From Escherichia coli (GTDB taxonomy: Bacteria; Pseudomonadota; Gammaproteobacteria; Enterobacterales; Enterobacteriaceae): a stretch of DNA of 64,000 bases. Position numbers and translations under genes: made by a program. How positions within the stretch are numbered: the first letter of the stretch is position 1; every line of letters starts with the position of its first letter. Shown here piece after piece: positions 1 through 64,000 of this stretch. The notes below the pieces were generated by a model. The model saw nothing but the letters and a program-made list of their open reading frames with translations, did not search any database and was not told the origin of the DNA. The DNA lies in the NCBI RefSeq assembly GCF_030013205.1, contig NZ_CP122648.1; one strand, written 5' to 3'.

Positions 1-1269
1 TTAACGCTGGGATTCAGCGGCGTGCTTGCTGCGCTGATTGCCTGCTGGATTAAAATCAAACCTGCCGCCTCGCGCCTGCGCAGTGTTCTTTTCCGTGGAG
101 CCAATATTCTGGTTTCTGTACTGCTGATTTTGCTGGTCGCCGCACTGTTTTATAAAGACTACGCCTCATTGTTCCGCAACAACAAAGAGCTGGTGAAGTC
201 CTTAAGCCCCTCTAATAGCATTGTTGCCAGCTGGTCATGGTACTCCCATCAGCGACTGGCAAATCTGCCGCTGGTGCGAATTGGAGAAGACGCGCACCGC
301 AACCCATTAATGCAGAACGAGACACGTAAAAATTTGACCATCCTGATTGTCGGCGAAACCTCGCGGGCGGAGAACTTCTCCCTCAACGGCTACCCGCGTG
401 AAACTAACCCGCGGTTGGCGAAAGATAACGTGGTCTATTTCCCTAATACCGCATCTTGCGGCACGGCAACGGCAGTTTCAGTACCGTGCATGTTCTCGGA
501 TATGCCGCGTGAGCACTACAAAGAAGAGCTGGCACAGCACCAGGAAGGCGTGCTGGATATCATTCAGCGAGCGGGCATCAACGTGCTGTGGAATGACAAC
601 GATGGCGGCTGTAAAGGTGCCTGCGACCGCGTGCCTCACCAGAACGTCACCGCGCTGAATCTGCCTGGTCAGTGCATCAACGGCGAATGCTATGACGAAG
701 TGCTGTTTCACGGGCTGGAAGAGTACATCAATAACCTGCAGGGTGATGGCGTGATTGTCTTACACACCATCGGCAGCCACGGTCCGACCTATTACAACCG
801 CTATCCGCCGCAGTTCAGGAAATTTACCCCTACCTGCGACACTAACGAGATCCAGACCTGTACCAAAGAGCAACTGGTGAACACTTACGACAACACGTTG
901 GTTTACGTCGACTATATTGTTGATAAAGCGATTAATCTGCTGAAAGAACATCAGGATAAATTCACCACCAGCCTGGTTTATCTTTCTGACCACGGTGAGT
1001 CGTTAGGTGAAAATGGCATCTATCTGCACGGTCTGCCTTATGCCATCGCCCCGGATAGCCAAAAACAGGTACCAATGCTGCTGTGGCTGTCGGAGGATTA
1101 TCAAAAACGGTATCAGGTTGACCAGAACTGCCTGCAAAAACAGGCGCAAACGCAACACTATTCACAAGATAATTTATTCTCCACGCTATTGGGATTAACT
1201 GGCGTTGAGACGAAGTATTACCAGGCTGCGGATGATATTCTGCAAACTTGCAGGAGAGTGAGTGAATGA
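1..1269 (+). CDS. eptA: Phosphoethanolamine transferase EptA (PmrC), C-terminal ~422 codons; 5' end outside window
   Basis: In-frame ORF from window edge to TGA 1267-1269; translation has sulfatase-like motifs ([27 protein letters not shown]) matching EptA; stop overlaps basR ATG (ATGA), conserved eptA-basRS arrangement. Confidence 0.9.
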
Positions 1270-1934
1270 AAATTCTGATTGTTGAAGACGATACGCTGTT
1301 ATTGCAGGGATTGATTCTGGCGGCGCAAACCGAAGGCTACGCGTGCGATGGCGTGACAACCGCGCGGATGGCGGAACAAAGCCTTGAGGCCGGTCATTAC
1401 AGCCTGGTGGTACTGGATTTAGGGTTACCCGACGAAGATGGACTGCATTTTCTCGCCCGTATCCGGCAGAAAAAATACACCCTGCCGGTACTGATCCTCA
1501 CCGCTCGCGATACGCTGACCGACAAAATCGCCGGGCTGGATGTCGGTGCCGATGACTATCTGGTGAAGCCTTTTGCGCTGGAAGAGTTACACGCCCGTAT
1601 CCGCGCCCTGCTACGACGCCATAATAATCAGGGCGAAAGTGAGCTGATTGTTGGCAATCTGACGCTGAATATGGGTCGCCGTCAGGTATGGATGGGCGGT
1701 GAAGAGTTGATTCTGACGCCCAAAGAATATGCTCTGCTGTCACGGTTAATGCTCAAAGCAGGCAGTCCGGTGCATCGGGAAATTCTCTACAACGACATCT
1801 ATAACTGGGACAATGAACCCTCGACTAACACCCTGGAAGTGCATATCCACAATCTGCGCGACAAAGTGGGCAAAGCCCGTATCCGCACCGTGCGCGGATT
1901 TGGCTATATGCTGGTCGCGAATGAGGAAAACTAA
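1266..1934 (+). CDS. basR: Response regulator BasR/PmrA (OmpR family)
   Basis: 222-aa [19 protein letters not shown]..., receiver domain plus winged-helix; ATG 1266 overlaps eptA stop. Confidence 0.95.
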
Positions 1935-1943
1935 TTGAATCTG

Positions 1944-3035
1944 ATGCGTTTTCTGCGCCGACCAATATCGCTGCGCCAACGGCTGATATTGACCATTGGG
2001 GCCATTTTGTTGGTGTTTGAGCTGATCAGCGTCTTCTGGCTATGGCATGAAAGTACCGAGCAGATTCAGCTGTTTGAGCAGGCGCTACGCGACAATCGCA
2101 ACAACGATCGCCACATCATGCGTGAGATCCGCGAGGCGGTCGCCAGCCTGATCGTCCCCGGCGTCTTTATGGTCAGCCTGACGCTATTTATCTGCTATCA
2201 GGCGGTACGCCGCATCACCCGCCCGCTGGCGGAGCTGCAAAAAGAGCTGGAAGCGCGCACCGCCGACAACTTAACGCCCATTGCCATTCACAGCGCCACC
2301 CTCGAAATCGAAGCGGTGGTTTCGGCGTTAAACGATCTGGTCAGTCGCCTGACCAACACGCTGGATAACGAAAGGTTGTTTACCGCTGACGTCGCGCACG
2401 AACTGCGAACGCCACTGGCGGGGGTGCGTTTGCATCTGGAACTGCTGGCGAAAACGCATCACATTGATGTAGCACCGTTAGTGGCACGGCTTGATCAGAT
2501 GATGGAGAGCGTCTCCCAGCTGCTGCAACTGGCGCGTGCCGGACAGTCATTTTCTTCCGGTAATTATCAACATGTAAAACTGCTGGAAGATGTCATTCTC
2601 CCCTCGTATGACGAACTCAGTACCATGCTCGACCAGCGACAGCAAACCCTGCTATTGCCAGAGAGCGCCGCCGACATCACCGTTCAGGGTGATGCAACCC
2701 TGCTGCGGATGTTATTGCGAAACCTGGTAGAAAACGCCCATCGTTACAGCCCGCAAGGCAGCAACATTATGATTAAGCTGCAAGAAGATGGCGGAGCGGT
2801 CATGGCTGTTGAAGATGAAGGACCGGGTATTGATGAGAGTAAATGCGGGGAGTTGAGTAAAGCATTTGTACGTATGGACAGCCGTTATGGCGGGATTGGT
2901 CTGGGGTTAAGTATTGTCAGCCGCATTACACAGTTGCATCACGGGCAGTTTTTCCTGCAAAACCGGCAAGAGACTTCCGGCACGCGGGCCTGGGTACGGC
3001 TGAAGAAAGATCAGTACGTGGCAAACCAGATATAA
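1944..3035 (+). CDS. basS: Sensor histidine kinase BasS/PmrB
   Basis: ORF ending at TAA 3033-3035 with H-box (ADVAHELRTPLAG) and ATPase motifs; ATG at 1944 gives 363 aa; an upstream in-frame TTG at 1935 is an alternative start. Confidence 0.9.
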   Translation: MRFLRRPISLRQRLILTIGAILLVFELISVFWLWHESTEQIQLFEQALRDNRNNDRHIMREIREAVASLIVPGVFMVSLTLFICYQAVRRITRPLAELQKELEARTADNLTPIAIHSATLEIEAVVSALNDLVSRLTNTLDNERLFTADVAHELRTPLAGVRLHLELLAKTHHIDVAPLVARLDQMMESVSQLLQLARAGQSFSSGNYQHVKLLEDVILPSYDELSTMLDQRQQTLLLPESAADITVQGDATLLRMLLRNLVENAHRYSPQGSNIMIKLQEDGGAVMAVEDEGPGIDESKCGELSKAFVRMDSRYGGIGLGLSIVSRITQLHHGQFFLQNRQETSGTRAWVRLKKDQYVANQI

Positions 3036-3100
3036 AGAAAGCTGCTGACCACCAGCACGCTGAACACGGTAGTTAAACTTTCATAAACACGGTTTTTCAT
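3011..3100 (-). CDS. pmrR: Small membrane protein PmrR (29 aa), antisense-overlapping basS 3' end
   Basis: Reverse complement of 3011-3100 translates MKNRVYESLTTVFSVLVVSSFLYIWFATY*; GGAGG 8 nt upstream of ATG; not in the supplied ORF track (too short); overlaps last 25 nt of basS on opposite strand. Confidence 0.8.
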   Translation of the reverse strand: MKNRVYESLTTVFSVLVVSSFLYIWFATY

Positions 3101-3104
3101 TGCA

Positions 3105-3130
3105 CTCTCCTCCGTTAACCTGGAGGAGAG
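3105..3130 (-). other. Perfect 9-bp-stem hairpin (ctctcctcc-N8-ggaggagag) containing the pmrR Shine-Dalgarno
   Basis: Inverted repeat read directly from sequence; 3' arm on minus strand includes GGAGG located 8 nt before pmrR ATG; no U-tract follows on either strand. Confidence 0.6.
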
Positions 3131-3144
3131 TATGCGCGTCAGAG

Positions 3145-3161
3145 ATTAAGTGAACCTTAAG
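3145..3161 (-). promoter_or_regulatory. PmrA-box-like direct repeat (CTTAAG-N5-CTTAAT on minus strand) upstream of pmrR
   Basis: Hexamer direct repeat separated by 5 bp matches YTTAAK-N5-YTTAAK PmrA/BasR consensus; lies between proP stop and pmrR start. Confidence 0.55.
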
Positions 3162-3170
3162 ACTTCAATT

Positions 3171-3199
3171 GGCCTGATAAGACAGCGTCACATCAGGCC
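3171..3199. repeat. REP-like palindromic element downstream of proP
   Basis: ggcctgataagacagcgtcacatcaggcc, typical REP palindrome (GCCTGATAAGAC...CATCAGGC). Confidence 0.5.
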
Positions 3200-3211
3200 A
3201 TCCGTTTCAGC

Positions 3212-4714
3212 TTATTCATCAATTCGCGGATGTTGCTGCACCAGGCGAGTACGTTTCGCCTGCAAATCGGCAATCTCGTGGTCAATATCATCGATTTTCT
3301 GCTCGATATTATCGTAATGCTCGACGAGAATTTCCTTCGCTTCCTGTATATCTGACGCCGCCGGTGTCGCACCTTTCAACGGACGATTCGCCGTCTCTTT
3401 CATGGTTACGCCGGTGATTAAACCAACCACCGCCACTACCATCAGGTAATAGGCAGGCATCATCAAATTCTGCGAGCTTTCGACCAGCCAGGCCGCCAGC
3501 GTTGGCGTCAGACCGGCAACCAGCACCGAAATATTAAATGCCGCCGCCAGCGCGCTGTAACGGATATGCGTCGGGAACATCGCTGGCAAGGTAGAGGCCA
3601 TAACGCCCGTAAAGCAGTTAAGGATCACCGCCAGCATCAGTAACCCGGCAAAAATCAGGCCGATGACGTTACTGTTAATCAGAATAAACGCCGGGATCGC
3701 CAACACAAACAGTGCAACACTACCAAGTAGCACAAACGGACGACGGCCAAAACGGTCACTCAGCAAGCCCATCACCGGCTGGACAAACAGCATACCGATC
3801 ATAATGGCGATAATAATCAGCACCCCGTGGTCTTCGGAGTAATGCAGGTTATGCGACAAATAACTCGGCATATAGGTCAGCAACATGTAGTAAGTCACGT
3901 TGGTGGCAATTACCAGACCAATACATGTCAACAGGCTGCGCCAGTATTTAGTGGCAATCTCTTTAAACGAGACTTTCGGGCCATCCTGCAAACCTTCGCG
4001 GTCGCCCTGCTCCAGTTTATCAACATGCTGCTGGAACGCCGGAGTCTCTTCCAGCGCATGGCGCAGGTAAAGCCCGATAATCCCTAACGGCAGAGCAATA
4101 AAGAACGGAATACGCCAGCCCCAGTCGAGGAAGTTCGCTTCGCCGACAATGGTCGAAATTAACACCACCACGCCCGCACCCAGCACAAACCCGGCAATAG
4201 AACCGAAGTCCAGCCAGCTGCCCATAAAGCCACGTTTACGGTCAGGGGAGTATTCCGCAACAAATATCGACGCCCCGGTATATTCACCGCCGACCGAGAA
4301 ACCTTGTGCCATCTTACAGATCAACAGCAGAATCGGTGCCCAAATACCAATCGTGTCGTAGGACGGTATTAAGCCAATACAGAACGTACTGATCGACATA
4401 ATCACAATAGTGATAGCGAGGATCTTCTGGCGACCATATTTATCGCCCAACATACCAAAGAAGAGTCCACCAAGCGGTCGAATCAGAAAGGGAACGGAGA
4501 AAGTGGCAAGTGCAGCAACCATCTGCACGCTGGGGTCAGCCCCCGGGAAAAAAACTTTACCTAATGCGTAAGCAACAAAACCATAAACACCAAAATCGAA
4601 CCATTCCATTGCATTACCCAGTGATGCTGCGGTAATGGCTTTACGCAGTTTACCGTCATCAATAATAGTGACATCACGAAGGGTAATTGGTTTTACTTTT
4701 TTCCTTTTCAGCAT
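3212..4714 (-). CDS. proP: Proline/glycine betaine:H+ symporter ProP (MFS)
   Basis: ORF 3212-4747 minus; protein matches ProP including C-terminal coiled-coil (...DIDHEIADLQAKRTRLVQQHPRIDE); start placed at internal ATG 4714 (MLKRKKVKPITL...) giving 500 aa. Confidence 0.93.
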   Translation of the reverse strand: MLKRKKVKPITLRDVTIIDDGKLRKAITAASLGNAMEWFDFGVYGFVAYALGKVFFPGADPSVQMVAALATFSVPFLIRPLGGLFFGMLGDKYGRQKILAITIVIMSISTFCIGLIPSYDTIGIWAPILLLICKMAQGFSVGGEYTGASIFVAEYSPDRKRGFMGSWLDFGSIAGFVLGAGVVVLISTIVGEANFLDWGWRIPFFIALPLGIIGLYLRHALEETPAFQQHVDKLEQGDREGLQDGPKVSFKEIATKYWRSLLTCIGLVIATNVTYYMLLTYMPSYLSHNLHYSEDHGVLIIIAIMIGMLFVQPVMGLLSDRFGRRPFVLLGSVALFVLAIPAFILINSNVIGLIFAGLLMLAVILNCFTGVMASTLPAMFPTHIRYSALAAAFNISVLVAGLTPTLAAWLVESSQNLMMPAYYLMVVAVVGLITGVTMKETANRPLKGATPAASDIQEAKEILVEHYDNIEQKIDDIDHEIADLQAKRTRLVQQHPRIDE

Positions 4715-4977
4715 AGCTTTCCTCGCAGAGTTGGCCCATTTCCGCAAACGCCAGAAAAATCAGCGCGACGGCCGCAAAAGGGGAGCGGGAATTGCAGGAT
4801 GCAATCTCTGTAACAAGCGTAGCGGGTTTGCTTACACCCTCCGGTTAAGGAATGTACAATCAAACCAGTTGACGCCTGAATTGGGCAGTTAATGACCTTT
4901 TTACCCTACCAGTGTTTAAATTTGTGATCAACTTCACACATGGATTTCGTTTAGGACTCATTGATGTAACTGATTAT

Positions 4978-5856
4978 TTACACCAAATTTACAGAGAAGA
5001 TTTCCTCGACCATTGCCCCCGCCAGACGCTGCGCTGAACAGAGTCGTGGCATCCCCAGCGCGACAGTTTGCCAGCGTTGGGTCACTGACCAGCAAACGGG
5101 TTGTTTATCTGCCGTGGTCCACTTTCCCAGCCAACTTAAAAAATCAGCATGATCCCCGCCCGTCGGAATGGTCGAAGAGGCAAACCACTGATGGTAATAG
5201 TGACGCGTGGTCGGTGCCGCATTGATACTCTCTGCCAGATGTTGTGTCGCTTTCTCGCGCAAATCACCCAGCAACAACGCCACCGCTTGCGGGCTTCCCA
5301 GACGGCAGGCATCGCCAAATGCCCCCCAGCGCAACTCCTCCAGAACGATAAAACAGCGCCCAGGCAACGACCAGGCGTTATACGCCCCAGCACGCCAGCG
5401 GGTAAAAATTTGCTCGCTCTGATCACCTGCCTGCACCAGTAGGCCTCGTTGCGTTAACGCCTTTTCCTTCCAGCGACAACGGGCTGAAAACCACTCATAC
5501 AAGGCGGCAATTTGCTGGGGGAGCTCCGGGAAAGCAGAGTGCTGGCGGTGATCCATTTTTTGCAGCAGCGCCAGATGTTGCGCGATCTGCGTCAGCGCCA
5601 GATGACCGGGATCCAGCATCGACGCCAGTTTTTCCACCAATGTCAGACGCAGGCTAAGCGGCGCATTTAACATCCCGCCGTTCGTCCATGCCTGAAGCTG
5701 CACACGCGCAAGAAGTTCCTGCATCAGTCGTTCACGAAACTGCTGCTGATGGGCTTGTGGATGGCGGGCATCATCGCCCTGCGCCAGATCCACTAAAAAG
5801 CGCGGATGAACCGACTCCAGCACGCGACCGGGGCCGTCCAGTAACGTCTTGATCAA
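4978..5856 (-). CDS. yjcZ: Uncharacterized protein YjcZ (292 aa), co-transcribed downstream of crfC
   Basis: 292-aa ORF; start overlaps crfC stop (ATGA-type coupling at 5853-5856). Confidence 0.85.
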   Translation of the reverse strand: MIKTLLDGPGRVLESVHPRFLVDLAQGDDARHPQAHQQQFRERLMQELLARVQLQAWTNGGMLNAPLSLRLTLVEKLASMLDPGHLALTQIAQHLALLQKMDHRQHSAFPELPQQIAALYEWFSARCRWKEKALTQRGLLVQAGDQSEQIFTRWRAGAYNAWSLPGRCFIVLEELRWGAFGDACRLGSPQAVALLLGDLREKATQHLAESINAAPTTRHYYHQWFASSTIPTGGDHADFLSWLGKWTTADKQPVCWSVTQRWQTVALGMPRLCSAQRLAGAMVEEIFSVNLV

Positions 5857-8081
5857 TATCGTTCTGCCGTGAAAAGTGTTTGAATATCATCGCGTAACAG
5901 CTGAGCGTCGATGTAAATCCAGCTGTGAGTCATCACAGCCTGCTGCAATTGCTGCTGCATCAGCCTGACCACCGATTCATTTTGTTGACGCAGAGCCAGG
6001 CTTTCGCGTAAACGCGTCTGTAATTCCGTCAAACATGAAGCGAACTCAGCGAAAAAAGTATTCATGCCTGCCGTAACAGATTCATCGACCTGCTCTGCCA
6101 AAACTTTAGCCATTTGTTGGCAATAAAGATCGACTTCTGCGCTTAATGCTCGTTGCAACACACTGTAATCAACCGTCTCTGTCGGGGATTTCTCATTTCC
6201 CCGTCCCCAGTCGGGCTGATTCAACCAGCGCGAAAAAGTCTCACGCACAACGCCTAAACGCGTGCTCTGCTCGTCCGTTGCTTCCTGGCGCGAAATGACT
6301 TCACTGAACAGCTGGCGAGTGTTGAAGTGGGGAACTGCGCCGTGAAAAACAGGAAAATGAAACCCAGGACGAAACCCTGACTCGCTCAATTCCATTTTGA
6401 TTTGTTGCTCAATGGGGCGAATAACATCGGTTAACACCCGGCAAAGGGTGGATTCCAGCTCGGCAAAACGCAGCGTAAAGTCGCGACTGATGGTGTTCTG
6501 CGCCGTCTGTAACAGTGTCTCACAGCGGGTACGAATCTCGCTTAACGGCTCCGAATCATCCTGAAACAAGGCGGCAAACTGCGCATTCAGCGCATCTTGC
6601 TGTTGACGCAGAAAGTGGTTGGCGGAGGTCAGGGCCAGCTCGATTTCATGTTTAATCTCGCCGCTCACCTGCGCCTGATTGAGTTGCAATAGCTGCAAAC
6701 TTTCTTCGACCTGATGGATATTTTGCCGCAATTGTTCACAAGCGACGTTTAACCCGTGCGCACGAAAATCCAGGTATTCCCGCGCCTGCTGCGCGTAATT
6801 CAACAGTTTATGCACGGCAGATCGCAGAGCATACAACGAGGCGTTAGCGTAAGCGGCATGAAGCAACGCCTGAATTGGCTGGGCGAACAGCGAATCTTCC
6901 CACAACTGATCGGCAGCATGACGAATATGTTCGAGGTCAGCCAGATCGGCATGACGCCAGCGCCTGCCGAGCGCGGCATGGGCAAAATCTTCCACCCAGC
7001 GTTGTTGCTCTGGCGGTGGTAACTTACCGTTGTTGGCTAACTCATGGCGCGCCCGATTCGCCAGGTAGCCCCACATCGACGACACCGGAAATATCTGCTG
7101 TGGCGTAATACAGCCTTTCATCAGCGTCCCGGAAATCAGTGCCCGCACCTGGTCGGCGTCGTCACTGTTACGATCCTGTTGATCGAACTTATTGACCAGC
7201 ACATACAGCGGCACCGATTGCCCCACCGCCAAAATCGCCTCACGGACCTCTTCATCGGAGATCGATTTCAGTTGCGTATAATCCAGCACCGCCAGTACCG
7301 CCGAGGCGCGTGCCAGCTGCTGGTTAAGCATTTTTTGCAGATGCGGTTGCCCGGCTTCATTTGGCCCGGGGGTATCCAGTAACGTCAATTGACCGGGATA
7401 ACTCTCCAGCCCCGCCAGATGGACAAACTCCACTTCAATCACGGGAATATGCTCAATGGCGGCGTAAGCAGAAAAAGGAAAATCGACGTCCAGCGCCTTC
7501 GCCAGTCGCACCAAATCATTCAAACTTTTCAGACAATGAAAAATAGGCTGGGCACCCAGATAATATTTTTCGAAAGCGACGCCATTTTCGATCCGCTGCA
7601 TAAGCGCACGCATATCTTTATCTATTTCCAGCACATCGGTCAGATGCTTAATATCGCAATCACGCAGGCGCTGTTGTAATTTTTGAATTAAACAATCGAT
7701 TGGCGCGACATGTGAAAAATGCAGTACCGGTTCCTTTTGCCCGGGCGTATGGCGAATAAGCGTCGGCAGCGCAGTCATTGGGCGATTACGATTAGGCAAA
7801 ACCTCCGTACCAACAATGGCATTAATGGTGGTTGATTTCCCTGCTTTCATGGTACCGACAATCGCCAGCACCATTTCCAGTCGGGAAATTTTACGCAACT
7901 CATTATTCAGCATCGCGTGACGTTCGGCGATATTAGGCTGACTCCAGGGTAAAGCCAGTTGTGGCGCATCGTCTCCGGGGACAGAGAGAGGCATTTTTTC
8001 CAGTAACTGCAACTGTTGGCGAGAAAGCTGTAACAGGCGTTCAGCCTCCTGACTTAACTCATACAGGGTCTGTGTGTACAT
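5853..8081 (-). CDS. crfC: Dynamin-like GTPase CrfC (YjdA)
   Basis: ORF 5853-8123 minus; P-loop GTPase motif (GTMKAGKSTTINAIVG); true start taken as ATG at 8079-8081 (MYTQTLYELSQ...) giving 742 aa, preceded by AAGGAAG; the track's further 14 codons upstream run into IS1. Confidence 0.9.
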   Translation of the reverse strand: MYTQTLYELSQEAERLLQLSRQQLQLLEKMPLSVPGDDAPQLALPWSQPNIAERHAMLNNELRKISRLEMVLAIVGTMKAGKSTTINAIVGTEVLPNRNRPMTALPTLIRHTPGQKEPVLHFSHVAPIDCLIQKLQQRLRDCDIKHLTDVLEIDKDMRALMQRIENGVAFEKYYLGAQPIFHCLKSLNDLVRLAKALDVDFPFSAYAAIEHIPVIEVEFVHLAGLESYPGQLTLLDTPGPNEAGQPHLQKMLNQQLARASAVLAVLDYTQLKSISDEEVREAILAVGQSVPLYVLVNKFDQQDRNSDDADQVRALISGTLMKGCITPQQIFPVSSMWGYLANRARHELANNGKLPPPEQQRWVEDFAHAALGRRWRHADLADLEHIRHAADQLWEDSLFAQPIQALLHAAYANASLYALRSAVHKLLNYAQQAREYLDFRAHGLNVACEQLRQNIHQVEESLQLLQLNQAQVSGEIKHEIELALTSANHFLRQQQDALNAQFAALFQDDSEPLSEIRTRCETLLQTAQNTISRDFTLRFAELESTLCRVLTDVIRPIEQQIKMELSESGFRPGFHFPVFHGAVPHFNTRQLFSEVISRQEATDEQSTRLGVVRETFSRWLNQPDWGRGNEKSPTETVDYSVLQRALSAEVDLYCQQMAKVLAEQVDESVTAGMNTFFAEFASCLTELQTRLRESLALRQQNESVVRLMQQQLQQAVMTHSWIYIDAQLLRDDIQTLFTAERY

Positions 8082-8164
8082 AGAAAATTCTTCCTTAAAG
8101 CAAATTTTGGGTGATGCTGCCAACTTACTGATTTAGTGTATGATGGTGTTTTTGAGGTGCTCCA

Positions 8165-8440
8165 GTGGCTTCTGTTTCTATCAGCTGTCCCTCCTGTTCA
8201 GCTACTGACGGGGTGGTGCGTAACGGCAAAAGCACCGCCGGACATCAGCGCTATCTCTGCTCTCACTGCCGTAAAACATGGCAACTACAGTTCACTTACG
8301 CCGCCTCTCAGCCCGGTACGCACCAGAAAATCATTGATATGGCCATGAATGGCGTCGGATGTCGCGCCAGTGCACGCATTATTGGCGTTGGCCTCAACAC
8401 GATTTTCCGCCACTTAAAAAACTCAGGCCGCAGTCGGTAA
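8165..8440 (+). CDS. insA: IS1 InsA (transposition inhibitor / N-terminal part of transposase)
   Basis: 91-aa [46 protein letters not shown]... (zinc finger plus HTH), a few substitutions relative to the K-12 IS1 InsA I recall. Confidence 0.92.
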
Positions 8441-8862
8441 CCTCGCGCATACAACCGGGCAGTGATGTGATTGTCTGCGCTGAAATGGACGAACAGTGGG
8501 GCTACGTCGGTGCTAAATCACGTCAGCGCTGGCTGTTTTACGCGTATGACAGGATGCGGAGGACGGTTGTGGCGCACGTCTTCGGTGAACGCACTCTGGC
8601 CACACTGGAGCGTCTTCTGAGCCTGCTGTCGGCCTTTGAGGTCGTGGTATGGATGACGGATGGCTGGCCGCTGTATGAATCACGCCTGAAGGGAAAGCTG
8701 CACGTTATCAGCAAGCGTTATACTCAGCGCATTGAGCGGCATAACCTGAATCTGAGACAACATCTGGCAAGGCTGGGACGGAAGTCACTGTCGTTCTCAA
8801 AATCGGTGGAGCTGCATGACAAGGTCATCGGGCATTATCTGAACATAAAACACTATCAGTAA
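8359..8862 (+). CDS. insB: IS1 InsB reading frame (expressed as InsAB' transposase by -1 frameshift at A6C motif)
   Basis: 167-aa ORF in -1 frame relative to insA; ...WPQHDF...[44 protein letters not shown]...; slippery TTAAAAAACTC at ~8414-8424 inside overlap. Confidence 0.88.
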
Positions 8863-9259
8863 GTTGGAGTCATTACCCAAATTTTGTTACTTTTATTTAG
8901 CCAGATTGTTTTTGAGTTCTGTTTTCGGCTTTTATAATTACTGCAAGAAATAATTTTATATTTAGAGTGTTGTTTTTTATTAGAATAAATAACGTCTTCC
9001 GATACGTTTAAAACGTCAGAAAGATAAAAATATCATTTGAATTAAAAAAAGAACAAGTAGAGCATTAACCTTATCTTAAATAATAAATGGAGGCAAAAAG
9101 ATTATTTTCTTTTTGCGTTTCCTTTCAAATGAAAACGATCGTCGTCTAAAATCAGCAGTACCCCCGACAAACTCAGGGATTTTGTGTATAATTGCGGCCT
9201 TTTTCGGCAATCTGCCGTTTTTTGGCGCTTTTGCCCTGCTGACTTTTGAGGAAATCCAC

Positions 9260-9595
9260 ATGTCATTACCACACTGCCCAAAATGCAACTCCGAATACAC
9301 CTACGAAGATAACGGCATGTACATCTGCCCGGAATGTGCCTACGAATGGAACGACGCAGAACCTGCACAGGAAAGCGACGAGCTGATCGTTAAAGATGCT
9401 AACGGCAATCTGCTGGCTGACGGCGACAGCGTTACCATCATTAAAGATCTGAAGGTGAAAGGTAGCTCTTCGATGCTGAAAATTGGCACCAAAGTGAAAA
9501 ACATCCGCCTGGTTGAAGGCGACCATAACATCGATTGCAAAATCGACGGTTTTGGTCCGATGAAACTGAAATCTGAGTTTGTGAAAAAGAACTGA
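9260..9595 (+). CDS. yjdM: Zinc-ribbon protein YjdM (PhnA)
   Basis: 111-aa protein [30 protein letters not shown]... with GAGG 10 nt upstream of ATG 9260; track ORF 9113-9595 is a 5' extension. Confidence 0.9.
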
Positions 9596-9613
9596 TTGTA
9601 TTGTGATCGGTAA

Positions 9614-9689
9614 GCCGGATAAGGCGCTCGCGCCGCATCCGGCAACGATGCCGACTGCCTGATGCGACGCTGACCGCGTCTTATCAGGC
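9614..9689. repeat. Pair of REP elements (BIME-like) between yjdM and yjdN
   Basis: gccggataaggcgctcgcgccgcatccggc and gcctgatgcgacgctgaccgcgtcttatcaggc, canonical REP palindromes in opposite orientation. Confidence 0.65.
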
Positions 9690-9754
9690 TTCCCTCTCAT
9701 CTGTATAAATTTCGAACTACACTTAACTGGCTTCTCTTAACTGAGGTCACCATC

Positions 9755-10198
9755 ATGCCGTTAAGTCCCTACCTCTCTTTTGCCGGTAACTGTGCCGACG
9801 CAATTGCTTATTATCAACGTACGTTGGGCGCTGAACTGATCTATAAAATCAGCTTCGGCGAAATGCCAAAATCAGCGCAGGACAGCGCCGAGAACTGCCC
9901 TTCCGGAATGCAATTTCCCGATACCGCCATCGCCCACGCCAATGTGCGCATTGCCGGAAGCGATATCATGATGAGCGATGCTATACCGTCAGGAAAAGCC
10001 AGCTACTCCGGCTTTACGTTAGTGCTCGATTCGCAACAGGTCGAAGAAGGGAAACGCTGGTTTGACAATCTTGCCGCCAACGGAAAAATCGAAATGGCCT
10101 GGCAGGAAACTTTCTGGGCGCATGGCTTCGGCAAAGTCACCGATAAATTTGGCGTACCGTGGATGATTAATGTCGTCAAACAACAACCAACGCAATAA
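9755..10198 (+). CDS. yjdN: Glyoxalase/VOC-family protein YjdN (PhnB)
   Basis: 147-aa ORF MPLSPYLSFAGNCADAIAYYQRTLGAEL...; position between yjdM and phnC. Confidence 0.88.
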   Translation: MPLSPYLSFAGNCADAIAYYQRTLGAELIYKISFGEMPKSAQDSAENCPSGMQFPDTAIAHANVRIAGSDIMMSDAIPSGKASYSGFTLVLDSQQVEEGKRWFDNLAANGKIEMAWQETFWAHGFGKVTDKFGVPWMINVVKQQPTQ

Positions 10199-10254
10199 TC
10201 CGCCGGGAGGCCCGCCCTCCCGCACTGTCATCGAATTCCCGTTAACTCTTCATC

Positions 10255-10292
10255 TGTTAGTCACTTTTAATTAACCAAATCGTCACAATAAT
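10255..10292 (+). promoter_or_regulatory. Pho box region of the phnC promoter
   Basis: CTGTTAGTCACTTTTAATTAACCAAATCGTCACAATAA: tandem CTGTnA-like 7-bp direct repeats spaced ~11 bp, about 40-75 bp upstream of phnC ATG; matches the PhoB-dependent phn promoter architecture. Confidence 0.6.
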
Positions 10293-10330
10293 CCGCCACG
10301 ATGGAGCCACTTTTTTAGGGAGGCTGCATC

Positions 10331-11119
10331 ATGCAAACGATTATCCGTGTCGAGAAGCTCGCCAAAACCTTCAATCAGCATCAGGCGCTGCACGCGGTTG
10401 ATCTGAACATTCATCACGGTGAAATGGTGGCTCTGCTTGGGCCGTCGGGTTCCGGCAAATCCACCCTTTTACGTCACTTAAGCGGTTTGATTACCGGCGA
10501 TAAATCTGCCGGTAGCCATATCGAGCTGCTGGGTCGCACAGTCCAGCGCGAAGGCCGCCTGGCCCGCGATATCCGCAAAAGCCGCGCCAACACCGGCTAC
10601 ATCTTCCAACAATTCAACCTGGTGAATCGCCTGAGCGTACTGGAGAACGTGCTGATTGGCGCGCTCGGCAGCACGCCATTCTGGCGCACCTGTTTTAGCT
10701 ACTTCACCCGCGAGCAGAAACAACGCGCGTTACAGGCGCTGACCCGCGTTGGCATGGTGCATTTTGCCCATCAGCGCGTTTCCACCCTCTCCGGCGGGCA
10801 ACAGCAGCGTGTGGCGATTGCCCGCGCGCTGATGCAGCAGGCGAAGGTGATTCTGGCGGACGAACCCATCGCCTCGCTGGACCCGGAATCAGCGCGCATC
10901 GTGATGGACACCCTGCGCGACATCAACCAGAACGACGGCATTACCGTGGTCGTCACGCTGCATCAGGTGGATTACGCCCTGCGCTACTGCGAACGCATCG
11001 TCGCCCTGCGCCAGGGGCACGTCTTCTACGACGGCAGCAGCCAACAGTTTGATAACGAACGCTTTGATCATCTCTATCGCAGCATCAACCGCGTCGAAGA
11101 GAACGCGAAAGCTGCCTGA
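10331..11119 (+). CDS. phnC: Phosphonate ABC transporter ATP-binding protein PhnC
   Basis: 262 aa, Walker [10 protein letters not shown], signature LSGGQQQR, Walker B ILADEP. Confidence 0.95.
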
Positions 11120-11143
11120 CATCCCCATCATTGAGGAAAACGA

Positions 11144-12160
11144 ATGAACGCTAAGATAATTGCCTCGCTGGCCTTCACCAGCATGTTCAGCCTCAGCACC
11201 CTGTTAAGCCCGGCGCACGCCGAAGAGCAGGAAAAGGCGTTGAATTTCGGCATTATTTCAACGGAATCACAGCAAAACCTGAAACCGCAATGGACGCCGT
11301 TCTTGCAGGATATGGAGAAGAAGCTGGGCGTGAAGGTCAACGCCTTCTTTGCCCCGGACTACGCGGGCATTATCCAGGGGATGCGCTTCAATAAAGTGGA
11401 TATCGCCTGGTACGGCAATCTGTCGGCGATGGAAGCGGTGGATCGCGCCAACGGTCAGGTCTTCGCCCAGACGGTCGCGGCGGATGGATCGCCGGGTTAC
11501 TGGAGCGTGTTGATCGTCAACAAAGATAGTCCGATCAACAACCTGAACGATCTGCTGGCGAAGCGGAAAGATCTCACCTTCGGCAATGGCGATCCTAACT
11601 CCACCTCTGGCTTCCTCGTCCCCGGTTACTACGTCTTTGCCAAAAACAATATCTCCGCCAGCGACTTCAAACGCACCGTCAACGCCGGGCATGAAACCAA
11701 CGCGCTGGCCGTCGCCAACAAGCAGGTGGATGTGGCGACCAACAACACCGAAAACCTCGACAAGCTGAAAACCTCCGCGCCAGAGAAGCTGAAAGAACTG
11801 AAGGTGATCTGGAAGTCGCCGCTGATCCCAGGCGATCCGATCGTCTGGCGCAAAAATCTGTCCGAAACCACCAAAGACAAGATCTACGACTTCTTTATGA
11901 ACTACGGCAAAACGCCGGAAGAGAAAGCGGTGCTGGAGCGCCTGGGCTGGGCCCCGTTCCGCGCCTCCAGCGACCTGCAACTGGTGCCGATTCGCCAGCT
12001 CGCACTGTTTAAAGAGATGCAGGGCGTGAAAAGCAATAAAGGGCTGAATGAGCAGGACAAGCTGGCAAAAACTAGCGCCATTCAGGCGCAGCTGGATGAC
12101 CTGGACCGCCTGAACAACGCGTTAAGCGCGATGAGTTCGGTGAGTAAAGCGGTGCAGTAA
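11144..12160 (+). CDS. phnD: Phosphonate ABC transporter periplasmic binding protein PhnD
   Basis: 338 aa with signal peptide (MNAKIIASLAFTSMFSLSTLLSPAHA); follows phnC by 24 bp. Confidence 0.95.
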   Translation: MNAKIIASLAFTSMFSLSTLLSPAHAEEQEKALNFGIISTESQQNLKPQWTPFLQDMEKKLGVKVNAFFAPDYAGIIQGMRFNKVDIAWYGNLSAMEAVDRANGQVFAQTVAADGSPGYWSVLIVNKDSPINNLNDLLAKRKDLTFGNGDPNSTSGFLVPGYYVFAKNNISASDFKRTVNAGHETNALAVANKQVDVATNNTENLDKLKTSAPEKLKELKVIWKSPLIPGDPIVWRKNLSETTKDKIYDFFMNYGKTPEEKAVLERLGWAPFRASSDLQLVPIRQLALFKEMQGVKSNKGLNEQDKLAKTSAIQAQLDDLDRLNNALSAMSSVSKAVQ

Positions 12161-12175
12161 TGTGCTCGATCGGTC

Positions 12176-12196
12176 CCCTCTCCCACAGGGAGAGGG
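12176..12196 (+). other. GC-rich intercistronic hairpin between phnD and phnE
   Basis: ccctctccc-aca-gggagaggg (9-bp perfect stem, 3-nt loop) 16 nt after phnD stop, 25 nt before phnE ATG. Confidence 0.5.
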
Positions 12197-12220
12197 AGAA
12201 AACATTAAACGGAGCAATAT

Positions 12221-13000
12221 ATGCAAACCATCACCATCGCCCCACCCAAGCGCAGCTGGTTCTCGCTTCTGAGCTGGGCCATTGTTCTCGCCGTGCTGGT
12301 CGTCTCGTGGCAGGGCGCGGAAATGGCCCCGCTCACGCTGATTAAAGACGGCGGCAACATGGCAACCTTCGCCGCCGACTTCTTCCCGCCCGATTTCAGC
12401 CAGTGGCAGGATTACCTCACCGAAATGGCCGTCACGCTGCAAATCGCCGTCTGGGGCACCGCGCTGGCGGTGGTTCTCTCCATCCCCTTCGGTCTGATGA
12501 GCGCCGAAAACCTGGTGCCGTGGTGGGTTTACCAGCCCGTACGCCGCCTGATGGACGCCTGCCGCGCCATTAACGAAATGGTCTTCGCCATGCTGTTCGT
12601 GGTCGCCGTTGGCCTTGGCCCGTTCGCTGGCGTGCTGGCGCTGTTTATCCACACCACCGGCGTGCTCTCCAAACTGCTTTCCGAAGCGGTAGAAGCAATT
12701 GAACCCGGCCCGGTGGAAGGTATTCGCGCCACCGGTGCCAACAAGCTCGAAGAGATCCTCTACGGCGTGCTGCCGCAGGTGATGCCGCTGCTGATCTCCT
12801 ACTCCCTCTATCGCTTCGAATCCAACGTCCGTTCGGCCACCGTTGTTGGCATGGTCGGCGCTGGCGGGATCGGCGTCACCCTGTGGGAAGCGATTCGCGG
12901 TTTCCAGTTCCAGCAAACCTGCGCCCTGATGGTGCTGATTATCGTCACGGTCAGCCTGCTGGATTTCCTCTCTCAACGGTTGCGTAAGCACTTTATCTGA
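12221..13000 (+). CDS. phnE: Phosphonate ABC transporter permease PhnE (apparently intact)
   Basis: Uninterrupted 259-aa ORF with multiple hydrophobic segments and the permease EAA-like region; no frameshift visible. Confidence 0.9.
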
Positions 13001-13020
13001 TAAGCGAGGCATTGATATCT

Positions 13021-13746
13021 ATGCACTTGTCTACACATCCGACCAGCTACCCAACACGCTATCAGGAGATAGCCGCAAAACTTGAGCAGGAGCTTCGTCA
13101 ACACTACCGCTGCGGCGACTATCTTCCCGCCGAGCAGCAACTGGCGGCGCGCTTTGAGGTGAACCGCCACACCCTGCGCCGCGCCATCGACCAACTGGTG
13201 GAAAAAGGCTGGGTACAGCGCCGTCAGGGCGTCGGCGTGCTGGTGCTGATGCGCCCGTTCGATTACCCGCTCAACGCCCAGGCGCGTTTTAGCCAGAACC
13301 TGCTGGATCAGGGCAGCCATCCCACCAGCGAAAAACTGCTGTCTGTGCTGCGCCCGGCCTCCGGTCACGTCGCTGACGCGCTGGGGATAACCGAGGGCGA
13401 GAACGTTATCCACCTGCGCACCCTGCGCCGGGTCAACGGCGTCGCGCTCTGTTTAATCGACCACTACTTTGCGGACCTCACCCTCTGGCCGACGCTGCAA
13501 CGCTTCGACAGCGGCTCGCTGCACGATTTTCTGCGCGAGCAAACGGGGATTGCGCTGCGCCGCAGCCAGACGCGGATCAGCGCCCGCCGCGCCCAGGCCA
13601 AAGAGTGCCAGCGTCTTGAAATCCCGAATATGTCGCCGCTGCTGTGCGTGCGCACCCTTAACCACCGTGACGGTGAAAGCAGCCCGGCGGAGTACTCCGT
13701 CAGCCTGACGCGCGCCGACATGATTGAATTCACTATGGAGCACTGA
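13021..13746 (+). CDS. phnF: GntR-family transcriptional regulator PhnF
   Basis: 241 aa from ATG 13021 (MHLSTHPTSYPTRYQEIAAKLEQ...), N-terminal GntR HTH, C-terminal UTRA-like domain. Confidence 0.93.
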   Translation: MHLSTHPTSYPTRYQEIAAKLEQELRQHYRCGDYLPAEQQLAARFEVNRHTLRRAIDQLVEKGWVQRRQGVGVLVLMRPFDYPLNAQARFSQNLLDQGSHPTSEKLLSVLRPASGHVADALGITEGENVIHLRTLRRVNGVALCLIDHYFADLTLWPTLQRFDSGSLHDFLREQTGIALRRSQTRISARRAQAKECQRLEIPNMSPLLCVRTLNHRDGESSPAEYSVSLTRADMIEFTMEH

Positions 13747-14199
13747 ATGCACGCAGATACCGCGACCCGCCAGCACTGGATGTCCGTACTGGCACACAGC
13801 CAACCGGCTGAACTGGCAGCCCGCCTGAAGGCGCTGAACATCACTGCCGACTATGAAGTAATCCGCGCCGCTGAAACCGGCCTGGTGCAGATTCAGGCGC
13901 GGATGGGTGGCACCGGCGAACGCTTTTTTGCTGGCGACGCCACGCTCACCCGCGCCACCGTACGCCTGACTGACGGCACGCTCGGCTACAGCTGGGTGCT
14001 GGGGCGCGACAAACAGCACGCCGAACGCTGCGCGCTGATTGACGCGCTGATGCAGCAAACCCGCCATTTTCAAAACTTATCAGAAACCCTTATTGCCCCG
14101 CTGGACGCTGACCGTATGGCACGCATTGCCGCACGCCAGGCCGAAGTGAACGCCAGCCGGGTCGACTTCTTTACGATGGTTCGCGGAGATAACGCATGA
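13747..14199 (+). CDS. phnG: C-P lyase core complex subunit PhnG
   Basis: 150 aa ORF immediately after phnF stop; operon position. Confidence 0.93.
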
Positions 14200-14780
14200 C
14201 CCTGGAAACCGCTTTTATGCTTCCTGTGCAGGATGCCCAGCACAGTTTTCGTCGCCTGTTAAAAGCCATGAGCGAGCCGGGCGTGATTGTCGCCCTGCAT
14301 CAGCTCAAACGCGGCTGGCAGCCGCTGAATATCGCCACCACCAGCGTGCTGCTGACGCTGGCCGATAACGACACGCCGGTGTGGCTTTCTGCGCCATTAA
14401 GTAACGATATCGTCAGCCAGAGCCTGCGTTTTTATACCAACGCGCCGCTGGTCAATCAGCCGGAACTGGCGACCTTCGCGGTAACGGATGAGGCGATTTC
14501 CAGCGAACAGCTTAACGCCCTTTCCAGCGGCACCGCTGTTGCGCCAGAAGCGGGCGCGACGCTGATTTTACAGGTCGTCAGCCTGAGCGGCGGGCGCATG
14601 CTGCGCCTTACTGGCGCGGGTATTGCCGAAGAACGAATGATCGCTCCGCAGCTGCCGGAGTGCATTCTGCACGAACTTACCGAGCGCCCGCACCCGTTCC
14701 CGCTCGGCATCGACCTGATCCTGACCTGCGGCGAGCGCCTGCTGGCTATCCCGCGAACCACTCATGTGGAGGTGTGCTGA
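14196..14780 (+). CDS. phnH: C-P lyase core complex subunit PhnH
   Basis: 194 aa; ATGA overlap with phnG stop. Confidence 0.93.
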
Positions 14781-15844
14781 TGTACGTTGCCGTGAAAGGG
14801 GGCGAAAAGGCGATCGACGCCGCCCACGCCCTGCAAGAGAGCCGACGCCGGGGCAATACCGATTTGCCTGAACTGAGCGTCGCCCAGATTGAACAGCAGC
14901 TTAATCTTGCAGTAGATCGCGTGATGACCGAAGGCGGCATTGCCGACCGCGAACTGGCGGCGCTGGCGCTGAAACAGGCCAGCGGCGATAACGTCGAAGC
15001 GATTTTCCTGCTACGCGCCTACCGCACCACGCTGGCGAAGCTGGCGGTAAGCGAGCCGCTCGACACCACCGGGATGCGTCTCGAACGGCGTATTTCAGCG
15101 GTTTATAAAGATATTCCCGGCGGCCAGCTGCTTGGCCCAACCTACGACTACACCCATCGCCTGCTCGATTTCACCCTGCTGGCAAACGGCGAAGCGCCGA
15201 CGCTGACCACAGCCGACAGCGAACAACAGCCGTCGCCGCACGTTTTCAGCCTGCTGGCGCGTCAGGGGCTGGCGAAGTTTGAAGAAGATAGCGGCGCACA
15301 GCCGGACGACATCACCCGCACGCCGCCGGTTTACCCCTGCTCACGCTCCTCCCGCCTGCAACAATTAATGCGCGGCGACGAAGGCTATTTGCTGGCGCTG
15401 GCCTACTCCACCCAGCGTGGTTACGGGCGCAATCACCCGTTCGCGGGCGAGATCCGCAGTGGCTATATCGACGTGTCTATTGTGCCGGAAGAGCTGGGAT
15501 TTGCGGTGAACGTCGGCGAACTGCTGATGACCGAATGTGAAATGGTCAACGGTTTTATCGACCCGCCGGATGAGCCGCCGCACTTCACGCGCGGCTACGG
15601 GCTGGTGTTCGGCATGAGCGAGCGCAAAGCGATGGCGATGGCGCTGGTTGACCGCGCTCTACAAGCCCCGGAGTACGGCGAGCACGCGACAGGCCCGGCG
15701 CAGGATGAAGAGTTCGTGCTGGCGCATGCCGACAACGTCGAAGCCGCAGGCTTTGTCTCGCACCTTAAACTCCCGCACTACGTCGATTTCCAGGCCGAAC
15801 TGGAGCTACTCAAACGTCTGCAACAGGAGCAGAACCATGGCTAA
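14780..15844 (+). CDS. phnI: C-P lyase subunit PhnI (ribosyl transferase/nucleosidase)
   Basis: 354 aa from ATG 14780 ([13 protein letters not shown]...) overlapping phnH stop; track ORF 14660-15844 is an upstream extension in the same frame. Confidence 0.93.
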   Translation: MYVAVKGGEKAIDAAHALQESRRRGNTDLPELSVAQIEQQLNLAVDRVMTEGGIADRELAALALKQASGDNVEAIFLLRAYRTTLAKLAVSEPLDTTGMRLERRISAVYKDIPGGQLLGPTYDYTHRLLDFTLLANGEAPTLTTADSEQQPSPHVFSLLARQGLAKFEEDSGAQPDDITRTPPVYPCSRSSRLQQLMRGDEGYLLALAYSTQRGYGRNHPFAGEIRSGYIDVSIVPEELGFAVNVGELLMTECEMVNGFIDPPDEPPHFTRGYGLVFGMSERKAMAMALVDRALQAPEYGEHATGPAQDEEFVLAHADNVEAAGFVSHLKLPHYVDFQAELELLKRLQQEQNHG

Positions 15845-16682
15845 TCTGAGCGGCTACAACTTTGCCTACCTCGACGAGCAGACCAAGCGCATGATCCGCC
15901 GCGCCATCTTAAAAGCGGTGGCGATCCCCGGTTATCAGGTGCCGTTTGGCGGGCGCGAGATGCCGATGCCGTACGGCTGGGGAACTGGTGGTATCCAGCT
16001 TACCGCCAGCGTGATTGGCGAAAGCGACGTGTTGAAGGTGATTGACCAGGGTGCGGATGACACCACCAACGCCGTATCAATTCGCAACTTCTTTAAGCGC
16101 GTGACCGGGGTAAACACCACTGAACGTACGGACGATGCGACGCTTATCCAGACGCGCCACCGCATCCCCGAAACGCCGCTGACCGAAGATCAGATCATTA
16201 TTTTCCAGGTGCCGATCCCCGAACCGCTGCGCTTTATCGAGCCGCGCGAAACGGAGACCCGCACTATGCACGCGCTGGAGGAGTACGGCGTGATGCAGGT
16301 GAAGCTGTATGAAGATATCGCCCGCTTCGGTCATATCGCCACCACCTATGCCTATCCGGTGAAGGTGAACGGGCGCTACGTGATGGACCCGTCGCCGATC
16401 CCGAAATTCGATAACCCAAAAATGGACATGATGCCCGCCCTGCAGCTGTTCGGCGCAGGACGCGAGAAGCGCATCTATGCGGTGCCGCCGTTTACCCGCG
16501 TGGAAAGCCTCGATTTCGACGATCACCCGTTCACCGTTCAACAGTGGGATGAGCCGTGCGCCATCTGCGGATCGACCCACAGCTATCTCGACGAAGTGGT
16601 ACTGGATGACGCCGGAAACCGCATGTTTGTCTGCTCCGATACCGATTATTGCCGCCAACAGAGCGAGGCGAAAAGCCAATGA
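15837..16682 (+). CDS. phnJ: C-P lyase PhnJ (radical/Fe-S C-P bond cleaving subunit)
   Basis: 281 aa from ATG 15837 (MANLSGYNFAYLDEQTKRMIRR...); C-terminal Cys cluster CAICGS...FVCSDTDYC; 8-nt overlap with phnI. Confidence 0.93.
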   Translation: MANLSGYNFAYLDEQTKRMIRRAILKAVAIPGYQVPFGGREMPMPYGWGTGGIQLTASVIGESDVLKVIDQGADDTTNAVSIRNFFKRVTGVNTTERTDDATLIQTRHRIPETPLTEDQIIIFQVPIPEPLRFIEPRETETRTMHALEEYGVMQVKLYEDIARFGHIATTYAYPVKVNGRYVMDPSPIPKFDNPKMDMMPALQLFGAGREKRIYAVPPFTRVESLDFDDHPFTVQQWDEPCAICGSTHSYLDEVVLDDAGNRMFVCSDTDYCRQQSEAKSQ

Positions 16683-17437
16683 ATCAACCGTTACTTTCGG
16701 TCAATAACCTGACCCACCTTTACGCGCCGGGCAAAGGCTTTAGCGATGTCTCTTTTGATTTATGGCCGGGGGAAGTGCTGGGCATCGTCGGGGAATCCGG
16801 CTCCGGGAAGACCACGCTGCTGAAATCAATCTCCGCGCGCCTGACGCCGCAGCAGGGGGAGATTCGCTATGAAAACCGCTCCCTCTATGGCATGAGCGAG
16901 GCCGACCGCCGTCGCCTGCTGCGCACCGAATGGGGCGTGGTGCATCAGCATCCGCTCGACGGCCTGCGCCGCCAGGTGTCGGCAGGCGGCAATATCGGCG
17001 AGCGGCTGATGGCGACCGGGGCGCGTCATTACGGCGATATTCGCGCCACCGCGCAGAAGTGGCTGGAGGAGGTGGAGATTCCCTCCAACCGGATCGACGA
17101 CCTGCCGACCACCTTTTCCGGCGGTATGCAGCAACGTTTGCAGATTGCCCGCAACCTGGTGACGCATCCGAAGCTGGTGTTTATGGACGAGCCAACCGGC
17201 GGGCTGGATGTATCGGTACAGGCGCGCCTGCTCGATCTGCTGCGCGGTCTGGTGGTGGAGCTGAATCTGGCGGTGGTGATTGTCACCCACGATCTGGGCG
17301 TCGCCCGCCTGCTGGCGGACCGTTTGCTGGTGATGAAACAGGGGCAAGTGGTGGAGAGTGGGTTAACCGACCGCGTGCTCGACGACCCGCATCATCCGTA
17401 TACCCAGCTGCTGGTGTCATCGGTTTTGCAGAATTGA
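16679..17437 (+). CDS. phnK: C-P lyase system ATPase PhnK (ABC-type ATP-binding)
   Basis: 252 aa from ATG 16679 ([15 protein letters not shown]...), Walker [10 protein letters not shown]; ATGA overlap with phnJ stop. Confidence 0.93.
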
Positions 17438-17443
17438 GCCAGT

Positions 17444-17528
17444 GCCGGATACGGCGTAAACGCCTTATCCGGCCGACAAATGCGCTCCCCGTAGGTCGGA
17501 TAAGACGCGTCAGCGTCGCATCCGACAC
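17444..17528. repeat. Intra-operonic REP pair (BIME) between phnK and phnL
   Basis: gccggatacggcgtaaacgccttatccggc ... ggtcggataagacgcgtcagcgtcgcatccgacac; two REP palindromes in the 110-bp phnK-phnL gap. Confidence 0.65.
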
Positions 17529-17547
17529 CCGAACCACGAGGCGAAAA

Positions 17548-18228
17548 ATGATTAACGTACAAAACGTCAGTAAAACCTTCATCCTGCACCAGCAAAACGG
17601 CGTGCGCCTGCACGTCTTACAACGTGCCTCGCTCACCGTCAACGCAGGCGAATGCGTGGTACTCCACGGCCACTCCGGCAGTGGAAAATCAACCCTGCTA
17701 CGCTCGCTGTACGCCAACTATCTGCCCGATGAAGGTCAAATCCAGATCAAACACGGTGATGAGTGGGTAGACCTGATCACCGCGCCAGCCCGCAAAGTGG
17801 TGGAGATCCGCAAAACCACCATCGGCTGGGTGAGCCAGTTTCTGCGCGTCATCCCGCGTATTTCGGCACTGGAAGTGGTGATGCAGCCTCTGCTCGATAC
17901 CGGCGTACCGCGTGAAGCCTGCGCCGCTAAAGCCGCGCGTCTGCTCACCCGCCTGAACGTGCCTGAACGCCTGTGGCACCTGGCACCATCGACCTTCTCC
18001 GGCGGCGAACAGCAGCGCGTCAACATCGCCCGTGGCTTTATCGTCGACTATCCGATTCTGCTGCTCGACGAACCTACCGCCTCGCTGGACGCTAAAAACA
18101 GCGCCGCCGTAGTGGAACTGATCCGCGAAGCCAAAGCCCGCGGCGCGGCCATCGTCGGTATCTTCCATGACGAAGCCGTACGCAATGACGTCGCCGACCG
18201 CCTGCACCCGATGGGAGCCTCTTCATGA
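17548..18228 (+). CDS. phnL: C-P lyase system ATPase PhnL (ABC-type ATP-binding)
   Basis: 226 aa from ATG 17548 ([16 protein letters not shown]...), Walker [21 protein letters not shown]. Confidence 0.93.
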
Positions 18229-19361
18229 TTATCAATAACGTCAAACTGGTGCTGGAAAATGAAGTGGTGCACGGTTCACTGGAAGTACAGGATGGCGAAA
18301 TTCGCGCCTTTGCCGAAAGCCAGAGCCGCCAGCCGGAAGCGATGGACGGTGAAGGTGGCTGGCTACTGCCCGGACTGATTGAGCTGCATACCGACAACCT
18401 CGATAAATTCTTCACCCCGCGCCCGAAAGTCGACTGGCCCGCCCATTCGGCGATGAGCAGCCACGACGCGCTGATGGTGGCAAGCGGCATCACCACCGTA
18501 CTGGACGCCGTGGCGATTGGTGATGTGCGCGACGGCGGCGATCGGCTGGAGAATCTGGAGAAGATGATCAACGCCATCGAAGAGACGCAGAAACGCGGCG
18601 TCAACCGCGCCGAGCACCGCCTGCACCTGCGCTGCGAACTGCCGCACCACACCACGTTGCCGCTGTTTGAAAAACTGGTGCAGCGCGAACCGGTGACGCT
18701 GGTATCGCTGATGGACCACTCGCCAGGCCAGCGCCAGTTCGCCAATCGCGAGAAGTATCGCGAATATTATCAGGGCAAATACTCGCTCACCGATGTGCAG
18801 ATGCAGCAGTACGAAGAGGAACAGCTGGCGCTTGCCGCACGCTGGTCACAGCCGAATCGCGAATCCATCGCCGCCCTGTGCCGCGCGCGACAAATTGCGC
18901 TCGCCAGCCATGATGACGCCACGCACGCACACGTTGCCGAATCCCACCAGCTTGGCAGCGTGATCGCCGAATTTCCCACCACGTTCGAAGCGGCACAAGC
19001 CTCGCGCAAGCATGGCATGAACGTGCTGATGGGCGCGCCGAATATCGTGCGCGGCGGTTCGCACTCCGGCAACGTGGCGGCCAGTGAACTGGCGCAGCTT
19101 GGCCTGCTGGATATCCTCTCTTCCGACTACTACCCCGCCAGCCTGCTCGATGCGGCATTTCGCGTCGCCGATGACGAGAGCAACCGCTTTACGCTGCCGC
19201 AGGCGGTGAAGCTGGTGACTAAAAATCCGGCGCAGGCGCTTAATCTTCAGGATCGCGGAGTGATTGGCGAGGGCAAACGCGCCGACCTGGTGCTGGCGCA
19301 TCGCAAGGGCAACCACATTCATATCGACCACGTCTGGCGTCAGGGTAAAAGGGTGTTCTGA
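18225..19361 (+). CDS. phnM: PhnM, amidohydrolase-family RPnTP diphosphatase
   Basis: 378 aa; metal-dependent hydrolase fold motifs; ATGA overlap with phnL. Confidence 0.93.
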
Positions 19362-19918
19362 TGACGGGAAAACTGATTTGGTTAATGGGGGCCTCTGGCT
19401 CCGGAAAAGACAGTCTGTTGACGGAACTCCGCCAGCGGGAACAAACTCAGCTACTGGTAGCGCATCGCTACATCACGCGCGCCGCCAGCGCCGGAAGTGA
19501 AAATCATATCGCCCTGAGCGAGCAGGAGTTTTTTACCCGCGCGGGGCAGAACCTTCTGGCCTTAAGCTGGCACGCCAACGGCCTGTATTATGGCATCGGC
19601 GTCGAGATTGACCTCTGGCTGCACGCTGGATTTGACGTGGTGGTCAACGGCTCACGCGCCCATCTGCCGCAGGCGCGGGCGCGCTATCAATCGGCGCTGC
19701 TGCCCATTTGCTTACAGGTTTCGCTGGAGATCCTGCGCCAGCGCCTGGAAAACCGTGGCCGTGAAAACGCAAGTGAAATTAACGCCCGGCTGGCGCGCGC
19801 CGCCCGCTATACTCCTCAGGATTGTCTTACGCTCAATAATGACGGCAGCCTGCGCCAGTCGGTCGACACGCTGCTGACGCTGATTCATCAGAAGGAGAAA
19901 CACCATGCCTGCTTGTGA
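19361..19918 (+). CDS. phnN: Ribose 1,5-bisphosphate phosphokinase PhnN
   Basis: 185 aa, P-loop GASGSGKDS; start overlaps phnM stop. Confidence 0.93.
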
Positions 19919-20339
19919 GCTTCGCCCGGCCACGCAGTACGATACCGACGCAGTTTACGCGCTGATTTGTGAGCTAAAACAGGCGGAGTTTGACCACCAC
20001 GCGTTTCGCGTGGGCTTTAACGCCAACCTGCGCGACCCGAACATGCGCTACCATCTGGCGCTGCTGGATGGCGAAGTTGTCGGCATGATCGGCCTGCATT
20101 TGCAGTTTCATCTGCATCATGTCAACTGGATCGGCGAAATTCAGGAATTGGTGGTGATGCCGCAGGCGCGCGGTCTGAATGTCGGCAGTAAATTACTGGC
20201 ATGGGCAGAAGAAGAAGCCCGCCAGGCCGGGGCCGAAATGACCGAGCTTTCCACCAACGTCAAGCGCCACGACGCGCACCGTTTCTATCTGCGCGAAGGC
20301 TATGAGCAGAGCCACTTCCGCTTCACCAAGGCGCTGTAA
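19905..20339 (+). CDS. phnO: Aminoalkylphosphonate N-acetyltransferase PhnO (GNAT)
   Basis: 144 aa GNAT-like ORF overlapping phnN 3' end by 14 nt. Confidence 0.92.
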
Positions 20340-20340
20340 C

Positions 20341-21099
20341 ATGAGCCTGACCCTCACACTTACTGGCACTGGCGGCGCACAGGGCGTTCCCGCATGGGGC
20401 TGTGAGTGCGTGGCCTGCGTCAGAGCGCGGCGCTCACCGCAGTATCGCCGCCAGCCATGCAGCGGCGTCGTGAAGTTTAACGACGCGATCACCCTGATCG
20501 ACGCCGGGCTGCACGATCTCGCCGATCGCTGGTCGCCCGGATCGTTCCAGCAGTTTTTGCTGACGCACTACCATATGGATCACGTGCAGGGGCTGTTTCC
20601 GCTGCGCTGGGGCGTGGGCGATTCGATCCCGATCTACGGCCCGCCGGATGAACAGGGCTGCGACGATCTGTTTAAACATCCGGGCCTGCTTGATTTCAGC
20701 CACACGATGGAACCGTTTGTGGTGTTTGATTTACAGGGGTTACAGGTCACGCCCCTGCCGCTCAACCACTCAAAACTGACCTTCGGTTATCTGCTGGAAA
20801 CGGCACATAGCCGGGTGGCGTGGCTGTCTGACACCGCAGGCCTACCGGAAAAAACGCTGAAATTTTTACGCAATAATCAACCGCAGGTGATGGTGATTGA
20901 TTGCAGCCACCCACCGCGCGAGGATGCACCGCGTAATCACTGTGATTTAAATACCGTGCTTGCGCTGAATGAAGTTATCCGCTCGCCGCGCGTGGTTCTG
21001 ACCCATATCAGCCATCAGTTTGATGCGTGGCTGATGGAGAACTTACTGCCGTCAGGGTTTGAGGCGGGGTTTGATGGGATGGAGATTGGGGTGGCGTGA
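20341..21099 (+). CDS. phnP: Phosphoribosyl 1,2-cyclic phosphate phosphodiesterase PhnP (metallo-beta-lactamase fold)
   Basis: 252 aa from ATG 20341 ([15 protein letters not shown]...), HYHMDH metal-binding motif; 1 nt after phnO stop. Confidence 0.93.
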
Positions 21100-21126
21100 G
21101 GGAAAATACCCGCGCCGGCCCCTATA

Positions 21127-21456
21127 TCAACGCCCATACTCATCTTCCATTCTCCGCTCTTCATCTTCTAGCTGCCGACGCTCCTGATCAAGCTGGCGCT
21201 GGCGATCGTCCAGCTGCCTGCGGCGATCTTCAAACTGGCGGCGGCGATCGTCATATTGTCTGCGCCGATCGTCGTTCACTTCACGCTGCCAGCCGTCGTC
21301 GCGCGAATCTTCATAGTCTCGCCCACGGTCAGGGTTATAAGCATCGTTAATCGCCTGCTGAATATTGCCAATGGTGTCGTCGATAATATCGGCCTGGGCC
21401 GGAACGGTGGACAGCGTGAGCAGGGTGAATAAAAGAAATAGCGGAAAGCGTTTCAT
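21127..21456 (-). CDS. yjdP: Secreted low-complexity Arg/Asp/Gln-rich protein YjdP
   Basis: 109 aa with signal peptide (MKRFPLFLLFTLLTLSTVPAQA) followed by heptad-like repeats DDRRRQY/DDRRRQF/EDRRRQL...; convergent with phnP. Confidence 0.85.
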   Translation of the reverse strand: MKRFPLFLLFTLLTLSTVPAQADIIDDTIGNIQQAINDAYNPDRGRDYEDSRDDGWQREVNDDRRRQYDDRRRQFEDRRRQLDDRQRQLDQERRQLEDEERRMEDEYGR

Positions 21457-21524
21457 TAGCCAACCTCAAAAAGAAACTCTATCCACATTAGTCATTACTC
21501 ATCCATGCAAGTAGTGGATGAATC

Positions 21525-21974
21525 TCAATTTCTCCGCTGCTCTATTGCCGTAATCGCCTCCACGCGTTGTTGATGACGACCGCCTTCGTACTGCGCGCCC
21601 AGCCACGCATCCACAATCATTTTTGCCAGTTCGAGGCCAACCACTCGTGAACCAAAAGCCAGCACGTTGGTGTCGTTATGCTGCCGCGAAAGTTGCGCGG
21701 AATAAGGTTCGCTACAAACGACCGCGCGAATTCCGGCAAACTTGTTCGCCGCTATCGAAATACCGACGCCAGTGCCACAAATCAAAATCCCGCCATCAGC
21801 CTCTCCGCCAGCAACGGCCAGTGCGACTTGACTGGCGTAATGCGGATAATCAGTACGCTCTGACGACCAGGTTCCTTTATCAATCACTTCAACGCCACGC
21901 TCAACTAAATGTGCCACTATTTCATGTTTTAAAATGAAACCGACATGATCACAGCCAAATGCAATCTTTTTCAT
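21525..21974 (-). CDS. rpiB: Ribose-5-phosphate isomerase B / allose-6-phosphate isomerase
   Basis: 149 aa MKKIAFGCDHVGFILKHEIVAHLVERGVEVIDKG... RpiB/LacAB fold. Confidence 0.95.
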   Translation of the reverse strand: MKKIAFGCDHVGFILKHEIVAHLVERGVEVIDKGTWSSERTDYPHYASQVALAVAGGEADGGILICGTGVGISIAANKFAGIRAVVCSEPYSAQLSRQHNDTNVLAFGSRVVGLELAKMIVDAWLGAQYEGGRHQQRVEAITAIEQRRN

Positions 21975-22332
21975 TCATCTTCCCCGCCCGCGCAAAAATT
22001 CACAATCAAAAAACATTTGTGATGTAAATGAATTAAAAACACCCAAAATCTATGAAATCCGCCTTCCAGATCTGTTTTACAGAGTTACATCTGACAGCGC
22101 AATAGCGTTAAAGACACTCACTATCCAGCAACATCTATCATCTAATAAACCAGGAAAACAAATAACATAATGTTTTTAAAGTGATTAAATGAAATGAAAT
22201 TTTAAGCCACTCTCCGTTATTCACAACAAAACAAACTTTATAAATTTTATTTTTTTGTGAAGTTGACAGCATCTTTTCTGTTCTTGCTGTGGTGATATAG
22301 TGGCGTCTTCAATTCAAGGACAAGAGAACGTG

Positions 22333-23223
22333 ATGAGCCAGTCAGAGTTTGATTCAGCGCTTCCGAACGGTATCGGGTTAGCGCCTTACCTGCGAATGAA
22401 GCAGGAAGGAATGACAGAAAACGAAAGCCGCATCGTGGAGTGGTTACTCAAACCCGGTAACCTGAGTTGTGCACCCGCAATTAAAGATGTCGCAGAAGCT
22501 CTGGCGGTATCTGAAGCGATGATAGTTAAGGTATCAAAGCTGCTGGGGTTTAGCGGCTTTCGTAACTTACGCAGTGCGCTGGAAGATTATTTTTCTCAGT
22601 CAGAACAGGTATTGCCTTCCGAGTTGGCTTTTGATGAAGCGCCGCAGGATGTGGTGAATAAGGTATTTAACATCACTTTACGCACCATTATGGAAGGTCA
22701 GTCGATCGTCAACGTTGATGAGATCCACCGTGCCGCCCGCTTTTTCTATCAGGCCAGACAGCGGGATTTGTACGGTGCCGGAGGATCAAATGCTATCTGT
22801 GCTGATGTACAGCACAAGTTTTTACGCATTGGCGTACGCTGCCAGGCCTATCCGGACGCTCACATCATGATGATGTCTGCTTCGTTGTTACAGGAAGGAG
22901 ATGTGGTGCTGGTGGTGACCCATTCCGGGCGAACCAGTGATGTAAAAGCGGCTGTAGAACTGGCAAAAAAGAACGGGGCAAAGATTATTTGTATAACGCA
23001 TAGCTACCATTCACCGATAGCGAAGCTGGCCGATTATATTATTTGCTCACCGGCCCCGGAAACACCGTTATTAGGTCGTAATGCCTCGGCAAGAATATTA
23101 CAACTAACTTTGCTGGACGCGTTTTTTGTCTCTGTCGCCCAGCTCAACATTGAACAAGCTAATATTAATATGCAAAAAACCGGCGCAATTGTTGATTTCT
23201 TCTCACCAGGCGCGCTGAAATAA
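22333..23223 (+). CDS. rpiR: RpiR/AlsR transcriptional repressor (HTH + SIS domain)
   Basis: 296 aa from ATG 22333 (MSQSEFDSALPNGIG...); divergent from rpiB across a ~360-bp AT-rich region. Confidence 0.92.
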   Translation: MSQSEFDSALPNGIGLAPYLRMKQEGMTENESRIVEWLLKPGNLSCAPAIKDVAEALAVSEAMIVKVSKLLGFSGFRNLRSALEDYFSQSEQVLPSELAFDEAPQDVVNKVFNITLRTIMEGQSIVNVDEIHRAARFFYQARQRDLYGAGGSNAICADVQHKFLRIGVRCQAYPDAHIMMMSASLLQEGDVVLVVTHSGRTSDVKAAVELAKKNGAKIICITHSYHSPIAKLADYIICSPAPETPLLGRNASARILQLTLLDAFFVSVAQLNIEQANINMQKTGAIVDFFSPGALK

Positions 23224-23281
23224 GAAAAAGGTAATTCCGCCATCGCGGAGTTACCTATACCCTTACCGTGAGAACATGATT

Positions 23282-24217
23282 ATGAATAAATATCTGAAAT
23301 ATTTCAGCGGCACACTCGTGGGCTTAATGTTGTCAACCAGCGCTTTTGCTGCCGCCGAATATGCTGTCGTATTGAAAACACTCTCCAACCCATTTTGGGT
23401 AGATATGAAAAAAGGCATTGAAGATGAAGCAAAAACGCTGGGCGTCAGCGTTGATATTTTTGCCTCTCCTTCAGAAGGCGATTTTCAATCTCAATTGCAG
23501 TTATTTGAAGATCTCAGTAATAAAAATTACAAAGGTATCGCCTTCGCGCCATTATCCTCAGTGAATCTGGTCATGCCTGTCGCCCGCGCATGGAAAAAAG
23601 GCATTTATCTGGTTAATCTCGATGAAAAAATCGACATGGATAATCTGAAAAAAGCTGGCGGCAATGTGGAAGGTTTTGTCACCACCGATAACGTTGCTGT
23701 CGGGGCGAAAGGCGCGTCGTTCATTATTGACAAATTGGGCGCTGAAGGTGGTGAAGTCGCAATCATTGAGGGTAAAGCCGGTAACGCCTCCGGTGAAGCG
23801 CGTCGTAATGGTGCCACCGAAGCCTTCAAAAAAGCAAGCCAGATCAAGCTTGTCGCCAGCCAGCCTGCCGACTGGGACCGTATTAAAGCACTGGATGTCG
23901 CCACTAACGTGTTGCAACGTAATCCGAATATTAAAGCGATCTATTGCGCGAATGACACGATGGCAATGGGTGTTGCTCAGGCAGTCGCAAACGCCGGAAA
24001 AACGGGCAAAGTGTTGGTCGTCGGTACAGATGGAATTCCGGAAGCCCGCAAAATGGTGGAAGCCGGACAAATGACCGCGACGGTTGCCCAGAACCCGGCG
24101 GATATCGGCGCAACGGGTCTGAAGCTGATGGTTGACGCTGAGAAATCCGGCAAGGTTATCCCGCTGGATAAAGCACCGGAATTTAAACTGGTCGATTCAA
24201 TCCTGGTCACTCAATAA
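23282..24217 (+). CDS. alsB: D-allose ABC transporter periplasmic binding protein AlsB
   Basis: 311 aa from ATG 23282 with signal peptide (MNKYLKYFSGTLVGLMLSTSAFA). Confidence 0.93.
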   Translation: MNKYLKYFSGTLVGLMLSTSAFAAAEYAVVLKTLSNPFWVDMKKGIEDEAKTLGVSVDIFASPSEGDFQSQLQLFEDLSNKNYKGIAFAPLSSVNLVMPVARAWKKGIYLVNLDEKIDMDNLKKAGGNVEGFVTTDNVAVGAKGASFIIDKLGAEGGEVAIIEGKAGNASGEARRNGATEAFKKASQIKLVASQPADWDRIKALDVATNVLQRNPNIKAIYCANDTMAMGVAQAVANAGKTGKVLVVGTDGIPEARKMVEAGQMTATVAQNPADIGATGLKLMVDAEKSGKVIPLDKAPEFKLVDSILVTQ

Positions 24218-24228
24218 AACTGAATGAT

Positions 24229-24311
24229 GCCGGATGATGATGCTAATGAAGAGTCTTATCCGGCCAACAAAATAACCTGAACGTAGACCTGATAAGTGTA
24301 GCCCATCAGGC
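24229..24311. repeat. REP-like palindromes between alsB and alsA
   Basis: gccggatgatgatgctaatgaagagtcttatccggcc and gacctgataagtgtagcccatcaggc. Confidence 0.5.
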
Positions 24312-24344
24312 AATAATACGATATTTCGTGCAGAGAGGTTATTT

Positions 24345-25877
24345 ATGGCCACGCCATATATATCGATGGCGGGGATCGGCAAGACCTTTGGTCCGGTTCA
24401 CGCATTAAAGTCGGTTAATTTAACGGTTTATCCTGGTGAAATACATGCATTACTAGGAGAAAATGGCGCGGGTAAATCCACGCTAATGAAAGTTTTATCC
24501 GGAATACATGAGCCGACCAAAGGCACCATTACCATTAATAACATTAACTATAACAAGCTGGATCATAAATTAGCGGCACAACTCGGCATCGGGATTATTT
24601 ATCAAGAACTCAGCGTTATTGATGAATTAACCGTACTGGAAAATTTATATATTGGTCGTCATCTGACGAAAAAAATCTGCGGTGTCAATATTATCGACTG
24701 GCGAGAAATGCGTGTCCGCGCCGCAATGATGTTATTACGCGTGGGCTTGAAAGTTGATTTAGATGAGAAAGTGGCGAATTTATCTATCAGCCACAAGCAG
24801 ATGCTGGAAATTGCCAAAACGCTGATGCTCGATGCCAAAGTCATCATCATGGATGAACCCACCTCCTCACTCACCAATAAAGAGGTGGACTATTTGTTTC
24901 TGATCATGAATCAGTTGCGTAAGGAGGGTACGGCTATCGTCTATATCTCGCATAAATTGGCGGAAATTCGCCGTATTTGCGACCGCTATACGGTGATGAA
25001 AGACGGCAGCAGCGTTTGCAGCGGCATGGTGAGCGATGTGTCAAATGACGATATCGTCCGTCTGATGGTAGGCCGCGAACTGCAAAACCGTTTTAACGCG
25101 ATGAAGGAGAATGTCAGCAACCTTGCGCACGAAACGGTTTTTGAGGTGCGGAACGTCACCAGTCGTGACAGAAAAAAGGTCCGGGATATCTCATTTAGCG
25201 TCTGCCGGGGAGAAATATTAGGCTTTGCCGGACTGGTCGGTTCCGGACGTACTGAACTGATGAACTGCCTGTTTGGCGTTGATAAACGCGCTGGCGGAGA
25301 AATCCGTCTTAATGGCAAAGATATCTCTCCACGTTCTCCCCTGGATGCCGTGAAAAAAGGGATGGCTTACATCACTGAAAGCCGCCGGGATAACGGCTTT
25401 TTCCCCAACTTTTCTATCGCTCAGAACATAGCTATCAGCCGCAGTCTGAAAGACGGCGGCTATAAAGGCGCGATGGGGTTGTTTCATGAAGTTGACGAGC
25501 AACGTACCGCTGAAGCCCAGCGCGAACTGCTGGCGCTGAAATGTCATTCGGTAAACCAGAACATCACTGAACTCTCCGGCGGTAACCAGCAGAAAGTCCT
25601 GATCTCCAAATGGCTGTGCTGTCACCCGGAAGTGATCATTTTCGATGAACCTACCCGTGGCATCGACGTTGGCGCGAAAGCCGAAATTTACAAAGTGATG
25701 CGCCAACTGGCGGACGACGGAAAAGTCATCCTGATGGTGTCATCTGAACTACCTGAAATTATCACCGTCTGCGACCGCATCGCCGTGTTCTGCGAAGGAC
25801 GACTGACGCAAATCCTGACCAATCGCGATGACATGAGCGAAGAGGAGATTATGGCATGGGCTTTACCACACGAGTAA
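24345..25877 (+). CDS. alsA: D-allose ABC transporter ATP-binding protein AlsA (two fused ABC domains)
   Basis: 510 aa with two Walker A / signature motif sets (GENGAGKST; LSGGNQQK). Confidence 0.93.
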   Translation: MATPYISMAGIGKTFGPVHALKSVNLTVYPGEIHALLGENGAGKSTLMKVLSGIHEPTKGTITINNINYNKLDHKLAAQLGIGIIYQELSVIDELTVLENLYIGRHLTKKICGVNIIDWREMRVRAAMMLLRVGLKVDLDEKVANLSISHKQMLEIAKTLMLDAKVIIMDEPTSSLTNKEVDYLFLIMNQLRKEGTAIVYISHKLAEIRRICDRYTVMKDGSSVCSGMVSDVSNDDIVRLMVGRELQNRFNAMKENVSNLAHETVFEVRNVTSRDRKKVRDISFSVCRGEILGFAGLVGSGRTELMNCLFGVDKRAGGEIRLNGKDISPRSPLDAVKKGMAYITESRRDNGFFPNFSIAQNIAISRSLKDGGYKGAMGLFHEVDEQRTAEAQRELLALKCHSVNQNITELSGGNQQKVLISKWLCCHPEVIIFDEPTRGIDVGAKAEIYKVMRQLADDGKVILMVSSELPEIITVCDRIAVFCEGRLTQILTNRDDMSEEEIMAWALPHE

Positions 25878-26836
25878 AAAGCGAAGCGAGCGAGAAGAAA
25901 CCGTTCAACTTTGCGCTGTTCTGGGATAAATACGGCACCTTTTTTATCCTGGCGATCATCGTCGCCATTTTTGGTTCGCTGTCGCCAGAATATTTTCTGA
26001 CCACCAATAATATTACCCAGATTTTTGTGCAAAGCTCCGTGACGGTACTGATCGGCATGGGGGAATTCTTCGCTATCCTGGTCGCCGGTATCGACCTTTC
26101 GGTTGGCGCGATTCTGGCGCTTTCCGGTATGGTGACCGCTAAACTGATGTTGGCAGGTATTGATCCGTTTCTCGCGGCGCTAATTGGCGGTGTACTGGTT
26201 GGCGGCGCACTGGGGGCGATCAACGGCTGCCTGGTCAACTGGACGGGGCTACACCCGTTCATTATCACCCTTGGCACCAACGCTATTTTCCGTGGGATCA
26301 CGCTGGTGATCTCCGATGCCAACTCGGTATACGGCTTCTCATTTGACTTCGTGAACTTCTTTGCCGCCAGCGTAATTGGGATACCTGTCCCCGTTATCTT
26401 CTCGCTAATTGTCGCGCTCATCCTTTGGTTTCTGACAACGCGTATGCGGCTCGGCCGCAACATCTACGCACTGGGCGGCAACAAAAACTCGGCGTTCTAT
26501 TCCGGGATTGACGTGAAATTCCACATCCTGGTGGTGTTTATCATCTCCGGTGTTTGTGCAGGTCTGGCAGGCGTCGTCTCAACTGCACGACTCGGTGCCG
26601 CAGAACCGCTTGCCGGTATGGGGTTTGAAACCTATGCCATTGCCAGCGCCATCATTGGCGGCACCAGTTTCTTCGGCGGCAAGGGGCGCATTTTCTCTGT
26701 GGTGATTGGCGGGTTGATCATCGGCACCATCAACAACGGTCTGAATATTTTGCAGGTACAAACCTATTACCAACTGGTGGTGATGGGCGGATTAATTATC
26801 GCGGCTGTCGCCCTTGACCGTCTTATCAGTAAGTAA
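25856..26836 (+). CDS. alsC: D-allose ABC transporter permease AlsC
   Basis: 326 aa polytopic membrane ORF overlapping alsA 3' end. Confidence 0.93.
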   Translation: MGFTTRVKSEASEKKPFNFALFWDKYGTFFILAIIVAIFGSLSPEYFLTTNNITQIFVQSSVTVLIGMGEFFAILVAGIDLSVGAILALSGMVTAKLMLAGIDPFLAALIGGVLVGGALGAINGCLVNWTGLHPFIITLGTNAIFRGITLVISDANSVYGFSFDFVNFFAASVIGIPVPVIFSLIVALILWFLTTRMRLGRNIYALGGNKNSAFYSGIDVKFHILVVFIISGVCAGLAGVVSTARLGAAEPLAGMGFETYAIASAIIGGTSFFGGKGRIFSVVIGGLIIGTINNGLNILQVQTYYQLVVMGGLIIAAVALDRLISK

Positions 26837-26846
26837 GGAATTAAAC

Positions 26847-28455
<1,609 letters not shown>

Positions 28456-28727
28456 GTAAAGCGTTGGCACAGTAGCGCAATGTCCCGCTGTGCCAACGAC
28501 AGGTACAATATATATAATAATTACATAAAACAGCCCATATTATTCCCAGCAATGATAATTCTACTGTAATTTTCCCTCTTCAGCACAAATGCCTAATAAA
28601 ATGGCTCGTTCCGCTCACACTTCCACTTATTAAAGTCGAAATTTCCCAATTATGATAACGCCAGCTTTAAATGACGTATTTTGCATGGATTACATATTTA
28701 CAATACAAATGATAAATGGAGATTTAT

Positions 28728-30713
28728 ATGAATAACTCTCGGTTATTCCGTTTGAGCAGGATTGTTATTGCGTTAACTGCTGCCAGCAGCATGATGGTAA
28801 ATACCGCTAATGCGAAAGAGGAAGCGAAAGCCGCCACTCAATATACCCAACAGGTTAATCAGAATTACGCCAAATCATTACCGTTTAGCGATCGTCAAGA
28901 TTTTGACGATGCCCAGCGTGGATTTATCGCCCCGCTGCTGGATGAAGGTATTCTGCGTGATGCGAACGGTAAAGTTTACTACCGCGCAGACGATTACAAA
29001 TTTGATATTAATGCCGCTGCGCCGGAAACCGTAAACCCCAGCCTGTGGCGTCAGTCGCAAATCAACGGTATTTCTGGCCTGTTCAAAGTCACCGATAAAA
29101 TGTATCAGGTGCGCGGCCAGGATATCTCTAACATTACGTTCGTTGAGGGCGAGAAAGGCATTATTGTTATCGACCCGCTGGTGACGCCGCCTGCCGCAAA
29201 AGCCGCACTTGATCTTTACTTCCAGCATCGTCCGCAAAAACCGATTGTTGCTGTGATTTACACCCACAGCCACGCCGACCATTATGGCGGTGTGAAAGGC
29301 ATTATCTCTGAAGCGGATGTTAAATCCGGCAAAGTGCAGGTGATCGCTCCGGCAGGCTTTATGGACGAAGCCATCAGCGAAAACGTGCTGGCGGGTAACA
29401 TCATGAGCCGCCGTGCACTCTACTCTTACGGTCTGTTACTGCCGCACAACGCGCAAGGCAATGTGGGCAACGGCCTGGGCGTGACGCTGGCAACGGGCGA
29501 CCCGAGCATTATTGCACCGACTAAAACTATCGTCAGAACTGGCGAGAAGATGATTATCGACGGCCTGGAATTTGACTTCCTTATGACCCCTGGTAGCGAA
29601 GCGCCAGCCGAAATGCACTTCTATATTCCGGCCCTGAAAGCCCTGTGTACCGCCGAGAACGCCACGCATACCCTGCACAACTTCTACACTCTGCGCGGCG
29701 CGAAAACCCGCGATACCAGCAAGTGGACCGAGTACCTGAACGAAACGCTGGATATGTGGGGTAACGACGCGGAAGTACTGTTTATGCCGCACACCTGGCC
29801 GGTCTGGGGCAATAAGCATATCAATGATTATATTGGTAAATATCGCGATACCATCAAGTACATTCACGACCAGACCCTGCACCTGGCGAACCAGGGCTAC
29901 ACCATGAATGAAATCGGCGACATGATTAAGCTGCCGCCTGCGCTTGCCAATAACTGGGCCAGCCGCGGCTATTACGGTTCTGTCAGCCACAACGCCCGCG
30001 CGGTGTATAACTTCTATCTTGGCTATTACGACGGTAACCCGGCTAACCTGCATCCGTATGGTCAGGTGGAGATGGGTAAACGTTACGTGCAGGCGCTGGG
30101 CGGTTCTGCCCGTGTCATCAACCTGGCGCAAGAAGCGAACAAGCAAGGTGATTACCGCTGGTCGGCAGAACTGCTGAAACAGGTGATTGCCGCCAACCCT
30201 GGTGACCAGGTCGCGAAGAATCTGCAAGCGAATAACTTTGAACAGCTGGGCTATCAGGCCGAGTCCGCCACCTGGCGCGGTTTCTACCTGACCGGCGCGA
30301 AAGAGCTGCGCGAAGGGGTGCATAAATTCAGCCACGGCACCACCGGTTCCCCGGACACCATTCGCGGAATGTCGGTCGAAATGCTGTTCGACTTTATGTC
30401 CGTTCGCCTCGATAGTGCGAAAGCCGCGGGTAAAAATATCAGCCTGAACTTCAATATGAGCAACGGCGATAACCTCAACCTGACGCTGAACGATAGCGTG
30501 CTTAACTACCGTAAAACGCTGCAACCGCAAGCCGACGCCTCTTTCTACATCAGCCGTGAAGATCTGCATGCCGTGCTGACCGGACAAGTCAAAATAGTGG
30601 ATCTGGTAAAAGCGAAGAAAGCCAAAATTATTGGCAATGGCGCGGAACTGGAAGAAATTATTGCCTGTCTGGATAATTTCGATTTGTGGGTGAATATCGT
30701 AACCCCAAATTAA
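28728..30713 (+). CDS. yjcS: Alkyl/aryl-sulfatase YjcS (metallo-beta-lactamase fold, type III sulfatase)
   Basis: 661 aa from ATG 28728 ([13 protein letters not shown]..., signal peptide) with HSHADH metal motif; GGAG 7 nt upstream. Confidence 0.9.
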
Positions 30714-30733
30714 TGCCACTCACTTTTGGGGGC

Positions 30734-30770
30734 CCTTAAGCCCCCAAAAGCATTTATTTAAAAAATATAT
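30734..30770 (+). terminator. Rho-independent terminator downstream of yjcS
   Basis: cttttgggggc-cctta-agcccccaaaag hairpin followed by catttattt. Confidence 0.7.
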
Positions 30771-30921
30771 ACAGCAAATTAATACATAAAATATATAAGT
30801 TATGAATGCGGTGGCTGAATAAAGCTATTTTTATTCATCGAGAAAATAGCCATACTGACGCCTTCAATGGATATTGATATTCACTACAGATATTGTTCGC
30901 AGCAGACAGGATGTATTTAAT

Positions 30922-31197
30922 ATGCCAACAGTTCTCTCTCGCATGGCGATGCAACTCAAAAAAACAGCCTGGATAATTCCCGTCTTCATGGTTTCGGGAT
31001 GCTCATTATCTCCGGCAATCCCGGTGATCGGCGCTTATTATCCCAGCTGGTTTTTCTGCGCCATTGCCAGCCTTATTTTGACTCTCATCACGAGGCGAAT
31101 TATTCAGCGGACAAATATCAATCTGGCATTTGTCGGAATTATTTATACCGCCCTTTTTGCTCTCTACGCCATGCTGTTCTGGCTGGCATTTTTCTAA
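30922..31197 (+). CDS. ytcA: Small lipoprotein YtcA upstream of mdtNOP
   Basis: 91 aa from ATG 30922 (MPTVLSRMAMQLKKTAWIIPVFMVSGCSL...), lipobox-like VSGC, two hydrophobic segments. Confidence 0.8.
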   Translation: MPTVLSRMAMQLKKTAWIIPVFMVSGCSLSPAIPVIGAYYPSWFFCAIASLILTLITRRIIQRTNINLAFVGIIYTALFALYAMLFWLAFF

Positions 31198-31215
31198 TCT
31201 ATTTGAGACGCGCTC

Positions 31216-32247
31216 ATGGAAAGTACGCCGAAAAAAGCTCCTCGCAGTAAATTCCCTGCTCTGTTAGTGGTTGCGTTGGCGCTGGTTGCCCTTGTTTTCG
31301 TTATCTGGCGCGTAGACAGTGCGCCATCAACTAATGACGCTTACGCGTCAGCAGATACCATTGATGTGGTGCCGGAAGTCAGCGGTCGCATTGTAGAACT
31401 GGCGGTCACCGACAACCAGGCGGTGAAACAGGGCGATTTGCTGTTCCGCATCGACCCGCGCCCGTACGAAGCCAATCTGGCGAAAGCCGAAGCCTCCCTC
31501 GCGGCGCTGGATAAGCAAATTATGCTCACCCAGCGTAGCGTTGACGCACAACAGTTTGGTGCCGACTCGGTTAATGCCACGGTAGAAAAAGCCCGTGCCG
31601 CTGCAAAACAGGCCAGCGATACATTACGCCGCACCGAGCCATTACTGAAAGAAGGTTTTGTCTCAGCGGAAGACGTTGACCGTGCAAAAACGGCGCAGCG
31701 CGCCGCAGAAGCCGATCTTAACGCCGTTTTATTACAGGCGCAGTCAGCCGCCAGCGCCGTCAGCGGCGTGGATGCATTAGTTGCCCAGCGTGCGGCAGTG
31801 GAAGCGGATATTGCGTTGACCAAACTGCATCTGGAAATGGCGACCGTTCGCGCACCGTTTGATGGCCGGGTCATTTCCCTCAAAACCTCCGTCGGGCAAT
31901 TTGCTTCTGCCATGCGCCCTATTTTCACCCTAATCGACACTCGTCACTGGTACGTGATCGCCAATTTCCGCGAAACTGATCTGAAAAATATTCGCTCAGG
32001 TACACCCGCAACGATTCGCCTGATGAGCGACAGCGGCAAAACCTTCGAGGGTAAAGTGGATTCGATTGGCTACGGCGTGCTACCGGATGACGGCGGCCTG
32101 GTGCTGGGCGGCCTGCCGAAAGTGTCTCGTTCTATTAACTGGGTCCGCGTTGCCCAGCGTTTTCCGGTCAAAATCATGGTCGATAAACCTGACCCGGAAA
32201 TGTTCCGCATCGGCGCTTCGGCAGTCGCTAATCTTGAGCCGCAATAA
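31216..32247 (+). CDS. mdtN: Multidrug efflux membrane-fusion (HlyD-family) protein MdtN
   Basis: 343 aa, N-terminal TM anchor then coiled-coil/biotinyl-like domains. Confidence 0.92.
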   Translation: MESTPKKAPRSKFPALLVVALALVALVFVIWRVDSAPSTNDAYASADTIDVVPEVSGRIVELAVTDNQAVKQGDLLFRIDPRPYEANLAKAEASLAALDKQIMLTQRSVDAQQFGADSVNATVEKARAAAKQASDTLRRTEPLLKEGFVSAEDVDRAKTAQRAAEADLNAVLLQAQSAASAVSGVDALVAQRAAVEADIALTKLHLEMATVRAPFDGRVISLKTSVGQFASAMRPIFTLIDTRHWYVIANFRETDLKNIRSGTPATIRLMSDSGKTFEGKVDSIGYGVLPDDGGLVLGGLPKVSRSINWVRVAQRFPVKIMVDKPDPEMFRIGASAVANLEPQ

Positions 32248-34298
32248 TGAGCGCGCTCAACTCCCTGCCATTACCGGTGGTCAGGCTGCTGGCGTTCTTT
32301 CATGAAGAGTTAAGCGAGCGGCGACCAGGCCGCGTGCCGCAGACTATGCAACTCTGGGTAGGCTGCCTGCTGGTGATTCTGATCTCGATGACTTTTGAGA
32401 TCCCTTTTGTGGCGTTATCGCTGGCAGTGCTGTTTTACGGTATTCAGTCGAACGCGTTTTACACCAAATTTGTCGCGATCTTGTTTGTGGTCGCCACGGT
32501 GCTGGAGATCGGCAGCCTGTTTTTGATCTACAAATGGTCATATGGCGAACCGTTGATCCGATTGATCATCGCCGGACCGATCCTGATGGGCTGCATGTTT
32601 TTGATGCGCACCCATCGGCTGGGGCTGGTCTTTTTCGCCGTCGCCATTGTCGCCATTTACGGGCAAACCTTCCCCGCCATGCTCGACTATCCGGAAGTGG
32701 TCGTGCGCTTAACGCTGTGGTGTATCGTTGTTGGCCTCTATCCGACCTTGCTGATGACGTTAATCGGTGTGCTATGGTTTCCCAGTCGTGCCATTACGCA
32801 AATGCATCAGGCGCTTAATGATCGGCTTGATGATGCCATTAGCCACCTGACAGACAGCCTCGCACCGCTATCCGAAACGCGGATTGAAAGAGAGGCGCTG
32901 GCGCTGCAAAAACTGAATGTATTTTGTCTCGCGGACGATGCCAACTGGCGAACTCAAAGCGCATGGTGGCAAAGCTGCGTGGCAACGGTAACCTACATTT
33001 ACTCGACGCTGAATCGCTACGATCCCACCTCTTTTGCTGATTCTCAGGCAATTATTGAATTCCGGCAAAAATTAGCCTCAGAAATCAACAAACTGCAGCA
33101 TGCCATTGCCGAAGGTCAGTGCTGGCAAAGCGACTGGCGGATCAGTGAAAGTGAAGCGATGGCGGCACGGGAATGTAACCTGGAGAATATCTGCCAGACG
33201 TTATTGCAACTGGGTCAGATGGACCCGAATACGCCGCCAACGCCCGCCACCAAACCGCCATCAATGGTCGCCGACGCTTTTACCAATCCAGACTATATGC
33301 GCTACGCGGTAAAAACGCTGCTCGCCTGTTTGATCTGTTACACCTTCTACAGCGGCGTGGACTGGGAAGGCATTCACACCTGTATGCTGACCTGCGTGAT
33401 CGTCGCTAACCCAAATGTTGGTTCGTCGTATCAGAAAACGGCGCTGCGTTTTGGCGGTGCCTTCTGCGGTGCAATTCTGGCGCTGTTATTCACGTTACTG
33501 GTCATGCCCTGGCTGGACAATATTGTCGAATTGCTATTTGTGCTGGCACCGATTTTCCTGTTGGGCGCATGGATTGCCACCAGCTCTGAACGCTCTTCTT
33601 ATATCGGCACACAGATGGTGGTCACCTTCGCGCTCGCCACGCTCGAAAACGTTTTTGGCCCAGTGTACGACCTGGTGGAAATTCGCGATCGCGCCCTGGG
33701 TATCATCATTGGTACCGTGGTGTCCGCGGTGATTTACACCTTTGTCTGGCCTGAAAGTGAAGCGCGCACGCTGCCGCAAAAACTGGCTGGCGCGCTGGGT
33801 ATGTTAAGTAAAGTAATGCGGATCCCACGCCAGCAGGAAGTCATGGCTCTGCGCACTTATCTGCAAATTCGTATAGGTCTGCATGCGGCGTTTAATGCCT
33901 GTGAAGAGATGTGCCAACGCGTGGCGCTGGAGCGTCAACTGGACAGCGAAGAACGCGCTTTACTGATTGAACGTTCGCAAACGGTTATTCGTCAGGGCCG
34001 CGATATTCTTCACGCCTGGGATGCAACCTGGAACTCGGCGCAGGCGCTGGATAACGCACTACAGCCGGACAGAGCTGGTCAGTTTGCCGACGCACTGGAG
34101 AAATACGCCGCCGGTCTGGCAACCGCACTCAGCCGTTCTCCTCAAATAACGCTTGAAGAAACACCCGCCTCGCAGGCCATCCTGCCGACCTTATTAAAAC
34201 AGGAGCAACACGTCTGCCAGCTTTTCGCCCGCTTGCCAGACTGGACAGCCCCGGCATTAACGCCCGCCACGGAACAGGTACAAGGAGCCACGCAATGA
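32247..34298 (+). CDS. mdtO: Multidrug efflux inner-membrane protein MdtO (fusaric-acid-resistance/AaeB family)
   Basis: 683 aa; start overlaps mdtN stop. Confidence 0.92.
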   Translation: MSALNSLPLPVVRLLAFFHEELSERRPGRVPQTMQLWVGCLLVILISMTFEIPFVALSLAVLFYGIQSNAFYTKFVAILFVVATVLEIGSLFLIYKWSYGEPLIRLIIAGPILMGCMFLMRTHRLGLVFFAVAIVAIYGQTFPAMLDYPEVVVRLTLWCIVVGLYPTLLMTLIGVLWFPSRAITQMHQALNDRLDDAISHLTDSLAPLSETRIEREALALQKLNVFCLADDANWRTQSAWWQSCVATVTYIYSTLNRYDPTSFADSQAIIEFRQKLASEINKLQHAIAEGQCWQSDWRISESEAMAARECNLENICQTLLQLGQMDPNTPPTPATKPPSMVADAFTNPDYMRYAVKTLLACLICYTFYSGVDWEGIHTCMLTCVIVANPNVGSSYQKTALRFGGAFCGAILALLFTLLVMPWLDNIVELLFVLAPIFLLGAWIATSSERSSYIGTQMVVTFALATLENVFGPVYDLVEIRDRALGIIIGTVVSAVIYTFVWPESEARTLPQKLAGALGMLSKVMRIPRQQEVMALRTYLQIRIGLHAAFNACEEMCQRVALERQLDSEERALLIERSQTVIRQGRDILHAWDATWNSAQALDNALQPDRAGQFADALEKYAAGLATALSRSPQITLEETPASQAILPTLLKQEQHVCQLFARLPDWTAPALTPATEQVQGATQ

Positions 34299-35761
34299 TC
34301 AATCGTCAACTTTCACGCCTGCTGTTGTGCAGCATTCTCGGCAGCACGACGCTGATTTCCGGCTGTGCCCTGGTACGTAAGGATTCTGCGCCTCATCAAC
34401 AGCTCAAACCGGAACAAATCAAACTGGCCGATGATATTCATCTTGCCAGCTCCGGTTGGCCGCAGGCGCAGTGGTGGAAACAACTCAATGACCCGCAGTT
34501 GGATGCCCTGATCCAACGGACGCTAAGTGGTTCACACACCCTCGCCGAAGCGAAACTGCGGGAAGAAAAAGCGCAGTCCCAGGCCGATTTGTTAGATGCT
34601 GGTTCACAGTTGCAGGTGGCAGCGTTAGGGATGCTCAACCGCCAACGTGTCTCGGCGAACGGCTTTTTAAGCCCTTATGCGATGGATGCGCCCGCACTGG
34701 GGATGGACGGGCCGTACTATACGGAAGCCACAGTCGGTTTGTTTGCCGGACTGGATCTCGATTTGTGGGGTGTGCATCGCTCAGCGGTTGCCGCTGCCAT
34801 TGGCGCGCATAATGCCGCGCTGGCAGAAACCGCAGCAGTAGAGCTATCGCTGACCACGGGCGTAGCGCAGCTTTATTACAGTATGCAGGCCAGCTATCAG
34901 ATGCTCGATCTGTTAGAACAAACTCGCGATGTGATTGATTACGCGGTAAAAGCGCACCAGAGTAAAGTGGCGCACGGTCTGGAAGCGCAAGTGCCTTTCC
35001 ACGGCGCGCGGGCACAGATTCTGGCGGTCGATAAACAAATTGCTGCCGTTAAAGGGCAAATCTCCGAAACGCGAGAATCTCTGCGCGCATTGATTGGCGC
35101 GGGAGCCAGCGATATGCCGGAGATCAGACCGGTGGCATTACCGCAAGTCCAGACCGGCATTCCGGCGACACTCTCTTATGAGTTGCTCGCCAGACGCCCG
35201 GATCTGCAAGCCATGCGCTGGTATGTTCAGGCGTCATTAGATCAGGTGGATTCCGCGCGGGCGCTGTTCTATCCGAGCTTTGATATCAAAGCGTTTTTCG
35301 GCCTGGACTCTATCCACCTGGATACCTTATTCAAAAAAACCAGTCGCCAGTTCAACTTTATCCCGGGTCTGAAATTGCCGCTGTTTGACGGTGGACGGTT
35401 GAATGCCAATCTCGAAGGCACTCGCGCCGCCAGCAACATGATGATTGAACGTTACAACCAGTCAGTGCTGAATGCGGTGCGCGACGTTGCCGTCAACGGC
35501 ACGCGTCTGCAAACGCTTAACGACGAGCGAGAGATGCAGGCTGAACGCGTGGAAGCAACGCGCTTCACCCAGCGCGCTGCCGAGGCCGCCTATCAACGCG
35601 GCTTAACCAGCCGCTTACAGGCCACCGAAGCCCGGTTGCCAGTGCTTGCCGAGGAGATGTCATTACTGATGCTGGACAGCCGCCGGGTGATCCAAAGCAT
35701 TCAGTTGATGAAATCGCTGGGCGGCGGGTATCAGGCAAGTCCCGTCGTCGAGAAAAAATAA
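34295..35761 (+). CDS. mdtP: Outer-membrane efflux channel MdtP (TolC/OprM family)
   Basis: 488 aa with lipoprotein signal (…TTLISGCAL); ATGA overlap with mdtO. Confidence 0.92.
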   Translation: MINRQLSRLLLCSILGSTTLISGCALVRKDSAPHQQLKPEQIKLADDIHLASSGWPQAQWWKQLNDPQLDALIQRTLSGSHTLAEAKLREEKAQSQADLLDAGSQLQVAALGMLNRQRVSANGFLSPYAMDAPALGMDGPYYTEATVGLFAGLDLDLWGVHRSAVAAAIGAHNAALAETAAVELSLTTGVAQLYYSMQASYQMLDLLEQTRDVIDYAVKAHQSKVAHGLEAQVPFHGARAQILAVDKQIAAVKGQISETRESLRALIGAGASDMPEIRPVALPQVQTGIPATLSYELLARRPDLQAMRWYVQASLDQVDSARALFYPSFDIKAFFGLDSIHLDTLFKKTSRQFNFIPGLKLPLFDGGRLNANLEGTRAASNMMIERYNQSVLNAVRDVAVNGTRLQTLNDEREMQAERVEATRFTQRAAEAAYQRGLTSRLQATEARLPVLAEEMSLLMLDSRRVIQSIQLMKSLGGGYQASPVVEKK

Positions 35762-35769
35762 AATGTCTG

Positions 35770-35800
35770 CCGCGTGATGGCTGTCACGCGGTATTTCGTT
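35770..35800 (+). terminator. Rho-independent terminator after mdtP
   Basis: ccgcgtga-tggctg-tcacgcgg hairpin followed by tatttcgttt. Confidence 0.65.
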
Positions 35801-35845
35801 TCGTCACGTCAAAACTGACGACAGCCTGTTTTTCGTCAGAGTTTT
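35798..35845 (+). promoter_or_regulatory. FhlA upstream activating sequence of fdhF (inverted TCGTCA/TGACGA repeats)
   Basis: tttcgtcacgtcaaaactgacga ... ttttcgtcaga: repeated TCGTCA/TGACGA half-sites ~60-110 bp upstream of the sigma54 promoter element. Confidence 0.55.
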
Positions 35846-35891
35846 GAATAAATAGTGCCCGTAATATCAGGGAATGACCCCAAATAAAATG

Positions 35892-35907
35892 TGGCATAAA
35901 AGATGCA
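35892..35907 (+). promoter_or_regulatory. Sigma-54 (RpoN) promoter of fdhF (-24 GG / -12 GC)
   Basis: TGGCATaaaagATGCA matches TGGCAC-N5-TTGCA consensus, ~50 bp upstream of fdhF ATG. Confidence 0.75.
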
Positions 35908-35958
35908 TACTGTAGTCGAGAGCGCGTATGCGTGATTTGATTAACTGGAGCGAGACCG

Positions 35959-38106
35959 ATGAAAAAAGTCGTCACGGTTTGCCCCTATTGCGCATCAGGT
36001 TGCAAAATCAACCTGGTCGTCGATAACGGCAAAATCGTCCGGGCGGAGGCAGCGCAGGGGAAAACCAACCAGGGTACCCTGTGTCTGAAGGGTTATTATG
36101 GCTGGGACTTCATTAACGATACCCAGATCCTGACCCCGCGCCTGAAAACCCCCATGATCCGTCGCCAGCGTGGCGGCAAACTCGAACCTGTTTCCTGGGA
36201 TGAGGCACTGAATTACGTTGCCGAGCGCCTGAGCGCCATCAAAGAGAAGTACGGTCCGGATGCCATCCAGACGACCGGCTCCTCGCGTGGTACGGGTAAC
36301 GAAACCAACTATGTAATGCAAAAATTTGCGCGCGCCGTTATTGGTACCAATAACGTTGACTGCTGCGCTCGTGTCTGACACGGCCCATCGGTTGCAGGTC
36401 TGCACCAATCGGTCGGTAATGGCGCAATGAGCAATGCTATTAACGAAATTGATAATACCGATTTAGTGTTCGTTTTCGGGTACAACCCGGCGGATTCCCA
36501 CCCAATCGTGGCGAATCACGTAATTAACGCTAAACGTAACGGGGCGAAAATTATCGTCTGCGATCCGCGCAAAATTGAAACCGCGCGCATTGCTGACATG
36601 CACATTGCACTGAAAAACGGCTCGAACATCGCGCTGTTGAATGCGATGGGCCATGTCATTATTGAAGAAAATTTGTACGACAAAGCGTTCGTCGCTTCCC
36701 GTACAGAAGGCTTTGAAGAGTATCGTAAAATCGTTGAAGGCTACACGCCGGAGTCGGTTGAAGATATCACCGGCGTCAGCGCCAGTGAGATTCGTCAGGC
36801 GGCACGGATGTATGCCCAGGCGAAAAGCGCCGCCATCCTGTGGGGCATGGGTGTAACCCAGTTCTACCAGGGCGTGGAAACCGTGCGTTCTCTGACCAGC
36901 CTCGCGATGCTGACCGGTAACCTCGGTAAGCCGCATGCGGGTGTAAACCCGGTTCGTGGTCAGAACAACGTGCAGGGTGCCTGCGATATGGGCGCGCTGC
37001 CGGATACGTATCCGGGATACCAGTACGTGAAAGATCCGGCTAACCGCGAGAAATTCGCCAAAGCCTGGGGCGTGGAAAGCCTGCCTGCTCATACCGGTTA
37101 TCGCATCAGCGAGCTGCCGCACCGCGCAGCGCATGGTGAAGTGCGTGCCGCGTACATTATGGGCGAAGATCCGCTGCAAACTGACGCGGAACTGTCGGCA
37201 GTACGTAAAGCCTTTGAAGATCTGGAACTGGTTATCGTTCAGGACATCTTTATGACCAAAACCGCGTCGGCGGCGGATGTCATTTTACCGTCAACGTCAT
37301 GGGGCGAGCATGAAGGCGTGTTTACTGCGGCTGACCGTGGCTTCCAGCGTTTCTTCAAAGCGGTTGAACCGAAGTGGGATCTGAAAACGGACTGGCAGAT
37401 TATCAGTGAAATCGCCACCCGTATGGGTTATCCGATGCACTACAACAACACCCAGGAGATCTGGGATGAGTTGCGTCATCTGTGCCCGGATTTCTACGGT
37501 GCGACTTACGAAAAAATGGGCGAACTGGGCTTCATTCAGTGGCCTTGCCGCGATACTTCAGATGCCGATCAGGGGACTTCTTATCTGTTTAAAGAGAAGT
37601 TTGATACCCCGAACGGTCTGGCGCAGTTCTTCACCTGCGACTGGGTAGCGCCAATCGACAAACTCACCGACGAGTACCCGATGGTACTGTCAACGGTGCG
37701 TGAAGTTGGTCACTACTCTTGCCGTTCGATGACCGGTAACTGTGCAGCACTGGCGGCGCTGGCTGATGAACCTGGCTACGCACAAATCAATACCGAAGAC
37801 GCCAAACGTCTGGGTATTGAAGATGAGGCATTGGTTTGGGTGCACTCGCGTAAAGGCAAAATTATCACCCGTGCGCAGGTCAGCGATCGTCCGAACAAAG
37901 GGGCGATTTATATGACCTACCAGTGGTGGATTGGTGCCTGTAACGAGCTGGTTACCGAAAACTTAAGCCCGATTACGAAAACGCCGGAATACAAATACTG
38001 CGCCGTGCGCGTCGAGCCGATCGCCGATCAGCGCGCCGCCGAGCAGTACGTGATTGACGAGTACAACAAGTTGAAAACTCGCCTGCGCGAAGCGGCACTG
38101 GCGTAA
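35959..38106 (+). CDS. fdhF: Formate dehydrogenase H (FDH-H), selenocysteine-containing molybdoenzyme; in-frame TGA at 36376-36378 decoded as Sec140
   Basis: Track ORFs 35959-36378 and 36427-38106 are in the same frame, separated only by one TGA; combined 715-aa protein has N-terminal 4Fe-4S Cys motif (CPYCASGC) and ...VDCCARV-U-HGPSVAGLHQSVGNGAMSN...; SECIS hairpin immediately 3' of the TGA. Confidence 0.93.
36379..36425 (+). other. SECIS (selenocysteine insertion sequence) stem-loop within fdhF mRNA
   Basis: cacggcccatcggttgcaggtctgcaccaatcggtcggtaatggcg directly after the UGA; contains the GGUUGCAGGUCUGCACC apical stem-loop recognised by SelB. Confidence 0.85.
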
Positions 38107-38120
38107 TACAGTCCTTTCTA

Positions 38121-38147
38121 CAGCCTCCTTTCGGAGGCTGTTTTTTT
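38121..38147 (+). terminator. Rho-independent terminator of fdhF
   Basis: cagcctcc-tttc-ggaggctg followed by ttttttt. Confidence 0.85.
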
Positions 38148-38199
38148 ATCCATTCGAACTCTTTATACTGGTTACTCCCTACCCAATCGTATTATCAAA

Positions 38200-38889
38200 A
38201 TGAAAAAAATTATCGCATTGATGTTGTTTTTAACATTCTTTGCCCACGCGAACGACTCCGAGCCTGGCAGCCAGTATTTAAAGGCAGCAGAGGCCGGGGA
38301 CCGACGCGCACAATATTTTCTTGCCGACAGCTGGTTTAGCTCCGGCGATTTGAGCAAAGCCGAATATTGGGCACAGAAAGCCGCCGACAGCGGTGATGCT
38401 GATGCCTGCGCGCTGCTGGCGCAGATCAAAATCACCAATCCGGTCAGTCTGGACTATCCACAAGCAAAAGTTCTTGCAGAGAAAGCGGCGCAAGCGGGGA
38501 GTAAAGAAGGTGAAGTAACGCTGGCGCATATTCTGGTAAATACGCAAGCGGGTAAACCGGATTATCCAAAGGCGATTTCGCTGTTAGAAAACGCTTCGGA
38601 AGATCTGGAGAACGACTCTGCCGTCGATGCCCAAATGCTGCTTGGTTTGATTTACGCCAACGGCGTGGGCATTAAGGCCGACGATGACAAGGCAACCTGG
38701 TATTTCAAACGCAGCTCTGCGATTTCCCGAACCGGTTATTCCGAGTACTGGGCGGGAATGATGTTCTTAAACGGTGAAGAAGGTTTTATCGAGAAGAACA
38801 AGCAAAAGGCGCTGCACTGGTTGAATCTGAGCTGTATGGAAGGGTTTGATACCGGGTGTGAAGAGTTTGAAAAATTAACTAACGGTTAA
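38200..38889 (+). CDS. yjcO: Sel1/TPR-like repeat lipoprotein/periplasmic protein YjcO
   Basis: 229 aa, signal peptide, repeated ...A..G...A...L..A...G motif (Sel1-like). Confidence 0.85.
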   Translation: MKKIIALMLFLTFFAHANDSEPGSQYLKAAEAGDRRAQYFLADSWFSSGDLSKAEYWAQKAADSGDADACALLAQIKITNPVSLDYPQAKVLAEKAAQAGSKEGEVTLAHILVNTQAGKPDYPKAISLLENASEDLENDSAVDAQMLLGLIYANGVGIKADDDKATWYFKRSSAISRTGYSEYWAGMMFLNGEEGFIEKNKQKALHWLNLSCMEGFDTGCEEFEKLTNG

Positions 38890-38893
38890 GGTA

Positions 38894-38961
38894 GGCCTGA
38901 TAAGACGCGTTAAGCGTCGCATCAGGCATCCACACATTGCCGGGTGGATATCCCCGGCAAT
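38894..38961. repeat. REP element plus adjacent small hairpin between yjcO and gltP (convergent gene ends)
   Basis: ggcctgataagacgcgttaagcgtcgcatcaggc then ttgccgggtggatatccccggcaa. Confidence 0.55.
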
Positions 38962-38967
38962 CTTCAA

Positions 38968-40281
38968 TTATTGATCCGCAGTTTTATCAAATTTGCCCAG
39001 CACTTCGCGCTCATAAGCCAGCGCTTTCTTACGGTCAAATTTGTGTTCCCACTTGGCAATCACCAGCACCGCCAGCGCATTACCCACCACGTTCAGCGCA
39101 GTACGCGCCATGTCGAGGATACGGTCAACACCGGCAATAAACGCCAGACCTTCCAGCGGGATCCCTACGCTGCCCAGCGTTGCCAGCAACACCACAAACG
39201 ACACGCCCGGCACGCCAGCAATCCCTTTCGAAGTCACCATCAGCGTCAGCACCAGAATGATTTCCTGCCAGATGGACAGGTCAATGCCATACAACTGCGC
39301 GATGAAGATAGCGGCAATACTTTGATACAGCGTCGAACCATCAAGGTTAAAAGAGTAACCGGTCGGCACCACGAAACTGGTGATCGACGCCGGTGCTCCG
39401 TAGGCTTCCATCTTCTCAATAATTCGCGGCAGCACGCTTTCAGAACTGGCAGTGGAGTACGCCAGAATCAGCTCATCTTTCAGAATACGAATCAGGATCC
39501 AGACGCTTAACCCGCACAGGCGCGCCACAATTCCCAGCACGACCAGCGCGAAGAACAGAATGGCGAAATGCACCAGCAGCACCAGTTTCGCCAGTGGCCA
39601 CAGAGACGAGAAACCAAAGTTAGCCACCGTCACCGCAATCAGCGCAAACACACCCACCGGCGCATAACGCATCACCATGTGAGTCACTTTAAACATGGTT
39701 TCAGAGATGGAGCGGAACACGGTCACCAGCGGTTCACGATGCGTCGCGGGCAGGGAGGAAAGCCCCAGACCAAACAGCACCGAGAAGAAGATGATCGGCA
39801 GCATTTCGCCTTTCGCCATCGACGCCACAATGTTCGTCGGCACCAGCGACAAAATCGTGCCCATAATGCCGTGGGAACTGCTTTGTACCGCTTCCGTCGT
39901 GCTCTGATATTTCGAGATATCGACGGTCGCCAGCTGCGACATATCCACCCCGGCACCGGGCTGGAAGACGTTCGCCAGAGTGATCCCCAAAATGATGGCG
40001 ACGGTGGTGATCACCTCGAAGTAAATAATGGTTTTCGCGCCAATACGCCCGAGCTGTTTGGCATCACCAACACCCGCGATACCCACCACCAGCGTGGAGA
40101 TCACAATCGGCACAACAATCATTTTGATCAGATGGATGAAGATATCACCCGCCGGAGAGAGCAAATTGACGACCAGCCAGTCGCGGCTGTCGCTATGGTA
40201 GTGCAGGTAGCTTCCCAGGAGAATGCCCAGCACCATAGCAAACAGAATCTGCCAGGCCAGGCTGAATTTTATATTTTTCAT
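38968..40281 (-). CDS. gltP: Glutamate/aspartate:proton symporter GltP (DAACS family)
   Basis: 437 aa MKNIKFSLAWQILFAMVLGILLG...; dicarboxylate/amino acid:cation symporter motifs. Confidence 0.95.
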   Translation of the reverse strand: MKNIKFSLAWQILFAMVLGILLGSYLHYHSDSRDWLVVNLLSPAGDIFIHLIKMIVVPIVISTLVVGIAGVGDAKQLGRIGAKTIIYFEVITTVAIILGITLANVFQPGAGVDMSQLATVDISKYQSTTEAVQSSSHGIMGTILSLVPTNIVASMAKGEMLPIIFFSVLFGLGLSSLPATHREPLVTVFRSISETMFKVTHMVMRYAPVGVFALIAVTVANFGFSSLWPLAKLVLLVHFAILFFALVVLGIVARLCGLSVWILIRILKDELILAYSTASSESVLPRIIEKMEAYGAPASITSFVVPTGYSFNLDGSTLYQSIAAIFIAQLYGIDLSIWQEIILVLTLMVTSKGIAGVPGVSFVVLLATLGSVGIPLEGLAFIAGVDRILDMARTALNVVGNALAVLVIAKWEHKFDRKKALAYEREVLGKFDKTADQ

Positions 40282-40622
40282 CAGAATAACTTCCTCAATG
40301 GAGCGCCGTTCCCCGTTCAGAAACGTGAGAACGTGACATACTGCCAGGGCATGAATTGTGTTGCGTTGGTTTGTAGATTTTTTTAACGCTTATGATCAGT
40401 ATCATTTGCGCGGTATGTTGCGCAACCCTTTAACAACAGAGCTTTTCGCTGCATTAATGCATAATAACGCGAGTTTATGGCAGGATTAATGAATAACCAT
40501 TTGTTATGGAAAGATTTTTATTTGTTTAATCTGCAATAATACTGATTGGTGATTATTTTTGGTATATGTTCATTCGATTATTTTTTATGCAGCTCAATAA
40601 CATAATCTTCATCACCAGATGA

Positions 40623-41219
40623 TTAATATGATCTCCGCTGCAACAATTTCGCCATATTAATCGACTCGACCAGCTGTGTCCGGTTGATCCGGGGTGAGTT
40701 GAGATCCATCACTTTTTGCCATAGTTCGATGGCTTGCGCGTAATTCGCCTGCATAAACGCATCGGAAGCCAGCAGCATCAGAGCGGTGATTTCGTTAGAG
40801 TCCAGCGCGAGGGCTTTGTCGATCATTGCGCGAGTCTGGGCGGTCATATGCTGGCTGGCCTGGTAATAAAGCACCGTCGCCAGCGCCGCATACAGTTCAG
40901 CGTTCTCACCACGTAGTTGCAACGCCTGACGGTACGCCAGCAGCGAATTGCTGTAATCGTTTTGCCACAGATAATACTCGCCCAGTAACGCCCATTGTTC
41001 GCTGTTTTGTGGATTAGCGCGGATTTTATCCTGCAATGCCTGAAGCTGCGCTTCCGGGGTTTGCTGGCTGGCAAACTGATGTAGCGGATCGCGCTGACGC
41101 TGATACTCCGCACGTACCGCCTGCCATTTTGGACTTAACAGATAACTGCCGACACAGAGAAATACCATCAAAATCGTGAGTGTTGTCAGCATTTTCACCG
41201 GTATTTGAGGCTGTTTCAT
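40623..41219 (-). CDS. nrfG: NrfG, TPR-repeat heme-lyase accessory protein for NrfA
   Basis: 198 aa from ATG 41219 ([15 protein letters not shown]...); track ORF is extended 22 codons upstream; start overlaps nrfF stop. Confidence 0.88.
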
Positions 41220-41599
41220 CGCTTCGCCCTCACTCGCCAGAGGATCAGTATCATCAGCAGTAACAACACCACTGGCAGCGCCCACAACACCAGAGTCTGA
41301 CCGGTTAACGGTGGGTTATAGCGAACAAAATCTCCGTAGCGTTCGGTCATCCAGCCAATTATTTCGACTTCACTTTTCCCCTCTTCCACCATGCTGTAAA
41401 CCTGATGGCGCATACTGACTGCCACCGGCGCATTGGATTCCAGTAAGTTCTGATTCTGGCACTGCGGGCAGCGTAACTGGCTGGCAATATTTAACGCCTG
41501 TTCCTGTTGTTGCGGATTAGCGAATTGCCAGGTGTCTACAACCTGAGCGCGCGCAAAACAGGTAAATAACAGCAGTAGCGTGAGAAGCCCTTTATTCAT
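41216..41599 (-). CDS. nrfF: NrfF (CcmH-like heme lyase subunit)
   Basis: 127 aa with signal peptide and CPQC thiol motif ([11 protein letters not shown]). Confidence 0.9.

Positions 41600-64000: not shown

What the first reader, a model, noticed from the sequence alone, without database searches (positions are those of the whole stretch)
3011..3161. pmrR overlaps basS antisense; its RBS sits inside a perfect 9-bp hairpin next to a PmrA-box-like repeat
A 29-codon membrane-peptide gene (pmrR) is encoded on the minus strand overlapping the last 25 nt of basS. Upstream of it on the minus strand is a CTTAAG-N5-CTTAAT direct repeat (3145-3161) matching the PmrA/BasR box. Between them is a perfect inverted repeat ctctcctcc/ggaggagag (3105-3130) whose 3' arm contains the pmrR Shine-Dalgarno. 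The hairpin has no U-tract on either strand, so it is not a classical terminator. It could act as a translational gate on pmrR or as a processing or stability element at the end of the proP transcript.
Basis: partly seen in the sequence, partly recalled or inferred. Interest (0 to 1): 0.4.

Follow-up and report, generated by a model that had tools for sequence, protein, structure and literature searches.

The report
Promoter-embedded hairpin hiding pmrR ribosome site
A conserved RNA hairpin in front of the small E. coli gene pmrR buries its ribosome-binding site only in transcripts that run in from the upstream gene, because one arm lies inside pmrR's own promoter; it also marks the mapped end of the upstream proP mRNA, so it looks like an insulator rather than a switch on the pmrR mRNA.

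Summary
The window is E. coli: pmrR (3100..3011, minus) overlaps basS by 25 nt. The PmrA box is at 3161..3145. The inverted repeat is a perfect 10-bp stem (3104-3113 / 3122-3131) with no U-tract.

All parts except the hairpin's role are already known. pmrR is annotated, the box has been deleted experimentally, and the whole stretch is Rfam family STnc630, whose consensus structure contains this hairpin.

New here:
- In 51 distinct enterobacterial sequences the layout is fixed: PmrA box, 10 nt, -10 hexamer NANACT, then a hairpin. Its 5' arm is the end of the -10 plus the discriminator. Its 3' arm is the Shine-Dalgarno sequence.
- The arms covary.
- The PmrA-driven mRNA should therefore start at about 3121 and lack the 5' arm, leaving the ribosome site free.
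- Transcripts entering from the upstream gene (proP, or uvrB in other genera) contain both arms. There is almost never a terminator in between.
- Two published 3'-end maps place an RNA end 4-6 nt after the hairpin.

Best reading: an IS10-like fold-back insulator that also caps the upstream mRNA. The pmrR start site is inferred, not mapped.

The parts
1935..3035 (+). basS/pmrB coding sequence (sensor kinase), convergent with pmrR
   Evidence: ORF list; RefSeq annotation
3011..3100 (-). pmrR coding sequence, 29 aa membrane peptide that inhibits LpxT; overlaps basS by 25 nt
   Evidence: PmrR-like 28-30 aa ORFs sit at the same place in 54 of 80 enterobacterial loci. Translation is supported by Ribo-RET in PMC11429745.
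3104..3113 (-). 3' arm of the hairpin in the pmrR sense (GGAGGAGAGU), which is the pmrR Shine-Dalgarno sequence
   Evidence: Alignment A1 columns 51-62.
3114..3121 (-). 8-nt loop (AGGUUAAC in the pmrR sense); its first base, A3121, is the predicted PmrA-dependent transcription start (plausible range 3123..3119)
   Evidence: Inferred from promoter geometry. A purine, mostly A, lies 6-8 nt after the hexamer in the 51 distinct sequences. Not mapped experimentally here.
3122..3131 (-). 5' arm of the hairpin in the pmrR sense (ACUCUCCUCC), an anti-Shine-Dalgarno sequence encoded by the end of the -10 hexamer plus the discriminator
3129..3134 (-). -10 hexamer CATACT of the PmrA-dependent pmrR promoter
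   Evidence: It starts exactly 10 nt after the box. In A1, columns 30, 32 and 34 are A in 48/51, A in 50/51 and T in 51/51. The eptA and arnB promoters have the same box-N10-hexamer layout. The pmra-box replaces the -35 element (PMC10570014).
3145..3161 (-). PmrA/BasR box CTTAAG-N5-CTTAAT
   Evidence: Deleting window 3145..3166 abolishes PmrR function in E. coli (PMC8129183).
3170..3200 (.). REP-like imperfect palindrome between proP and the PmrA box
   Evidence: Inverted repeat I1, 14-nt arms, 86% complementary. No RNA 3' end is reported here in the two data sets searched.
3212..4714 (-). proP coding sequence, the co-oriented upstream gene whose transcripts run into the pmrR promoter
   Evidence: coordinate map to MG1655 4330502..4332004
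3098..3100 (-). Published RNA 3' ends (MG1655 4332116-4332118, plus strand there), 4-6 nt after the hairpin
   Evidence: Term-seq, Adams 2021 supplementary file 1. TRS, PMC10687069 supplementary file 4. Coordinate map.
2911..2911 (-). Published 'primary' 3' end of the pmrR transcript (MG1655 4332305), 100 nt past the stop codon and antisense to basS
   Evidence: TRS supplementary files 4 and 6
2748..2748 (-). Published Rho-dependent termination region for pmrR-sense transcription (MG1655 4332468), antisense to basS
   Evidence: Adams 2021 supplementary file 2: Rho score 8.58, p = 2.7e-37
3004..3169 (-). Full-length match to Rfam RF02052 'STnc630' (181 bits, gathering score 55). The model spans the PmrA box, the hairpin and the whole pmrR ORF.
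   Evidence: Origin of the name in Sittka 2008, supplementary file 4.

Best explanation
The inverted repeat is an RNA hairpin that can form only in pmrR-sense transcripts entering from the upstream gene (proP in E. coli). It does two things there.

Its 5' arm (ACUCUCCUCC) is encoded by the last 3 bp of the -10 hexamer plus the discriminator of the PmrA-activated pmrR promoter. Its 3' arm is the pmrR Shine-Dalgarno sequence.

(a) No terminator lies between the upstream gene and the promoter, so upstream transcripts run through it. They fold the roughly -19 to -23 kcal/mol hairpin, which buries the ribosome site, so they do not make PmrR. The untranslated RNA is then ended by Rho further on (inferred), and 3' exonucleases trim it back to the hairpin (inferred). 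That gives the stable proP mRNA end seen 4-6 nt after the stem.

(b) When phosphorylated PmrA binds the box, RNA polymerase starts at about 3121, just after the 5' arm (inferred). The 21-nt leader is unstructured, the ribosome site is free, and PmrR is made.

Translation of pmrR is therefore tied to its own promoter. This is the same logic as the fold-back protection of IS10 transposase against outside promoters.

Shown: the structure, its conservation and covariation, the fixed promoter geometry, and (from published data) the RNA 3' end. Inferred: the start site, the translational silence of read-through RNA, and the Rho-plus-trimming route.
For: Structure
- The stem is a perfect 10 bp; the RNA folds at -22.7 kcal/mol, z = -3.85.
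- RNA starting at 3122 folds at only -2.4 kcal/mol with the Shine-Dalgarno sequence open.

Conservation
- 54 of 80 enterobacterial loci carry a PmrR-like ORF antisense to the pmrB 3' end.
- All 51 distinct upstream sequences show the same layout: box, about 10 nt, NANACT, hairpin, ATG.
- On alignment A1, 81.8% of cells pair, against 74.5% in shuffles (0 of 500 reach it) and 37-50% when partners are slid.
- The covariation score is 0.278 against 0.152 (0 of 500). Pair 35-56 occurs as AU 17, CG 15, GC 6 and GU 6.

Strand
- In the 8 core pairs, G-U wobbles in the pmrR sense outnumber A-C by 34 to 8.
- The hairpin is more stable in the pmrR sense in 34 of 51 sequences.

Ribosome site
- The median unpaired probability of the Shine-Dalgarno region is 0.09 in the read-through form and 0.48 in the short form. 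It is below 0.2 in 43 of 51 read-through forms.

Promoter geometry
- eptA/pmrC in the same loci, and E. coli arnB (box + 10 nt + TAAAAT), have the same spacing.
- The pmra-box replaces the -35 element (PMC10570014).

Read-through
- The upstream gene is co-oriented in every locus but one (L037, none found within 600 nt). It is proP only in Escherichia and C. amalonaticus, UvrB-like in most other genera, and something else in a few.
- Its stop codon lies 0-300 nt from the box, and a terminator-like hairpin lies between them in only 3 loci.

Published data
- RNA 3' ends fall at 4332116-8; the TRS authors attribute them to the upstream gene.
- There is Rho-dependent termination downstream, at 4332468.
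- Deleting only window 3145..3166 (box plus 5 nt) abolishes PmrR function, although proP, the -10, the hairpin and the ORF remain.
- PmrR made without stress is harmful (PMC11429745).
Against: - The pmrR transcription start was not available in any data I could read. Kato 2012 and Thomason 2015 are not held, and the Cappable-seq tables are cut. The exclusion of the 5' arm therefore rests on promoter geometry.
- The G-U over A-C excess could partly reflect the constraint that the 3' arm must remain a Shine-Dalgarno sequence, rather than strand-specific pairing.
- The statistics are not corrected for phylogeny.
- A hairpin that simply caps the upstream mRNA would also be selected, and in species with 0-50 nt of spacer it has nowhere else to sit.
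- No data show that read-through RNA is untranslated.
- The loss of function in the box deletion could just reflect low proP read-through, or the FRT scar.
- Most read-through RNA ends at the hairpin anyway, so there may be little RNA left to silence.
Confidence: 0.55

Rival explanations
1. The hairpin is only a 3'-end element of the upstream gene's mRNA: a non-canonical terminator or an exonuclease block. Its overlap with the pmrR ribosome site has no regulatory meaning.
For: - RNA 3' ends lie 4-6 nt after the stem in two data sets and are attributed to the upstream gene.
- There is almost never another terminator between the upstream gene and pmrR.
- Rho-dependent termination occurs downstream, so trimming back to a stable hairpin is plausible.
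Against: - A cap could use any sequence. Yet in 51 distinct sequences with at least four different upstream genes, the 3' arm is always the Shine-Dalgarno sequence and the 5' arm always the discriminator. The element travels with pmrR, not with the upstream gene.
- The eptA/pmrC promoter shows a weaker form of the same design, aimed at its start codon.
- There is no U-tract in any species.
Confidence: 0.22
2. The structure works in the opposite-strand RNA, as a stabiliser or terminator in the 3' UTR of the eptA-basRS (pmrCAB) mRNA.
For: - In E. coli the hairpin is as stable in the basS sense (-18.9 against -19.4 kcal/mol).
- Xu 2021 found that a pmrB clone cut at +86 (window 3121, in the loop) gives 315-fold less pmrB mRNA and no colistin resistance. 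Cutting at +103 (3138, whole hairpin) partly restores resistance.
Against: - The same study found no change in pmrB mRNA half-life.
- The core wobble pairs would be C-A mismatches in the basS sense, 34 to 8.
- The pmrR sense is more stable in 34 of 51 sequences.
- No basS-strand 3' end is listed in either 3'-end data set, although basS is weakly expressed.
- There is no U-tract on that strand.
- eptA, which has no convergent partner visible, shows a similar promoter-to-start-codon pairing.
Confidence: 0.1
3. The hairpin lies inside the PmrA-driven pmrR mRNA and gates its translation, to be opened by a factor, by temperature or by a ribosome standby site.
For: The ribosome site is fully paired when both arms are present. 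PmrR levels appear tightly balanced.
Against: - The 5' arm overlaps the -10 hexamer, which sits at the same box + 10 nt position as in eptA and arnB. A polymerase bound there cannot transcribe it.
- A perfect 10-bp G+C-rich stem is far too stable for a thermometer.
Confidence: 0.08
4. The palindrome is a DNA operator for a dimeric protein that sits over the pmrR start site.
For: It is a perfect palindrome spanning the predicted start site.
Against: Across genera the arm sequences change while complementarity is kept, including G-U wobbles. That is the signature of RNA pairing, not of a protein site.
Confidence: 0.03

Closest known systems
IS10/Tn10 fold-back inhibition (Davis, Simons & Kleckner 1985, Cell 43:379) and the related protection of IS50 and IS200 against impinging transcription
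   Same: A sequence upstream of the element's own start site pairs with the translation initiation region. Transcripts from outside promoters are therefore not translated, while transcripts from the resident promoter lack the upstream arm. IS10 is cited as an example of sequestered translation signals in PMC13181058. IS200's protection against impinging transcription and its buried Shine-Dalgarno sequence are described in PMC4513863. The mechanistic details for IS10 and IS50 come from my own knowledge.
   Different: This is a chromosomal regulon gene for a 29-aa peptide, not a transposase. The upstream arm is built from the -10/discriminator of an activator-dependent promoter. The same hairpin also marks the mapped 3' end of the upstream mRNA. 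In IS200 the sequestering stem lies inside the tnpA 5' UTR.
Rfam RF02052 STnc630 ('Enterobacterial sRNA')
   Same: It is the same locus. The window matches the whole model at 181 bits, and the curated consensus structure contains this hairpin.
   Different: The family is filed as an sRNA. It was predicted from 27 Hfq co-IP reads in the Salmonella proP/basS spacer, and the Northern blot was 'nd'. [quoted passage not shown] It is therefore a promoter plus a small-protein mRNA, not a defined sRNA.
Protective stem-loops at the 3' ends of Rho-terminated mRNAs, and REP elements
   Same: A stable stem without a U-tract, an RNA 3' end a few nt downstream, and Rho-dependent termination further on.
   Different: Such stems are not tied to the ribosome site and core promoter of the next gene. 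Here the REP-like element 40 nt upstream is not where the end maps.
Class II PmrA-activated promoters (pbgP/arnB, pmrC/eptA, ugd)
   Same: The box YTTAAK-N5-YTTAAK replaces the -35 element, and a -10 hexamer follows 10 nt later.
   Different: In pmrR, and more weakly in pmrC, the -10/discriminator is also complementary to the gene's translation start region. arnB shows no such pairing by eye.
Excludon / convergent overlapping transcription (pmrR-basS)
   Same: pmrR-basS is listed among the convergent excludons of E. coli (PMC12288877). pmrR-sense RNA extends at least 100 nt antisense into basS.
   Different: The excludon concept concerns the overlap of the transcripts, not the hairpin at the pmrR 5' side.

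Membership tests
PmrA-activated class II promoter | Direct repeat YTTAAK-N5-YTTAAK (pmra-box) | tested here: met
   One exact match at 3161..3145, 0.12 expected. Conserved in all 51 distinct orthologous sequences.
PmrA-activated class II promoter | The box takes the place of the -35 element, with a -10 hexamer at a fixed short distance | tested here: met
   Box + 10 nt + CATACT. A, A and T at hexamer positions 2, 4 and 6 in 48, 50 and 51 of 51 sequences. Same spacing in eptA and arnB. Box overlaps the -35 element per PMC10570014.
PmrA-activated class II promoter | Transcription depends on PmrA | not testable with these tools
   Literature only: deleting the box abolishes PmrR function in a pmrA-constitutive E. 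coli strain.
Intrinsic (Rho-independent) terminator | G+C-rich stem-loop | tested here: met
   10-bp perfect stem, 7 G-C pairs
Intrinsic (Rho-independent) terminator | U-tract directly after the stem | tested here: not met
   The tail is GCAAUGAAAAAC in the pmrR sense and AUGCGCGUCAGA in the basS sense. Not flagged by the scan. No U-tract in any orthologue.
IS10-type fold-back insulation against outside transcription | The 3' arm covers the Shine-Dalgarno sequence or start codon | tested here: met
   The 3' arm is GGAGGAGAG, 4 nt before the ATG. The Shine-Dalgarno region has an unpaired probability of 0.00 in the long form in E. coli and a median of 0.09 over 51 sequences.
IS10-type fold-back insulation against outside transcription | The 5' arm lies upstream of the resident promoter's transcription start | tested here: inconclusive
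   The 5' arm overlaps the -10 hexamer and the discriminator, so geometry says yes. No mapped 5' end could be obtained.
IS10-type fold-back insulation against outside transcription | Transcripts from outside actually cross the element | tested here: met
   Published 3' ends sit just after the hairpin, with Rho-dependent read-through beyond. Almost no terminator lies between the upstream gene and the box.
IS10-type fold-back insulation against outside transcription | Outside transcripts are not translated, while resident-promoter transcripts are | not testable with these tools
   Only indirect evidence: the box deletion leaves proP read-through intact but removes PmrR function.
Rfam RF02052 STnc630 | Covariance-model score above the gathering threshold | tested here: met
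   181.4 bits against 55, model positions 1-166 of 166
Rfam RF02052 STnc630 | Being a discrete non-coding sRNA | tested here: not met
   The match contains the PmrA box, the -10 and the complete translated pmrR ORF. The original Northern blot was 'nd'.
RNA thermometer | Weak, mismatch-containing stem over the Shine-Dalgarno sequence that melts near 37-42 C, located in the gene's own 5' UTR | tested here: not met
   Perfect 10-bp stem, about -19 kcal/mol. The 5' arm is predicted to lie outside the mRNA.

The most novel reading that the evidence does not exclude
Using the core promoter (-10 end plus discriminator) as the anti-ribosome-site arm may be a general design of the pmrCAB-pmrR module, and possibly of other activator-dependent genes that sit directly behind a co-oriented gene with no terminator. 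Translation would then be licensed by promoter choice. The same stem would serve as the 3' cap of the upstream mRNA. A weaker version is visible at the eptA/pmrC promoter, where the -10 'CAT' plus discriminator pairs with the start codon region.
Probability: 0.3. Interest if true: 0.65.

Novelty: new member of a known kind. Interest (0 to 1): 0.45.

Why it matters
PmrR sets whether lipid A carries a diphosphate (LpxT) or phosphoethanolamine (EptA). That choice trades polymyxin resistance against bile resistance, and PmrR is harmful when made at the wrong time.

In every genus examined here the gene sits behind a co-oriented gene, proP or uvrB in most of them, almost never with a terminator. 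A device that keeps PmrR strictly under PmrA control would explain how the module can be dropped behind different genes.

The reading also does three practical things:
[quoted passage not shown] The critical segment, +86 to +103, is exactly the anti-Shine-Dalgarno arm plus the -10.
- It shows that an Rfam 'sRNA' family is really a promoter plus a small-protein mRNA.
- It gives a simple, testable example of promoter-specific translation outside transposons.

Tried and rejected
Direct start-site evidence (all failed)
- Kato 2012 (Mol Cell) is not held under its PMC id or PubMed id.
- Thomason 2015 and Ju 2019 (SEnd-seq) are not held.
- The Cappable-seq supplementary tables are held only in part and show nothing near 43320xx or 43301xx.
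- The Vellappan preprint has no supplements held. Its pmrR reporters gave no low-Mg response.

ProQ
- I looked for a link between ProQ and this proP 3' end and found nothing beyond a remark in Xu 2021.

Readings rejected
- Classical terminator: no U-tract.
- RNA thermometer: the stem is too stable.
- Protein operator: the arms covary instead of being conserved.

Strand assignment
- Across all 12 aligned pairs, wobble counts are ambiguous (49 G-U against 55 A-C). The four outer pairs are constrained by the -10 and are simply unpaired in many genera. Only the 8 core pairs are informative, at 34 against 8.

Terminator-like hairpin inside the pmrR CDS (3057..3043)
- I considered it as the proP terminator, but no 3' end is reported there.
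Full report
WHAT IS THERE

The window is Escherichia coli. The 401 bases around the finding occur in 5408 of 5426 complete genomes, annotated pmrB | pmrR 'LpxT activity modulator PmrR' | proP. They differ from MG1655 at 3 of 406 positions, none in the elements discussed. The coordinate map is: MG1655 coordinate = 4331800 + (3416 - window position).

- basS/pmrB is 1935..3035 on the plus strand.
- pmrR is 3100..3011 on the minus strand, 29 aa, overlapping basS by 25 nt.
- The PmrA box CTTAAGgttcaCTTAAT is at 3161..3145 on the minus strand. It is the only match to YTTAAK-N5-YTTAAK in 64 kb, against 0.12 expected.
- The inverted repeat is one pair longer than reported: 3104-3113 / 3122-3131, 10 bp, perfect, with an 8-nt loop.
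- Such repeats occur at 7 sites in the window, against 0.55 per shuffle.
- Neither strand has a U-tract after the stem, and the terminator scan does not flag it.

WHAT WAS ALREADY KNOWN

- pmrR and its antisense overlap with pmrB are annotated.
- Tian et al. 2021 drew the PmrA box in the E. coli pmrR promoter and deleted it. Their primers show that the deletion is window 3145..3166 only.
- The whole stretch 3169..3004 matches Rfam RF02052 'STnc630' over its full length (181 bits, threshold 55), and the curated consensus structure contains this hairpin.
- STnc630 was predicted by Sittka et al. 2008 from 27 Hfq co-IP reads, against 1 in the control, in the Salmonella proP/basS spacer. The Northern blot was 'nd'.
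- Xu et al. 2021 drew stem-loops in the 'pmrB 3' UTR' and cut at their boundaries.

The hairpin has therefore been seen before, but no role has been assigned to it. The Rfam family is really a promoter plus a small-protein mRNA.

COMPARATIVE ANATOMY

A BasS query returned 80 loci from distinct enterobacterial species. Of these, 54 carry a 28-30 aa PmrR-like ORF antisense at the pmrB 3' end. The genera include Escherichia, Citrobacter, Klebsiella, Raoultella, Kluyvera, Kosakonia, Phytobacter, Pseudocitrobacter, Trabulsiella, Yokenella, Pluralibacter and others.

Every one has the same layout in the pmrR sense: PmrA box, about 10 nt, a hexamer NANACT, a hairpin, then ATG.

The arm sequences differ between genera but stay complementary:
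- E. coli: ACTCTCCTCC / GGAGGAGAGT
- Raoultella: ACACTATCTTCA / TGAGGATAGTGT
- Kosakonia: ACTGCCTTC / GAGGGCAGT
- L049: ACACTCTCCCA / TGGGAGAGTGT

On the 51 distinct sequences (alignment A1), a 12-pair stem gives these figures:

| Measure | Observed | Shuffled | Partners slid |
|---|---|---|---|
| Cells paired | 81.8% | 74.5% (0 of 500 reach it) | 37-50% |
| Covariation score | 0.278 | 0.152 (0 of 500 reach it) | lower |

One pair occurs as AU 17, CG 15, GC 6 and GU 6. The structure is real and under selection. These tests are not corrected for phylogeny.

WHERE THE ARMS SIT

The hexamer has A, A and T at positions 2, 4 and 6 in 48, 50 and 51 of 51 sequences. It starts exactly 10 nt after the box.

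The eptA/pmrC promoter in the same loci has the same spacing (box + 10 nt + NANNAT). So does E. coli arnB (box + 10 nt + TAAAAT).

The pmra-box is known to replace the -35 element (PMC10570014). The hexamer is therefore the -10.

The 5' arm of the hairpin begins inside it, at its last 2-5 bases, and fills the discriminator. A purine, usually A, follows the arm 6-8 nt after the hexamer. This gives a predicted start at window 3121 and a leader of 18-22 nt in all species.

A polymerase bound at this -10 cannot transcribe the 5' arm. The PmrA-driven pmrR mRNA should therefore carry only the 3' arm, which is its Shine-Dalgarno sequence. This step is inferred; I could not obtain a mapped 5' end.

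WHICH RNA FOLDS IT

Only RNA arriving from upstream in the pmrR sense, or the basS-sense RNA, contains both arms.

- In the eight core pairs, G-U wobbles in the pmrR sense outnumber A-C by 34 to 8. A-C would be G-U in the basS sense.
- The hairpin is more stable in the pmrR sense in 34 of 51 sequences.
- This asymmetry could partly come from the need to keep the 3' arm a good Shine-Dalgarno sequence.

The direct evidence comes from published data:
- Term-seq lists a 3' end at MG1655 4332116 on the proP/pmrR strand.
- TRS lists 4332117-4332118.
- These are window 3100-3098, 4-6 nt after the stem.
- The TRS authors state that SEnd-seq shows termination of the upstream gene inside the pmrR CDS.
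- The same Term-seq study reports Rho-dependent termination of this strand at 4332468, inside antisense basS (Rho score 8.58, p = 2.7e-37).
- TRS gives a second end at 4332305, called the primary pmrR end.

So proP transcripts cross the pmrR promoter, fold the hairpin, and end just after it.

READ-THROUGH IS THE RULE

- The upstream gene is co-oriented in every pmrR locus but one (L037, where no ORF was found within 600 nt).
- It is proP only in Escherichia and C. amalonaticus. In most other genera it is a 673-aa UvrB, and elsewhere a Na+/H+ antiporter or a Sel1 protein.
- Its stop codon lies 0-300 nt from the box, often less than 60 nt. A terminator-like hairpin between them was found in only 3 loci.

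The hairpin therefore travels with pmrR, not with proP.

CONSEQUENCE FOR TRANSLATION

| Form | E. coli energy | Shine-Dalgarno unpaired, E. coli | Median unpaired, 51 sequences |
|---|---|---|---|
| Read-through (box to ATG + 30) | -26.3 kcal/mol | 0.00 | 0.09 |
| Short (from predicted start) | -2.4 kcal/mol | 0.84 | 0.48 |

The Shine-Dalgarno sequence is less than 20% open in 43 of 51 read-through forms.

BEST EXPLANATION (confidence 0.55)

The hairpin is an insulator of the IS10 fold-back type. RNA from outside carries both arms and cannot load ribosomes on pmrR. RNA from the PmrA promoter lacks the anti-Shine-Dalgarno arm and is translated. The same stem is the stable 3' end of the upstream mRNA, most likely after Rho termination downstream and exonucleolytic trimming.

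Indirect support:
- The 22-bp box deletion leaves proP, the -10, the hairpin and the ORF intact, yet removes PmrR function.
- PmrR made without stress impairs growth.
- In Xu 2021, the segment that turns a useless pmrB clone (+86 = window 3121) into a partly functional one (+103 = 3138) is exactly the anti-Shine-Dalgarno arm plus the -10. Full function at +126 (3161) coincides with the end of the PmrA box. The effect was on mRNA level, not half-life. This is compatible with the model but not decisive.

RIVALS

- A pure 3' cap for the upstream mRNA (0.22). This fits the 3'-end data. It does not explain why the arms are always the Shine-Dalgarno sequence and the discriminator behind four different upstream genes.
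- A basS-sense 3' UTR element (0.10). This fits the Xu truncations. It does not fit the wobble pattern, the unchanged half-life, or the absence of a mapped end on that strand.
- A gate inside the PmrA-driven mRNA (0.08). This conflicts with the -10 position.
- A protein operator (0.03). This conflicts with the covariation.

COMPARISON AND NOVELTY

The mechanism matches the protection of IS10, and of IS50 and IS200 in related ways, against impinging transcription (details from my own knowledge). It is new in three respects:
- It serves a chromosomal small-protein gene.
- It uses the core promoter of an activator-dependent promoter as the upstream arm.
- It doubles as the neighbour's mRNA end.

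I rate it a new member of a known kind, with interest 0.45. The parts are known, the mechanism has precedent, and the key step (the start site) is still inferred. Even so, the conservation is striking and the model is easy to test.

SIDE OBSERVATION

At the eptA/pmrC promoter of many genera, the -10 'CAT' plus discriminator is complementary to the 5-7 nt before the ATG plus the ATG itself. Examples are CATGACGAG...CTCGTCATG and GCATAGCG...CGCTATGC, with folds of -12 to -18 kcal/mol.

On 50 sequences, 67.1% of cells pair, against 63.1% in shuffles (0 of 500) and 28-48% when slid. The covariation score is 0.199 against 0.151 (2 of 500).

This is weaker than at pmrR, but it is the same design. 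In E. coli a co-oriented gene (adiC) also lies upstream.

Noticed in passing
L007-L060, positions about 50-200 (eptA/pmrC promoter); alignment A2: In many genera the eptA/pmrC promoter repeats the design. The -10 'CAT' plus discriminator is complementary to the bases just before the start codon plus the ATG (for example CATGACGAG...CTCGTCATG). Pairing is 67.1% against 63.1% in shuffles (0 of 500) and 28-48% when slid. The covariation score is 0.199 against 0.151 (2 of 500).
   Followed up: partly
window 3004-3169 (-): Rfam RF02052 'STnc630', filed as an enterobacterial sRNA, is in fact the PmrA box, the -10, the leader and the complete pmrR ORF. It derives from the Salmonella proP/basS spacer, where Hfq co-IP gave 27 reads against 1 in the control and the Northern blot was 'nd'. 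The family probably needs re-curation.
   Followed up: yes
window 3043-3057 (-), tail to 3033: There is a terminator-like hairpin (TGCTGGTGGTCAGCA + GCTTTCTTTA) inside the pmrR coding sequence, which is also part of the Rfam consensus structure. No RNA 3' end is reported there in the two data sets searched.
   Followed up: partly
window 3121, 3138, 3161, 3169, 3211: The truncation points of Xu et al. 2021 (+86, +103, +126, +134, +176 after the pmrB stop) fall on element boundaries: the end of the loop, just past the -10, the 5' end of the PmrA box, the start of the Rfam model, and the base before the proP stop codon. This allows their phenotypes to be re-read in terms of pmrR promoter parts.
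   Followed up: partly
L009-L062 (for example L021:3820-5841): In Klebsiella, Raoultella, Kluyvera, Kosakonia and others, the pmrCAB-pmrR module lies directly after a 673-aa UvrB gene. In several Kosakonia the PmrA box abuts or overlaps the uvrB stop codon (0-nt spacer). Some relatives (L008, L014, L033, L046, L080) have uvrB about 30 nt from pmrB and no pmrR.
   Followed up: partly
L001:3705 and L004:3705 (minus strand): In two Escherichia genomes a base change in the box-to--10 spacer creates an in-frame ATG. This gives a 42-aa extended PmrR ORF that starts upstream of the predicted transcription start, so it is probably not used.
   Followed up: no
window 3170-3200: A REP-like imperfect palindrome lies between proP and the PmrA box. 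Despite its position, the mapped proP-strand 3' end is not here but at the downstream hairpin.
   Followed up: partly
window 30723-30750, 51545-51568, 53098-53121, 56831-56859, 60032-60056, 60091-60117: Six other perfect 10-bp inverted repeats with short loops occur in the window. They are probably terminators and were not examined.
   Followed up: no
window 2748-2911 (-): Published data show that pmrR-sense RNA runs at least 100 nt antisense into basS (3' end at window 2911) and is stopped by Rho at about window 2748. pmrR-basS is listed as a convergent excludon in PMC12288877. Whether this antisense RNA affects basS expression is open.
   Followed up: no

What the first reader, a model, noticed from the sequence alone, without database searches (positions are those of the whole stretch)
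5853..8081. crfC-yjcZ dynamin-like GTPase operon feeding directly into the proP promoter region
crfC (P-loop dynamin-like GTPase) and yjcZ overlap by 4 nt and are followed only 263 bp later, on the same strand, by proP. Combined with the IS1 insertion upstream, any IS-driven read-through could propagate towards proP. YjcZ has no assigned function but is always coupled to the dynamin-like protein.
Basis: partly seen in the sequence, partly recalled or inferred. Interest (0 to 1): 0.3.

Follow-up and report, generated by a model that had tools for sequence, protein, structure and literature searches.

The report
Known rdcAB operon, IS1 upstream
This is the already characterised E. coli rdcA(crfC/yjdA)-rdcB(yjcZ) dynamin-like GTPase operon next to proP; what is unusual is a lineage-specific IS1 element 28 bp in front of crfC that faces away from it, so it more likely cuts crfC off from its promoter than drives transcription towards proP.

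Summary
The sequence observation is correct. All the genes lie on the minus strand: crfC 8081-5853, yjcZ 5856-4978 and proP 4714-3212. crfC and yjcZ share a 4-nt TTGA overlap, and 263 bp separate yjcZ from proP. IS1 occupies 8110-8877 with a 9-bp target duplication.

- **YjcZ has a function.** It is RdcB, which with RdcA (CrfC) activates the diguanylate cyclase DgcE.
- **yjcZ has its own promoter.** A sigma-28 promoter inside crfC (6108-6081) drives it.
- **The spacer is the proP promoter region.** It is 100% identical to K-12 and holds proP P1, P2 and a CRP site. K-12 Term-seq shows only a weak 3' end there, and upstream coverage is about 10% of proP coverage.
- **IS1 points the wrong way.** Its transposase promoter reads away from crfC, towards yjdM. 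No good outward promoter exists. The element splits crfC from its H-NS-repressed, AT-rich promoter region.
- **The insertion is rare.** It occurs in 14 of 5426 complete E. coli genomes, all from swine.
- **Coupling holds, adjacency does not.** A crfC homologue directly precedes yjcZ in 80 of 80 Enterobacteriaceae species genomes. Direct proP adjacency is limited to Escherichia and a few genera.

In passing: distant and plasmid-borne YjcZ relatives sit in dynamin-YjcZ-patatin cassettes.

Verdict: ordinary and already known, so low interest.

The parts
5853..8081 (-). crfC / rdcA / yjdA: 742-aa dynamin-like GTPase. The ORF is intact, with 12 aa differences from K-12.
4978..5856 (-). rdcB / yjcZ: 292-aa partner protein (PF13990) with a TTG start. 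The ORF is intact, with 10 aa differences from K-12.
5853..5856 (-). TTGA overlap of the yjcZ start (TTG) and the crfC stop (TGA). A 4-nt overlap is conserved in 74 of 80 related loci.
6081..6108 (-). Sigma-28 (FliA) promoter inside crfC that drives yjcZ: TAAAGTTT-N11-GTCGATGA. It differs from K-12 at one base, which brings the -35 element to consensus.
   Evidence: PMC4183435; bioRxiv 10.1101/188474; genomic SELEX; conservation in related loci
4715..4977 (-). 263-bp yjcZ-proP spacer, which is the proP promoter and leader region. It is 100% identical to K-12.
4923..4938 (-). Consensus CRP site TGTGA-N6-TCACA, about 40 nt after the yjcZ stop and centred about 34.5 bp upstream of the P1 start site.
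   Evidence: Read from the sequence; CRP repression of P1 is stated in PMC3808355
4896..4896 (-). proP P1 transcription start (-182 from the ATG).
   Evidence: PMC3808355 methods, mapped onto the identical sequence
4809..4809 (-). proP P2 (RpoS-dependent) transcription start (-95 from the ATG). The -10-like element CTACGCT lies at 4822-4816.
   Evidence: PMC3808355; sequence
4865..4865 (-). Position equivalent to the weak K-12 Term-seq 3' end at 4330351, -151 from the proP ATG. Intrinsic terminator score 2.5 (threshold 3.0); Rho score 0.50, not significant.
   Evidence: PMC7815308 supplementary file 3
3212..4714 (-). proP. The protein is identical to K-12 ProP.
8082..8109 (-). The only 28 nt of native crfC leader left next to the gene. 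It keeps the Shine-Dalgarno sequence AAGGAAG.
8110..8877 (+). IS1, 768 bp. Its left inverted repeat (IRL) abuts crfC. The insA/insAB' genes and their promoter read on the plus strand, away from crfC.
8101..8109 (.). Left copy of the 9-bp target-site duplication caaattttg. The right copy is at 8878-8886.
8887..9259 (-). Displaced native crfC upstream region. The 401-bp crfC-yjdM intergenic region without IS1 (8082-8109 plus this stretch) has 31.7% G+C and is H-NS-bound in K-12. It holds a sigma-70-like site, TTGAAA-16-AATAAT, at 9128-9101.
   Evidence: PMC6374313

Best explanation
The locus is the well-known E. coli rdcA(crfC/yjdA)-rdcB(yjcZ) operon on the minus strand, lying directly upstream of the osmolyte transporter gene proP.

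RdcA is a soluble dynamin-like GTPase. With its tightly coupled partner RdcB it binds the MASE1 domain of the diguanylate cyclase DgcE and activates it. This raises c-di-GMP signalling towards CsgD, curli and cellulose. A second proposed role for the same protein is binding the replication clamp (CrfC).

The two genes are translationally linked by a TTGA overlap. rdcB additionally has its own sigma-28 promoter inside crfC.

The 263-bp spacer to proP is not a passive conduit. It is the proP regulatory region, with a CRP site, P1 and P2. proP is transcribed essentially from these promoters.

In this porcine E. coli lineage an IS1 has inserted 28 bp upstream of the crfC ATG, with its transposase reading away from crfC. 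Inferred, not shown: this separates crfC from its native H-NS-repressed promoter region by 777 bp (IS1 plus one target-repeat copy), most of it IS1 in antisense orientation. That most likely lowers RdcA expression, and hence DgcE activation. rdcB expression from the internal sigma-28 promoter and proP expression would be essentially unaffected.
For: Identity of the genes: 100% DNA match to annotated porcine ETEC genomes, the CrfC equivalog at 1591 bits and PF13990 at 476 bits. K-12 annotates the genes as rdcA/rdcB.

Function: PMC6510439 and PMC6374313.

Internal sigma-28 promoter: motif found at 6081-6108. It is published as active and as driving yjcZ. It is conserved at the same position in most related genera, with at least 12 of 16 matches in 63 of 80 loci against 1 of 239 control windows.

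proP promoters: the spacer is identical to K-12. P1 is at -182 and P2 at -95. The CRP site is visible in the sequence.

Little input from upstream: the Term-seq 3' end at -151 has 49 reads upstream against 508 downstream. proP does not occur in the text or held supplements of the FliA regulon study, although yjcZ falls from 52 to 1 in the fliA deletion strain.

IS1 anatomy and orientation.

Empty site: intact in 5325 of 5426 genomes. The exact junction occurs in 14 genomes, all from swine.

CrfC promoter regulation: H-NS represses crfC and binds its promoter region. SlyA overexpression raises crfC-yjcZ 2.6-fold.
Against: No expression data exist for any strain carrying this insertion, so the effect on crfC is inferred only. 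The crfC transcription start site is not mapped in anything I could read. IS1 is documented to form fusion promoters in some insertions (review PMC9330008). IS insertions in H-NS-silenced regions can also activate genes. The crfC ORF is still intact and the allele is fixed in a geographically spread lineage, which fits neutral or beneficial effects as well as recent silencing. The absence of an intrinsic terminator means some read-through from yjcZ into proP cannot be excluded.
Confidence: 0.8

Rival explanations
1. One reading: transcription starting in IS1 reads out into crfC-yjcZ and continues into proP, coupling osmolyte uptake to the insertion element.
For: The genes are on the same strand. 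There is no strong intrinsic terminator after yjcZ. The Term-seq 3' end is weak, with an intrinsic score of 2.5.
Against: The IS1 promoter and transposase genes are on the opposite strand and read towards yjdM. No promoter-like site is found on the minus strand within IS1, and a terminator-like hairpin lies on that strand at 8250-8236. Any such transcript would have to cross 3.1 kb and then the occupied proP promoter region. In K-12, upstream coverage is only about 10% of proP coverage.
Confidence: 0.05
2. IS1 activates crfC-yjcZ. It could do so through a fusion promoter (a -35 element TTGGCA in the IS1 left end plus a flanking -10 element), or by disrupting the H-NS nucleoprotein filament over the AT-rich region. 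The result would be higher RdcA/RdcB and more DgcE activity.
For: IS1 fusion promoters are documented. crfC is H-NS-repressed and the region has 31.7% G+C. At least six other independent same-orientation IS1 insertions lie 40-260 bp upstream of crfC in other lineages.
Against: The best -10 candidates at 17- or 18-nt spacing are CTTTAA and TTTAAG, which lack the -11A and -7T positions (sequence). The start site would fall about 8 nt before the ATG, downstream of the Shine-Dalgarno sequence. The site failed the scan criteria. Relief of H-NS silencing normally requires the promoter to stay attached to the gene, and here it does not.
Confidence: 0.12
3. The insertion is functionally neutral. Enough transcription from the displaced native promoter crosses IS1 in antisense orientation to keep crfC expressed at about normal levels.
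For: The ORFs are intact. The allele persists in 14 genomes from several collections.
Against: The transcript would have to cross 768 nt of untranslated antisense IS1, which contains a terminator-like hairpin. IS1 insertions are classically polar in both orientations; this is from my own knowledge and was not checked here.
Confidence: 0.12

Closest known systems
E. coli K-12 rdcA(crfC/yjdA)-rdcB(yjcZ) operon (Pfiffer et al. 2019, PMC6510439; CrfC work, PMC6374313)
   Same: Same genes, order, overlap, internal sigma-28 promoter, downstream proP and an identical 263-bp spacer. Colinear at 98.7% once IS1 is removed.
   Different: IS1 lies 28 bp upstream of the crfC ATG. There are 12 (CrfC) and 10 (RdcB) amino-acid differences. 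The sigma-28 -35 element is one base closer to consensus.
proP P1/P2 promoter region (Mellies 1995 and Xu & Johnson 1995-97, as summarised in PMC3808355)
   Same: 100% identical sequence. Positions -182 and -95 map to 4896 and 4809.
   Different: Nothing differs in the spacer itself. Only the state of the upstream operon differs.
IS1 insertions that alter neighbouring gene expression (fusion promoters: Prentki 1986, Goussard 1991, Olliver 2005, cited in PMC9330008; IS1 at -107 of flhDC in motile MG1655)
   Same: IS1 sits in an AT-rich regulatory region upstream of a gene.
   Different: Here the element lies between the promoter region and the Shine-Dalgarno sequence rather than upstream of the promoter. 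No adequate flanking -10 element is present.
Dynamin-like defence and secretion systems (Eleos LeoA/LeoBC; Nostoc BDLP, Campylobacter DLP1/2)
   Same: They share the dynamin-type G domain.
   Different: Only weak, partial matches: PADLOC LeoBC E=2e-6 and PDB 2j68 E=2e-6 over about 50 residues. They have no YjcZ partner. RdcA is reported to be soluble and to signal to DgcE.
Plasmid- and metagenome-borne dynamin-YjcZ-patatin cassettes (found here; I found no published description)
   Same: A paralogous dynamin (35% identity over the full length) and a YjcZ-like protein (31% identity), with the same order and overlapping boundaries.
   Different: Those cassettes carry a third gene, a patatin-like phospholipase, and are flanked by IS elements on plasmids. 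The chromosomal operon in this window has no patatin gene.

Membership tests
rdcA-rdcB (crfC-yjcZ) operon | RdcA/CrfC orthologue: full-length match to the curated equivalog model | tested here: met
   NCBIfam NF007368 at 1591 bits against a cutoff of 1146, covering 1-742 of 742
rdcA-rdcB (crfC-yjcZ) operon | Dynamin-type G domain with the catalytic residues K82 and T103 used in the published mutants | tested here: met
   GTMKAGKS 76-83, T103, DTPG 236, NKFD 297. Mutants are described in PMC6510439.
rdcA-rdcB (crfC-yjcZ) operon | YjcZ/RdcB family protein encoded immediately downstream with overlapping boundaries | tested here: met
   PF13990 at 476 bits. TTGA overlap. Arrangement found in 80 of 80 related loci.
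rdcA-rdcB (crfC-yjcZ) operon | RdcA-RdcB-DgcE interaction and activation of c-di-GMP synthesis | not testable with these tools
   Known for K-12 only. dgcE was not examined in this window.
IS1 family insertion sequence | About 768 bp, terminal inverted repeats, insA/insB' with a programmed frameshift, 9-bp target duplication | tested here: met
   768 bp, IRL and IRR matched, annotation 'programmed frameshift', 9-bp repeat
IS-driven outward or fusion promoter | A -35 element in the IS end plus a correctly spaced functional -10 element in the flank, with a start site upstream of the ribosome-binding site | tested here: not met
   TTGGCA is followed at 17 or 18 nt by CTTTAA or TTTAAG. No minus-strand hit appears in the scan. 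The predicted start falls after the Shine-Dalgarno sequence.
Intrinsic terminator between yjcZ and proP | G+C-rich hairpin followed by a U tract just after the yjcZ stop | tested here: not met
   No site lies between 4978 and 4897. The fold z-score is -0.3. The K-12 Term-seq intrinsic score is 2.5, below the 3.0 threshold.
Polycistronic crfC-yjcZ-proP unit | proP transcription depends substantially on upstream promoters, and the adjacency is conserved | tested here: not met
   Coverage is 49 upstream against 508 downstream. proP has its own P1 and P2. A convergent permease gene separates yjcZ and proP in 51 of 80 loci. This is indirect evidence: no expression data exist for this strain.
Eleos (LeoA/LeoBC) dynamin defence system | Matches to the LeoA and LeoBC models at family level and a two-dynamin gene pair | tested here: not met
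   Only weak partial hits, E=2e-6 and 6e-6. The partner is YjcZ, not a second dynamin.
Dynamin-YjcZ-patatin three-gene cassette | [quoted passage not shown] | tested here: not met
   In the window, yjcZ is followed by a 263-bp spacer and proP. The cassette is seen in L085-L089, L092, L093, L095 and L096.

The most novel reading that the evidence does not exclude
YjcZ/RdcB may be a conserved adaptor module. It would link a membrane- or pole-recruited assembly protein (a dynamin-like GTPase or, in one fusion, the jumbo-phage sensor JukA) to an effector. Its ancestral and mobile form is a three-gene dynamin-YjcZ-patatin cassette, found IS-flanked on IncFIB plasmids of E. coli, Klebsiella and Enterobacter and in diverse metagenomic contigs. 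That cassette would be an undescribed membrane-attack or defence-type system. On this reading the chromosomal Enterobacteriaceae rdcAB operon is a patatin-less derivative re-wired to DgcE. Recurrent IS1 hits at and in crfC, including the one in this window, would then mark natural tuning or loss of that signalling input.
Probability: 0.3. Interest if true: 0.55.

Novelty: already known. Interest (0 to 1): 0.15.

Why it matters
As stated, the finding is textbook E. coli gene order plus a common insertion element, so it changes nothing.

If the inferred silencing of rdcA by IS1 is real, a widespread porcine ETEC / edema-disease lineage would lack the GTPase input to DgcE. That would shift the motility-versus-biofilm decision, which is a modest strain-level point.

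The more useful by-product concerns the YjcZ family. It is not confined to the DgcE regulator. It recurs in mobile dynamin-YjcZ-patatin cassettes and in a JukA fusion. This gives a concrete, testable lead on what the unexplained partner protein does mechanistically.

Tried and rejected
- **Direct evidence for a yjcZ-proP transcript.** The SMRT-Cappable-seq supplements (PMC6131387) contain no yjcZ, yjdA or proP entries. The original proP promoter paper (PMC176566) is not held.
- **FliA regulon supplements.** They contain no proP entry, which is only absence of evidence.
- **ProP activity in flanking-gene knockouts.** The Wood-lab preprint measured ProP activity in yjdA::kan and yjcZ::kan strains, but the numbers are in a figure that is not held.
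- **Rfam.** There is no RNA family in either intergenic region. The only hit is STnc630, downstream of proP.
- **PADLOC.** No model hits YjcZ, and only weak Leo hits fall on CrfC.
- **Solved structures.** No PDB relative of YjcZ was found by sequence.
- **AFDB Foldseek.** The library was unavailable.
- **Phages.** YjcZ-like genes are absent from the phage collection.
- **Literature on the cassette.** A search for a described dynamin-patatin system found nothing relevant.
Full report
**1. What is there**

The window region is E. coli chromosome. It is 100% identical over 8 kb to complete genomes of porcine ETEC and O139:H1 strains such as K_EC180. The annotation of that genome and the ORF list give the same layout, all on the minus strand:
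- proP 3212-4714
- rdcB/yjcZ 4978-5856
- crfC 5853-8081

On the plus strand lie an IS1 transposase (CDS 8165-8862) and then yjdM, yjdN and the phn genes. The finding's coordinates therefore cover crfC only.

- The crfC stop TGA (5855-5853) overlaps the yjcZ start by 4 nt. That start is TTG, not ATG.
- The yjcZ stop (4978) and the proP ATG (4714) are 263 bp apart.
- CrfC has a bona fide dynamin-type G domain: GTMKAGKS 76-83, T103, DTPG 236, NKFD 297.
- CrfC matches the curated CrfC equivalog over its full length, at 1591 bits against a cutoff of 1146.
- YjcZ matches PF13990 at 476 bits.

**2. The IS1**

IS1 is 768 bp, at 8110-8877, with matching terminal inverted repeats. A 9-bp target duplication, caaattttg, lies at 8101-8109 and 8878-8886. 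Deleting IS1 plus one repeat copy gives a gap-free colinear match to K-12 MG1655 at 98.7% over 5424 bp.

The left inverted repeat abuts crfC. Only 28 nt of native leader, including the Shine-Dalgarno sequence AAGGAAG, remain between IS1 and the crfC ATG.

The transposase genes and their promoter (CTGCCA-16-TATGAT at 8117-8144) are on the plus strand. They read away from crfC and towards yjdM. On the minus strand within IS1 the scan finds no promoter-like site. It does find a terminator-like hairpin at 8250-8236.

IS1 can create fusion promoters from a -35 element in its end plus a -10 element in the flank (review PMC9330008). Here the end-proximal TTGGCA is followed at 17 or 18 nt by CTTTAA or TTTAAG, which lack the conserved A at -11 and T at -7. 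A start site there would fall about 8 nt before the ATG, downstream of the Shine-Dalgarno sequence (sequence).

**3. How common is the insertion?**

The uninterrupted crfC-yjdM site is present in 5325 of 5426 complete E. coli genomes. The exact junction is present in 14, all from swine. Another 13 genomes have IS1 in the same orientation at other positions 40-260 bp upstream of crfC. In strain 503829 a second IS1 splits crfC itself.

**4. What the operon is known to do**

- **Function.** yjdA/yjcZ were renamed rdcA/rdcB in 2019. RdcA dimerises, binds RdcB and the MASE1 domain of the diguanylate cyclase DgcE, and activates it in a way that requires GTP hydrolysis. Deleting rdcA or rdcB phenocopies a dgcE deletion for CsgD, curli, cellulose and c-di-GMP (PMC6510439). 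K-12 RefSeq uses these names. The statement that YjcZ has no assigned function is therefore out of date.
- **Second role.** A role as the clamp-binding factor CrfC has also been proposed.
- **Regulation of crfC.** H-NS represses crfC and binds its promoter region (PMC6374313). SlyA overexpression raises crfC-yjcZ 2.6-fold.
- **Separate yjcZ promoter.** yjcZ has its own FliA (sigma-28) promoter inside yjdA. [quoted passage not shown]

I found that promoter at 6108-6081 with one change from K-12, which makes the -35 element consensus (TAAAGTTT). The motif sits 252 nt before the yjcZ start in most related genera. It scores at least 12 of 16 matches in 63 of 80 loci, against 1 of 239 control windows. 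Because it lies in coding sequence, part of this conservation may reflect the protein.

**5. The spacer to proP**

The 263 bp are 100% identical to K-12, and ProP itself is identical, so K-12 data transfer directly. The proP start sites are at -182 (P1) and -95 (P2) from the ATG (PMC3808355). These map to window 4896 and 4809. A consensus CRP site, TGTGA-N6-TCACA (4938-4923), lies only about 40 nt after the yjcZ stop and overlaps the P1 -35 region.

No intrinsic terminator-like site lies between the yjcZ stop and P1. The 3' region of yjcZ folds no better than shuffled sequence, with a z-score of -0.3.

K-12 Term-seq (PMC7815308, supplementary file 3) records one weak 3' end at 4330351, which is -151 from the proP ATG and maps to window 4865:
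- intrinsic terminator score 2.5, below the 3.0 threshold
- Rho score 0.50, not significant
- read coverage of 49 in the 800 nt upstream against 508 in the 800 nt downstream

Read-through from yjcZ therefore cannot be excluded. In LB it can account for at most about a tenth of proP transcription. The rest arises at P1 and P2. proP also does not occur in the text or held supplements of the FliA regulon study.

**6. Conservation**

A scan of one genome per species (100,044 species) with a YjcZ alignment returned 107 confirmed loci. I kept the best 80, essentially all Enterobacteriaceae.
- In 80 of 80 a full-length CrfC homologue ends at the YjcZ start on the same strand. In 74 of 80 the overlap is 4 nt.
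- proP lies within about 400 bp downstream only in three Escherichia species, Trabulsiella, two Superficieibacter and Yokenella.
- In 51 loci the gap is about 1.6-1.9 kb; two more have larger gaps of 1.9 and 2.1 kb. It holds a convergent 336-aa permease gene.
- Seven loci with the full 7-kb flank have no proP at all.

The yjcZ-proP juxtaposition is thus a local feature, not a conserved functional unit.

**7. Most likely mechanism**

Shown: the identity of the genes, their known function, the intact ORFs, the internal sigma-28 promoter, the autonomous proP promoters, and the position and orientation of IS1.

Inferred: IS1 uncouples crfC from its native promoter region. That region has 31.7% G+C and holds a sigma-70-like site at 9128-9101. 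It now lies 777 bp further away, most of it IS1 in antisense orientation. crfC (rdcA) expression is therefore probably reduced. rdcB can still be made from the sigma-28 promoter, and proP is unaffected.

RdcB does not bind DgcE on its own. The expected phenotype is thus a weakened DgcE input.

Alternatives are activation through a poor fusion promoter or H-NS disruption, and a neutral effect. Neither can be excluded without expression data.

**8. By-product: the wider YjcZ family**

A profile search of 1.84 billion representatives finds 301 YjcZ-family representatives, 208 of them at E <= 1e-10. I inspected seven distant ones.
- Five sit in a tight three-gene arrangement: Dynamin_N GTPase (about 800-830 aa), YjcZ, then a patatin-like phospholipase.
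- One of those five is surrounded by further dynamin genes (L092).
- A closer relative has the dynamin gene and YjcZ only.
- One 532-aa protein on a 1.44-Mb contig fuses an N-terminal JukA/DUF3944 domain (PADLOC JukA, E=8e-74) to a C-terminal YjcZ domain. It is followed by a patatin gene and has no dynamin gene beside it.

The same dynamin-RdcB-like-patatin cassette, flanked by IS elements, occurs on plasmids:
- It is found on 45 PLSDB plasmids: E. coli 19, Klebsiella 16, Enterobacter 8. Sixteen are conjugative.
- It occurs on plasmids of 5-6 of the 5426 complete E. coli genomes, and never on a chromosome.
- The plasmid dynamin is 35% identical to CrfC over the full length.
- The plasmid YjcZ-like protein is 31% identical to YjcZ.

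PADLOC has no model for YjcZ, and I found no paper describing the cassette. The JukA preprint mentions JukA fusions to patatin, to a Ras-like GTPase and to an unknown coiled-coil domain.

The YjcZ AlphaFold model is confident and all-helical, but has no specific structural relative.

This suggests, but does not show, that YjcZ is an adaptor between a recruiter and an effector. The chromosomal rdcAB would then be a patatin-less derivative.

**9. Verdict**

The feature is already known and of low interest in itself. The one lead worth following is the dynamin-YjcZ-patatin cassette.

Noticed in passing
L085-L089, L092, L093 (metagenomic contigs); L095 3590-7961 (E. coli plasmid pAW1.7_2); L096 9590-13961 (K. 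pneumoniae IncFIB plasmid): Distant and plasmid-borne YjcZ/RdcB relatives sit in a tight three-gene cassette: dynamin-like GTPase, YjcZ, then a patatin-like phospholipase. On plasmids the cassette is flanked by IS elements. It occurs on 45 PLSDB plasmids, but on plasmids of only 5-6 of 5426 complete E. coli genomes. No PADLOC model hits YjcZ or identifies the cassette as a defence system, and I found no paper describing it.
   Followed up: partly
L090 5001-6599: A 532-aa protein fuses an N-terminal JukA/DUF3944 domain (the jumbo-phage sensor; PADLOC E=8e-74) to a C-terminal YjcZ domain. A patatin gene follows it and no dynamin gene is adjacent. This is an exception to 'YjcZ is always coupled to a dynamin'.
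   Followed up: partly
window 8082-9259; L083, L084 and hits H16-H42: The AT-rich crfC-yjdM intergenic region is hit repeatedly by IS1 in unrelated E. coli lineages. Thirteen further genomes carry same-orientation insertions at at least six other positions, 40-260 bp upstream of crfC. In strain 503829 crfC itself is split by a second IS1.
   Followed up: partly
window 3004-3169 (-): A strong Rfam match to the enterobacterial sRNA STnc630 (181 bits, E=5e-38) lies directly downstream of proP and overlaps the small gene pmrR (3011-3100).
   Followed up: no
L007 7925-8935 (-) and the equivalent position in 51 of the 80 loci L003-L082: In Citrobacter, Enterobacter, Kosakonia and others, a convergent 336-aa membrane permease gene lies between yjcZ and proP. 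From its sequence I think it resembles the 2-keto-3-deoxygluconate permease KdgT, but I did not check this. The direct yjcZ-proP adjacency is therefore specific to Escherichia and a few genera.
   Followed up: partly
window 5257-5259 (YjcZ codon 200): YjcZ residue 200 is Arg in this strain, invariant in the 13-sequence family alignment and nearly invariant in the 24-sequence one. It is Leu in K-12 MG1655, so the laboratory reference carries the unusual residue.
   Followed up: no
window 8110-8877 and 9260-9595: Transcription from the IS1 transposase promoter runs on the plus strand towards yjdM/yjdN. If any IS-driven read-through exists, it would go in that direction, not towards crfC and proP.
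   Followed up: no
L066: A record titled 'Chryseobacterium sp. 18061' carries a typical Enterobacteriaceae crfC-yjcZ-proP locus (ProP 88% identical). This suggests a mislabelled or contaminated assembly.
   Followed up: no

Follow-up and report, generated by a model that had tools for sequence, protein, structure and literature searches.

Classical genetics has established that IS1 insertions are strongly polar in both orientations, with the insertions in the gal and lac leaders among the classical cases. IS1 can also switch genes on: in the cases of blaTEM and acrEF, fusion promoters generated by it are on record (Prentki 1986, Goussard 1991 and Olliver 2005, as cited in a review, PMC9330008). 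The gene considered here, crfC (also yjdA or rdcA), encodes a dynamin-like GTPase that also figures in the literature as a clamp-binding nucleoid partition factor (PMC6374313). Under the name RdcA the same protein, together with RdcB (YjcZ), activates DgcE, a diguanylate cyclase that triggers the c-di-GMP/CsgD biofilm cascade at its top level, and loss of RdcA lowers CsgD-dependent curli and cellulose (PMC6510439). The region upstream of crfC is bound by H-NS, crfC mRNA is markedly up in a delta-hns background (PMC6374313), and overproduction of SlyA raises crfC-yjcZ 2.6-fold (PMC5797941). A FliA (sigma-28) site located inside yjdA and driving yjcZ was identified by ChIP-seq and RNA-seq (PMC4183435, with the table in PMC4203485). 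Genomic SELEX also places a FliA site within yjdA (PMC5493296); an earlier predicted FliA promoter upstream of crfC has been judged incorrect (PMC4183435, PMC5493296). We analyzed an IS1 copy lying immediately upstream of crfC in a 64,000-nucleotide stretch of Escherichia coli DNA (contig NZ_CP122648.1), which in its entirety is referred to below as the window.

Structure of the insertion and its empty allele

Direct reading of the sequence, combined with a repeat finder run on 7900-9300, delineated an intact IS1 of 768 bp on the plus strand at 8110-8877. The element and its flanking duplication comprise the following features:

8101-8109: target-site duplication, left copy, CAAATTTTG
8110-8132, plus strand: left inverted repeat (IRL), the crfC-facing end, GGTGATGCTGCCAACTTACTGAT
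8165-8440, plus strand: insA, 91 aa, open; matches the IS1/IS1595 zinc-binding domain NF050000 with 40.9 bits (cutoff 28)
8359-8862, plus strand: insB frame, the catalytic part of InsAB', open; matches NCBIfam NF033558 (transpos_IS1) with 148 bits (cutoff 100)
8416-8422, plus strand: A6C motif for the -1 frameshift that yields the InsAB' transposase
8855-8877, minus strand: right inverted repeat (IRR), GGTAATGACTCCAACTTACTGAT in its inward reading
8878-8886: target-site duplication, right copy, CAAATTTTG

The two inverted repeats are alike at 19 of 23 positions, and the fusion obtained by a -1 shift at the A6C motif is an InsAB' protein of 232 aa with zero internal stops. InsA by itself scores 86 bits against NF033558, which is under the cutoff of 100, as expected for a transposase fragment. 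The element is assigned to IS1 by its length, its inverted repeats, the frameshift in its transposase, the match to the curated model, the target duplication and the identity to reference copies. RefSeq labels the identical sequence in K_EC180 an IS1 family transposase with programmed frameshift, and the PGAP name for the element is solely the generic 'IS1 family transposase'. The orientation of insA is such that its transcription runs away from crfC, with IRL abutting the crfC leader.

The genes and regulatory segments that surround the element are as follows:

4978-5856, minus strand: yjcZ/rdcB
5853-8081, minus strand: crfC/rdcA, dynamin-like GTPase, 742 aa, intact, with its ATG at 8081
6081-6108, minus strand: FliA (sigma-28) promoter within crfC, driving yjcZ/rdcB, with 1 mismatch to the published MG1655 motif
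8082-8100, minus strand: residual crfC leader on the gene side, with the RBS AAGGAAG (8096-8090) untouched
8887-9259: AT-rich crfC-yjdM spacer, moved 777 bp away from crfC
9260-9595, plus strand: yjdM, the divergent neighbor

The left end of the IS1 is 28 bp from the crfC start codon. The crfC product matches the CrfC equivalog NF007368 over residues 1-742 of 742 (1591 bits, cutoff 1146) and has 12 amino-acid differences from MG1655 RdcA in a fully open frame, which fits a recent insertion and equally fits continued use of the gene. The whole crfC-yjdM spacer amounts to 401 bp with 31.7% GC, and its segment beyond the element would be the expected home of both the H-NS-bound native crfC promoter region and the yjdM promoter. 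A promoter-like site for yjdM is seen at 9164-9192, 287 bp from the IS1.

Both copies of CAAATTTTG are perfect over 9 bp and each directly touches one terminus of the element. The repeat finder also returned chance repeats of 9-11 nt elsewhere within the same 1.4 kb, so the 9-mer would be unremarkable on its own, and it is its placement at both IS1 ends that matters; by our own arithmetic the probability of a perfect 9-mer abutting both termini by chance is about 4e-6 to 8e-6. IS1 reportedly favors targets that are rich in AT and have G/C at either end of the duplicated stretch (Zerbib et al. 1985, cited in PMC9330008), and CAAATTTTG is consistent with this pattern. In MG1655, CAAATTTTG occurs once, with no IS1, in a yjdM-rdcA spacer of 400 bp. 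We reconstructed the empty allele in silico by deleting the IS1 along with one copy of CAAATTTTG. The reconstructed allele aligned with MG1655 as a single block of 624 bp at 98.6% identity, and single-piece matches at 100% identity to its 1,424-bp version came from at least 30 other complete E. coli genomes. MG1655 and about 99% of complete E. coli genomes have no IS1 at this site. The matches indicate that the IS1 simply transposed into an allele that was otherwise left unchanged and is still in circulation. That the element is a genuine, lineage-specific IS1 transposition is, in our assessment, practically certain. The initial annotation had described a complete 768-bp element with a flanking 9-bp duplication, situated 28 bp upstream of the crfC ATG with an intact RBS, separating crfC from the AT-rich region (the whole spacer does lie beyond the IS1) and absent from K-12 MG1655, and had proposed alignment to the empty site as a check; the results above bear out this description in each of these respects.

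Distribution of the insertion and recurrent IS1 targeting of the spacer

A 140-nt probe spanning the left junction was searched against 5,426 complete E. coli genomes, and an uninterrupted 100% match was recovered in exactly 14 of them. All 14 carriers come from pigs or wild boar, namely K_EC180, the O139:H1 strains W13-16 and P15-25, and 'ETEC'-labelled strains, and all are 100% identical to the window over 7400-9600 (2.2 kb). The window itself equals the K_EC180 chromosome except for one indel in 50 kb, with coinciding RefSeq feature coordinates. The insertion is specific to one swine-associated sublineage (swine ETEC/O139:H1) and not to one strain. The initial annotation had called it strain-specific; the absence from K-12 stands, and the identical junction in 14 swine ETEC/O139:H1 genomes replaces the restriction to a single strain with 'lineage-specific'. 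The insertion is already annotated by RefSeq in these 14 genomes and is a routine IS polymorphism, useful as a clade marker for the sublineage.

The remainder of the window is ordinary core genome, running from eptA to uvrA. No tRNA genes were found in the window, and an Rfam search of 7800-9400 returned no known RNA families. The phnE gene at 12221-13000 is annotated as intact in this lineage and is a pseudogene in MG1655. In the human isolate 51489 (NZ_CM135151.1), whose flanks match the window at 100% identity, an IS1 occupies a different position in the crfC/yjdM region and crfC bears a split annotation; this counts as a further independent hit on that allele.

With junction probes for either orientation we recovered IS1 in the crfC-yjdM spacer with IRL toward crfC in 27 genomes and with IRR toward crfC in 8 genomes. 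We mapped the IS1 ends in 17 representative genomes and numbered each insertion by the distance from the crfC ATG upstream to the outer edge of its duplication. This resolved at least 15 independent events in the spacer at 13 positions, with +68 and +69 counted separately, and in both orientations:

+9, minus orientation: spacer IS1
+13, minus orientation: spacer IS1
+28, plus orientation: the window's own IS1
+68/+69, both orientations: hot spot, target CTGTTTTCG
+111, plus orientation: spacer IS1 with an odd 51-bp duplication, starting at +61
+138, minus orientation: spacer IS1
+161, minus orientation: spacer IS1
+228, plus orientation: spacer IS1
+237, plus orientation: spacer IS1
+263, minus orientation: spacer IS1
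+264, plus orientation: spacer IS1
+290, plus orientation: spacer IS1

IS1 is known to prefer AT-rich DNA, and the recurrent targeting of this spacer fits that habit. We also considered an orientation bias, as might arise from selection for an outward promoter, given the 27 against 8 genomes; when counted by independent mapped events the split is about 8 to 7, and hence there is no orientation bias.

The hot spot CTGTTTTCG corresponds to 8919-8927 of the window, or +61 to +69 upstream of crfC, and received 5 or 6 independent hits, in both orientations, within the same 8-9 bp. The isoforms found there are IS1A, IS1B and IS1F-like (loci L004, L005, L007, L011, L019 and L020). It overlaps GCCGAAAA, which resembles a sigma-28 -10 element but is without a matching -35. 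In E. coli M15 an IS5 is nested inside the hot-spot IS1 (L005:1251-3084). In E. coli EC488 (NZ_CP109874.1, L003:1294-2061) the spacer IS1 is flanked by a direct duplication of 51 bp, from +61 to +111, rather than of 8-9 bp, and this duplication begins exactly at the +61 hot spot.

Further genomes carry an IS1 inside crfC, or IS1-adjacent deletions that remove part of crfC, one of them including the start codon. XYEH3314 (L013) has an IS1-adjacent deletion from -159 to +2, which takes the crfC start and constitutes a natural crfC null allele, and five more genomes resemble it by coverage, span and annotation. GmF046 (L010) has a deletion extending from adiA into crfC, likewise a natural crfC null allele. 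One laboratory evolution experiment also produced a crfC nonsense allele (PMC4759930), showing that loss of crfC is tolerated. The repeated targeting of crfC and its spacer, whether by way of a hot spot or of selection, is the sole mildly interesting angle of this locus. That the repeated hits in and near crfC have been partly selected to turn down RdcA-dependent activation of DgcE strikes us as quite doubtful; if it were so, natural lineages, including the swine ETEC/oedema-disease clade, would have shifted away from a curli/cellulose matrix.

A mosaic isoform of IS1

By ISfinder practice a nucleotide identity of more than 90% to reference copies defines an isoform of IS1. The full-length comparisons were as follows:

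K-12 IS1A: 93.4% identity, 51 differences
K-12 IS1F: 96.0% identity, 31 differences
Copy annotated as IS1X2 family: 96.4% identity, 28 differences

With 93.4% identity to IS1A and 96.0% to IS1F, the element is an isoform of IS1 by this measure. It shares with the K-12 IS1A/IS1B, IS1F and IS1X2-type copies the length of 768 bp, the insA-A6C-insB layout and the 9-bp target duplication, and its IRL is identical to that of K-12 IS1A. Unlike K-12 IS1A and IS1F, it is a mosaic: its bases 1-177 show 0 differences from K-12 IS1A, and the remaining 591 nt show 13 differences from IS1F and 51 from IS1A. An IS1A-identical beginning joined to an IS1F-like remainder marks it as a recombinant isoform, and this pattern suggests a past recombination between IS1 isoforms. 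The initial annotation had spoken of a distinct isoform with 'several' differences from the K-12 IS1; the distinctness holds, in the form of this mosaic, and 'several' understates the 51 differences from IS1A and 31 from IS1F.

A copy with at least 99% identity was the best match in only 150 of 9,595 IS1-containing records, and among the 30 such matches listed all were 100% identical and all belonged to swine strains, on both chromosomes and plasmids. Identical copies of the element also occur elsewhere in the carrier chromosomes and on plasmids of the same or related swine strains, which fits a recently active element. The sequence comparisons thereby indicate that the isoform is probably active in transposition, and the identical plasmid copies are a possible source of the insertion.

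Predicted consequences for crfC and yjcZ, and comparison with other IS insertions

As for the effect on crfC, we propose that an intact IS1 recently transposed into the 5' leader/promoter region of the gene in an ancestor of the swine ETEC/O139:H1 sublineage and that the 9-bp target CAAATTTTG was duplicated in the process. The AT-rich promoter region bound by H-NS, like everything else that lies beyond the first 28 bp upstream of the ATG, is shifted by 777 bp, and a native transcript would have to traverse 768 nt of untranslated antisense IS1 to reach crfC. Uncoupling from the promoter, along with IS1 polarity, would then strongly lower the expression of crfC/RdcA, whereas transcription of yjcZ/rdcB would continue from its own FliA promoter inside crfC. 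Judged from the sequence, we favor this account as a whole, including the silencing, with moderate confidence, and regard lowered crfC expression as the likeliest outcome.

Several observations bear on the transcription of crfC across the element. Given that just 28 bp are left on the gene side, no complete promoter is present there. We found no mapped position for the native crfC transcription start in the sources consulted, and the SMRT-Cappable-seq supplements do not contain crfC. A consensus scan of 8060-8860 detected no sigma-70-like minus-strand promoter facing crfC, and a relaxed minus-strand scan of 8060-8900 yielded no candidate near the left end of the IS1. Between 8400 and 8800 a transcript of the minus strand would be rich in C and poor in G, and read-through would further encounter a weak terminator-like hairpin at 8250-8236 on that strand. 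A weak read-through, or a non-consensus promoter inside the IS1, is a possible source of crfC transcripts.

We also sought a sigma-28 promoter upstream of crfC. The best match of a consensus scan in the spacer agreed at 10 of 16 positions and had a poor -10, and GCCGAAAA, at +64 to +71, was rejected as a sigma-28 -10 for want of an acceptable -35 at 11-nt spacing. This weak scan, taken with the published location of the FliA site inside yjdA, led us to drop the idea that the IS1 separates crfC from a FliA promoter. The internal FliA promoter is present at 6081-6108, and hence yjcZ/rdcB should stay expressed whatever crfC does. This runs counter to the initial annotation, which had treated the crfC-yjcZ operon as affected as a unit. 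As a separate observation, the intragenic promoter reads TAAAGTTT here and TAAAGTTC in MG1655, and the one change makes its -35 element a perfect consensus in this lineage.

An effectively neutral insertion, hitch-hiking in a clonal swine lineage with crfC maintained by read-through from the displaced promoter or from elsewhere, appears unlikely from the sequence at hand. The initial annotation had offered abolished expression or a hybrid or outward IS1 promoter; to these must be added, as a third possibility, that the displaced native promoter reads through the element. Such neutrality would be in keeping with the intact state of both crfC and yjcZ and with the complete identity of the 2.2-kb region across 14 of 14 carriers; moreover, the AT preference of IS1 and the many spacer hits in both orientations make selection unnecessary as an explanation. 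Nevertheless, the read-through that it invokes must cross the 768 nt of untranslated antisense IS1, an element whose polarity is classically strong, and the natural alleles that destroy crfC (by IS1 in the coding sequence, or by the IS1-adjacent deletions, one including the start codon) indicate that loss of the gene is at least tolerated.

Activation or derepression of crfC by the IS1, through a broken H-NS complex, a hybrid promoter that combines a -35 from IRL with a -10 from the flank, or an outward promoter, seems still less probable on sequence grounds. The binding of H-NS upstream of crfC, its derepression in delta-hns and upon SlyA overproduction (PMC6374313, PMC5797941), and the fusion promoters of blaTEM and acrEF cited above lend it some plausibility, as does an outward -35-like TTGGCA in IRL, 8 nt from the tip. 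The hexamers that follow at 16, 17 and 18 nt, namely GCTTTA, CTTTAA and TTTAAG, all lack the A at position 2 and the T at position 6 of a -10 element, so that, for want of a functional -10 at this spacing, the sequence does not qualify as an IS-generated hybrid promoter. A start driven by TTTAAG would land within or past the RBS, leaving a leader of about 5 nt; the minus strand of 8060-8860 offers no consensus-like promoter as a substitute, and relief from H-NS would be of no use once the promoter itself sits 777 bp further away. Finally, an assembly artefact has a negligible chance of being the explanation. Multi-copy repeats are prone to being misplaced by the assembler, and each carrier chromosome has 12-22 places that match IS1; the artefact is nonetheless rejected, since 14 independently assembled complete genomes agree on identical junctions in a single alignment piece and a perfect 9-bp duplication abuts both ends.

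Returning to the favored account of a crfC gene uncoupled by the insertion, the polymorphism is real, was correctly described and is unremarkable, and what it offers is a naturally occurring allele whose crfC/rdcA is probably cut off from its promoter and whose rdcB retains its own. RdcA-dependent signaling through DgcE may be affected downstream. Given that RdcA and RdcB activate DgcE (PMC6510439), the allele could have an effect on motility or on matrix production in these strains, and a lineage with lowered crfC might make less matrix.

The locus can be compared with two groups of known insertions. Like the activating IS1/IS5 insertions at bgl, blaTEM and acrEF, the present one lies in AT-rich, H-NS-bound DNA immediately upstream of a gene and has an outward -35-like hexamer in its inverted repeat. 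In contrast to them, it is without a usable -10 at the right spacing, and the IS1 is located between the native promoter region and the RBS instead of upstream of the promoter. It recalls the classical polar IS1 insertions in the gal and lac leaders in that the IS1 is situated between promoter and coding sequence, and lowered downstream expression is expected in both, for crfC as a prediction. It differs from them in that the second gene, yjcZ, has an internal FliA promoter (PMC4183435), and polarity would therefore not reach yjcZ in the usual way.

Follow-up and report, generated by a model that had tools for sequence, protein, structure and literature searches.

What is the role of the palindromic repeat at positions 9614-9689, located between yjdM and yjdN, and do this repeat and its relatives nearby mark the boundaries of operons? 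These questions were addressed using a DNA stretch of 64,000 nucleotides (hereafter the window), a segment of the Escherichia coli chromosome that corresponds to the reverse complement of K-12 MG1655 at about 4.27-4.335 Mb. Gene names and coordinates follow the PGAP annotation of K_EC180 (NZ_CP062203.1), a nearly identical strain with 0 mismatches and 31 gap positions against the window over 64 kb. The repeat is preceded by yjdM (phnA; 9260-9595, plus strand), of which the TGA stop codon is located 18 nt before the REP core, and followed by yjdN (phnB; 9755-10198, plus strand), of which the start is located 65 nt past the REP pair. After the analysis described below, we consider it likely that the repeat is a one-unit REP325 BIME within the yjdM-yjdN operon, of which the hairpins protect the yjdM message and dampen yjdN.

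For the systematic annotation of REP elements, the window was scanned for the core motif CC[GT]GAT..ATC[AC]GG, using first-order Markov simulations as the null, and an nhmmer profile made from 27 REP seeds was run over the same sequence. The motif was found 10 times against 0.3 expected under the Markov null, and 8 of the 10 matches fall at the six sites that a sequence-only reading of this DNA had listed. The other two (20644-20683 and 37000-37039; 40 nt each) lie inside phnP and fdhF without profile support, and were set aside as chance matches. The profile identified nine REP units (E=8.6e-11 to 9.6e-6), all within the six listed loci and essentially at the coordinates proposed for them; no further match below E=1e-3 was found in the whole window, the next best being at E=0.76. 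The list had missed no REP locus, its flanking gene names agree with the PGAP annotation, and the identification as REP and BIME was right; three inverted pairs are BIMEs [9610-9646(+)/9654-9691(-), 17441-17477(-)/17491-17524(+) and 24226-24268(-)/24283-24315(+)].

All nine units are outside annotated coding sequences and start 4-18 nt past a stop codon, the gap being 6 nt at phnK, 11 nt at alsB, 9 nt at acs, 4 nt at yjcO and 12 nt at proP; the gap of 18 nt between yjdM and the REP core is thus longer than the 4-12 nt at the other five sites. At each site the RNA from the transcribed strand is more stable than shuffled controls (z -3.3 to -7.5). Among 16 units compared, the sequence classes (CCGG, CCTG, TCGG and inner-stem variants) differ by double pair-preserving changes only, with double compensatory changes between classes at 4 of 9 stem pairs and one-sided changes at 0 of 9, although the copies do not represent independent events. 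A REP is an imperfect palindrome whose hairpin contains an internal mismatch. Its consensus is about 35 nt long, GTAG-GCC[G/T]GATAAG..CGCATC[C/A]GGC, in which GTAG provides the context for recognition and cleavage by RAYT. This tetranucleotide precedes four of the nine units. The yjdM-yjdN pair carries GTAA in place of the canonical GTAG at its Y unit, for which ST131 has GTAG, and GGAA at its Z unit; no rayT gene is present in the window.

The sequence-only reading took the REP elements as marks of operon boundaries throughout the window. This proved wrong at four of the six sites (yjdM|yjdN, phnK|phnL, alsB|alsA and acs|yjcH), all of which are inside operons; transcription-unit ends are found only at the 3' end of proP and between the convergent yjcO and gltP. 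The same reading had correctly placed the als and acs copies inside operons, between alsB and alsA and between acs and yjcH in the annotation, and had proposed from them that a REP after the first gene adjusts the stoichiometry between that gene and those downstream. In its operon phnK comes ninth rather than first, and the REP pair behind it counts against the first-gene idea. The stoichiometry idea itself is not new, being the original REP hypothesis of the 1980s, reportedly formulated by Higgins in 1982 and by Newbury in 1987. Opposite to this idea, five of the six REPs, with gaps of 4-12 nt, are of the kind for which a reduced translation of the upstream gene has been reported. The upstream bias associated with REP is a genome-wide tendency, for which K-12 REP325 is the directly shown case.

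Judged from its sequence, the element between yjdM and yjdN is an inverted Y+Z REP pair and a one-unit allele of K-12 REP325, and its RNA is the one catalogued as naRNA4. The Y-type unit (9610-9646, plus strand; nhmmer E=3.4e-9), with the core GCCGGATAAGGCGCTCGCGCCGCATCCGGC at 9614-9643, has the same sequence as the first Y unit of K-12 REP325 and gives the first hairpin (-23.9 kcal/mol alone). After a linker of 13 nt between the two cores (9644-9656, plus strand; read as AACGATGCCGACT), the inverted Z-type unit (9654-9691, minus strand; E=4.4e-9), with its core at 9657-9689, gives the second hairpin (-21.8 kcal/mol alone); a Z unit of this type was named Z2 by Qian 2015. The Rfam model of naRNA4 (RF02564) matches 9613-9690 on the plus strand over its full length (model positions 1-77 of 77) with 87.5 bits against the gathering score of 59.5 (E=2.9e-14), while the opposite strand gives only 50.5 bits. 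This identity was missing from the earlier reading, as was the ERIC-like repeat in the acs-yjcH spacer described below. The K-12 REP325 is flanked by the same genes with identical left and right junctions, but its 657-bp spacer contains six units (5.8 tandem copies of a 100-bp unit with the order Y-linker-Z-'U' motif), compared with one unit in the 159-bp spacer of the window. BIME-1 elements carry a long L linker with an IHF site between Y and Z1. Since the 13-nt linker is too short for the IHF-binding L motif of about 34 bp, the BIME-1 subtype was rejected for this element.

The RNA of the element has a minimum free energy of -50.6 kcal/mol (z=-5.4) as one long Y:Z hairpin, and the two-hairpin form, at -45.7 to -47.8 kcal/mol, is computed to be the first to form on the growing transcript. 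Scanning of the spacer (9596-9754) gave no intrinsic terminator-like site, the hairpin being followed by CUUCCCUCUCAUCUG with no U tract, and no promoter-like site, so that yjdN most likely depends on read-through from yjdM. The best sigma-70-like promoter for the yjdM-REP-yjdN transcript was found at 9164-9192 (plus strand; CCGACA-17-TATAAT, 10 of 12 consensus matches), which, coming from a consensus scan alone, is to be taken as a candidate and not as functional evidence. By the same kind of consensus scan, a terminator-like hairpin followed by TTTTTT was noted at 9205-9227 (plus strand), between this candidate and the yjdM start at 9260, and it could be a leader attenuator. The divergent crfC-yjdM spacer also contains an IS1 of 768 bp (8110-8877) with terminal inverted repeats, absent from K-12 and flanked by the 9-bp target-site duplication CAAATTTTG at 8101-8109 and 8878-8886. 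Its insertion point lies some 28 bp before the crfC/rdcA start codon, so that crfC may have been cut off from its promoter.

The function of REP325 has been described for K-12 with its six units (Harris 2026 preprint). Deletion of the array shifts the yjdM/yjdN ratio from 35.3 to 1.02, with an increase of yjdN by about 8-10-fold and a decrease of yjdM by about 3-fold, and the six-unit array was described as stabilising mRNA and as an attenuator that depends partly on Rho (Harris 2026 preprint). In the same preprint, Rho dependence was not detectable for fragments of one unit (naRNA4) and two units, and the stabilisation of yjdM was strongly dependent on context, with terminal REPs showing no genome-wide gain in half-life. 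For tandem gene pairs genome-wide, the reported median log upstream/downstream value is 0.96 with REP against -0.09 for random pairs.

The prediction of the sequence-only reading that transcript 3' ends should be enriched at the REP sites found little support, and only two Rho termination regions speak for it. One, from an independent K-12 BCM dataset, is located at 4325847 (minus strand), within the last REP325 unit at the end of its sixth Y hairpin (Rho score 5.4), and another K-12 Rho termination region is at 4296545 (plus strand), just past the yjcO-gltP array. K-12 Term-seq gave no curated 3' end in the queried 100-nt bins at the orthologous REP sites, REP325 included; these bins covered all REP sites apart from the inner part of the yjcO-gltP array in K-12 (42959xx-42963xx). 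This negative result is weak evidence because phn and als are uninduced in those media and repeat reads map poorly; at REP325 it is limited by the weak expression of yjdM together with the poor mapping of reads from near-identical repeats. The acs gene is clearly expressed in these Term-seq data, with a strong internal 3' end.

The number of units in the yjdM-yjdN spacer was determined for 59 genomes; these were picked at regular intervals from the 5,431 matching records in rank order, and the sample carries the sampling bias of RefSeq. One unit was found in 36 genomes, two units in 5 (O157:H7 among them), four units in 5, five units in 4 and six units in 8 (K-12 among them), with an odd length in 1; in this sample the single unit accounts for about 60%, the six-unit K-12 allele for about 14%, and multi-unit alleles for 39%. 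Between strains, the alleles have the same junctions on the left and on the right and vary by whole units; the divergent strain E200086 has a two-unit form without the second Y, a loss that took place between CATCC repeats. A search for the Z-U-Y junction gave a class of at least 95% identity in 2244 of 5426 genomes (41%), which serves only as a rough check of the value of 39%. A multi-unit census of the whole collection by this junction was abandoned as confounded (90.9% identity class in 1567 records), because the junction is also present at other BIME arrays.

Since the unit number varies between 1 and 6 among strains, any function that is sensitive to dosage is not conserved. It is conceivable, and we propose it only tentatively, that the REP325 unit number (1, 2, 4, 5 or 6) is a heritable natural rheostat on the yjdM:yjdN ratio, with the single unit acting as a stabiliser only. 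If so, the Rho-dependent behaviour in K-12 would not apply to the approximately 60% of E. coli with a single unit, the partly Rho-dependent terminator behaviour of the six-unit allele being that of a minority and thus not transferable to single-unit strains, and the yjcO-gltP array, with 1 unit here and 11 in K-12, would be open to the same reading.

Over the same region the window contains 9 REP units and K-12 contains 32, and the REP content differs at four of seven sites, with length polymorphism in unit number at yjdM-yjdN, yjcO-gltP and acs-yjcH and presence/absence variation at phnD-phnE. At yjcO-gltP, the window carries one REP against 11 in K-12, where the array is probably EcoCyc REP321a-k as judged from the unit count; the single form was found in 26 of 59 genomes, the others being longer by 69 to 749 bp or larger. 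At acs-yjcH, one REP plus the ERIC-like repeat in the window corresponds to two REPs in K-12, with at least 8 length classes and the window type in 4 of 59 genomes. At phnD-phnE, no REP is present in the window against two in K-12, the window type being found in 8 of 39 sampled genomes. The phnK-phnL and alsB-alsA spacers contain two REPs in both strains and are the same in length in 35 of 39 sampled genomes and in 39 of 39 sampled als-carrying genomes, respectively. The REP-bearing spacers are the main sites of structural difference between the window strain and K-12: they occupy 1.2% of the window, yet include three of the six structural breaks relative to K-12, or four if the K-12-only phnD-phnE pair is counted.

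Several observations accompany this comparison. Right after phnD, the window contains a perfect 9-bp hairpin (12176-12196; CCCTCTCCC-ACA-GGGAGAGGG) where about 80% of the sampled genomes, and K-12, carry a REP pair, so that two unrelated hairpins share one spot past the binding-protein gene. Between the convergent genes phnP and yjdP there are 27 bp in the window (21100-21127) and 146 bp in K-12 (4314197-4314344), with no REP in the additional K-12 sequence. Of 5426 complete E. coli genomes, 3387 contain the alsB-alsA segment, and the als operon (22300-28455 in the window) is probably limited to these; strain 042 lacks the als operon and is identical to the window at the yjdM locus. Megablast detected rayT in 3575 of the 5426 E. 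coli genomes, the matches falling into three bands of identity (at least 99%, 95-99% and 90-95%). Among the carriers are 042 and 2017C-4173W12, two strains with the same sequence as the window at the yjdM-yjdN element.

Four other explanations of the element were weighed against this evidence. If the element is the gene for naRNA4, a nucleoid RNA that together with HU bridges cruciform REP DNA and condenses the chromosome (Qian 2015), the full-length Rfam match above the gathering score is as expected, and so are the nucleoid decondensation after REP325 deletion, its rescue by naRNA4 (Qian 2015) and the binding of naRNA4 to HU in vitro with a Kd of about 32 nM, a binding that has been confirmed. 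Harris 2026, however, found no stable complex of HU, cruciform DNA and naRNA4, no REP-REP contacts in Hi-C, only about 1-2 copies of naRNA4 per cell, and a nucleoid size unchanged on either deletion or overexpression, the nucleoid effects of 2015 not being reproduced; a unit number of 1-6 among E. coli, with about 60% having one, is also a poor fit to a conserved architectural dosage, and we regard this role as very improbable. The idea that REPs are transcription terminators at operon ends agrees with the two transcription-unit ends, at proP and at yjcO/gltP, and with the Rho termination regions in or just past two large K-12 arrays. It is nevertheless improbable in view of the intra-operon location of the other four sites, the hairpin at yjdM-yjdN having no U tract in a spacer with no terminator-like site on scanning, the lack of Rho dependence of one- and two-unit REP325 fragments, and the location of the proP-strand 3' end of K-12 (4332116) about 70 nt beyond the REP at another hairpin.

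An effect on translation was also considered. In the rule for stop-proximal REPs that others ascribe to Liang, Rudd and Deutscher 2015, ribosomes terminating at a stop codon are stalled by a REP hairpin that begins within 15 nt of it; the mRNA is then cleaved and less of the upstream protein is made. The gaps of 6, 11, 9, 4 and 12 nt at phnK, alsB, acs, yjcO and proP are all within this limit, and REP321 and REP325 were counted within it by a preprint. For the element in question this explanation is unlikely, for the gap of 18 nt to the core is outside the limit, becoming borderline only with the outer pairs of the long hairpin, and the deletion of REP325 lowered yjdM mRNA instead of raising it. 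There remains the view of REPs as selfish or neutral REPINs mobilised by RAYT, tolerated after stop codons and affecting expression as a by-product. It draws on a REP content that differs from K-12 at four of seven sites, with 9 units against 32, the unit-number polymorphism at yjdM-yjdN, yjcO-gltP and acs-yjcH with the variable presence at phnD-phnE, the concentration of three of six, or four, structural differences in 1.2% of the window, the degenerate state of the als pair, and the presence of rayT in 3575 of 5426 genomes, among them strains that match the window exactly at this element. It is possible but rather doubtful, given the large local expression effect and the growth phenotype of the K-12 REP325 deletion, the fixed length of the phnK-phnL and alsB-alsA pairs across the species samples, and the perfect 9-bp hairpin at the same spot in genomes without phnD-phnE REPs, which hints that a hairpin is retained there. 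This view is compatible with the explanation that we prefer and does not exclude it.

The preferred explanation, that of hairpins protecting the upstream message inside an operon, may be outlined as follows. The element would be co-transcribed from the yjdM promoter, and its RNA is predicted by computation to fold first into two stable hairpins, or alternatively into one long Y:Z hairpin. These hairpins would then block 3'-to-5' exonucleases, and the yjdM segment would outlast the yjdN segment; weak attenuation of read-through may add to this effect, giving more yjdM than yjdN product. The experiments behind this step were made on the six-unit K-12 allele, and we infer the same for the single unit of the window. 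Rho-dependent termination is expected to be weak or absent with a single unit. For the window allele, the lack of Rho dependence of one- and two-unit fragments favours the stabiliser role, which appears to be the better-supported inference, and makes the terminator role doubtful. At the DNA level, the elements may be regarded as RAYT-associated repeats, of which the number changes by whole units between strains.

The other five sites are ordinary REPs in 3' untranslated regions or intercistronic spacers, to which the same context-dependent hairpin logic would apply. Past the end of proP (3212, minus strand), a single degenerate Z-type REP (3169-3201, plus strand; E=4.8e-8) follows the stop codon by 12 nt, and on the minus strand its RNA forms a hairpin of -20 kcal/mol (z=-4.1). 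On the window, the 3' end published for K-12 (4332116) corresponds to about position 3100, after a different hairpin just before the pmrR start, and thus the 3' end of the proP strand is about 70 nt beyond the REP and not at it. Directly downstream of this REP, a full-length match to Rfam STnc630 (3004-3169, minus strand; 181 bits) overlaps the small ORF pmrR. Two other expected known RNA elements were detected in the window, the fdhF SECIS_2 (36371-36425, plus strand; 87 bits) and the sRNA sraL/ryjA (56721-56861, plus strand; 153 bits).

Between phnK (ending at 17437) and phnL (beginning at 17548), the REP pair at 17441-17528 (plus strand) consists of a Y unit [17441-17477(-); E=9e-9] and a GTCGGAT-variant unit [17491-17524(+); E=1.4e-6], with the phnK stop 6 nt upstream and the phnL start 19 nt downstream, and is predicted to fold at -44.6 kcal/mol (z=-4.8). 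The pair between alsB (ending at 24217) and alsA (beginning at 24345) is degenerate (24226-24315, plus strand), being made of a degenerate unit [24226-24268(-); E=4.7e-7] and a short one [24283-24315(+); E=9.6e-6], with the alsB stop 11 nt upstream and the alsA start 33 nt downstream; its fold is weak (-24.7 kcal/mol, z=-3.3). Between yjcO (ending at 38889) and the convergent gltP (ending at 38968), the palindrome had been assigned to 38894-38961. This range includes one canonical Z REP (38891-38931, plus strand; E=8.6e-11), with the yjcO stop 4 nt upstream, and its remainder is a non-REP hairpin of 9 bp at 38937-38961 (TTGCCGGGT..CCCCGGCAA), 6 nt past the gltP stop, which folds but has no profile match.

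Past acs (ending at 49349), a single Y REP (49356-49393, minus strand; E=7.7e-10) lies 9 nt from the stop codon and forms a hairpin of -20.4 kcal/mol, with the start of yjcH (49575) 184 nt further on. The spacer between this REP and yjcH contains an ERIC-like dispersed repeat of about 130 bp (49434-49567, plus strand), predicted to form a long RNA hairpin (-69.6 kcal/mol, z=-8.3). Its assignment is based on its behaviour as a dispersed repeat, on a sub-threshold match to Rfam V_AS5 (44 bits), and also on what we take to be the ERIC consensus. The repeat is found at a median of 4 places per E. coli genome with about 77% identity, and at acs-yjcH in 335 of 5426 genomes; a search for the ERIC2 primer sequence gave no match within 3 mismatches.

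Both the yjdM-yjdN element and the REP family are already known, and no new kind of feature is involved. What is mildly new is that the unit number is a species-wide polymorphism, in which the six-unit K-12 allele is atypical: the "model REP" of K-12 is an expanded minority allele, and the common form is a single pair, for which the Rho component is undetected. This point and the concentration of structural differences in REP-bearing spacers matter whenever arguments on REP325 or on operon stoichiometry are extrapolated from K-12 to other E. coli.

Among known systems, the element resembles most directly K-12 REP325/naRNA4, with which it shares the orthologous yjdM-yjdN spacer, identical junctions and the same unit of Y, 13 nt and Z; it differs in having 2 hairpins in a 159-bp spacer against 12 in 657 bp, and in lacking the 21-nt inter-unit 'U' motif, the published Rho dependence being confined to the full array. 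Intercistronic REPs of the malE-malF type are proposed to shield the upstream segment from 3' exonucleases. The malE-malF and hisJ-hisQ stabilisers are resembled by the hairpins right after a binding-protein or first gene, as at alsB|alsA here and phnD|phnE in K-12, but the als pair is degenerate and folds only weakly (-24.7 kcal/mol), and at the als, phn and acs sites such protection is a proposed one. BIME-2 elements, in the classification of Bachellier and Gilson, are tandem alternating Y and Z2 units, for which gyrase binding has been described. The alternating inverted Y and Z units, short linkers and variable tandem copy number agree with this type, except that the array in the window is reduced to a minimal single pair. 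The element is also similar to REPINs, which are mobilised by RAYT (TnpA-REP, rayT/yafM), in being a doublet of inverted REPs that can fold into a single long hairpin, in a species carrying rayT; it differs from them in its flanking GTAA and GGAA in place of GTAG, and in that its copy number changes by gain or loss of whole tandem units at a fixed site, changes that look like recombination or slippage rather than transposition.

Follow-up and report, generated by a model that had tools for sequence, protein, structure and literature searches.

What occupies the space between phnD and phnE in Escherichia coli, and does it serve the operon in which it lies? The question is raised by a strong GC-rich hairpin found in a 64,000-nt stretch of E. 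coli DNA (the whole stretch analysed, hereafter the window). The original prediction viewed this hairpin as a regulatory structure of the phn operon that might stabilise the upstream phnCD message or modulate the coupling to phnE, a gene that is phase-variable in K-12.

The hairpin and its setting

In the window, the gene for the periplasmic phosphonate-binding protein, phnD (338 aa; 11144..12160, + strand), ends with a TAA stop codon at 12158-12160, and the permease gene phnE (259 aa; 12221..13000, + strand) begins with an ATG at 12221. Both are taken from the list of open reading frames, and phnD also from the RefSeq annotation of identical or near-identical E. coli loci. Reading of the intervening sequence confirmed that 12176-12196 forms a perfect stem of 9 bp closed by a 3-nt loop, composed on the + strand of a 5' arm, CCCTCTCCC (12176..12184), the loop ACA (12185..12187) and a 3' arm, GGGAGAGGG (12188..12196). 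Its placement between the phnD stop and the phnE start was also as described, with 15 nt between stop codon and stem and 24 nt between stem and ATG. Downstream lies an A-rich, mostly unpaired spacer (12197..12220, + strand), within which the phnE Shine-Dalgarno sequence, GGAG, is found at 12211-12214. The sequence directly 3' of the hairpin, AGAAAACAUUAAAC, contains no U-tract on either strand, in agreement with the earlier description, and a scan for terminators and promoters did not flag the hairpin site.

Folded in isolation, the RNA is predicted to form a stem-loop of 11 pairs with one bulged A (12197) spanning 12174..12199, in which 12174-12175 pair with 12198-12199 in addition to the perfect stem (-19.0 kcal/mol; z = -3.4). 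The extended stem begins 13-15 nt past the phnD stop codon, and the same helix appears in folds of the surrounding sequence, with z = -3.95 for an 86-nt context. The hairpin pattern occurs once in the window even when 3 mismatches are allowed, with 0 occurrences expected from 100 shuffles. Perfect hairpins with stems of at least 9 bp, taken as a class, gave 13 overlapping matches in the 64 kb, about 11 of them distinct, as against 0-3 in mononucleotide shuffles, so the phnD-phnE hairpin is non-random and yet one of about 11 such structures in the window.

An Rfam scan of positions 9000-15000 with E-values up to 10 found no real match at the hairpin. A SAM/SAH match at the site was rejected as chance, having 16.4 bits against a gathering score of 40, and a 61-aa open reading frame overlapping the hairpin (12160-12345) was discarded as spurious, since it crosses the phnE start in another frame and nothing supports it. 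Elsewhere, at 9613-9690, the Rfam model naRNA4, a REP-type nucleoid-associated RNA, scored 87.5 bits on the + strand and 50.5 bits on the - strand. This match lies between the open reading frame on the yjdM (phnA) side and yjdN, and points to a REP/BIME element just upstream of the phn operon.

No connection with phnE phase variation was found. The phnE gene is intact in the window, and RefSeq annotates it as frameshifted in a K-12-like genome (L001), consistent with the known phnE defect of K-12.

Derivation from an inverted BoxC pair

Holder et al. 2015 (PMC4666352), who cite both the BoxC descriptions of the 1990s and the PIT studies of Maher and colleagues, describe a repeat motif which is BoxC, rediscovered as the PIT element, and which they renamed TMECO. 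By their account MG1655 carries 23 copies, all intergenic, with a second loop that is TTA in type A and CCG in type B; five sets are inverted A+B pairs, and at paired TMECOs, TMECO 1/2 included, they describe a 'palindrome effect'. The phnD-phnE hairpin is, with near certainty, the Watson-Crick stem-loop remnant of such an inverted pair after its collapse. The original pair was, with the same near certainty, a type A unit in sense orientation and a type B unit in antisense orientation, about 107 nt together, bounded by TGTGCTCGATCGGTC and AGAAAA.

This identification rests on a long allele that occupies the same site in strain 405 (L003). Removal of 65 nt between its two direct copies of CCCTCTCCC yields the exact gap of the window. 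The two halves of the long allele match TMECO #2 (type A, 34/35) and TMECO #1 (type B, 34/34) of MG1655 as listed in Table 1 of PMC4666352; these two make up the hrpB-mrcB pair of MG1655, and the element ends are also common to that pair and the strain 405 pair. In the window, the BoxC-derived repeat unit is 43 nt long (12161..12203, + strand) and consists of TGTGCTCGATCGGTC as its left end, the hairpin, and AGAAAAC as its right end. Set against the long allele, the 5' arm of the hairpin is the counterpart of the type A C-block, and the loop ACA that of the antisense type B loop, which reads TGT on the opposite strand. Furthermore, all 43 nt of 12161-12203 recur as an identical copy in the hrpB-mrcB gap of E. 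coli O111:H11 8D, where the collapsed 43-mer stands in place of the long pair. The family is widely dispersed, since a query with the long allele found 64,548 places, E. coli genomes having a median of 13 of them and at most 26.

The window copy thus shares with BoxC/PIT/TMECO the C-block, a loop within the 3-4-nt range and the G-block (CCCTCTCCC-TGT/ACA-GGGAGAGGG), which are identical to those of TMECO #1/#2, as well as the element ends of the MG1655 hrpB-mrcB pair. It belongs to a multi-copy, dispersed, intergenic and strain-variable family, and it represents the collapse of an inverted A+B pair to a single stem-loop described as the 'palindrome effect'. It differs from the complete element in one respect, the third purine block, which in BoxC is GGGTGAGGG following the TTA loop of type A or the CCG loop of type B. 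The long allele that strain 405 has at this site contains both third-strand blocks, GGGTGAGGG and CCCTCACCC, and the 64-kb window contains neither at any position. Because the 65-nt deletion took both of them, only an ordinary hairpin remains, and the window copy is a truncated BoxC derivative with an incomplete triplex motif. No further BoxC motifs were found elsewhere in the window. Also, the phnD-phnE gap of the window contains no REP consensus palindrome of the GCCGGATG...CTTATCCGGCCTAC type, one of which is present in the K-12-type allele; it has the features neither of a REP/BIME nor of an intrinsic terminator. The hairpin should therefore be annotated as the remnant of a BoxC-derived repeat, a collapsed copy of a dispersed element, instead of the dedicated phn regulator that had been envisaged.

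Much of this description has precedents: the kind of element, the exact palindrome, the A+B pairing and the collapse to single stem-loops are all published. In Enterobacter sp. 638, 100 copies of CCCTCTCCCXX(X)GGGAGAGGG have been reported, XX(X) being mostly TGT/ACA (PMC2869309). These repeats share with the window the palindrome and the preferred TGT/ACA loop, and often lie at gene 3' ends; the treatment differs in that it offers the count and a guess at termination, with no allelic or operon context in what that source says of them. Neither the occupancy pattern of the phnD-phnE slot nor an RNA-level function of BoxC was found in the literature searched. The supplementary text of PMC4666352 that was searched has no occurrence of phnD or phnE, its 63 TM loci being given as alignment-block coordinates only, and none of the 23 MG1655 copies lies at phnD-phnE, since that place is taken by a REP in K-12. 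As a minor point, the original 'box C' is placed next to fabI, and no clear BoxC was found on the yciW side of that gene in MG1655; Table S2 of Holder et al. (PMC4666352) puts TMECO 9 between fabI and ycjD, not on the yciW side.

Occupants of the gap within and beyond E. coli

Six states of the phnD-phnE gap were distinguished in E. coli from an allele alignment and the printed gaps. Allele A, that of strain 405, is 125 nt long and reads TGTGCTCGATCGGTC-CCCTCTCCC-TTGA-GGGAGAGGG-TTA-GGGTGAGGG...CCCTCACCC-CGG-CCCTCTCCC-ACA-GGGAGAGGG-AGAAAA. Allele B (60 nt) is the form in the window; allele C (61 nt) is like allele B but has a TTGA loop; allele D (67 nt) is a partial collapse; allele E (64 nt) is an inversion of the entire element and has one hairpin, of the CCCTCGCCCC/GGGGAGAGGG variant; and allele F (105 nt) is the K-12 form, made of REP/BIME sequence. 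A 64-nt deletion between the two GGGAGAGGG repeats of allele A gives allele C exactly, and a 58-nt deletion at an AGGG microhomology in allele A gives allele D, again exactly. Judged by these deletions, alleles B, C and D are three independent collapses with different end points, matching the 'palindrome effect'. The spacer between the Shine-Dalgarno sequence and the ATG (window 12215-12220) reads GCAATAT in the window and in strain 405, and GCCAAAC in alleles C, D and E and in the REP allele; the shared GCAATAT indicates that the window allele was probably derived from a long allele like that of strain 405. The window is 100% identical to strain K_EC180 over 401 nt, strain 118UI also being 100% identical at this locus, and in a sequence search most E. 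coli genomes matched at the coding flanks only and had a longer gap.

Using allele-specific queries with 50-nt flanks, we estimated allele numbers for the 5,392 E. coli genomes with the locus. REP alleles, K-12 included, account for 3,876 of these (72%) and BoxC-derived alleles for 1,505 (28%), and a REP or BoxC-derived palindrome lies in the gap of about 99.7% of the genomes that carry the locus. The coverage thresholds split REP from BoxC cleanly, but not long from collapsed alleles. Within the BoxC-derived group, about 180 genomes have the inverted allele E, about 970 a forward collapsed allele (B, C or D) and about 350 the long allele A, the last two being obtained by subtraction and approximate, because collapsed alleles reach 81% coverage of the long query; for the window-type allele B the counts give bounds only (148-295 genomes). 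The comparison with K-12 that the original prediction had asked for therefore shows replacement by a REP/BIME rather than conservation of the hairpin, and K-12, because it carries a REP there, is a poor reference for this junction.

The 3' end of the operon also varies. MG1655 (L092:590-760) has a BoxC 23 nt after phnP, comprising TMECO 22 and a second partial unit, and the phnP-yjdP gap of the window (21100-21126) is about 27 nt long and has no BoxC. K-12 thus has a REP at phnD/E and a BoxC after phnP, and the window strain a BoxC remnant at phnD/E and none after phnP.

A PhnD-based scan of species-representative genomes, in which 80 loci were kept, allowed 79 phnD-phnE gaps to be extracted. 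None of the 80 is from Escherichia, even though PhnD of E. coli would be expected to give the highest score, which may reflect the way in which loci were selected. A strongly folding palindrome was present in this gap in 77 of the 79 Enterobacteriaceae/Vibrio species, with z mostly <= -3.5, and the palindromes are of at least three unrelated sequence types. The gap is BoxC-type in 40/79 (single hairpins, A+B pairs in either orientation, and arrays of up to 279 nt) and REP-type in about 30/79. Another 7/79 were classed as unrelated unique hairpins, from three Atlantibacter, Enterobacillus, two Vibrio and Buttiauxella sp. B2; the stem sequences of the two Vibrio differ from each other, and the Buttiauxella hairpin (L070) is a degenerate BoxC-like one. 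No hairpin is present in L083 and L084, two species whose gap measures 22-23 nt, which implies that the element is dispensable. Among species, anywhere from 0 to 19 nt separate the stop codon and the first paired base.

The adjoining gaps of the operon are short. Median lengths are 23 nt for phnC-phnD, with 69/80 loci at <=49 nt, and 20 nt for phnE-phnF, with 69/73 at <=33 nt. Repeats are found in them sporadically, in 11/80 species for phnC-phnD and 4/73 for phnE-phnF, so insertion elsewhere in the operon is possible, and only the slot after phnD is nearly always filled. This arrangement, a single slot after the binding-protein gene that holds unrelated palindromes in different lineages next to gaps that are empty, amounts to a natural experiment.

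Several features of individual genera were seen in the same survey. Among the phnC-phnD gaps of L018-L024, L027, L037, L054, L087 and L091, those of some Citrobacter and Leclercia contain another palindromic insert, CCAGGC...GCCTGG, of 64-155 nt. Some Cedecea, Buttiauxella and Dryocola (L067, L069, L071, L078) have a REP between phnE and phnF. In L031, L054, L080 and L087, the phnD-phnE gap (202-279 nt) holds tandem BoxC-like half units set about 40-50 nt apart, which indicates that BoxC amplifies locally in some genera. Additionally, PhnD of Pseudocitrobacter faecalis (L012) and P. vendiensis (L013) is 99% identical to that of E. coli, as compared with 88-93% in Citrobacter/Enterobacter. The gap of P. 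vendiensis is allele C, and that of P. faecalis is 251 nt long with two long A+B pairs in tandem; the E. coli-like PhnD and gaps of these two suggest recent horizontal transfer of phn or a mislabelled genome.

Possible roles of the hairpin

At malE-malF, intercistronic REP stem-loops stop 3'-to-5' exonucleases and thereby stabilise the upstream message for the binding protein, and Newbury and Higgins reportedly established REPs as intercistronic stabilisers at malE-malF and hisJ-hisQ in 1987-88. By analogy, we give an even chance to the reading that the phnD-phnE hairpin is a REP-like barrier to 3' exonucleases that stabilises the phnCD segment. On this view the -19 kcal/mol hairpin lies within the long Pho-regulated phnCDEFGHIJKLMNOP transcript, and RNA polymerase is proposed to read through it because there is no U-tract. 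An endonucleolytic cut downstream, either in phnE or in the A/U-rich spacer, where by our own reading AC↓AUU at 12202-12206 (+ strand) is a candidate match to the RNase E-like pattern RN↓WUU, would create an entry point for exonucleases, and PNPase and RNase II, moving 3' to 5', would be held up at the stem base. Message for phnC-phnD would then outlive the rest of the operon mRNA, and the PhnD binding protein would be made in excess over the PhnE permease, as with the REP at malE-malF. The REP of K-12 and most E. coli and the BoxC-derived hairpins would be interchangeable occupants of one functional slot.

The precedents are close. Dar and Sorek 2018 (PMC5927463), who summarise the malE-malF REP stem-loops as stabilisers of upstream message, report that in ABC-transporter operons of E. 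coli the stabilised gene is invariably the substrate-binding subunit, and that in 26/34 operon pairs with a stabilised 5' gene the mRNA 3' ends lie just beyond a stable hairpin that lacks both a U-tract and a Rho signal. The phnD-phnE hairpin resembles this protective class in being stable, without a U-tract and at the boundary between a binding-protein gene and a permease gene. The structures of Dar and Sorek differ in lying mostly inside the downstream coding sequence and in being conserved in sequence; phn was not expressed under their conditions, and no BoxC motif was found in those of their supplementary tables that were searched (PMC5927463). With the REP/BIME stabilisers, the hairpin shares the form of a stable stem-loop with no U-tract directly 3' of the gene for an ABC-transporter binding protein, and a REP/BIME is the actual occupant of this gap in K-12 and about 72% of E. 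coli genomes. The sequence families are nevertheless unrelated, and the naRNA4 model matches at 9613-9690, not at the hairpin site. REPs are thought to be mobilised by RAYT transposases; we know of no mobilising enzyme for BoxC, and BoxC is not known to act as a stabiliser. The phn operon is silent unless phosphate is limiting.

The decay-barrier reading is favoured because the hairpin is stable and has no U-tract, because the slot is occupied in 77/79 species and about 99.7% of E. coli genomes, and because the neighbouring intercistronic gaps are short and usually empty. Stabilisation of the phnCD message, as first suggested, is thus the best-supported mechanism, on the analogy with malE-malF and the operons of PMC5927463 and on the occupancy across species, but the notion of an element made for phn has to be given up. 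A more general form of this reading is one that we advance tentatively, leaning slightly against it: that BoxC is an RNA-level decay barrier interchangeable with REP, that selection may keep some stem-loop after phnD in Enterobacteriaceae/Vibrio while the sequence family turns over, and that the third strand would be dispensable for this role. To our knowledge, BoxC has had no accepted function since the 1990s. Were the decay barrier real, it would be the first demonstrated function of BoxC, and REP and BoxC would be functionally equivalent; if it is not, the locus is a clean case of repeat turnover at a permissive site.

That last outcome, in which REP and BoxC elements insert, invert, amplify and decay in a tolerant gap and the hairpin is an unselected by-product of slippage, seems to us the less probable account, though a serious one. 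It draws on the extreme polymorphism within one species, with six alleles at this site, at least three independent collapses with different end points and the element in both orientations, on tandem amplification to 279 nt in some species, and on the hairpin-free L083 and L084. It draws as well on the BoxC after phnP in MG1655, absent there in the window, and on the general instability of BoxC loci described in PMC4666352; in the same paper's account, TMECOs have no consistent relation to gene orientation, distance or operon position, and published studies had found no regulatory activity of PIT/TMECO. Moreover, a hairpin is left for mechanical reasons whenever a palindromic pair collapses, so survival of the stem through three collapses is not in itself evidence of selection, because deletion within a palindromic pair leaves a hairpin automatically. 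Neutral turnover does not readily account for the near-universal occupancy (77/79 species; about 99.7% of E. coli genomes), given that the neighbouring gaps gain repeats only sporadically (11/80 and 4/73 species), nor for the species which have neither REP nor BoxC and still carry a unique stable hairpin, the two Vibrio with their different stems among them. The position directly 3' of a binding-protein gene also fits the stabiliser architecture known from PMC5927463.

The remaining explanations place the effect in translation, in DNA or in transcription. The structure might set phnE translation, by uncoupling it from phnD or occluding the Shine-Dalgarno sequence, or the stem might hold ribosomes at the stop codon and so lower the output of PhnD; Liang, Rudd and Deutscher reportedly found in 2015 that REPs do the latter when they lie within about 15 nt of a stop codon. 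The onset of the extended stem, 13-15 nt past the phnD stop, is at the edge of the footprint of a terminating ribosome. In local folds, UGCUC in the left flank (12163-12167) is predicted to pair with GAGCA (12212-12216), overlapping the Shine-Dalgarno sequence. The mean predicted unpaired probability of the latter is 0.24 with forward BoxC alleles and 0.38 with allele D, as low as 0.10 with the inverted allele, and 0.74 with the K-12 REP allele. This 5-bp closing helix is weak, however, and depends on the arbitrary choice of the folded window; the spacing between stop codon and stem, 0 to 19 nt across species, is not conserved; and the Shine-Dalgarno sequence and start-codon context of the window lie outside the repeat. 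A translational role is accordingly improbable in our estimation, and of the original suggestion that the hairpin modulates coupling to phnE there stands only what the weak helix predicted over the Shine-Dalgarno sequence would permit. Still harder to credit is a non-B DNA role of the kind proposed for TMECO, in which an intrastrand triplex or cruciform would pause replication or favour rearrangement. Triplexes are formed in vitro by BoxC/TMECO oligonucleotides, and E. coli strains are hypervariable at TMECO loci (PMC4666352), as they are at the phnD-phnE locus, but in vivo DMS footprinting by Holder et al. saw no triplex protection (PMC4666352). The window copy, because its third-strand blocks are lost, falls outside the triplex definition and could form only a 9-bp cruciform, and DNA instability accounts for the origin of the alleles, not for a present role. 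An intrinsic terminator or attenuator ending part of transcription after phnD would suit a GC-rich stem-loop right after a stop codon, and yet strikes us as the least credible reading: there is no U-tract on either strand, the terminator scan was empty at the site, and the twelve downstream genes are required for C-P lyase function, genes which, according to what Metcalf and Wanner are said to have found in 1993, have no promoter of their own. PIT elements, moreover, had no promoter or terminator activity and no effect on RNA polymerase in the work of Maher and colleagues, as cited in the introduction to PMC4666352.

Outside phn, an intercistronic BoxC is also listed for a second ABC-transporter operon of the Pho regulon, pstSCAB-phoU, in which TMECO 19 lies in the pstA-pstB gap of MG1655 (Holder et al., Table S2, PMC4666352).

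Follow-up and report, generated by a model that had tools for sequence, protein, structure and literature searches.

The phosphonate permease gene phnE lies in the Escherichia coli DNA analysed here (the window, 64,000 nucleotides of contig NZ_CP122648.1), and the question it raises is whether the gene is in its functional or its frameshifted, cryptic state and what that state says about phosphonate use and strain background. The difference in phnE between E. coli K-12 and E. coli B has been textbook matter since 1991. In K-12 the PhnCDE transporter is cryptic owing to an 8-bp insertion in phnE (Stasi et al., 2019; PMC6469041), a finding for which both PMC6469041 and PMC4759930 cite Makino et al. 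(1991) and Iqbal et al. (2004). Phn+ revertants of K-12 arise readily under phosphate limitation by loss of 8 bp (PMC6469041, PMC4759930), dropping 5′-GCTGGCGT at positions 407-414 of the phnE ORF (PMC6469041), and this deletion has been ascribed to high-frequency slippage between direct repeats (Moreau and Loiseau, 2016; PMC4759930). Transduction of the phnE+ allele of BL21 into MG1655 gave a working PhnCDE transporter that also imported orthophosphate (PMC6469041). Reversible switching of phnE is reported for K-12 only (Iqbal et al., 2004; Guillemet and Moreau, 2012; cited in PMC6469041 and PMC4759930). An intact phnE with two copies of the repeat is the common and long-described state of the gene (Makino et al., 1991; Iqbal et al., 2004; Stasi et al., 2019).

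The phnE reading frame

The features of the window needed to read phnE are as follows.

10331..11119 (+), phnC, ATP-binding subunit, 262 aa, full length
11144..12160 (+), phnD, periplasmic phosphonate-binding protein, 338 aa, full length
12211..12214 (+), GGAG, ribosome-binding site of phnE read from the sequence, six bases 5′ of the ATG
12221..13000 (+), phnE, uninterrupted ORF of 259 codons with an ATG start, membrane permease subunit of the PhnCDE phosphonate/phosphate ABC importer
12683..12787 (+), EAA-type loop of PhnE, codons 155-189, 35 residues, motif read in the translation
13021..13746 (+), phnF, GntR-type regulator, 241 aa, protein identical to that of K-12
12122..13012 (−), antisense ORF, 296 aa with an ATG start, covering the whole of phnE

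The initial annotation had placed a single uninterrupted 259-codon phnE between phnD and phnF, and this was borne out by the ORF listing and by profile searches. The product scores 311.3 bits (cut-off 216.7) with TIGR01097, the NCBIfam PhnE equivalog, its residues 16-258 aligning end to end with positions 8-251 of the 252 in the profile, and residues 88-258 carry the PF00528 BPD_transp_1 permease domain (91.8 bits against 26.4). Within the latter match an EAA-type motif (...LP) begins at residue 155. Such a cytoplasmic loop is the contact between the permeases of ABC importers and their ATPase. The gene adjoins phnC and phnD in a contiguous plus-strand C-P lyase operon (10331-21099), and it is annotated as WP_001193496.1 in the identical genome of ETEC1748 (see below).

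The antisense ORF is longer than phnE, starts with ATG and contains no stop within the window, such that it could be argued that it is the real gene and the plus-strand ORF incidental. The chance of this is negligible and the antisense ORF was rejected as a gene, Pfam giving no hit to it at a threshold as loose as E≤1, while the plus-frame product aligns with the PhnE profile from end to end. The 21 nucleotide differences between the window and BL21 in phnE are equally telling, 20 of them falling at third codon positions and changing one amino acid of PhnE (I21V), against 19 amino-acid changes in the antisense frame, which in BL21 is also broken by a stop. The GC content of the plus frame is highest at codon position 3 (0.79). 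By profile match, codon-position bias and substitution pattern alike the plus-strand ORF at 12221-13000 is the real coding frame and not a chance ORF, and the antisense ORF, which is not conserved, is the shadow ORF of a gene rich in GC3. The almost entirely synonymous nature of the phnE substitutions indicates purifying selection.

The start of phnE is annotated differently in MG1655, in which the phnE1 pseudogene begins 51 nt 5′ of the ATG common to all intact alleles. The 17 codons added in this way (MPDAVQAPYPAYRPEPN) come from translation of a REP element, and the corresponding stretch of the window (12170-12220) has an in-frame TAA at 12206 that excludes a 51-nt 5′ extension. Both PGAP and the window sequence support the 259-aa start, and phnE should be annotated from 12221 with a product of 259 aa.

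The 8-bp repeat tract

12626..12641 (+), phnE slippage tract of two tandem 8-bp units, GCTGGCGT GCTGGCGC, identified by alignment with MG1655 and beginning at codon 136

The initial annotation had named a small duplication as the cause of the K-12 frameshift and had proposed alignment with MG1655 phnE to locate it. Alignment to the MG1655 reference (NC_000913.3, phnE at 4322443-4323281, positions 10444-11282 of the MG1655 segment compared, annotated as a pseudogene) revealed an extra 8-bp tandem unit in K-12 and placed the indel at 12626-12641, with the tract reading GCTGGCGT-GCTGGCGT-GCTGGCGC in MG1655 and GCTGGCGT-GCTGGCGC in the window. The 8-bp gap at this GCTGGCGY tract is the sole length difference between the window and MG1655 inside the phnE coding region. 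When MG1655 phnE is translated from the shared ATG, the third unit causes a frameshift at about codon 141, after ...PFAGVLA, followed by several premature stops, whereas in silico removal of one unit restores a 259-aa protein differing from that of the window only by I21V. The K-12 cryptic allele (phn(EcoK); b4583/b4104 pseudogene) is the same gene at the same locus with the same repeat tract, differing in having three units (+8 bp) and a frame lost after residue ~141. The cryptic state, in which three GCTGGCGY copies accompany a frameshift, is absent from the window, where two copies lie in an open frame.

The closest described functional allele is that of E. coli B, phn(EcoB). In BL21(DE3) phnE (WP_001193500.1) is an intact 780-bp ORF in the same operon position, its two GCTGGCGY units likewise at offset nt 406, and its product matches that of the window at 258 of 259 amino acids; the two alleles are nonetheless distinct, the 21 nucleotide differences noted above including I21V.

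The likely consequence of copy number follows the layout of the protein. PhnE would form the integral-membrane subunit of a PhnC2-PhnE2-PhnD importer of phosphonate (and phosphate), and two 8-bp copies, spanning codons 136-141, represent the in-frame ON state. Both the EAA-type loop and the last hydrophobic segment are encoded 3′ of the tract and are absent from the three-copy product, such that a third copy, by shifting the frame after residue ~141, is predicted to remove the loop and the C-terminal membrane segments and thereby abolish phosphonate uptake although the C-P lyase is intact. By analogy with what is reported in K-12, replication slippage would be able to add a unit to the two-copy tract of the window and so switch phnE OFF.

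Strain background

The intact phnE had also been offered by the initial annotation as a sign of a non-K-12 background, together with differences in IS1 and ssb. The background was correctly called, yet phnE is a poor guide to it. An intact gene is weak evidence for a non-K-12 origin because the 8 bp are easily lost in revertants of K-12 and wild isolates carry the frameshift, which in being present in 1009 of 5426 genomes (see below) is not specific to K-12. A K-12 derivative that had reverted to phnE+ through loss of one 8-bp unit would show the same two-copy tract as the window, and such revertants easily arise under phosphate limitation (PMC6469041, PMC4759930). This origin was nevertheless rejected, as scarcely conceivable, on divergence from MG1655 and on an exact match to pig ETEC genomes. 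Every phn gene differs from MG1655 at 2-7% of its nucleotides, the phnD-phnE spacer is unlike that of MG1655 and the IS1 of the window is absent from MG1655. In turn positions 1-44239 of the window are base for base identical to pig enterotoxigenic E. coli (ETEC) strain ETEC1748 (NZ_CP122719.1, 4595762-4640000). Searches with phnE and with 25 kb surrounding it both find their best matches exclusively in pig ETEC/O139:H1 genomes, at 100% identity, most E. coli being 95-99% identical. The 44 kb shared with ETEC1748, set beside 93-98% nucleotide identity to MG1655, mark a background that is not K-12, as judged by divergence from K-12 and not by the intact phnE alone.

The IS1 and ssb differences are both real and both unrelated to phnE. 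An IS1-family element (about 8064-8862, transposase CDS 8165-8862 (+)) lies in the crfC-yjdM intergenic region, a site that carries no such element in MG1655 or BL21, and leaves the phnC promoter untouched. The ssb gene (about 60125-60631 (−); 507 nt, 168 aa) carries an in-frame 30-nt deletion at about 60242 that removes WGQPQQPQGG from the Gly/Gln-rich linker, as seen by comparison with the ETEC1748 genome, which is identical but for this and has an SSB of 178 aa. Direct repeats CCGCCCTGCGGCTG flank the deletion, which makes it another slippage-type in-frame polymorphism. Elsewhere in the window, at about 51700-53000 (positions 7474-8766 of the segment compared from the matching genome) between actP and yjcE, the annotation of the matching genome places the pentapeptide-repeat T3SS effector EspX5.

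Integrity of the phn operon

10254..10286 (+), candidate Pho-box region of the phnC promoter, within a 131-nt stretch directly 5′ of phnC that is identical to MG1655
13747..21099 (+), phnGHIJKLMNOP, C-P lyase core and accessory enzymes, ten genes of K-12 length with no internal stops
12175..12197 (+; stems and loop at 12176-12196), perfect hairpin with a 9-bp stem, CCCTCTCCC ACA GGGAGAGGG, in the 60-nt phnD-phnE spacer (12161-12220)

All 14 genes from phnC to phnP start with ATG, lack internal stops and have the length of their MG1655 counterparts, from which they differ with 93.4-97.7% nucleotide identity gene by gene and 0-10 amino-acid differences per protein, those of PhnG-PhnP numbering 1-10 each. 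The PGAP annotation of ETEC1748 likewise gives phnC-phnP as 14 intact CDS at the exact coordinates of the window with no pseudogene flags. The sequence at 10254-10286 we take to be the PhoB-binding site (Pho box) of the phnC promoter; Makino and co-workers are said to have described the phnC Pho box as a PhoB-binding site in 1991. With all 14 genes full length and the phnC promoter region that of MG1655, a PhoB-inducible and functional pathway for phosphonate uptake and C-P lyase cleavage is a sound and reasonable inference, and the strain would be expected to grow on alkylphosphonates under phosphate limitation.

An intact ORF might still sit in a non-functional pathway if a missense or regulatory defect lay elsewhere. 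Candidate lesions would be I21V in PhnE, changes in PhnH, PhnM, PhnN and PhnP, each some 7-10 residues off K-12 (identical at 187/195, 371/379, 176/186 and 242/253 aligned positions, respectively), and the altered phnD-phnE spacer, which differs from the spacers of the operons characterised in K-12 and B. Such a defect is improbable, since the differences are those of ordinary polymorphism between lineages at 93-98% nucleotide identity, free of indels and stops. The phnE allele of the window is moreover fixed in many pig ETEC genomes, its substitutions bear the mark of purifying selection, the spacer type is present in about 1300 genomes and the phnC promoter is unchanged from MG1655.

Taken on these sequence comparisons, the reading preferred here is that the window encodes a full-length wild-type PhnE in the in-frame two-copy ON state, within a complete PhoB-controlled operon of a non-K-12 E. 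coli that is identical here to genomes of the pig ETEC/O139:H1 type, a reading to which we would assign a probability of about 0.93.

The phnD-phnE spacer is polymorphic in E. coli. Where the window has its 60-nt spacer with a hairpin of another kind, a 105-nt REP-type spacer stands in MG1655 and BL21. The RNA fold of the window hairpin has a predicted energy of −24 kcal/mol (z = −3.6), and an Rfam search of 10000-13500, taking in the operon leader and the phnD-phnE spacer, gave no match at E≤1. The window-type spacer is found in 1315 of 5426 genomes at ≥80% query coverage, some with an extra insert of about 65 nt. The substitution of a hairpin for the REP could change the ratio of phnD to phnE expression, and if the hairpin acts like the REP elements that follow genes for binding proteins (malE-malF) it may make the phnCD message 5′ of it more stable. 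In some genomes, those of O111 strains among them, a 43-nt core of the window spacer is also present at other sites that carry no annotation, and it may be a small repeated element.

Natural variation in phnE copy number

The alleles of phnE were typed with short queries over 5426 complete E. coli genomes, the query coverage separating the copy numbers. A 34-nt query that is seeded only by genomes with at least three copies identified 1009 of the 5426 (~19%), and a 64-nt three-copy query was fully covered in 1012. The two-copy query had full coverage in 3053 genomes and 66% coverage, the signature of three copies, in about 1010. The figure of 3053 two-copy genomes is a lower bound, about 1360 genomes remaining unmatched probably through flanking SNPs that break the 28-mer seed. 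No one-copy (−8 bp) allele was found among the 5426 genomes with a query that needs conserved flanks and that rare variants may escape.

The three-copy allele is not confined to the laboratory. In an evenly spaced sample of 60 three-copy genomes roughly one-third were K-12 or laboratory derivatives, the remainder, with genomes of 4.7-5.4 Mb, having been isolated from humans, from animals (pigs, chickens, ducks, dogs and cattle) and from seawater and wastewater. In six wild three-copy isolates PGAP labels a 788-bp phnE 'frameshifted', and over about 2 kb of phnD-phnF these differ from MG1655 by 0-2 substitutions, compared with 32 for BL21. The tract of TB4328 (NZ_AP038823.1), an isolate from chicken meat, has four GCTGGCGY units (positions 993-1024 of the TB4328 segment compared) within a 796-bp frameshifted pseudogene, indicating that the tract expands further in nature, and this allele too lies on a K-12-like haplotype, 0-2 substitutions from MG1655 in about 2 kb. 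The presence of the frameshifted allele in about one in five complete genomes, together with its four-copy derivative, leads to the conclusion that cryptic phnE, as typed from these assemblies, is a natural polymorphism and not a peculiarity of K-12.

The haplotype on which the frameshift sits bears on how it has spread. The phnE haplotype of MG1655 is common to many wild isolates (0-2 substitutions per 2 kb) and is not that of the window, and no three-copy allele was seen on a different haplotype among the six wild three-copy genomes and the single four-copy genome, a small sample. From the sharing of one haplotype within that sample, the OFF allele looks to be largely one inherited haplotype and not the product of many independent slippage events.

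In some respects phnE resembles a contingency locus. It has an intragenic tandem repeat whose 8-bp unit is not a multiple of three, and its copy number is polymorphic among natural strains (2, 3 and 4), as at phase-variable simple-sequence loci. It differs from these in that its tract is just two or three units long, in that the sampled wild three-copy genomes share one local haplotype and in that no one-copy allele was found. The proposal that the 8-bp tract is a natural contingency switch, with OFF as a stably inherited haplotype in ~19% of genomes and the window as the ON state of a maintained polymorphism, is accordingly put forward only tentatively and is, in our estimation, rather unlikely.

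Implications for phosphonate use

What the comparison adds is of modest interest, namely that the frameshifted 'K-12' allele of phnE is common in nature, is carried on essentially one haplotype and has a four-copy derivative. Were the tract indeed a maintained switch, a cost of PhnCDE, for example through the uptake of toxic phosphonates or fosfomycin-like compounds, would perhaps maintain the polymorphism. For the strain itself, its gene content predicts that it should be Phn+, taking up and cleaving alkylphosphonates, with PhnCDE giving it an additional route of phosphate import under phosphate limitation.

Follow-up and report, generated by a model that had tools for sequence, protein, structure and literature searches.

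The stretch of E. coli DNA analysed here (the window, 64,000 nt) carries the phn operon, in which phnK and phnL are separated by a 110-nt spacer that contains two REP palindromes in inverse orientation, REP1 and REP2 (Table 1). Both genes are identified by NCBIfam equivalog matches well above the cut-off. An earlier note on this DNA had placed a pair of REP palindromes in a 110-bp phnK-phnL gap, and both units indeed lie where it put them, in a gap of that length. The spacer of K-12 MG1655 is also 110 nt long and nearly identical in sequence, and the 401 bases around the junction are 100% identical to E. coli strain 7/2 and 96% identical to K-12. The right flank of the spacer is nearly unstructured (-1.7 kcal/mol), the phnL Shine-Dalgarno sequence within it is unstructured and invariant, and translation of phnL would start independently of phnK, uncoupled from it.

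Table 1. Positions in the window of the phnK-phnL junction, its repeat units and other features of the region
Feature	Position	Strand	Remarks
Further REP unit	9614-9643		
Further REP unit	9657-9689		
phnD-phnE spacer	12161-12220		palindrome CCCCTCTCCC-ACA-GGGAGAGGG, BoxC-like
phnE	12221-13000		259 codons
phnK coding sequence	16679-17437	+	TGA stop 17435-17437; NCBIfam TIGR02323, 410 bits; same length as K-12 phnK
phnK-phnL spacer	17438-17547	+	110 nt; inside the phnC-P mRNA
REP1	17444-17477	+	Y-type, iREP orientation; stem 17444-17473; arms 17444-17457 and 17460-17473, 93% complementary; hairpin -20.6 kcal/mol
Linker	17478-17490	+	AAATGCGCTCCCC, 13 nt, S-type, tail-to-tail; single-stranded in the predicted fold
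REP2	17491-17528	+	Z2-type, REP orientation, inverted relative to REP1; 5' GTAG 17491-17494; stem 17495-17526; arms 17495-17508 and 17513-17526, 86% complementary; hairpin -19.9 kcal/mol
Right flank	17529-17547	+	C-rich; contains phnL Shine-Dalgarno GAGG 17538-17541 (6 nt 5' of ATG)
phnL coding sequence	17548-18228	+	ATG 17548; NCBIfam TIGR02324, 369 bits, profile aligned from residue 1
Further REP unit	24283-24311		Z1
Further REP unit	38891-38927		Z2
Further REP unit	49359-49393		Y

Several other readings of the junction were considered and set aside. The phnL frame is open upstream through the spacer (ORF 16930-18228), but a longer PhnL was rejected since the PhnL profile begins at the annotated ATG; a 144-aa ORF on the opposite strand (17283-17717) has no Pfam match and was not accepted as a gene. 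A scan of the sense strand from 16600 to 18300 detected no terminator-like site and no internal sigma-70 promoter for phnL, and a consensus scan detected no antisense promoter. From about 17520 to about 17700 the base composition favours C over G, and such a C-rich, G-poor RNA is compatible with Rho loading; it is counted here as no evidence for it.

The REP1 stem begins 6 nt past the TGA of phnK, within the distance of about 15 nt that defines stop-codon proximity for REPs, and pairs 14 nt with 14 nt with a single C/U mismatch. REP1 is identical to the Y units of REP325 of K-12 at 32 of 34 positions and matches a Y consensus at 29 of 31. In the window strain and EcPF15 its tail is CGAC; K-12, like most strains, has CTAC, as do five other aligned alleles. 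REP2 folds into a stem of 7 + 5 pairs with a 2x2 internal loop; it shares 30 of 36 positions with the Z2 units of REP325 and 23 of 24 core positions with the Z2 consensus, and an identical 37-nt copy occurs elsewhere in another E. coli genome. The linker is invariant across eight diverse E. coli alleles and is similar to the tail-to-tail motif of REP325 (AAATTCCCGCACCCTCC). The predicted RNA fold of the whole spacer (-49.1 kcal/mol) is far more stable than that of shuffled sequences (-33.5 +/- 3.1 kcal/mol, z = -5), the REP pattern found no match in 100 shuffles of the window, and an E. coli genome has a median of 29 places that match part of the 110-nt spacer. The element is no chance palindrome: the spacer almost certainly holds one BIME-2-like unit, in which a 13-nt S-type linker joins a Y-type iREP to a Z2-type REP. 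The element is of an ordinary, already catalogued kind and is present in K-12.

The details of this assignment can be compared with published definitions, in which REP units have GTAG or CTAC at the stem foot and BIME-2 elements are tandem multi-copy arrays (PMC3333891). Both units are imperfect palindromes of 30-40 nt with a stem mismatch or an internal loop, both are repeated, dispersed and extragenic, lying between a stop and a start codon, and the expected foot is present as GTAG in REP2 and, in K-12, as CTAC in REP1. The combination of Y and Z2 units, inverse to each other across a short tail-to-tail S linker, is that of BIME-2; because the window and all eight aligned alleles contain a single unit, with no tandem copies joined by s, l or r motifs, the name "single BIME-2-like unit" is preferred. 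BIME-1 (RIP), which combines Z1 and Y units with a long L linker and an IHF site, does not agree with the short linker or the Z2-like second unit, and the IHF consensus WATCAANNNNTTR has no match on either strand at the junction. The Rfam model naRNA4 (RF02564), which was built on a REP325 unit, aligns over its full length to 17443-17527 at scores (39.0 bits on the + strand, 40.9 on the - strand) below the gathering threshold of 59.5, so the element does not belong to that family as Rfam delimits it. Neither REP1 (followed by CGACAAAUG) nor REP2 (followed by ACACCCGAAC) is succeeded by a U tract, and neither is an intrinsic terminator. The element is not REP324, which is the phnD-phnE element of K-12; the RefSeq feature table of K-12 shows no REP features.

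Most of the genes from phnF to phnP are packed without spacers: seven junctions overlap (phnG-phnH by 4 nt, phnH-phnI by 1, phnI-phnJ by 8, phnJ-phnK by 4, phnL-phnM by 4, phnM-phnN by 1 and phnN-phnO by 14) and two abut (phnF-phnG, 0 nt; phnO-phnP, +1 nt), leaving phnK-phnL (+110 nt) as the sole junction in this part of the operon that does neither. The statement of the earlier note that almost all phn genes overlap is thus mostly right from phnF to phnP, but it passes over the 60-nt spacer of phnD-phnE. Short gaps also separate phnC from phnD (+24 nt) and phnE from phnF (+20 nt). The phnK-phnL junction is not the only spacer of the operon occupied by a repeat; phnD-phnE is another.

Occupation of the phnK-phnL junction was surveyed in 5,426 complete E. 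coli genomes, of which 5,391 have the 3' end of phnK. The BIME is present in 4,841-4,845 of these (about 90%), and a GC-rich palindrome of 176 nt, unrelated in sequence to REP, takes its place in 546 (about 10%), at the same position and next to the same right flank, the bulk of which (CGAACCACGAGGCGAAAA) is common to both alleles. Two genomes have a third version of 167 nt with three REP units, in which a long linker contains a match to the IHF consensus (locus L003). Together these counts account for all the genomes, which means that an empty junction is absent or extremely rare in E. coli; that essentially every genome is occupied is a new point. The 176-nt palindrome folds more strongly than the BIME (-95 kcal/mol) and belongs to a family dispersed at a median of 17 places per genome, which is presumably BoxC; the family is called BoxC-like here. 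BoxC is listed as a 56-bp element with about 22-32 copies (PMC2267715).

The phnD-phnE spacer of the window contains a palindrome of this same BoxC-like family (-25.5 kcal/mol, z = -4), and that of K-12 contains the two-REP BIME catalogued as REP324 (locus L001, approximately 11232-11336, - strand). At phnD-phnE the K-12 type of BIME is present in 3,878 E. coli genomes and the BoxC-like element in 1,505, and essentially none are empty. The dimorphism of BIME and BoxC-like element at both junctions of the operon is also a new point. The gene before this repeat, phnD, encodes a binding protein, as do malE and hisJ in the classical cases. Strain Ec-042-T20, which has the BoxC-like allele at phnK-phnL, has a phnD-phnE spacer of 61 nt, matching the BoxC-like form in length (length being the only feature compared). 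The annotated ATG of the phnE1 pseudogene of K-12 (L001 11280-11282) falls inside REP324, and both the window and strains annotated with PGAP begin phnE about 50 nt further downstream (ATGCAAACC...); with the downstream start, the K-12 spacer measures about 105 nt, not 54 nt. The phnE gene is intact in the window strain and a pseudogene in K-12.

Within E. coli the phnK-phnL spacer varies little. In pairwise comparisons the spacer differs by 2.2% on average, versus 11.4% at flanking four-fold degenerate sites and 1.8% at first and second codon positions, so that the spacer diverges about five times more slowly than four-fold sites nearby. Virtually no genome falls below 95% identity to K-12 in the spacer, and flanking 110-mers are only 90-95% identical to K-12 in 23% of genomes for phnK and 30% for phnL. 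Alignment of eight alleles that span the range of identity (five of them distinct) located six variable sites: two between the stop codon and REP1, one in a loop, one in the CTAC foot and two in the REP1 stem. Both stem variants retain pairing (C-G to U-G, G-U to A-U), and none of the 24 pairs is lost in any of the five distinct alleles; no double compensatory changes occur among them, the variation being too slight, and covariation therefore speaks neither for nor against the stems. The spacer is therefore constrained or homogenised, and this includes the linker and right flank, which are not REP sequence. Low divergence could reflect gene conversion among REP copies instead of selection at this site, but conversion would not explain the invariance of the linker and the right flank.

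Comparison of 78 species in which phnK and phnL are adjacent indicates that the gap between them is widespread. The two genes do not overlap in 73 of the 78 (median gap 26 nt), versus overlaps of phnL with phnM in 57 of 71 species and of phnM with phnN in 43 of 61. In Leclercia, one Enterobacter, Citrobacter sp. FP75, Cedecea neteri and Hafnia the gap is 7-9 nt, approximately a stop codon and a Shine-Dalgarno sequence. It exceeds 60 nt in 16 species, most of which have strongly folding repeats there. One to three REPs of the type proper to the species are present in Kluyvera, Enterobacter cloacae, E. asburiae, strain RIT691, Citrobacter werkmanii, Pluralibacter and Cedecea sulfonylureivorans; C. 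werkmanii and Pluralibacter have the same layout as E. coli (an iREP ending in CTAC, a linker of about 14 nt and a REP beginning with GTAG). REP-like palindromes occupy the junction in two Pseudomonas. The spacers of Pelagibacterium and two Devosia (197-253 nt) consist of GC-rich palindromes (CCCCTCCCC...GGGGAGGGG) with predicted folds of -99 to -128 kcal/mol; these are superficially BoxC-like.

The phnK-phnL junction is therefore an old, conserved point of uncoupling that has been filled repeatedly by palindromic repeats, and its repeated colonisation in other genera is a further new point. Overlapping junctions refuse insertions, and for that reason the comparison of species does not by itself separate a permissive site from a selected one. 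A contig of Pseudocitrobacter faecalis DSM 27453 encodes PhnK and PhnL proteins 98-99% identical to those of E. coli, separated by a spacer of 298 nt (locus L035, 1203-1500) with three tandem BoxC-like units; this phn region could have come from E. coli by horizontal transfer, or the contig could be contaminated or misassigned.

A search of the literature found no paper on the REP pair between phnK and phnL. Directional RNA-seq of K-12 under phosphate starvation describes "varying/decreasing" coverage along the phn operon and assembled the transcript as a single phnC-P unit (PMC3734233); given this continuity under induction, the BIME is no strong terminator. In low-expression samples of the same study phnG-K and phnL-P were assembled separately, with the break exactly at the BIME (PMC3734233), a position where reads map poorly or non-uniquely because of the repeats, so that the break is weak evidence and possibly an artefact. 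Read counts (baseMean) from uninduced K-12 are 16 for phnJ, 32 for phnK, 118 for phnL and 43 for phnM; the excess of phnL over phnK runs opposite to a bias toward upstream genes, but these levels are close to noise and the treatment of strands is ambiguous. The phn values in an RNA-seq study of PhoB are noisy, many of them lacking p-values (PMC7657598). An antisense segment of 481 nt (U00096.2 4315582-4316062) has been reported that covers the 5' end of phnL, the whole spacer and 33 nt of phnK (PMC3734233); it corresponds to approximately 17405-17885 of the window, - strand.

The proteins encoded on the two sides of the junction act together. All of phnGHIJKLM are required for C-P cleavage, and PhnK and PhnL are mounted on the PhnGHIJ core as a 2:2 double dimer in which both ATPases are essential (PMC9947105). 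The division drawn by the earlier note between core genes phnG-K and accessory genes phnL-P is therefore inaccurate, PhnL and PhnM being as indispensable as the genes before the spacer. With PhnK and PhnL both essential and bound 2:2, a strong bias of expression toward PhnK over PhnL would have no obvious use.

The explanation that we favour, to which we give a probability of about 0.5, is that the BIME between phnK and phnL has a measurable but modest effect as a stabiliser and attenuator of the mRNA, amounting to mild punctuation of the operon. The decay barrier or partial terminator put forward in the earlier note is likewise what the standard model of REPs would lead one to expect. The ancestral spacer would have been short (approximately 10-30 nt) with its own Shine-Dalgarno sequence, and a REP pair could therefore land there without damage to a gene, the REP-associated transposase RAYT being the probable agent. 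In the Pho-induced mRNA of the 14 phn genes, the two hairpins of about -20 kcal/mol each would block 3'-to-5' exonucleases, so that segments ending after phnK may outlive phnL-P, and transcription into phnL-P may also be modestly attenuated by a non-intrinsic route, probably pausing or Rho, that would still permit read-through. Translation of phnL would use an accessible Shine-Dalgarno sequence of its own, and the net result would be a mild bias of expression toward upstream genes and no on/off switch. Owing to the closeness of REP1 to the stop codon, the terminating ribosome must melt REP1, which may slightly lower the output of PhnK. Indirect support may be drawn from the analogy with REP325, the fall in coverage along the operon and the break at the junction in low-expression samples; the full occupancy of the site, the slow divergence of the spacer and the retention of stem pairs would likewise be indirect support. 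Against this explanation, spacers of 7-9 nt suffice in Leclercia, Citrobacter sp. FP75, Cedecea neteri and Hafnia.

Rather less probable, at odds well short of even, is that the REP pair is a neutral passenger, a selfish or tolerated insertion in a permissive spacer without meaningful effect on phn, conserved by concerted evolution and the rarity of precise deletion. The prevalence of non-overlapping phnK-phnL junctions (73 of 78 species) agrees with a permissive site, as do the exchange of its occupant within E. coli (BIME in about 90% of genomes, a BoxC-like element in about 10%, three REPs in two) and its sporadic occupancy in other Enterobacteriaceae, where near relatives have spacers of 7-9 nt. 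Read-through under induction and the need for PhnK and PhnL in a 1:1 ratio also fit an element of no consequence, and REP copy number is evidently free to vary nearby, REP325 being one unit here and six in K-12. Against mere tolerance, not one empty site is found among about 5,391 genomes, the linker and right flank are invariant beyond the reach of conversion among REP copies, the spacer diverges five times less than four-fold sites, each alternative occupant is a strongly folding palindrome, and tandem gene pairs flanking REPs are in general biased in expression.

It is possible, though doubtful, that phnD-phnE and phnK-phnL need a stable RNA hairpin and that any family of repeats may supply it. 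BIME and BoxC-like elements would then be interchangeable and would have been swapped repeatedly in E. coli, and unrelated repeats would have converged on the phnK-phnL junction in Enterobacter, Citrobacter, Pluralibacter, Kluyvera, Cedecea, Pseudomonas and Devosia-like alphaproteobacteria.

A primarily translational role is improbable: REP1 would slow termination and thereby bring on mRNA cleavage and tmRNA tagging, yielding less PhnK, and the spacer would enforce an uncoupled start of phnL. Liang, Rudd and Deutscher (Mol Cell 2015) reportedly found translation of the upstream gene to be reduced where a REP lies within about 15 nt of its stop codon. The distance of 6 nt, read from the sequence, and the stability of the REP1 hairpin (-20.6 kcal/mol) suit such a role, as does the start of structure approximately 8-14 nt past the stop codon in other occupants (the BoxC-like phnK-phnL allele and both phnD-phnE alleles), and the phnL Shine-Dalgarno sequence is conserved and unstructured. 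About half of all REPs, however, are said to sit this near a stop codon, which makes the distance undistinctive, and PhnK and PhnL are needed in equal amounts. Very improbable is a role at the level of DNA, as a site at which DNA gyrase, Pol I or HU relieves supercoiling of the 11-kb operon or as punctuation of the antisense transcript: BIMEs are reported to interact with gyrase and IHF (PMC2267715, PMC4550694), the composition is Y + Z2 and the 481-nt antisense segment spans the spacer (PMC3734233), but the element is a single unit and not the tandem array typical of BIME-2, no IHF consensus or antisense promoter was found, an unrelated BoxC-like element stands in its place in 10% of strains, and a genome-wide role of REPs in chromosome organisation was not supported in a 2026 study (bioRxiv 10.64898/2026.03.23.713779).

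By itself the BIME between phnK and phnL is of little import, REP and BIME being the best-known repeats of E. coli. The phn operon is of more use as a natural test bed, with two spacers that each hold either a BIME or a BoxC-like hairpin and are never empty in the E. coli examined, and with related genera in which the phnK-phnL gap is 7-9 nt. Isogenic swaps of the natural alleles could gauge how a REP of two units affects mRNA decay, read-through and the stoichiometry of an enzyme complex encoded by one operon, and whether BoxC is equivalent to it.

Among known systems, REP325 between yjdM and yjdN makes the mRNA upstream of it more stable and attenuates, in part through Rho, the gene that follows (bioRxiv 10.64898/2026.03.23.713779). 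Tandem gene pairs separated by REPs are biased toward upstream expression genome-wide. REP325, described as Y/Z2 (PMC4550694) and the basis of naRNA4, is made of the same Y and Z2 units as the phnK-phnL pair and likewise lies between co-transcribed tandem genes, about 8 kb upstream. It differs in having 12 units in K-12 (six Y-Z2) and two in the window strain (one Y-Z2, 9614-9689), and in that an "l" linker connects Y and Z2 head to head; the phnK-phnL units meet tail to tail across a short linker. The phnK-phnL pair also differs in lying inside a long Pho-regulated operon, and the effect on expression has been shown for REP325 only. The sequence upstream of yjdM (approximately 8700-8880) ends in ...CACTATCAGTAAGTTGGAGTCATTACCC, which looks like a terminal inverted repeat of IS1 lying after the 3' end of the IS1 transposase gene.

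The phnK-phnL pair resembles BIME-2 in its Y and Z2 units, their inverse arrangement, the short tail-to-tail linker and the GTAG/CTAC feet, and differs from it in being a single unit with, in the window strain, a Y foot of CGAC. The alternative element resembles BoxC as a GC-rich dispersed palindrome of similar copy number, and its sequence has no relation to REP. The classical precedents for a REP pair within an operon are malE-malF and hisJ-hisQ, reportedly described by Newbury, Higgins and colleagues in 1987, where a pair in the intercistronic spacer is said to have been proposed as a barrier to 3' exonucleases that leaves more of the upstream product than of the downstream one. There the upstream gene encodes a periplasmic binding protein needed in large excess, whereas PhnK and PhnL are 2:2 partners; the phnD-phnE spacer is thus a closer analogue of the malE and hisJ cases than the phnK-phnL spacer.

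Follow-up and report, generated by a model that had tools for sequence, protein, structure and literature searches.

The 21-bp repeat of Escherichia coli yjdP is probably the coding footprint of an ancient heptad, and strain-to-strain length differences lie in the signal peptide

The yjdP gene of Escherichia coli contains a run of imperfect 21-bp units that encode a highly charged protein. We asked whether this run is a slippage-prone minisatellite whose unit number varies between strains, as the initial annotation of the locus proposed, or the imprint of a protein structure held in place by selection. In the stretch of DNA that we analyzed (the window, 64,000 nucleotides), yjdP occupies 21127..21456 on the minus strand and encodes 109 amino acids followed by a stop codon. 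The ORF listing, a match to the NCBIfam profile NF041443 and the RefSeq annotation of an identical sequence agree on this assignment, and the gene name, strand and translation given initially were correct. The gene lies between phnP (20341..21099, plus strand), the final gene of the phosphonate operon, which is convergent with yjdP, and rpiB (21525..21974, minus strand), which is located upstream on the same strand as yjdP across a 68-nt gap; both neighbors were assigned from the ORF listing and RefSeq, in the case of phnP from the annotation of matching records. A spacer of 27 nt (21100..21126, from the ORF listing) separates the stop codons of yjdP and phnP, and we found no terminator-like site within it. 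The length of this spacer differs from strain to strain. In BL21 it is 146 nt and contains a GC-rich G-tract hairpin element, and the distance from phnP to yjdP exceeds that in record L001 by 119 nt. A search of Rfam with positions 20000-23000 matched no family.

Read in codon phase on the minus strand, the array consists of five canonical 21-nt units at 21169..21273: DDRRRQY (21273-21253), DDRRRQF (21252-21232), EDRRRQL (21231-21211), DDRQRQL (21210-21190) and DQERRQL (21189-21169). These units are supported by Tandem Repeats Finder, translation, AlphaFold2 and dN/dS. Two degenerate terminal heptads and the stop codon follow at 21127..21168 (EDEERRM, 21168-21148; EDEYGR plus stop, 21147-21127), as judged from translation and from a predicted helix that extends to residue 108. 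The full 109-residue protein, on the minus strand, reads MKRFPLFLLFTLLTLSTVPAQA up to the predicted cleavage site and then DIIDDTIGNIQQAINDAYNPDRGRDYEDSRDDGWQREVN-DDRRRQY-DDRRRQF-EDRRRQL-DDRQRQL-DQERRQL-EDEERRM-EDEYGR. The array had first been placed at 21172-21276, coordinates that describe these units with a 3-nt shift. Tandem Repeats Finder reported a period of 21 with 4.1 copies and 77% matches over 21188-21273, and also gave a period-42 reading. At a lag of 21 nt, 58 of 84 array positions are identical (69%), a value reached by none of 1000 codon shuffles, whose maximum was 46 when the whole coding sequence was shuffled and 49 when only the charged C-terminal half was. Similarly, the lag-7 identity of the protein (27/46) was reached by 0 of 10,000 shuffles. 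These data confirm that the 21-bp periodicity is real and far above chance, and the description of about five consecutive imperfect in-frame units was borne out by Tandem Repeats Finder, translation and shuffles alike. At the nucleotide level, exact identity between units, enumerated by script, extends over 8-10 nt at most, the units differ from each other in their Arg codons, and a repeat-family search with a seed of 8 returned no families.

The heptad repeat was already catalogued, because YjdP belongs to NF041443, an equivalog family named "DDRRRQL repeat protein YjdP" after the repeat itself. The window protein scored 147.4 bits (E 1.2e-43) against this profile, above its 90-bit cutoff, and residues 1-103 aligned with profile positions 1-101 of 101, making it a full-length member. 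RefSeq annotates yjdP under this name in 5,404 of 5,426 complete E. coli genomes. The 21-bp repeat is therefore a known object that is written into the official protein name, and as first described it holds very little significance. The Pfam family PF28054 (YjdP) was precomputed on all homologs listed, including a 98%-identical protein, and our local Pfam-A scan of the window protein returned no such family. Members of NF041443 and PF28054 share with the window protein a signal peptide, a DIIDDxIGNIQQAINDAY motif and the heptad block, with no structural difference; alignments show this architecture in orthologs from Escherichia, Citrobacter, Buttiauxella, Cronobacter and Entomohabitans. Searches of Pfam-A, PADLOC and PDB sequences with YjdP produced sub-threshold coiled-coil noise only and turned up neither a solved structure nor a match to any further family, and full-text literature searches for the YjdP repeat, its identifiers and the repeat DNA found nothing relevant. 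The family is small and confined to a few genera of Enterobacteriaceae; a set of 1.84 billion proteins yields 51 representatives at 50% identity, many of them fragments. Its named sources are Escherichia, Shigella, Citrobacter, a Klebsiella sp. MAG, Buttiauxella, Cronobacter dublinensis and Entomohabitans, and at least six further genera have orthologs. As in E. coli, yjdP borders the phn/yjdM region in Citrobacter, Buttiauxella, Cronobacter and Entomohabitans. Its orientation relative to this region is always convergent, which argues for synteny rather than co-function.

If the array were a slippage-prone, in-frame minisatellite, serving as a contingency or antigenic-variation locus, strains should differ appreciably in unit number. 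We surveyed 5,404 complete E. coli records with a 174-nt query spanning the repeat region. At least 80% of the query was covered in 5,387 of them, and the full-length spans that we sampled were all exactly 174 nt. A gapped 21-nt indel would lower identity to 88-89% over this query, and no record aligned at less than 90%, excluding such indels. Heptad number therefore differs in at most 17 of the 5,404 records (~0.3%). Sixteen of the 17 records with lower coverage carry a single divergent 102-aa allele (P0040/L011), and the remaining one (L015) has a 72-nt deletion that removes 24 aa and leaves an 85-aa product. The wider protein collection contained 7-aa deletions with three distinct junctions, each yielding 102 aa (P0040/P0030; P0025/P0062, from Shigella boydii; and P0028), a 14-aa deletion yielding 95 aa (P0112), and one E. 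albertii protein (P0037) in which a 14-aa (42-nt) duplication yields 123 aa. These rare variants are several independent, in-register events. We rejected proteins of 123-184 aa as candidate heptad expansions; they are stop-loss, frameshift or alternative-start artefacts.

Variants in unit number thus exist, as had been suggested, but they are confined to a very small fraction of complete genomes. The strongest points for a minisatellite are that at least five independent copy-number variants can be counted (102 aa with three junctions, 95, 85 and 123 aa) and that the 102-aa P0040 allele is widespread, with 2,561 blocks indexed in a large public collection. This allele is, however, an old, divergent haplotype (87% identity) and not a product of recurrent slippage. 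The two hallmarks of a hypermutable repeat, near-perfect units and common copy-number differences within a species, are both absent from the 21-bp array, in which the longest exact repeat is 10 nt and units are 69% identical at lag 21. Because the units have only short exact identities and different Arg codons, heptad number changes rarely. Taken together with the history of the array described below, these findings make the minisatellite explanation highly improbable.

The age of the array was apparent from comparisons between genera. Most E. coli, E. fergusonii and Citrobacter proteins have seven heptads in total and are 109 aa long. Orthologs at 38-60% identity are 104-118 aa long and have the same heptad block; these are from the Klebsiella sp. 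MAG, Buttiauxella, Cronobacter and Entomohabitans, together with unnamed metagenome proteins. Between E. coli and Citrobacter farmeri, both with 109-aa proteins, the heptad part (residues 62-109) had a dN/dS of 0.037 at a dS of ~1.6, as compared with 0.084 for residues 23-61 and 0.10 for the whole gene. In this pair, units 1, 4, 5, 6 and 7 were more alike as orthologous copies than as paralogous ones, and orthologous units have drifted apart in their synonymous codons, so there is no concerted evolution. From these comparisons, the heptad array is older than the divergence of these genera, shows no homogenization and is under strong purifying selection. The phrase "prone to slippage" was therefore an overstatement: the array is old, diverged and kept unit by unit. 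We conclude that the 21-bp units represent a structural heptad that has been conserved, and that the array is not a contingency locus.

The same substitution pattern refutes the idea that yjdP is not a genuine protein-coding gene, a concern raised when the locus was first described. There is no promoter-like site directly upstream, and two weak terminator-like matches lie inside the repeats on the plus strand, both of which could be read in favor of a non-coding element. However, the dN/dS of the whole gene, an ORF that is intact in nearly all of the 5,404 genomes, the orthologs in other genera, the lack of an Rfam match and the induction of yjdP in published RNA-seq (PMC5105897) all oppose it, and we give this idea almost no credence.

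Annotated YjdP proteins nonetheless do differ in length among E. coli genomes, with lengths of 112, 115, 118 and 121 aa among those that occur. Alignment revealed that the extra residues of the longer proteins are all in the signal peptide, as added Leu-Phe-Thr triplets. The strain-to-strain differences in yjdP length (106-139 aa) stem from this 9-bp repeat and not from the 21-bp array. This repeat had gone unnoticed. In the window allele, the corresponding sequence comprises four degenerate 9-bp units, CTATTTCTT TTATTCACC CTGCTCACG CTGTCCACC, encoding LFL LFT LLT LST at 21406..21441 on the minus strand, and CFT073 has the same protein sequence as the window in the LFT LLT LST region. These imperfect units are the stable precursor state of the perfect Leu-Phe-Thr repeat. 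On one haplotype, two C-to-T changes generate perfect 9-bp CTGTTCACG (Leu-Phe-Thr) units. This haplotype is marked by S61, E84 and Q94, by the phnP protein WP_000052746.1 and by the rpiB protein WP_000716792.1. It is present with 6 copies in the ST131 reference strain JJ1886 and with 12 and 8 copies in records named O25b:H4-ST131, and accounts for ~540 of 5,405 records (542 at ≥99% identity). The Leu-Phe-Thr repeat falls outside the coordinates first reported for the 21-bp array and is not active in the window allele.

On this single haplotype, with the same phnP and rpiB proteins throughout, copy number ranged from 2 to 13, giving 12 alleles with a mode of 6-7. Six copies formed the most frequent class in systematic samples and seven the second, a ranking that is rough. 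Shorter alleles were represented by P0121 (2 copies), L014 (3), L002 (4), and L010 and L013 (5). Among the longer ones, 8 copies were found in 19 records, 9 in four records, 12 in three, and 10, 11 and 13 in one record each (L027 for 13). We searched with a synthetic 11-copy allele as the query, so that the longest alleles ranked first, and identity bands were not used as allele counts, as they are confounded by truncated perfect alignments. Isolates within one study differ from each other: the Gothenburg set (CP107xxx) contains alleles with 4, 6, 7, 8 and 9 copies. An exact look-up of synthetic 2-11-copy alleles in a collection of 15 billion proteins found only the 2-copy allele; 4-7-copy alleles that exist in RefSeq came back absent, and a cluster in that collection contained N-terminally truncated "partial" proteins and alternative starts inside the repeat. 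Since that collection is unusable for allele counts, complete genomes were used. Short-read assemblies break within the repeat and leave partial proteins (P0123-P0129), and PGAP sometimes places the start codon inside it (L027). With perfect units and many alleles in one lineage, the ST131-haplotype 9-bp repeat has the features of a hypermutable repeat. Full-text literature searches returned no report of it. The signal-peptide repeat of ST131 is a real hypervariable locus, and apparently an unreported one.

The hydrophobic core of the signal peptide spans 12 to 45 residues across these alleles, compared with 15 in the window allele, the value for 13 copies being obtained by the same counting. 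A longer h-region can turn a cleavable signal peptide into a signal anchor (review of signal-peptide prediction, PMC6589146), and long alleles may therefore alter the location of YjdP. A tentative and rather doubtful extension of this idea is that the repeat acts as a slippage-driven, in-frame localization switch, in which the products of long alleles would stay uncleaved with the rod tethered to the inner membrane, would depend on SRP for insertion, or would be blocked in export. If so, the repeat would modulate a protein of the envelope-stress response in pandemic ST131, a lineage that dominates clinically. At minimum, it would give ST131 a new typing marker of high resolution, and its alleles form a natural series for relating hydrophobic-core length to export in vivo.

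What structure do the heptads specify? By inspection, YjdP begins with a Sec-type (SPase I) signal peptide, as had been noted before the repeats. It covers residues 1-22 (21391..21456, minus strand) and reads MKR / FPLFLLFTLLTLSTV / PAQA: an MKR n-region, the 15-residue hydrophobic core FPLFLLFTLLTLSTV, and PAQA followed by D, with cleavage predicted between AQA and D. Ortholog alignment supports the site: full-length orthologs from other genera retain small residues at -3 and -1 (A-x-A) followed by D, which one ortholog replaces with N. YjdP is accordingly predicted to be a small Sec-exported protein with a mature form of 87 aa. The conserved N-terminal segment of the mature protein, DIIDDTIGNIQQAINDAYN (21334..21390, minus strand), is evident from alignments and the dN/dS of 0.084 for residues 23-61, and overlaps an AlphaFold2 helix at residues 18-40 that was modelled with modest confidence. 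The segment is a predicted amphipathic helix in which I25, I29, I32, I36 and A39 follow a 4,3,4,3 spacing. It is followed by an acidic, low-confidence linker, PDRGRDYEDSRDDGWQREVN (residues 42-61; 21274..21333, minus strand), defined from the AlphaFold2 model, which is without secondary structure at residues 41-52 and has pLDDT values <50 at residues 46-49. This linker is indel-prone in variants P0063, P0050 and P0010.

For the heptad part, AlphaFold2 (16-sequence alignment) predicted a single continuous helix of ~55 residues, at 53-108, with pLDDT 88-96, in line with one of the two outcomes foreseen for this protein, a single charged helix or disorder. The extreme charge remarked on initially is also evident: 66% of residues 57-109 carry a charge, and their net charge is -1. 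Within each heptad, two acidic residues precede three basic ones, generating dense i to i+3/i+4 salt bridges. We counted 37 attractive i+3/i+4 pairs in residues 57-109, compared with 22 ± 3.5 in shuffled sequences, none of which (0/10,000) reached 37, and only 4 like-charge, repulsive pairs. The charge fraction and low sequence complexity of this half could also describe an intrinsically disordered polyampholyte in which the periodicity is merely a relic of duplication, and structure predictors tend to over-predict helices in such sequences. However, the order acidic-acidic-basic-basic-basic-Gln-hydrophobic has been conserved at a dS of ~1.6 with a dN/dS of 0.037, which composition alone would not need, the attractive pairs lie 4 standard deviations above shuffles, and the pLDDT values are high. 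We therefore consider disorder improbable.

A further possibility, and the main alternative, is that the heptads form an oligomeric coiled coil. Each heptad contributes one hydrophobic residue (Y68, F75, L82, L89, L96 and M103), and these residues are aligned along one face. A dimer, trimer or tetramer assembled through this Y/F/L/L/L/M seam would make a periplasmic rod like Lpp or the arms of Skp. The strict 7-residue spacing of the seam is consistent with such an assembly, as are the invariance of L89 in the family and the invariance or near-invariance of Y68, the canonical 4,3,4,3 hydrophobic spacing of the N-terminal helix, and weak sequence matches to tropomyosin, the N-terminal region of RNase Y and FlbB. 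JGI labels on some orthologs point the same way ("Skp family chaperone" and, on one ortholog, "membrane protein involved in colicin uptake"). A seam of this kind is, moreover, atypical for pure ER/K single helices, which have no regular hydrophobic residue every 7 positions. However, each heptad has a hydrophobic residue at just one of its two core positions; the other, at a distance of 3-4 residues, is occupied by Arg in heptads 1-3 and by Gln, Arg or Glu thereafter. YjdP is therefore not a canonical coiled coil, which has hydrophobic residues at both a and d. The intrahelical i+3/i+4 ion pairs form a pattern that stabilizes isolated helices, and the database matches are all far below threshold. 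In its charge fraction, its excess of i+3/i+4 pairs and its long continuous predicted helix, YjdP has the properties of an ER/K helix (SAH). The AlphaFold2 model is a monomer with a pTM of 0.35, so it is silent on packing and self-association. Weighing these points, we regard an oligomeric coiled coil as unlikely, though a serious contender.

Published expression data place yjdP in an envelope-stress setting. In RNA-seq, yjdP was up 9.5- to 10.6-fold on LolCDE inhibition, alongside genes of the Rcs and Cpx regulons, in a paper that refers to the YjdP N-terminus just as a "putative signal peptide" (PMC5105897), and it was 3.5-fold lower upon CsiR induction (PMC5217608). Scans upstream of yjdP for a CpxR site (GTAAAN5GTAAA) and an RcsAB box found none. 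Likewise, no sigma-70-like promoter was found in the 68-nt gap between rpiB and yjdP, where promoter and terminator scans were at background, and yjdP may be transcribed by readthrough from rpiB. Some strains carry a disrupted yjdP, with an IS1 insertion (L009), a premature stop (L004) or frameshift or readthrough variants, indicating that the gene is dispensable at least in these strains.

Collectively, these data argue, with a probability of roughly 80%, that the 21-bp periodicity reflects, at the coding level, an ancient duplication of heptads within the protein, that YjdP is an exported charged helix and that heptad number is held by selection. The functional part of this explanation (export, helicity and a rod role) we infer from sequence features and the predicted model. 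The helix would behave as a charged single alpha-helix of the ER/K type, a stiff, soluble periplasmic rod that would be made under envelope stress, and its length, set by heptad number, may be the property under selection. The narrow hydrophobic seam and the N-terminal amphipathic helix could serve weak self-association or the binding of a periplasmic partner, and the N-terminal 4,3,4,3 segment could pack onto the seam or mediate association. Recombination or slippage at the 8-10-nt identities that units share gives rise to the rare in-register deletions and duplications. On this explanation, YjdP is a clean, small natural case of an exported bacterial helix whose charges follow the single-helix pattern and which is induced by envelope stress. 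Because it is small, charged, exported and helical, and induced in this way, it should lend itself readily to biophysical work and to a knockout phenotype screen.

Several known systems provide a frame for these features. Charged single alpha-helices (ER/K helices, or SAH domains) occur, for example, in myosin VI/X and caldesmon. As modelled, YjdP would resemble them in its very high charge, its alternating acidic and basic blocks, its i to i+4 salt bridges and its long helix. It differs in using Asp, Arg and Gln where they use Glu and Lys, in having a hydrophobic seam, and in being bacterial and predicted to be exported. Periplasmic helical rods include the trimeric coiled coil of Lpp and domain II of TolA. 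Like YjdP, on the predicted structure, these are small or repetitive, highly helical and charged envelope proteins. By contrast, YjdP is without a lipobox Cys, a membrane anchor (in the common allele), an a/d hydrophobic core and detectable sequence homology to either. Finally, coding repeats within signal peptides are found in the Neisseria opa genes (CTCTT) and in human APOB, which has a 9-bp Leu-Ala-Leu insertion/deletion. Like yjdP, these genes have a short tandem repeat placed within the hydrophobic core, and the number of copies varies from one individual or strain to another. The opa repeat is 5 bp and switches the reading frame on and off, whereas the 9-bp yjdP repeat is always in frame and changes core length only; and where APOB has few alleles, 12 were seen for yjdP, from 2 to 13 copies.

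The hydrophobic core of the YjdP signal peptide is encoded by a 9-bp Leu-Phe-Thr repeat (window 21406-21441, minus strand) that is distinct from the 21-bp heptad array. In the window allele this repeat is imperfect and fixed. A perfect CTGTTCACG repeat of 2-13 copies, most often 6-7, was found on the ST131 haplotype of yjdP, carried by the reference strain JJ1886 and by records named O25b:H4-ST131. We identified this perfect-repeat haplotype in approximately 540 of 5,405 complete records, among them the yjdP loci L001, L002, L006, L010, L013 and L021-L027. Across repeat alleles, the signal-peptide core ranges from 12 to 45 residues.

The repeat also leaves its mark on the databases. Numerous YjdP proteins labeled partial have their first residue within it (homologs P0123-P0129), because short-read assembly contigs break off there. 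In addition, PGAP and other callers at times picked a CTG or TTG start inside the repeat, yielding annotations that are cut short. At L027, for example, yjdP is annotated at 343-675 compared to a true start near 256.

Scattered strains have a disrupted or changed yjdP (FLI21, L009; 2018-06-4CC, L004; 2024CK-00535, L015; proteins P0001, P0008, P0014, P0015 and P0029). Among the lesions are disruption of the 5' half by IS1, truncation by a premature stop at codon 46, an in-frame 72-nt deletion, and C-terminal extensions generated by stop-loss or frameshift. The occurrence of such alleles shows that yjdP is dispensable, at least in some backgrounds.

We also found differences on either side of the gene. 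In the window, a 27-nt spacer (21100-21126) separates the stop codons of the convergent genes yjdP and phnP; the spacer is 7 or 15 nt longer in other strains and 146 nt long in BL21(DE3) (L005:401-546), where it contains a GC-rich element with GGGG/CCCC tracts. A putative G-quadruplex-hairpin element has been catalogued between yjdP and phnP in MG1655 (PMC5100583). On the upstream side, a scan of the whole 64-kb window for the CpxR-type motif GTAAAN5GTAAA, allowing up to 2 mismatches, returned no match upstream of yjdP. The motif was commoner in the window than expected (73 matches versus 42 +/- 7 in dinucleotide shuffles), an excess that probably reflects a composition or codon effect.

In O157:H7 and its relatives (yjdP at L007:385-714 and L008:379-708), the signal peptide starts differently (MKRHSTLFLF...) and rpiB is replaced upstream by a hybrid sensor kinase/response regulator, a region that corresponds to genomic island OI167 (PMC10128022). 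Together, the altered start and the swapped neighbor place the island boundary or recombination breakpoint near or within the yjdP 5' end. Entomohabitans similarly has a hybrid histidine kinase immediately upstream of yjdP on the same strand (L019:2085-3917). In this genus and in Cronobacter, Buttiauxella and Citrobacter (loci L016-L019), yjdP still borders the phn/yjdM locus on its outer edge, even where most phn genes are missing; between yjdP and phnP, C. farmeri carries the toxin-antitoxin pair ParE/Phd.
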